This document shows, piece by piece, positions 1 through 6,529 of a stretch of 6,529 nt of DNA. Positions within the stretch are counted from its first letter, which is position 1, and the number at the start of each line of letters is the position of its first letter. Made by a program: the position numbers and the translations under genes. The notes beneath the pieces were generated by a model. The model saw only the letters and a list, made by a program, of their open reading frames with translations. It ran no database searches and was not told where the DNA came from. Source of the DNA: a virus; the IMG/VR virus record IMGVR_UViG_3300045988_008314, positions 1 through 6,529 of that record, one strand, 5' to 3'.

Positions 1-141
1 CAATGCCAGGTGATAAGTTTACTTTGAAGCGTCAACATTTTACTCGTACTCAGCCTGTTAACACGTCTGCGTATACTCGTATTCGTGAATACTATGATTG
101 GTTCTGGGTCCCCCTTCACCTTCTTTGGCGCAATGCTCCCG
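1..141. repeat. Left copy of the 141-nt exact terminal redundancy (circular-genome assembly overlap)
   Basis: Base-by-base comparison shows it is identical to 6389-6529. The reading frame of ORF 3..1667 is continuous with the frame opened at 6268 (offset 6388). Confidence 0.97.
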
Positions 142-1667
142 AGGTTATCTCTCAAATGCAGTCTAATGTTCAGCATGCTGGTTCACATACTTCTGCGTTA
201 ACTCTTGGTAATTCTCTTCCTACTGTTACTTTGGCCCAGTTGTCTGACGTTTTTTCTCGCCTTTCCGGTAAGTCTAATTATTTTGGATTTAGCCGTGCAG
301 ATTTGTCTTATAAGTTGATGCAATATCTTCGTTTTGGTAATGCTAATAATTCAACTTCTCATAATTATGGTACTTCTGTTCCATTTAATACTTCTGGTTA
401 TAGTCAGAAATTTCGGTTTAACTTGCATGTGTCTATATTCCCTTTGTTGGCTTATAAGAAATTTTGTCAGGATTATTTTCGTTATTCCCAGTGGCAAGAT
501 TCAAGTCCTTATTTGTGGAATATAGATTATTATACTGGGACTTCTCAGTCCTTGTTTTCATCTATTCCTTCTGTCGGTGATTTATATTGGCAAAGTAATA
601 CCATGTTTGACCTTGAGTATTGTAACTGGAATAAGGATATATTCATGGGTGTTCTTCCTGATTCCCAATTCGGTGATGTGGCGTCTATCGATACAGGTGG
701 ATTGAAGGCTCAGGACTTGTCTGTTCAGGCTAAAATATCTTCTTCCAAAACTACCTCTGTATATCTTGGCAATAAGATTTCTTCCTCTGCCACTGATTTT
801 GCTATTAATCCTGGTCCTGATGGCGTTGCGTCAAATCCTTTGATTGTTTCCCTTCCGGCTGTTGCTGCATCATTTGATGTTCTTGCTCTTCGTCGTGGTG
901 AGGCTCTTCAACGTTGGAAAGAAATTTCTTTGAATGTCCCGCAAAACTATCGTGCTCAGGTTAAGGCTCATTTTGGTGTTGATGTTGGTGAAAATATGTC
1001 CGGTATGTCTACTTATATCGGTGGTGATTCTTCATCTCTTGATATCTCCGAGATTGTCAATACGAATCTTCAATCTGGTGACACTTCTTCTGAGGCTGTT
1101 ATTGCTGGTAAAGGTGTTGGTTCTTCGCAAGGTTCTGAAAAATTCGAGGCTCGTGATTGGGGTGTATTGATGTGTATCTATCACAATGTTCCTCTTTTGG
1201 ATTATGTGTCTTCTGCTCCTGACCCTCAGTTATTTGTTTCTCAGAATACAGATTTGCCTATTCCTGAGTTGGATTCTATTGGTATGCAATCTATTCCTGT
1301 TTCTATGTATTCTAATAGTGATATTGAATTAGTTACTGGATTCAATTCTTCTGATTTTACTATGGGTTATCTTCCCAGGTATTATAATTGGAAGACTTCG
1401 TATGATTATGTATTAGGCTCTTTCACTACTACTGAAAAGGAATGGGTTGCTCCTATTACTCCCGCTATTTGGGGCAATATGTTGTCTACCGTGACTACTG
1501 GTTCGTCTTCTATCACTTATAATATTTTTAAGGTGAATCCTTCTGTTCTTGATAGTATTTTTCAAGTGAATGCCGATTCAAAATGGGATACAGACCAGTT
1601 CTTGATTAACTGTGCGTTTGATGTTAAAGTAGTTCGTAATTTGGATTATTCCGGAATGCCTTATTGA
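3..1667 (+). CDS. VP1: Major capsid protein VP1, residues 42-595 (the 5' end lies at 6268-6390 across the circular junction)
   Basis: This is a 554-codon open frame with T3-rich codon usage, in frame with 6268 given the 6388 offset. The stop is TGA at 1665-1667. It is the largest ORF, in the position expected for a microvirus capsid gene. Confidence 0.93.
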   Translation: MPGDKFTLKRQHFTRTQPVNTSAYTRIREYYDWFWVPLHLLWRNAPEVISQMQSNVQHAGSHTSALTLGNSLPTVTLAQLSDVFSRLSGKSNYFGFSRADLSYKLMQYLRFGNANNSTSHNYGTSVPFNTSGYSQKFRFNLHVSIFPLLAYKKFCQDYFRYSQWQDSSPYLWNIDYYTGTSQSLFSSIPSVGDLYWQSNTMFDLEYCNWNKDIFMGVLPDSQFGDVASIDTGGLKAQDLSVQAKISSSKTTSVYLGNKISSSATDFAINPGPDGVASNPLIVSLPAVAASFDVLALRRGEALQRWKEISLNVPQNYRAQVKAHFGVDVGENMSGMSTYIGGDSSSLDISEIVNTNLQSGDTSSEAVIAGKGVGSSQGSEKFEARDWGVLMCIYHNVPLLDYVSSAPDPQLFVSQNTDLPIPELDSIGMQSIPVSMYSNSDIELVTGFNSSDFTMGYLPRYYNWKTSYDYVLGSFTTTEKEWVAPITPAIWGNMLSTVTTGSSSITYNIFKVNPSVLDSIFQVNADSKWDTDQFLINCAFDVKVVRNLDYSGMPY

Positions 1668-1668
1668 T

Positions 1669-2118
1669 ATGAAAAAGAAAGAATATTTACAACATGATTT
1701 TAATGGTTCTTTTGATGATATTCATACTAAAGTTCCTGTACAAGATAAGTTAATGCAGTTGTCTACTTTTAAAGATAAAGACGGTTCTATTACTATTTCT
1801 ACTGATATTTCGTTGATTTTTAATCAACAAAGATTGGAGAATAAATTGACTGCTACTGAATTGCGTGAATATATTCAGCGTTATACACCTAATAAGTCGG
1901 TGTATACTGCGCAATTGGATGATGAGACTCTTTTGAATACTCTTAAATCGAGACATATTCAATCTCTTTCTGAGATGCGTTCTTGGGCTGAATATTGTAT
2001 GGAAAATTATGATTCATTAATCAAAGAATCTGAGGAAAAGGCCCGTCTTGCTGCTGAGCAGGCTACTCTTGAACAGACTGCTGCTGGTGATTCTTCTGCT
2101 TCTGCAACACCTGAATAG
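1669..2118 (+). CDS. Hypothetical 149-aa protein; possible internal scaffolding or assembly protein (function inferred from position only)
   Basis: Its ATG lies 1 nt after the VP1 stop and its own stop lies 2 nt before the VP2 ATG. Codon usage is T3-rich like the structural genes. The tail is acidic and Ala-rich (EEKARLAAEQATLEQTAAGDSSASATPE). I recognise no family motif. Confidence 0.8.
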   Translation: MKKKEYLQHDFNGSFDDIHTKVPVQDKLMQLSTFKDKDGSITISTDISLIFNQQRLENKLTATELREYIQRYTPNKSVYTAQLDDETLLNTLKSRHIQSLSEMRSWAEYCMENYDSLIKESEEKARLAAEQATLEQTAAGDSSASATPE

Positions 2119-2120
2119 TT

Positions 2121-3314
2121 ATGGCTTTTAAAGATTTTGCGAGCGGATTATTTGGCGGTATTGGTTCTGTGATTTCTGGTGCTATTGGTGCTAAGACCAC
2201 GGCCGATACTAATAAGACTAATCTCAAGATTAATCAGATGAATAATGATTTCAACGCTCGTGAAGCCCAAAAAGCCCGTGATTTTCAGTTGAATATGTGG
2301 AATAGGGAAAATGAGTATAACAAGGCTTCTTCTCAGCGTAAAAGGCTGGAAGAAGCAGGTTATAATCCTTATATGAGTGATGCACAGGCTGGTTCTGCTT
2401 CTGGTATGTCCGGCACTTCTGCTGCTTCTGCTGCTGGTGCTACTCCTCAAATTCCATATACTCCTGATTTTCAGTCTGTTGGTGTTAATTTGGCTTCTGC
2501 GTTGAAAATGATGTCCGAAAAGAAACAAACTGATATTGAGAATCTCAATATGTCTGATTTGTTGCGTTCTCAGATTTGGCAGAATATTGGTGCTACTGAT
2601 TGGCGTAACGCTTCTCCTGAGGCTCGTGCGTATAATCTTTCTCAAGGTCGTAAGGCTGCCGAACTTGGTATGGCTTCTCTTGAGGAGAATCTTTCCAATC
2701 AACGTTGGTCTAATAATTTGCTTGTTGCTAACATTGCGAATTCTCTTCTTGATGCTGAGGCGAAAACTGTTATGAATAAGTATCTCGATGAAAATCAGCG
2801 TGCCGAATTGAATATTAAGGCGGCTAATTATGAGTATCTTATCATGTCTGGCCAAATGAAGCGTCAAGAAGTGAATAATCTTATTGCTGATGAACTTTTG
2901 ACTTATGCGAAAGCGAATGGCCAGAAGATCTCTAATCGTATTGCTGAAGAAACCGCAGATAAATTGATTAAGGCTACTAATAATACCAATATGTATTTTG
3001 GTGGTTATTATGGTTCTCGTGGTTCTTATTCTCGGCAAGATGCATTTCACGATTCTTCTATTCTTCGTTCTCGTGCTGGTTCTGCTGCTGAAGATTATCA
3101 GCAATCTCGATTTGATACGAAGTTACAGCCTTGGCGTGAGGCTGTTAATTCTGCTAATATGATTTTTAATGGTATTGGTTCTGGTTTGGATTCTTATACC
3201 AATTATCAGAATGGTCGTTATAATCGAGGTAGACCTTACTTTATGGATTACGATGAATACTATGATGATAATAACGGAAAGAGTTCCGTTCGTTCTAAAC
3301 GACATCGTAGATAA
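2121..3314 (+). CDS. VP2: Minor capsid / DNA pilot protein VP2 (phiX H analogue), 397 aa
   Basis: The N-terminus is Gly-rich and hydrophobic (FGGIGSVISGAIGA). It is followed by NAREAQKARDFQLNMWNRENEYNKASSQRKRLEEAGYNPYMS, which matches the conserved microvirus VP2 segment (FQErM-N-a-qR---dl-aAGlNP). There is a Ser/Ala low-complexity linker and the gene sits downstream of the capsid gene. Confidence 0.85.
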   Translation: MAFKDFASGLFGGIGSVISGAIGAKTTADTNKTNLKINQMNNDFNAREAQKARDFQLNMWNRENEYNKASSQRKRLEEAGYNPYMSDAQAGSASGMSGTSAASAAGATPQIPYTPDFQSVGVNLASALKMMSEKKQTDIENLNMSDLLRSQIWQNIGATDWRNASPEARAYNLSQGRKAAELGMASLEENLSNQRWSNNLLVANIANSLLDAEAKTVMNKYLDENQRAELNIKAANYEYLIMSGQMKRQEVNNLIADELLTYAKANGQKISNRIAEETADKLIKATNNTNMYFGGYYGSRGSYSRQDAFHDSSILRSRAGSAAEDYQQSRFDTKLQPWREAVNSANMIFNGIGSGLDSYTNYQNGRYNRGRPYFMDYDEYYDDNNGKSSVRSKRHRR

Positions 3315-3347
3315 TCTGTTTCATTATCATGTTTTAATATTGCCTTT

Positions 3348-3385
3348 ATGCACTGGCTCGTGATGAGTCGGTGCATTTTATTTAT
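3348..3385 (+). terminator. Intrinsic terminator of the Rep-to-VP2 transcription unit
   Basis: The hairpin atgcactggctc / gtgat / gagtcggtgcat (3348-3376) has a 12-bp stem including 2 G:U pairs and a 5-nt loop. It is followed by tttatttat (3377-3385) and starts 34 nt after the VP2 stop. Confidence 0.7.
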
Positions 3386-3411
3386 ATAGTTGTTCTCTTT
3401 TGTGCGGAGCA

Positions 3412-3437
3412 AAACGGGTTTCACATCTATCCCGTTT
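3412..3437 (+). repeat. Small hairpin aaacggg / 12-nt loop / cccgttt; its 3' arm is one of two direct TCCCGTTT(T)CC copies (second copy at 3523-3533)
   Basis: The inverted heptamers at 3412-3418 and 3431-3437, and the direct copy at 3524-3530, were read directly from the sequence. Confidence 0.5.
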
Positions 3438-3489
3438 CCACCTCTCTCGTCCGAGATTGGCAAAAGTGACACCAATAAAAATGCAAAAC

Positions 3490-3503
3490 ATGTTATATAA
3501 CAT
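3490..3503. promoter_or_regulatory. Perfect 14-bp palindrome ATGTTATATAACAT, a candidate operator or protein-binding site just upstream of the -33 element
   Basis: It is perfectly self-complementary and is flanked by the 7-bp inverted repeat acaccaa (3469-3475) / ttggtgt (3514-3520). It ends 9 nt before the TTTG at 3513. Confidence 0.4.
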
Positions 3504-3512
3504 ATAATTTAA

Positions 3513-3544
3513 TTTGGTGTATTCCCGTTTTCCCCTTATCTTTG
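3513..3544 (+). promoter_or_regulatory. Bacteroidetes-type promoter for the small-ORF cassette: -33 TTTG (3513-3516), 20-nt spacer, -7 TAtcTTTG (3537-3544)
   Basis: It matches the Bacteroides consensus (TTTG, 19-21 nt, TAnnTTTG) exactly. The ATG of the 59-aa ORF lies 27 nt downstream of the -7 box. Confidence 0.6.
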
Positions 3545-3570
3545 TAATGTAATAATTAAAACGATATATT

Positions 3571-3750
3571 ATGAAACAGAAAGTTAATGATTGGTTATTG
3601 CGGTTGGTTCGCATTGATTCTTGTGGAAATAGAGAAGTCTCTCATGTTTGTCTTTATGACATGTCCAGAACTCAAGTTATGAAACTTGCTGAGGATTATG
3701 GTAAAGATTTTGCTGCTGTTCGTGTGTTTAAACTTGAAGTTATACTTTGA
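3571..3750 (+). CDS. Hypothetical 59-aa protein (MKQKVNDWLLRLVRIDSCGNREVSHVCLYDMSRTQVMKLAEDYGKDFAAVRVFKLEVIL), absent from the supplied ORF track
   Basis: I translated it by hand: ATG at 3571, TGA at 3748-3750. Third positions are T-rich like the bona fide genes. A promoter match lies upstream and a GC hairpin downstream. The composition is non-repetitive and globular-looking. Confidence 0.6.
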   Translation: MKQKVNDWLLRLVRIDSCGNREVSHVCLYDMSRTQVMKLAEDYGKDFAAVRVFKLEVIL

Positions 3751-3762
3751 TTATTATGGTTC

Positions 3763-3806
3763 CCCGCGCGGATTTCGTGCACTTAAGCGCGGGTTTACCT
3801 TATTTA
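3763..3806 (+). terminator. GC-clamped hairpin (cccgcgc / 17-nt loop / gcgcggg) followed by a T-rich tail; possible terminator or attenuator between the two small ORFs
   Basis: The 7-bp all-Watson-Crick stem pairs 3763-3769 with 3787-3793. The loop contains the palindrome gtgcac and the tail is tttaccttattta. The large loop makes it atypical for an intrinsic terminator. Confidence 0.4.
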
Positions 3807-3834
3807 TATTATTAACAATTTAAATTTTACAATT

Positions 3835-4026
3835 ATGAAACTTTTAATGACTGTACAACCGAAAACTGGTGAAAAGCCTTCTGACCCAATGTTGATTGAT
3901 ACAAACGAAAACGATTTGTGTTGCCTCGCTGATGACTTTCTGCGTGCTGGCGATAAGGTTCTGATTTTTCAGCCCGTAACTGAATATAAGGTTACCCCTT
4001 GCGGAAACTGTGACAAAAAAGAATAG
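3835..4026 (+). CDS. Hypothetical 63-aa acidic protein with a Cys pair at each end (CC, then C-G-N-C)
   Basis: The ORF is in the track, on the same strand as all other genes, with an AT-rich leader. A poly-pyrimidine tract follows the stop. There is no family motif and the codon bias is weaker than in the structural genes. Confidence 0.5.
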   Translation: MKLLMTVQPKTGEKPSDPMLIDTNENDLCCLADDFLRAGDKVLIFQPVTEYKVTPCGNCDKKE

Positions 4027-4064
4027 TTTTTCTTTTTTTTCTTCCGACACCGCTTATTATTGAC

Positions 4065-4196
4065 AAATTGTGAAGACTGCACCAAGCGTTATTGTATTGA
4101 AAATTGTTAATATCGTGTGTGTGCGAAGTTTACGTAGCACGCGCGCGAAATTAATAATTTTTGATACAATGTTGATTGGTGCTTTCTTCACAATTT
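4065..4196 (+). other. 132-nt extended hairpin (imperfect inverted repeat); candidate complementary-strand origin or structured element of the encapsidated + strand or of the rep leader
   Basis: Positions i and j pair with i+j=8261 from 4065/4196 to 4124/4137, with no bulges. Of 60 stacked positions, 47 are Watson-Crick, 8 are G:T and 5 are mismatches (4077, 4078, 4086, 4089, 4112). The apex is gaagtttacgta. The inner stem is built from alternating (GT)n on one arm against (GC)n on the other. Confidence 0.85.
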
Positions 4197-4207
4197 ACCT
4201 ACCTTTG
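4176..4207 (+). promoter_or_regulatory. Candidate Bacteroidetes-type promoter for rep and the late block: -7 TAccTTTG (4200-4207) with a partial -33 (TTG at 4176-4178)
   Basis: The -7 box matches TAnnTTTG exactly. The -33 element has only TTG at a 21-nt spacing. It would give a leader of roughly 110 nt before the ATG at 4325. Confidence 0.4.
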
Positions 4208-4324
4208 CGGTTTCGTAAGATTAAAAGTAAAAGTATTCTTTACCTGCGCGGAGCGCAAATTGTTCGCAACTCTGTTGCGTGCTTTATGGATTCTATGTGA
4301 TTAACATCCAAAATAAGAAGAAAT

Positions 4325-6046
4325 ATGTCTGACAAGGTTCGTAATTTTTTCAATCGTTGCGAGCATCCTCGTATAATAAAAAATAAGTATACAGGTGAAC
4401 CTGTTTATGTTAAGTGTGGTGTTTGTCCTCATTGCTTGATTTCGCGTTCTGATGCGAAAAGAAACTTGTGTGATTATGAAAAGTGGAATCGTAAGTATTG
4501 TTACTTTGTAACATTGACTTATAATTCGCAGTATGTCCCGAAAATGGCGCTTGTACCTATTGATGATTATGAATTTGATTATCCGATAGGTAATAATTGG
4601 CCAGCTGTCCGTTCTCAGTTGCTTACGCGTATATTAATTGACCCTCGAGTAAAAAAACAGGATAATGGACAGGATATTAATATGTTTACCTGTAAGGTAA
4701 ATTTCCCTTACATAGATGAGCATTTGAAATCTATATTTGATTCCTGTGTTACTGCTGCTGAGTTTCGAAAGAATTACAAACCTGAGTATTTTTCTTCCGC
4801 TCGTCCTTATATTCTTCGTACTATCCCTCGTGTGTCTAAGTTGCAGAAATTTAAAGACGTTCAGCGTGAAGAACTTATTTGGATTTCTCCTGAAAAGGTT
4901 GAGATGCTTAAGAGAAAATCTAAATGTGAAGGCAATGATAATGCTTTCCCTCAATTTAAAGGACTTCTTAAGTATGTGAATTATCGTGATTATCAACTTT
5001 TTGCGAAACGTTTTCGCAAATATTTATTTACAAAAATTGGTTCATATGAAAAAATATCTTCATACGTTGTATCGGAGTACTCTCCTAAGACATTCCGCCC
5101 GCATTTCCATATCTTATTTTTCTTTGACTCGGACGAAGTCGCCGAAAACATTCGGCAAGCTGTATTTCAGAGTTGGAAACTCGGTCGTGTCGATACGCAG
5201 CTTGCAAGGGACTCTGCCGGTTCATACGTATCGGGCTATCTTAATAGCCTTGTGTCTCTCCCCAGCATTTTTACGGACGTCTCGTTTACAAAAAATAAGT
5301 CGCGGTTTAGCAAATTATTTGGATATGAAAGCTTTCGACAAACAGTTAAAACACCTGAACAAGCAGTCGAACGCTTATCTGAGCGAATACGCTTTGTCCG
5401 TAATGGCAAGTCTTGCGAACTCACTCCCCCCATTTCGTATATCTCTCGATTATTGCCAAGATTCGTACCATACAGCAATAATTTTTCTGTCGAAACTCGA
5501 ACAGTTATTACAGCAATTCGAGGCGTATTACAACTCTTTAGACGAAACGAACCCTTTAAAAAAGAAACTCCTACAAATGTATCCGAGTTTATACACACCT
5601 ATGTCGTGACGTTGTATGAAAAGTATGGTTATTGTTTTGATTCTCTTCCTGAGTGTCTTCGTGTCTATCTTGCTTATACGCGCTCTGCCAAGGAAATTCA
5701 TTACTTCACTGATAGACTCAAGAATAAGCTTTGCCGTCCCCTATATATATATCGTGTGTGGGAGTCTCTTGGTTTATCTGATGATTATCTCATTTCTTTG
5801 TCTGATGAATACATGTCTAAGTGTCGATCTATGTCCTTAGAAAAACAGTTAAGTATTCAGCAGGAAATGTTCGAGCGTGAAGGTTATTCGGATGAACTTC
5901 TATCTTTATTTTATATTAATAAACCTCAAAAGAAAGTTAATAATCCTTATTTTCAGGAATGGAAGGATAAGAATTACCATGAAGTACATTATATTCGCGT
6001 AAAACATAAGAAATTAAATGATGAAAATAATGTATTTTTGGAATAA
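4325..6046 (+). CDS. VP4: Rolling-circle replication initiator VP4 (phiX A homologue, HUH superfamily), 573 aa
   Basis: Motif I is FVTLTY (aa 61-66, nt 4505-4522). The HUH motif is RPHFHILFFF (H260-F-H262, nt 5102-5110). The catalytic Tyr pair is SYVSGYLNS (Y301 and Y305, nt 5225-5239). The N-terminal Cys/His cluster is C-E-H, then C-G-V-C-P-H-C, as in other microvirus Reps. Confidence 0.93.
   Translation: MSDKVRNFFNRCEHPRIIKNKYTGEPVYVKCGVCPHCLISRSDAKRNLCDYEKWNRKYCYFVTLTYNSQYVPKMALVPIDDYEFDYPIGNNWPAVRSQLLTRILIDPRVKKQDNGQDINMFTCKVNFPYIDEHLKSIFDSCVTAAEFRKNYKPEYFSSARPYILRTIPRVSKLQKFKDVQREELIWISPEKVEMLKRKSKCEGNDNAFPQFKGLLKYVNYRDYQLFAKRFRKYLFTKIGSYEKISSYVVSEYSPKTFRPHFHILFFFDSDEVAENIRQAVFQSWKLGRVDTQLARDSAGSYVSGYLNSLVSLPSIFTDVSFTKNKSRFSKLFGYESFRQTVKTPEQAVERLSERIRFVRNGKSCELTPPISYISRLLPRFVPYSNNFSVETRTVITAIRGVLQLFRRNEPFKKETPTNVSEFIHTYVVTLYEKYGYCFDSLPECLRVYLAYTRSAKEIHYFTDRLKNKLCRPLYIYRVWESLGLSDDYLISLSDEYMSKCRSMSLEKQLSIQQEMFEREGYSDELLSLFYINKPQKKVNNPYFQEWKDKNYHEVHYIRVKHKKLNDENNVFLE
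5046..5609 (+). CDS. Candidate overprinted ORF in the +1 frame of VP4 (187 aa from ATG 5046; alternative start ATG 5325 gives 94 aa)
   Basis: The track ORF 4986..5609 begins at GTG, and the first ATG is at 5046. Its span coincides with a local loss of the genome-wide T3 codon bias in VP4. The C-terminal 94 aa (MKAFDKQLKHLNKQSNAYLSEYALSVMASLANS...SKLEQLLQQFEAYYNSLDETNPLKKKLLQMY) look protein-like rather than like the hydrophobic off-frame products seen elsewhere. Confidence 0.3.
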   Translation: MKKYLHTLYRSTLLRHSARISISYFSLTRTKSPKTFGKLYFRVGNSVVSIRSLQGTLPVHTYRAILIALCLSPAFLRTSRLQKISRGLANYLDMKAFDKQLKHLNKQSNAYLSEYALSVMASLANSLPPFRISLDYCQDSYHTAIIFLSKLEQLLQQFEAYYNSLDETNPLKKKLLQMYPSLYTPMS

Positions 6047-6060
6047 TTATCTTTGTATTT

Positions 6061-6264
6061 ATGAAAATTACATCTCAGCAATGGATTGAAGTTGTTAAAT
6101 TGATTTCTACTTTCATTATTGGCCTTATTACGGCTTTGTGTGTTCAGTCTTGTACTGCGTCTATGTCTGTTTTTTGGAAAAATAGTAATTCTAATCAAGA
6201 GAGTCAGCAAACTACGAAACAGTCTGTTGATTCTACTCGTATTAATGTTCAACCAAATTTTTAG
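6061..6264 (+). CDS. Hypothetical 67-aa membrane-anchored or lipoprotein-like protein; candidate lysis or exclusion factor
   Basis: It starts 14 nt after the VP4 stop and its stop lies 3 nt before the VP1 ATG. Codons are T3-rich. There is one hydrophobic helix (KLISTFIIGLITALCV), followed by Q-S-C (a possible lipobox-like VQSC) and a polar N/Q/S-rich tail. Confidence 0.7.
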   Translation: MKITSQQWIEVVKLISTFIIGLITALCVQSCTASMSVFWKNSNSNQESQQTTKQSVDSTRINVQPNF

Positions 6265-6267
6265 TTT

Positions 6268-6529
6268 ATGAGTTTATTTTCTTTGAAAGACATTCGTAAC
6301 CACCCTCGACGCTCGGCATTTGACCTTTCGTCCAAGGTTGCTTTTTCTGCAAAATCGGGTGAACTTCTTCCGATTAAATGGTATTTTACAATGCCAGGTG
6401 ATAAGTTTACTTTGAAGCGTCAACATTTTACTCGTACTCAGCCTGTTAACACGTCTGCGTATACTCGTATTCGTGAATACTATGATTGGTTCTGGGTCCC
6501 CCTTCACCTTCTTTGGCGCAATGCTCCCG
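6268..6529 (+). CDS. VP1: Major capsid protein VP1 (phiX F homologue), N-terminal part, running off the window end and continuing at base 3
   Basis: The ATG at 6268 is the first codon after the in-frame TAG at 6262-6264. It translates as MSLFSLKDIRNHPRRSAFDLSSKVAFSAKSGELLPIKWYFTMPGDKFTLKRQHFTRTQPVNTSAYTRIREYYDWFWVPLHLLW. The FDLS, GELLP, PGD-F, TRT-P and EYYD-F-VP-LLW pattern is the conserved microvirus capsid N-terminus. This ORF is not in the supplied track because no stop falls inside the window. Confidence 0.93.
   Translation, partial: MSLFSLKDIRNHPRRSAFDLSSKVAFSAKSGELLPIKWYFTMPGDKFTLKRQHFTRTQPVNTSAYTRIREYYDWFWVPLHLLWRNAP
6389..6529. repeat. Right copy of the 141-nt exact terminal redundancy
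   Basis: Identical to 1-141. Confidence 0.97.

Follow-up and report, generated by a model that had tools for sequence, protein, structure and literature searches.

A fold of about 181 nt on the + strand of a gut microvirus genome (positions 4040-4220), located in the noncoding DNA before the replication gene rep, is read here, with roughly even confidence, as the complementary-strand (single-strand) origin of that genome. The window, i.e., the whole stretch of DNA that was analysed, is a complete gut microvirus genome of 6,529 bases in which every gene lies on the + strand. The genes comprise the major capsid gene (3-1667; Pfam Phage_F), a scaffolding-like ORF (1669-2118), the pilot protein gene (2121-3314), two small ORFs (3571-3750 and 3835-4026), rep (4325-6046; Pfam REP_ORF2-G2P) and a small ORF after rep (6061-6264). 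Since the packaged strand of Microviridae has the sense of the mRNA, + is taken to be the virion strand. The closest GenBank genomes are bajarodmic viruses 849 and 585 from rodent faeces, which show about 74% identity over 13-40% of the genome and the same gene order. The clade counts 2,441 Rep homologues, originating from human-gut, rodent and lemur samples.

The core of the fold is a long gapless hairpin (4065-4196, + strand) in the noncoding gap between ORF 3835-4026 and rep, with a 5' arm (4065-4124), an apical region (4125-4136) and a 3' arm (4137-4196). By inverted-repeat search, arms of 65 nt were delimited (4065-4129 and 4132-4196) that are 77% complementary and 2 nt apart. A first-pass annotation of this DNA had described the hairpin as register-perfect, and typing of the pairs that satisfy i+j=8261 over 4065-4124 returned the same 47 Watson-Crick pairs, 8 G:T pairs and 5 mismatches, the latter at 4077, 4078, 4086, 4089 and 4112. 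Over all 66 positions, there are 50 Watson-Crick pairs, 8 G:T pairs, 8 mismatches and no A:C pair. The inner stem (4114-4124 with 4137-4147) likewise corresponds to the earlier description. It forms a GC-rich apex of alternating purines and pyrimidines (4114-4147, + strand; cgtgtgtgtgc with gcacgcgcgcg) around a 12-nt loop, and it contains three T:G wobbles whose positions differ among relatives. In the alignment of relatives, the corresponding columns (53-63 with 76-86) display CG/UG/UA and GC/AU exchanges.

Folding energies set this region apart from the remainder of the genome. With DNA parameters, 4040-4220 reached -45.6 kcal/mol on the + strand (z = -10.4; 0 of 200 shuffles) and -38.4 kcal/mol on the - strand (z = -7.4), and as RNA the same interval reached -85.1 on + vs -64.4 on -. 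The comparison of strands proposed in the first-pass annotation thus favoured + both as DNA and as RNA. Across 327 overlapping windows of 180 nt, the hairpin window was the strongest fold in the genome, at -44.7 vs -14.6 +/- 4.3 elsewhere, about 7 SD off the mean, while the difference between + and - amounted to -7 to -10 kcal/mol at the hairpin vs -0.7 +/- 2.1 genome-wide. The extent of 132 nt that had first been assigned to the element holds for the hairpin itself but not for the folded domain, which a covarying outer stem enlarges to about 181 nt. Both folding and an extended alignment place the 5' strand of this outer stem at 4040-4053 and its 3' strand at 4207-4220, the latter spanning the position near 4214 at which rep transcription is predicted to start. 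An internal loop separates the outer stem from the hairpin, with 4054-4064 (ttattattgac) on its 5' side and 4197-4206 on its 3' side.

The conservation of the element was assessed in about 100 related loci collected by Rep-anchored searches of IMG/VR, JGI/ENA metagenomes and a protein collection. An nhmmer profile recovered the element in every related locus that had the region. The count of clade members was confined to 61 distinct members for which 420 nt or more of sequence before rep was available; all 61 carry the hairpin within 400 nt of rep, and the spacer between the hairpin and the rep ATG ranges from 21 to 177 nt. Covariation was examined in an alignment of 48 unique variants built with MAFFT, a program that takes no account of structure (alignment A2). 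RNAalifold derived 40 consensus pairs from this alignment, with 97.5% of cells paired, and double-sided compensatory changes were present in 20 of the 40. Column shuffles gave 7.4 +/- 1.6 covarying pairs and never reached 20 (0 of 500), and sliding the register by 1-3 columns left 3-8. Relatives thus hold a conserved and covarying hairpin at the same locus, the outcome on which the claim of the first-pass annotation depended.

Individual stem changes illustrate how both arms are altered together. GTGA...TCAC is replaced by ACGT...ACGT in one variant (L218) and by CGTAT...ATACG in two others (L190 and L011), GCACCAA...TTGGTGC is exchanged for GCGCCAA...TTGGCGC, and a further variant (L006) has matched single-base deletions in both arms. 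In the bajarodmic viruses, whose Rep is 54% identical, the stem is largely rewritten. In a 43-sequence extended alignment, 5 of the 12 outer-stem pairs underwent double-sided C-G to U-A changes and none changed on one side only; the extended domain as a whole comprises 66 pairs in this alignment, 25 of them compensated. One subgroup (L003, L017, L208) is without the outer stem and the bubble. Among relatives with Rep of about 29-40% identity, folding, nhmmer and a covariance model detected no homologous hairpin, and more distant gut microviruses carry short hairpins or clusters of symmetric GC-rich hairpins in the equivalent region. The hairpin solution is therefore clade-specific and not general among gut microviruses. 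A scan of IMG/VR with the 14-mer AATGTTGATTGGTG was unspecific; among the matches listed, only already-known members were present.

The pairing pattern is strongly strand-specific. In every one of the 48 unique variants, the + strand folds more stably, with a mean difference of about -8.5 kcal/mol under DNA parameters (a 50-row mean of -7.7 included two reverse-oriented duplicates, which are excluded from the 48 variants). On +, the variants have 3-10 G:T pairs, against practically none on -. Counted by alignment cells, there are 337 G:T vs 7 A:C, and counted by column pairs, 26 vs 3. The G:T excess could in principle stem from biased mutation, for instance deamination of C to T in the packaged strand; this cause was rejected on the basis of the transition spectrum at four-fold degenerate sites in 38 rep genes of the same genomes. 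This neutral spectrum predicts that 46% of single stem transitions would yield G:T instead of A:C. In the main group, 9 of 10 polymorphisms are G:T (P ~0.006 against the neutral 0.46), and across all sequences 26 of 29 are (P ~1e-6), the events not all being independent. The excess over the neutral expectation points to selection rather than mutation bias, and it upholds the earlier claim that folding of the + strand is selected. Several wobbles stay wobbles in 35-45 of the 48 sequences, which suggests that the strand asymmetry itself is maintained. Consistently, a covariance model built from A2 scored + far above - in every member (156.6/92.2, 98.5/59.2 and 85.6/37.0 bits for +/-).

Several known classes of element were evaluated and rejected. 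The ORF at 4070-4300 overlapping the hairpin is non-coding, as had been suspected: close relatives have stops, frameshifts and 1-nt indels in it, there is no Pfam match, and the longest overlapping ORFs in relatives range from 18 to 88 aa and end at different places. Rfam returned only the families MIR2670 and MIR7996, below threshold (31 bits vs 117 and 29.3 vs 119); these plant miRNA-precursor matches are generic for long hairpins. A mobile palindrome is not indicated, as blastn matched only two bajarodmic genomes, at the same locus, and none in plasmids. An intrinsic terminator is not indicated either: a terminator scan omitted the hairpin and listed a canonical terminator at 3348-3376, and the stem is followed by ACCTACC, with no T/U run. 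The phiX174-type (+) origin CAACTTGATATTAATAAC gave no match in the window with up to 3 mismatches allowed. In addition, an ssoA-type origin, judged by CS-6 in the terminal loop, was rejected since the apex gcgaagtttacgtagcacgc lacks TAGCGT or TAGCGA, and a G4-type complementary-strand origin was rejected because the fold is a single long hairpin plus outer stem and not a set of three adjacent short hairpins bearing a primase start triplet. The element does show the general features by which single-strand origins are recognised, namely a noncoding location, a stable imperfect palindrome and strand specificity.

Promoter-like boxes are embedded in the fold. The primary sigma factor of Bacteroidota, sigma-ABfr, recognises TAnnTTTG at -7 and TTTG near -33 (PMC7366714). 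The sequence TACCTTTG (4200-4207, + strand) fits the -7 consensus of Bacteroidota and is likely the -7 box of the rep promoter when the DNA is in duplex form. It is retained as TACCTTTG, TATCTTTG or TACTTTTG in the main group and the bajarodmic viruses (L001/L002). Of the five TAnnTTTG sites on the + strand of the genome, four lie just upstream of gene starts (3537, 4200, 6033 and 6048); their total number is not above chance. A promoter-like site at 3513-3544 (box 3537) precedes a small ORF. In the ssDNA fold, TACCTTTG is unpaired, and the 3' side of the internal loop holds most of it.

A second candidate box, TTGATTGG (4172-4179, + strand), lies on the 3' arm. Six of its positions never vary among the 48 variants, a seventh agrees in 90% or more of them, and a single variant departs at the leading T. 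The 5'-arm segment opposite it differs by subgroup (GCGT or TTC), within a partly open internal loop. The TTG at 4176-4178 is paired in the fold and sits about 21 nt upstream of the -7 box, i.e., about 3 nt farther than the consensus position. TTGATTGG would therefore be either a -33-like TTG or another protein-recognition motif, and its sequence fits a -33 element. It is conserved over 8 nt, beyond what TTTG needs. GATTGG is enriched in the genome, with 9 occurrences observed vs 3.2 +/- 1.8 expected, 8 of the 9 on +. The first-pass annotation had placed the 3' arm over the putative -33 region of the rep promoter, and the position of TTGATTGG upstream of a -7 box of the Bacteroides-type consensus agrees with this. 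Taken with the sigma-ABfr consensus, the -7 box predicts a rep mRNA start near 4214, past the hairpin on its downstream side and inside the 3' strand of the outer stem. With such a start, the covarying outer stem could not form within the rep mRNA, so that the fold would need a molecule spanning 4040-4220, either the + ssDNA or a read-through RNA.

A complementary-strand origin accommodates these features best. Structure is kept more than sequence, and the element is clade-specific, which fits a structural signal read by the host rather than a sequence read by Rep. Single-strand origins of other rolling-circle replicons also reside in noncoding DNA beside rep, and a stable, strand-specific fold is likewise typical of the minus origins of M13, G4 and phiX174. 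Starting from the observed structure, conservation, covariation, strand specificity and non-coding status, we infer the following functional steps. After injection, the host single-strand-binding protein would coat the genome, and the very stable hairpin would persist as a duplex island. This island would mark the start of host priming for the (-) strand, leading to the replicative form. The G:T wobbles would keep the + fold stable while weakening the mirror hairpin of the - strand, and the weakened - hairpin may also make the duplex form less prone to cruciform extrusion and palindrome instability.

In a more specific form of the complementary-strand origin, to which only a small share of the total probability is given, host RNA polymerase would itself start at the promoter boxes of the fold, much as it does at the M13 minus origin, at ssoA or at Frpo. 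The -33-like TTG would be presented in the duplex stem and the -7 box TACCTTTG in a pre-opened bubble, which the outer stem would close around the box. The 3' arm would serve as the non-template strand and the 5' flank as the template. Synthesis would start opposite about 4045-4047, and the T-rich flank (4047 downward) would be copied into a purine-rich primer running to lower coordinates, which matches the direction of (-) strand synthesis. In duplex DNA, the hairpin would be absorbed and the same boxes would transcribe rep, while the G:T wobbles would confine the priming structure to the + strand. Since the subgroup of L003, L017 and L208 is without the bubble, priming by RNA polymerase cannot hold clade-wide in this form.

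Comparison with characterised systems clarifies the position of the element. The single-strand origins of rolling-circle plasmids, e.g., ssoA, are long imperfect noncoding palindromes beside rep or the origin in which structure is kept over sequence, and they work in one orientation only because they must fold on the displaced or packaged strand. The hairpin resembles them in location, size, strand specificity and covariation. It differs from ssoA in having no sequence homology (CS-6 TAGCGT is absent, the window having GTAGCAC), in a host that would belong to Bacteroidota and not Firmicutes, and in its single register-perfect 66-bp stem with bubble and outer stem. In G4, hairpins in the intergenic + strand start (-) strand synthesis, and the phiX174 and G4 signals lie between genes F and G as a structure of about 55 nt or three short hairpins. 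The present element differs from both in that it is one hairpin of 132 nt, located before rep, in a phage of a different host phylum. The PriA (n') hairpin of phiX174 is likewise an intergenic + strand hairpin of Microviridae that starts (-) strand synthesis (cited in PMC9865509); it differs from the present element in the two features compared, size and location.

Host RNA polymerase is known to make primers at stem-loops such as Frpo, in which single-stranded DNA shows promoter boxes to the enzyme (PMC9849209). In the predicted fold, the -33-like TTG lies in a duplex stem, and the geometry of template and non-template strands would match that of Frpo and the minus origin of M13/f1. Unlike those elements, the boxes are of the sigma-ABfr type (Bacteroidota), the -7 box lies in an internal loop rather than in a reconstituted duplex, one subgroup is without the bubble, and the same boxes would also be an ordinary rep promoter. 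The closest precedent is found in reekeekeeviruses, microviruses in which a 64-nt hairpin with compensatory substitutions and a conserved loop is located between OG91 and Rep, just upstream of Rep, and has been tentatively tied to (-) strand initiation, a role not certified in that study (PMC9865509). That hairpin belongs to another clade, has half the length and a conserved loop, and was reported with no analysis of strand asymmetry and no promoter embedding (PMC9865509). Because the present element shares neither sequence nor architecture with the characterised single-strand initiation signals, it is a member of none of those families; most likely, it works like them. The literature search found neither this element nor any complementary-strand signal described for Alpavirinae-like phages, in agreement with the statement of the first-pass annotation that no such element had been defined for them.

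The strongest competing explanation moves the function to RNA, and it is considered possible, at a level well below that of an origin. The fold would then act in read-through transcripts, as a 3'-end stabiliser, an RNase III site or an insulator limiting read-through into rep. The + strand is also the mRNA sense, the RNA fold is very stable and asymmetric (-85.1 vs -64.4), wobbles at a share of about 14% are usual in RNA helices, and the promoter-like site at 3513-3544 could yield such a transcript. A + read-through RNA from the 3537 promoter would adopt the same fold under the same G:U logic, and sequence cannot separate DNA from RNA roles. However, neither stem is followed by a U-tract, the canonical terminator sits elsewhere, at 3348-3376, and no Rfam family scored above threshold. 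The 66-bp helix is far longer than the phage RNase III sites that are known, and, with the rep promoter at 4200-4207, the fold would fall outside the rep mRNA.

Control of the rep promoter in duplex DNA is distinctly unlikely. Here, a cruciform, or a dimeric protein bound at CACCAA...TTGGTG, would hide the -33 element and tune the level of Rep. Such control could draw on the invariant TTGATTGG of the 3' arm, which adjoins the -7 box, on the purine-pyrimidine alternation at the apex, and on the finding that both strands beat shuffles (z = -7.4 for the - strand). Nevertheless, selection acts on + pairing only, and a cruciform would have 8 A:C mismatches in its - strand arm. Some 90 nt separate the half-sites, a protein operator needs no covariation of the whole stem, and transitions by themselves suffice to keep the alternation at the apex. 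The strand asymmetry thus speaks against the Z-DNA or cruciform proposal of the first-pass annotation, and the mutually exclusive use of fold and promoter that it also suggested is regarded as hypothetical. A small inverted repeat with the same CACCAA...TTGGTG motif (3469-3520) was considered as a parallel case and rejected, as it does not covary.

A (+) strand origin, where the hairpin would expose a site, such as the internal loop GTTGA/TTGATTGG, for nicking or termination by Rep, is less probable still. The element adjoins rep, TTGATTGG is near-invariant and partly unpaired, and TTG^AT loosely resembles the nick context of phiX174. Against these points stand the lack of a phiX ori match in the window with up to 3 mismatches, the variable apical loop and the absence of the element from relatives with Rep of about 29% identity. 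Furthermore, a sequence read by Rep should behave differently from the hairpin, and a better example is present in the same genome. The noncoding block 3455-3520 is nearly invariant across 57 unique relatives, and the clade with Rep of about 29% identity also has its core GATTGGCRAAAGT, there on the + strand and about 95 nt before rep. This near-invariance and the core shared with a distant clade make the block the better candidate for a site read by Rep, and it is put forward as a separate (+) origin candidate. A sequence read by Rep should behave like 3455-3520, whereas a structure read by the host should behave like the hairpin.

A CTXphi-like attachment site, in which two inverted dif-like half-sites would pair into a XerC/XerD substrate for the host dif, is hardly credible and, by the sequence comparisons below, appears largely refuted. 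Proviruses of Bacteroidales microviruses occur at dif-like sites in the order attL-Rep-...-attR, so that the attachment site upstream of rep occupies the same intergenic slot, and some contain an extra inverted dif-like sequence 'reminiscent of CTXphi' (Krupovic & Forterre; PMC3091885). The hairpin shares with attP(+) of CTXphi a packaged-strand fold of about 150 nt where related proviruses have their attachment site; unlike attP(+), it has no dif-like half-sites, and no integrated copies were found, which led to rejection of this class. With a position weight matrix built from ten Bacteroidetes dif sites (Kono et al. 2011, supplement), the best score was -10 in the hairpin and 4.8 in the window, vs 25-38 for true sites and a mean of 5.5 for shuffle maxima. 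A genome scan revealed one 3.5-kb contig, in a Chitinophaga assembly, and no integrated copy. The approximately 100 loci included none with bacterial flanks, all 61 metagenome loci being at most 8.2 kb long, and, of the top 120 Rep homologues, three sat on longer contigs, all of them phage concatemers or chimeras.

Altogether, the fold at 4040-4220 is best regarded as a candidate complementary-strand origin, a kind of signal to be expected in ssDNA phages. Alpavirinae-like microviruses count among the commonest human-gut phages, but they have never been grown in culture and their replication signals await definition. If RNA polymerase does prime at the embedded boxes, the phage would be the first microvirus with RNA-polymerase priming, and the fold the first ssDNA promoter to be described for sigma-ABfr. 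The wobble pattern shows a way for an ssDNA genome to maintain a long hairpin on one strand and yet avoid a true palindrome in the duplex. As a delimited, covarying and strand-specific element, the fold is a concrete target for efforts to rescue synthetic genomes and to assay priming in vitro with Bacteroidales proteins, and it could help to build ssDNA vectors for Bacteroidales.

The non-coding block at 3455-3520 (GATTGGCAAAAGTGACACCAATAAAAATGCAAAACATGTTATATAACATATAATTTAATTTGGTG) is near-invariant across all 57 unique relatives and exceeds the large hairpin upstream of rep (4065-4196) in conservation within this set. The block contains a small palindrome, which reads ATATGTT-GTAT-AACATAT in most relatives. 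Furthermore, its core, GATTGGCRAAAGT, recurs in a distant clade of gut microviruses whose Rep is only ~29% identical, where it sits on the + strand some 95 nt before rep. The block is regarded as a candidate (+) origin or protein-binding site.

Within the same block, positions 3469-3482 and 3507-3520 make up a small inverted repeat that reuses CACCAA...TTGGTG, a motif whose + strand copies (CACCAA) are confined in the window to this repeat and the large hairpin. Since the repeat displays no covariation in relatives, it probably does not represent a structure. The 3' half of the repeat (3507-3520) contains a canonical TTTG (3513-3516), followed 20 nt later by TATCTTTG (3537-3544, + strand), and together these boxes form a likely promoter of ORF 3571.

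The block opens with GATTGG (3455), a hexamer that was found to be enriched in the window, with nine occurrences against 3.2 ± 1.8 expected and at least nine in 0 of 200 shuffles. Eight of the nine sites lie on the + strand (96, 1155, 1832, 2598, 3455, 3589, 4174 and 6484), the remaining one (2695) being on the - strand. The site at 4174 falls inside the near-invariant TTGATTGG of the large hairpin.

The second most stable fold of the genome is a canonical terminator-like hairpin of 13 pairs (3348-3376), located shortly after the pilot-protein gene and followed by TTTATTTATA. Downstream of the large hairpin, the spacer leading to the rep ATG (4197-4324 and its equivalents in relatives) is modular, with length classes of approximately 30, 65, 108 and 175 nt; some genomes carry blocks with small GC hairpins (GCGCggaGCGC, GCAACtctGTTGC), and others lack them.

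A prophage interpretation of the longer contigs was rejected: L020 (12.9 kb) and L025 (8.9 kb) are each head-to-tail concatemers of a single microvirus, and L022 (12.4 kb) is chimeric, combining two different microviruses (Rep lengths 546 and 573 aa); all three are assembly products or recombinants. A 3,476-bp contig (NZ_QTJV01000043.1) in the draft genome of the soil bacterium Chitinophaga silvisoli carries the hairpin and the rep of this gut microvirus (87% identical), and is probably contamination rather than an indication of host. In bajarodmic virus 585 (PQ006787.1), the annotated Rep CDS (4251-6131) starts within the hairpin (4140-4264), and similarity to other Reps begins at 4452, about 200 nt downstream; the annotated start is probably over-extended.

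In Dulem viruses 263 and 255 (L230, 4001-4240; L232, 3521-3720), the strongest folds likewise occupy the non-coding gap preceding rep, where they consist of clusters of GC-rich hairpins without strand asymmetry. In the distant clade (L042-L047, L220-L226), a short hairpin, AACCGGATTAATTGTAATCTCCGGTT, lies about 110 nt upstream of rep and shows a compensatory change (aaTcgg...ccgAtt versus aaCcgg...ccgGtt). Short hairpins of this kind before rep are thus a recurring feature of gut microviruses.

Follow-up and report, generated by a model that had tools for sequence, protein, structure and literature searches.

Why does a microvirus genome that ends most of its codons in T abandon this preference over some 560 nt in the middle of its replication gene? 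The genome in question (IMG/VR record IMGVR_UViG_3300045988_008314, 6,529 nt; hereafter the window) carries VP1 (3-1667), a scaffold-like ORF (1669-2118), the VP2 pilot protein (2121-3314), and a 573-aa VP4/Rep gene (4325-6046) on the plus strand. The initial annotation proposed an overprinted gene at 5046-5609, in the +1 frame of VP4/Rep, and this proposal is supported by conservation of the frame, synonymous shuffles, suppression of Rep synonymous variation, dNN/dNS, and individual codon anchors. We are confident that 5046-5609 codes twice, for the catalytic core of Rep and for a second, unannotated protein, which we call X; expression data, whether from protein, ribosome profiling, or transcript mapping, are not available for any member of the family, and the paper on the cultured relative phiHBP1 reports neither proteomics nor transcriptomics. 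What the analysis establishes is the dual coding and its evolutionary signature, and X is an overprinted gene in a microvirus Rep, a kind that is already known.

The assignment of the host gene rests on several lines of evidence. Pfam PF23343 (REP_ORF2-G2P) matches VP4/Rep at aa 219-307, the protein belongs to PHROG 942 (replication initiation protein), and the VP4 of relatives is annotated as replication initiator protein. VP1 and Rep are the only proteins in the window with Pfam matches. Translation and alignments locate the HUH motif, RPHFHIL, at aa 258-264 (5096-5116) and the tyrosine motif, YVSGYLNS, at aa 301-308 (5225-5248), where Y301, Y305, N307, and S308 are invariant in the Rep alignment. 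The VP4/Rep frame is the ancestral one, and X is nested within it.

A codon-usage island above the +1 frame

The preference for T-ending codons is genome-wide, as originally described, with third-position T at 0.60 in VP1, 0.60 in VP2, and 0.55 in the scaffold-like ORF. Sliding counts along the Rep frame place an island at 5045-5610, close to the 5050-5610 first suggested, in which third-position T falls abruptly from about 55-60% to about 30% and C3, A3, and CpG rise. In windows of 30 codons, VP4 has 12-21 T-ending codons up to ∼5040 and 8-12 from 5045 to ∼5629; the T-rich usage resumes after the island, as had been claimed, with 18-19 per window from 5585/5630. The other attributes reported for the island also hold: CpG increases from 1-5 to 5-8 per 90 nt, and six of the nine CGA codons of VP4 lie at 5336-5543, in keeping with the count of at least six CGA Arg codons. 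GC content is raised as well (0.42-0.53 vs about 0.35). The limits of the island match those of the +1 ORF, from ATG 5046 to TGA 5607-5609, just as the initial annotation held. The dip sits above the +1 ORF in all of the large-Rep relatives examined, and pooled over 10 lineages, third-position T is 0.364 inside X vs 0.539 outside. When VP1 and VP2 were scanned, no comparable dip or further overprinted gene was found in either.

The coincidence had been attributed to CGA and other non-T codons shaping the residues of the +1 frame, and this mechanism is right. The third position of each Rep codon is the second position of an X codon, so T-ending Rep codons would make X hydrophobic. Data at the level of single codons, given below for Ser371 and for conserved Rep columns, agree with non-T Rep codons shaping X residues. 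Translations of the +1 frame elsewhere in the genome are indeed hydrophobic, as first noted, with GRAVY values of +1.15 to +1.68 in VP1, VP2, and the 5′ part of VP4 and +0.50 in the 3′ part of VP4. The X translation has a GRAVY of −0.15 vs the +1.26 (sd 0.16) expected under genome codon usage in Rep. The Rep frame of 5046-5609 specifies both catalytic motifs, HUH and tyrosine, with about 120 residues beyond, and the genome-wide T-ending preference, if followed here, would load X with Phe, Leu, Ile, Met, and Val. On the preferred explanation, selection for a soluble, folded, basic X therefore overrides the bias and fixes the non-T Rep codons TCG, CCG, CCC, TAC, TTC, TTA, CGA, and GCG. The same selection removes +1 stops and halves the synonymous variation of Rep.

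Conservation of the open frame

X comprises 187 codons, overlaps Rep aa 241-428, with the HUH and tyrosine motifs included, and starts 17 codons upstream of the HUH motif. The open +1 frame is not due to chance. When synonymous codons were shuffled within the region, the frame remained open in 0 of 20,000 trials, with 6.4 stops expected, and sampling from genome codon usage gave P(open) = 0.011 for the X frame. The same synonymous shuffles in 10 divergent lineages gave P(open) of 0 to 0.04 each. With the Rep protein held fixed, 2.3-6.1 +1 stops are expected per lineage, and zero are observed.

Stops in the +1 frame of close relatives would, according to the initial annotation, have refuted the gene; the frame is free of them in 15 close relatives, in four at ∼54% Rep identity, and in 73 distant genomes. 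The 15 relatives at 85-92% Rep identity and the four at about 54% share the same start (MKKYL) and the same end. The distant genomes, which lie beyond these 19 and extend down to ∼25% Rep identity, bring the total to ∼95 large-Rep genomes. X is open among them in Dulem 263, mar56, Bacteroides phage phiHBP1, and Tortoise microvirus 40 (27-33% Rep identity), in 65 of 65 IMG/VR genomes at 25-49%, and in four further large-Rep genomes. The +1 ORF spans 176-206 codons in the 65 IMG/VR genomes, and the +2 control frame spans 12-44. The first Met falls at position −17 from the HUH motif in 63 of these 65, and L046, one of the two exceptions, also carries a Met at −17. This Met is absent in Tortoise microvirus 40, and the start position is variable in L103-L107. 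The stop lies 158-182 codons past the HUH motif in relatives, and X is 187 aa long in the window and 164-196 aa in the relatives in which it was delimited. The X of phiHBP1 begins MKRFTTTLLESMDQQLSVRISMCYFSS. Among small-Rep outgroups, three of four lack X, with +1 ORFs of 5-38 codons and no third-position dip; the fourth, L111, has a hydrophobic 189-codon +1 ORF.

Selection in the two frames

The initial annotation had staked the gene on suppressed synonymous variability in Rep, and it is suppressed: mean pairwise synonymous diversity is 0.150 across X vs 0.279 in the flanks (Mann-Whitney p = 1.2e-11), returning to 0.279 directly past 5610. The suppression is strongest at 4950-5324 and already holds over the ∼95 nt ahead of the X ATG, an extension not explained by the ORF by itself. 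The overlapping-gene test that had been suggested, run in the style of OLGenie, likewise favors the gene, with dNN/dNS of 0.32 in the X frame (bootstrap interval 0.20-0.45) compared with 0.69 and 0.67 in the Rep flanks and 1.2 in the +2 control frame. In the distal half of X the ratio is 0.26, and dSN is 0.24 within X vs 0.54-0.57 outside. Both the synonymous-diversity and the OLGenie-style tests are pairwise and use no phylogeny, and the baseline of 0.67-0.69 in the flanks is already below 1, so the frame relationship is itself biased.

Individual codons carry the same signal. The Rep Ser371 codon, TCG (5435-5437), overlaps the X Arg131 codon, CGT (5436-5438), so that the pair occupies 5435-5438. 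Ser371 is TCG in 78 of the 78 genomes in which the site was located, giving Arg131, a residue that is invariant among 79 X sequences; outside X, TCG makes up 10.7% of Rep Ser codons. At Rep columns conserved across 11 deep lineages, the dominant codon ends in a base other than T for 21 of the 36 columns inside X, compared with 3 of 25 outside (Fisher p = 4e-4), by a hand tally restricted to amino acids that have a T-ending codon. Identity in the distal half is 0.30 for X, 0.32 for Rep, and 0.235 for the +2 frame. The conservation of X, especially of residues 1-85, is partly a by-product of the very conserved Rep core.

Initiation and the upstream stretch

The +1 ORF could begin at GTG 4986 or at ATG 5046. 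The GTG was rejected as a start: it is gone in L012 and L015 (CGT to AGA), and a majority of the distant lineages have a +1 stop 2-4 codons before the ATG. The Met encoded at ATG 5046 is invariant in the 79 X sequences, and the Rep residue above it is Tyr, Asp, or Asn, always with a codon that ends in T and precedes a G. By inference, ribosomes probably initiate on X independently, at this conserved ATG, on either the Rep mRNA or an internal transcript, in the manner of phiX174 B within gene A. The window has no clear Shine-Dalgarno sequence or promoter before the X ATG; the phiHBP1 lineage has AAGGAG 8 nt upstream of it. Sigma-70-type sites are not enriched in the window (11 vs 7.8 expected, sd 2.6), terminator-like matches number 3 vs 1.1 (sd 1.0), and the Bacteroides-type motif TTTG-N17-23-TAnnTTTG occurs once, at 3513-3544, away from X, with 0.47 expected by chance.

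Among close relatives, no other part of the genome is as conserved in nucleotide sequence as 4951-5045, directly upstream of the X start. Identity is 96.6-98.6% at 4951-5100 vs 80-90% elsewhere, and synonymous diversity at 4951-5045 is 0.112 (p = 5e-6). The stretch contains a terminator-like match, a perfect 9-bp hairpin at 5000-5020 followed by a T-rich tail, as well as a CAACTT hexamer that resembles the start of the phiX174 origin. From the 54% lineage on, both the sequence of this stretch and the hairpin are lost, and when the 100 nt before the X ATG were folded in 10 lineages, no common structure emerged. A hairpin or origin upstream of X that is conserved across lineages is therefore not supported, the 5000-5020 palindrome being confined to the close set. 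The stretch may be a translation-initiation or regulatory region for X, or it may be a separate cis element. An antisense ORF beneath it, at 4993-5151 (52 aa), was also considered as a third coding layer and discarded, since it has stops in all of the more distant lineages.

Alternatives to a second protein

X could be a conserved but nonfunctional ORF, a by-product of constraint on the Rep core combined with local composition. Its proximal half lies above the most conserved Rep residues, where conservation of the +1 frame is partly automatic; its Leu+Arg+Ser fraction is high, the flanks also have dNN/dNS below 1, and the hydrophobic 189-codon ORF of L111 looks like an artefact of the third-position T bias. 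Such a by-product, however, should contain the stops expected at fixed Rep protein, and none is found. Nor would it explain why lineage-invariant disfavoured codons at conserved Rep residues occur only inside X, or why the distal half, above poorly conserved Rep, is still open with its low dNN/dNS. Three of four small-Rep microviruses, moreover, share the catalytic core without the ORF or the dip, and we consider this explanation very unlikely. A recombinant segment, acquired from a microvirus or other donor whose codon usage differs, would fit the local GC content. It would also fit the distances among 16 close genomes, which correlate weakly between island and flank (Spearman 0.14-0.15) compared with flank and flank (0.51). 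This weak correlation may reflect recombination among close relatives or the small number of island substitutions. L017 and L019 are the most distant genomes in all three segments, the island and two flanks, so the deep structure agrees. The initial annotation had named a foreign patch as grounds for refutation, but no large-Rep lineage examined is without the island, across Rep identities that range from 92% to about 25%. Because the dip and the open frame lie at the homologous place in all lineages, the island is ancestral and not a recent import. Its best DNA matches are the whole-genome relatives, Dulem 256 and bajarodmic 585 and 849, and foreign codons would drift toward T-ending ones instead of holding TCG in 78 of 78 genomes or remaining without +1 stops. 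A recombinant origin of the island is in our view extremely improbable.

The initial annotation had treated a cis-acting element embedded in rep, such as a nick site or origin like that in phiX174 gene A, as fitting equally well; a packaging signal or a structure would be further forms of such an element. Its appeal lies upstream, where the conserved stretch begins ∼95 nt before the X ATG, the hairpin with its T-rich tail and the CAACTT hexamer are found, and from where the peak of synonymous suppression extends to 5324. An origin spans tens of nucleotides, however, not 560, and an element of this kind gives no account of the missing +1 stops in ∼95 genomes, the X-frame dNN/dNS beside a neutral +2 control, the basic foldable product, or the match between the limits of island and ORF. 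The hairpin and the extreme conservation are, besides, confined to the close set and lost from the 54% lineage on. A cis element cannot explain the 560-nt open frame and remains possible only separately, at 4951-5045; as a substitute for the second protein we think it barely tenable. Alternatively, the X frame could lack a start of its own and be expressed only as a fusion to the Rep N-terminus by +1 ribosomal frameshifting. Ahead of the ATG, the +1 frame of the window has no stop for 22 codons (from 4980), and in L012 and L015 it stays open much further; the stretch directly upstream is extremely conserved, and in one relative, Dulem 256, the frame changes at an A10 run in another part of Rep. 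Against this, a majority of the distant lineages have the +1 stop 2-4 codons before the ATG (ORF start −19 to −21, Met −17), so that an upstream shift site would have hardly any space. This Met is kept as the overlying Rep residue varies, with the T-ending codon and the following G retained, and no conserved slippery motif was seen. Frameshifting as the sole route to X is thus very unlikely, and an X with its own start remains the preferred reading.

Predicted properties of X

X is a basic protein, with a pI of 9.9-10.8 in all 73 X sequences. The proximal part is basic as the initial annotation described (residues 1-56 have a pI of 11.45 and a net charge of +11), and the distal part, described as helix-like, is mostly predicted helix. 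The tyrosine motif of Rep lies within a predicted central helix of X, residues 58-76. With a 79-sequence alignment, AlphaFold2 models X as a five-strand sheet packed on helices, with a mean pLDDT of 86.8 and a pTM of 0.81, without a control from a noncoding +1 frame of the same depth; with 13 mostly close X sequences the prediction was uninformative (pLDDT 52.8). The Leu+Arg+Ser content of X is 0.32-0.42. These residues make up about 30% of noncoding ORFs and about 23% of known overprinted genes (PMC9865509). By the criteria of that study X is nearer to noncoding ORFs, which counts against it.

A profile of X searched against 1.84 billion representative proteins matched 154 clusters, most of about 160-200 aa, over most of its length. 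In a database with protein names, 0 of 159 profile matches had a meaningful name. X and 78 homologues had no Pfam match at E ≤ 0.01, and at E ≤ 0.1 there were five scattered single-member matches. Neither PHROGs nor a sequence profile search of the PDB returned a match for X. A Foldseek search of the X model against the PDB and BFVD gave nothing significant, the best BFVD match being A0A4P8W6E5 (E = 0.03, TM 0.34). We found no prior description of the ORF in the literature searched, which did not cover subscription-only papers.

Relation to known overprinted genes

phiX174 B and K are 120 and 56 aa long; X, at about 187 aa, is longer and strongly basic. The initial annotation had cited these genes, which belong to Bullavirinae, as precedent, and the precedent stands for overprinting in a Rep gene: like B and K, X lies on the same strand, out of frame, inside a rolling-circle Rep gene, and constrains the synonymous sites of its host. 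It does not stand for location: X, with its start 17 codons ahead of the HUH motif, spans both catalytic motifs, whereas B occupies a C-terminal region of gene A that is less conserved (PMC9865509). The same study discusses B and K as overprinted genes overlooked by gene callers, and X is missed likewise. The Pfam search with 78 homologues and PHROGs indicate no sequence relationship of X to either. A B-like role for X is not needed, because a separate scaffold-like gene exists at 1669-2118. A parallel in kind is OG63 of Reekeekeevirus (PMC9865509), an overprinted ORF at the C-terminus of Rep. Like X, it was inferred computationally within a microvirus Rep on the strength of conservation and selection statistics, and software did not predict it. 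Unlike X, it comes from another clade, that of the smallest microviruses (Rep about 300 aa), and occupies the C-terminal end, not the catalytic core.

The ancestor of large-Rep microviruses probably acquired X de novo, through overprinting; we infer this because three of four small-Rep microviruses lack it and because it has no relatives by sequence or fold. The direction of origin is clear, since the catalytic core of Rep is ancient and its frame must be the older one. Overprinted proteins are often short or disordered, and X differs from such proteins in its predicted compact alpha/beta domain (pLDDT 86.8), for which neither the PDB nor BFVD offers a structural neighbour. It resembles the de novo overprinted viral proteins reviewed by Pavesi (PMC8227390) in its restricted distribution without homologues outside the clade, its basic, Leu/Arg/Ser-enriched composition, and its position as the younger frame in an old gene. 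X is thus a clean case of de novo gene origin in which the younger protein appears well folded, with a predicted novel fold.

As to function, we can offer only a tentative guess, namely that X is a nucleic-acid-binding accessory factor in single-stranded DNA synthesis or packaging that takes the role of VP5 or of phiX174 C/J. The guess draws on the basic character of X in all lineages and on the lack of any recognised equivalent of VP5, C, or J in the clade; Alpavirinae-type genomes have no recognisable VP5 (Roux 2012, PMC3394797). Gokushovirus VP5 and phiX174 C/J, small proteins that bind DNA or act in packaging, are analogies of function only, without DNA-binding data for X. X has no detected sequence or fold similarity to them, is larger, and is nested rather than free-standing. 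Taken together, a bolder combination of claims is possible but, as a whole, doubtful: X would be an essential, clade-defining fourth core gene of Alpavirinae-type gut microviruses, born de novo over the most conserved part of an HUH endonuclease, with a compact alpha/beta fold unseen in the PDB or in predicted viral structures, and would supply a missing DNA-binding, replication-switch, or packaging function.

Significance and placement among gut microviruses

Alpavirinae-type microviruses are among the commonest phages of the mammalian gut, yet a function is recognised for just three of their genes. A universally conserved protein that was never annotated alters the gene count of the whole group, and the largest survey of microvirus diversity states that overprinted ORFs were left out (PMC9239249). 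X can be put to the test in phiHBP1, a cultured relative that infects Bacteroides fragilis, with single mutations that are synonymous in Rep and disable X. Local loss of third-position T also provides a simple marker, readable from a single sequence, of +1 overprinted genes in single-stranded DNA phages with this bias.

The large-Rep microviruses resemble Alpavirinae and are linked to Bacteroidales. Alpavirinae are characterized by a long Rep, the order VP1-VP2-VP4, few other recognisable genes, and an association with the gut and Bacteroidales (Roux 2012, PMC3394797). The window has a Rep of 573 aa (>500 aa), and its relatives are faecal. We call it Alpavirinae-type by this likeness and not by formal placement, as no VP1 phylogeny against named Alpavirinae was made. 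Some Alpavirinae carry an M15 peptidase cassette between VP2 and VP4 (Roux 2012, PMC3394797), and mar56, Dulem 264, and L113 carry peptidase genes in that interval.

Genome and Relatives

The 6529-nt window is a microvirus genome, complete or near-complete, whose recognisable genes all lie on the plus strand: the VP1 major capsid protein (3-1667; Pfam Phage_F), a scaffold-like ORF of 149 aa (1669-2118), the VP2 pilot protein (2121-3314), and a long VP4/Rep of 573 aa (4325-6046; Pfam REP_ORF2-G2P, PHROG 942). Although no formal phylogeny was made, its features match those of the Alpavirinae of Roux et al. 2012 (PMC3394797), which the window's group resembles in long Rep, gene order, few recognisable genes, Bacteroides host, and, in some relatives, M15 peptidase cassettes. 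The nearest database relatives are uncultured microviruses from faeces. Rep identity to the window is 85-92% in 15 IMG/VR genomes (the close relatives), ∼54% in Bajarodmic viruses 585 and 849 and Dulem virus 256, and 25-35% in hundreds more, among them the cultured Bacteroides fragilis phage phiHBP1.

A Codon-Usage Island over a +1 Frame in Rep

The initial annotation described a genome rich in T-ending codons except in VP4 between about 5050 and 5610, where CpG becomes frequent and at least six CGA codons occur. This observation is correct in every particular. The third-position T fraction is 0.55-0.60 in VP1, VP2, and the scaffold-like ORF; such bias in ssDNA phages is usually attributed to C-to-T deamination. 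In VP4, T-ending codons number 12-21 per 30 up to ∼5040, 8-12 per 30 from 5045 to ∼5629, and again 18-19 per 30 from 5585/5630 onward. This stretch is also richer in CpG and GC, with six CGA codons at 5336-5543. The limits of this island fit an unannotated +1-frame ORF, here called X, from ATG 5046 to TGA 5607-5609. No comparable dip is found in VP1 or VP2.

The third position of a Rep codon is the second position of an X codon, the position that sets the chemical class of the amino acid. T there would give Phe, Leu, Ile, Met, or Val, and the genome-wide bias would be expected to turn X into a hydrophobic string, as in the genome's other +1 ORFs. As previously claimed, those ORFs are hydrophobic: GRAVY is +1.15 to +1.68 for the +1 frames of VP1, VP2, and 5′ VP4, and +0.50 for that of 3′ VP4. 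X has a GRAVY of -0.15, against +1.26 (sd 0.16) expected with the genome's codons in Rep. X also contrasts with the long plus-strand ORFs that overlap VP1 and VP2 in the +1 frame (334-525, 934-1170, and 2536-2775; hydrophobic products) and with a 318-aa ORF antisense to VP2 (2148-3104, minus strand). For all of these the simplest reading is a side effect of the preference for T-ending codons, because a third-position T keeps stop codons out of their frames. For 10 lineages taken together, the third-position composition of Rep is A 0.25, C 0.24, G 0.15, T 0.36 inside X and A 0.18, C 0.10, G 0.18, T 0.54 outside; the composition inside has moved toward that of second positions in the window's real genes (A 0.36, C 0.25, G 0.14, T 0.26). 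The suggestion that CGA in VP4 yields Asp or Glu in the +1 frame is mechanically right and biologically meaningful: the Rep codon CGA at 5384 gives X Glu114, invariant in a 13-sequence alignment, and CGA or AGA at 5459 gives X Asp139, nearly invariant in deep lineages.

Conservation of the Open Frame

With the Rep protein fixed and its codons shuffled within the region, the +1 frame was open in 0 of 20,000 synonymous shuffles (6.4 stops expected). Under the genome's T-rich codon usage the probability of an open frame is 0.011, and synonymous shuffling in 10 lineages differing at most Rep residues gives 0 to 0.04 per lineage. X is kept in every relative examined that has a long Rep like the window's. 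The frame is open and begins MKKYL in 15/15 close relatives and 4/4 at ∼54% Rep identity, ending at the same or an adjacent codon; the +1 stops in close relatives that would have refuted the gene are absent. At 27-33% Rep identity, Dulem 263, mar56, phiHBP1, and Tortoise microvirus 40 each show the third-position dip over a +1 ORF of 168-218 codons in the same place. All 65 further IMG/VR genomes (25-49% identity) carry a +1 ORF of 176-206 codons, compared with only 12-44 open codons in the +2 control frame; the first Met lies exactly 17 codons 5′ of the RPH.H motif in 63 of them, and one of the two exceptions (L046) has a Met at -17 too. A further four large-Rep genomes, whose Rep is 500-660 aa long, also contain X. 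In three gokushovirus-like outgroups with a small Rep, the +1 ORF spans 5-38 codons and the dip is absent.

The fourth small-Rep outgroup, robinz microvirus RP_188 (L111, MZ364294.1; Rep 283 aa), has a 189-codon +1 ORF across the HUH region. Its product is largely hydrophobic and, judged on this genome alone, it is probably an artefact of third-position T bias.

Selection on X and Rep

In pairwise comparisons of 16 close genomes (83-95% nucleotide identity in VP4), synonymous variability in Rep is suppressed over X, as an overprinted gene had been predicted to require (0.150 inside vs 0.279 on both sides; Mann-Whitney p = 1.2e-11), with values of 0.112 in the proximal half and 0.188 in the distal half. 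An OLGenie-style estimator written for the Rep/X frame relationship, an overlapping-gene test of the kind originally proposed, gave X-frame dNN/dNS values of 0.32 overall (bootstrap interval 0.20-0.45) and 0.26 in the distal half, compared with 0.69 and 0.67 for the Rep flanks and 1.2 for the +2 control. Changes synonymous in Rep and non-synonymous in X (dSN) stand at 0.24 inside X vs 0.54-0.57 outside. These selection tests are pairwise, not phylogenetic.

At deep divergence, individual codons show this even more clearly. All 78 genomes in which the site could be located use TCG for Rep Ser371, yet TCG accounts for just 10.7% of the Ser codons in the parts of Rep not covered by X. In the X frame, the codon overlapping this TCG specifies Arg131, which does not vary among 79 X sequences. 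In a comparison of 11 deep lineages, fixed codons such as TAC, CCG, TTC, CCC, TTA, CGA, and GCG are used for conserved Rep residues inside X, and the expected TAT, TTT, GAT, and TGT for those outside. By a hand tally restricted to amino acids having a T-ending codon, the dominant codon does not end in T in 21 of 36 columns inside X vs 3 of 25 outside (Fisher p = 4e-4). In the distal half, the conservation of X is close to that of Rep (identity 0.30 vs 0.32) and exceeds that of the +2 frame (0.235). Without expression evidence, the reading of X as a gene overprinted in a microvirus Rep is strongly supported.

Two other readings of the island had been raised. A recombinant patch with foreign codon usage is excluded as the cause, for every large-Rep lineage has the island and the best matches to it come from relatives of the genome itself. 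Recombination among close relatives remains possible, given that distance matrices of island and flanks agree only weakly in the close set, but every close relative carries the island. Constraint by a cis-acting element rather than a second protein cannot account for a 560-nt frame that is open, selected, and foldable.

A stretch at 4951-5100 is the most conserved of the genome among the 15 close relatives (96.6-98.6% vs 80-90% elsewhere) and starts ∼95 nt 5′ of the X ATG. Its upstream part (4951-5045) contains a 9-bp hairpin at 5000-5020, a perfect palindrome TTTGCGAAA-cgt-TTTCGCAAA followed by TATTTATTTA, which resembles an intrinsic terminator; the palindrome is lost in the ∼54% lineage and beyond. 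Possible roles of the stretch are regulation or initiation of X, attenuation, or an origin function. An antisense ORF beneath it was ruled out, as it is not conserved.

The Predicted X Protein

No family or relative of X was found in Pfam, PHROGs, or PDB sequences, and no source gave a meaningful name. X-like proteins number 159 in a set of 5.8 billion proteins, and a set of 1.84 billion representatives gave 154 clusters at 50% identity. In the majority, length is ∼160-200 aa and the alignment covers the greater part of the profile. The occasional predictions by gene callers come mostly from short contigs with Rep cut off, and three checked contigs are microvirus genomes or fragments.

AlphaFold2 was uninformative with 13 mostly close sequences (pLDDT 52.8); with 79 diverse sequences the mean pLDDT was 86.8 and the pTM 0.81. 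Five strands, four of them N-terminal (2-51) and the last at 131-135, pack in the model against helices at 58-76, 80-85, 91-105, 109-126, 140-164, and 170-183. On this model, the hydrophobic stretch over the Rep tyrosine motif would be a core helix and not a membrane segment. Foldseek found no structural neighbour in PDB (best E = 0.58) or BFVD (best E = 0.03, TM 0.34). The predicted fold is confident and apparently new, but lacks the comparison of an AlphaFold2 model made from a non-coding frame. All 73 X sequences examined are basic (pI 9.9-10.8), with a net charge of +10 or more in 11 tabulated representatives and the charge concentrated in the first 56 residues. As a caveat, its Leu+Arg+Ser fraction is high (0.32-0.42).

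Origin, Possible Function, and Precedents

Three of four small-Rep microviruses have the Rep catalytic core without X, which argues that the Rep frame is ancestral and that X is derived, presumably de novo. The conserved ATG and a +1 stop just upstream in most lineages suggest that X would be expressed by independent initiation, not as a frameshift fusion. Its function is not established. Our leading guess, a tentative one that may well prove wrong, is nucleic-acid binding in ssDNA synthesis or packaging, based on the uniform basicity of X and the lack of a recognised VP5, C, or J equivalent in the clade. A role in lysis seems less probable, given the absence of a membrane segment from X and the M15 peptidase carried by some relatives.

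Microvirus Rep genes with another gene overprinted in them are well known, phiX174 B and K being the classic cases. One such gene has been inferred in the reekeekeeviruses (PMC9865509). The phiHBP1 paper reports eight encoded proteins and mentions no gene overlap (PMC13064476), and the main survey of microvirus diversity states that overprinted ORFs were omitted (PMC9239249). GenBank records of the relatives have nothing annotated in the X frame, and we found no prior description of the ORF in the searchable literature, which does not reach most subscription journals. Given these precedents, X appears to be a new example, unusual in overlapping the Rep catalytic core and not a variable tail, in occurring throughout a very abundant group of gut phages, and in having a confidently predicted, apparently new fold.

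Other Features of the Genome

Between VP2 and VP4, positions 3421-3480 and 4141-4230 show 95-97% identity in close relatives, well above their surroundings, and are candidates for a promoter or replication origin. The region 3541-3750 is alignable in only 2-8 of the 15 close relatives, which places a 59-aa ORF (3571-3750) in a replaceable cassette. Just 5′ of this ORF lies the sole exact Bacteroides-type promoter match of the genome, TTTG-N20-TATCTTTG (3513-3544); one match vs 0.47 expected is within chance.

A 67-aa ORF directly 3′ of Rep (6061-6264) has a hydrophobic stretch, LISTFIIGLITALCVQSC, and could encode a membrane or lysis-related protein; relatives have an ORF of similar size at this position, annotated as hypothetical. 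Just 5′ of it, the 3′ end of VP4 (5890-6043) forms a second zone of low synonymous variation (0.159 vs 0.279, p = 6e-5). No conserved overlapping ORF is obvious there, and the zone may hold expression signals for the 67-aa ORF or another element.

The Rep of Dulem virus 256 (L018, PP511387.1) is split into two frames at a ten-A run at 5014-5023 (TTGAAAAAAAAAACAAG), and a -1 shift is required to restore the frame. By tblastn the split is present in all three Dulem 256 records, and the PP511387.1 CDS is annotated as two joined pieces; the cause could be slippage, either in transcription or on the ribosome, or an error in the homopolymer. A run of this kind is absent from the window. Close relatives L009, L011, and L013-L015 carry a 14-residue Arg-rich insertion, MFSQETRMRARRPV, in the N-terminal part of Rep (alignment columns about 172-185, window about 4660).
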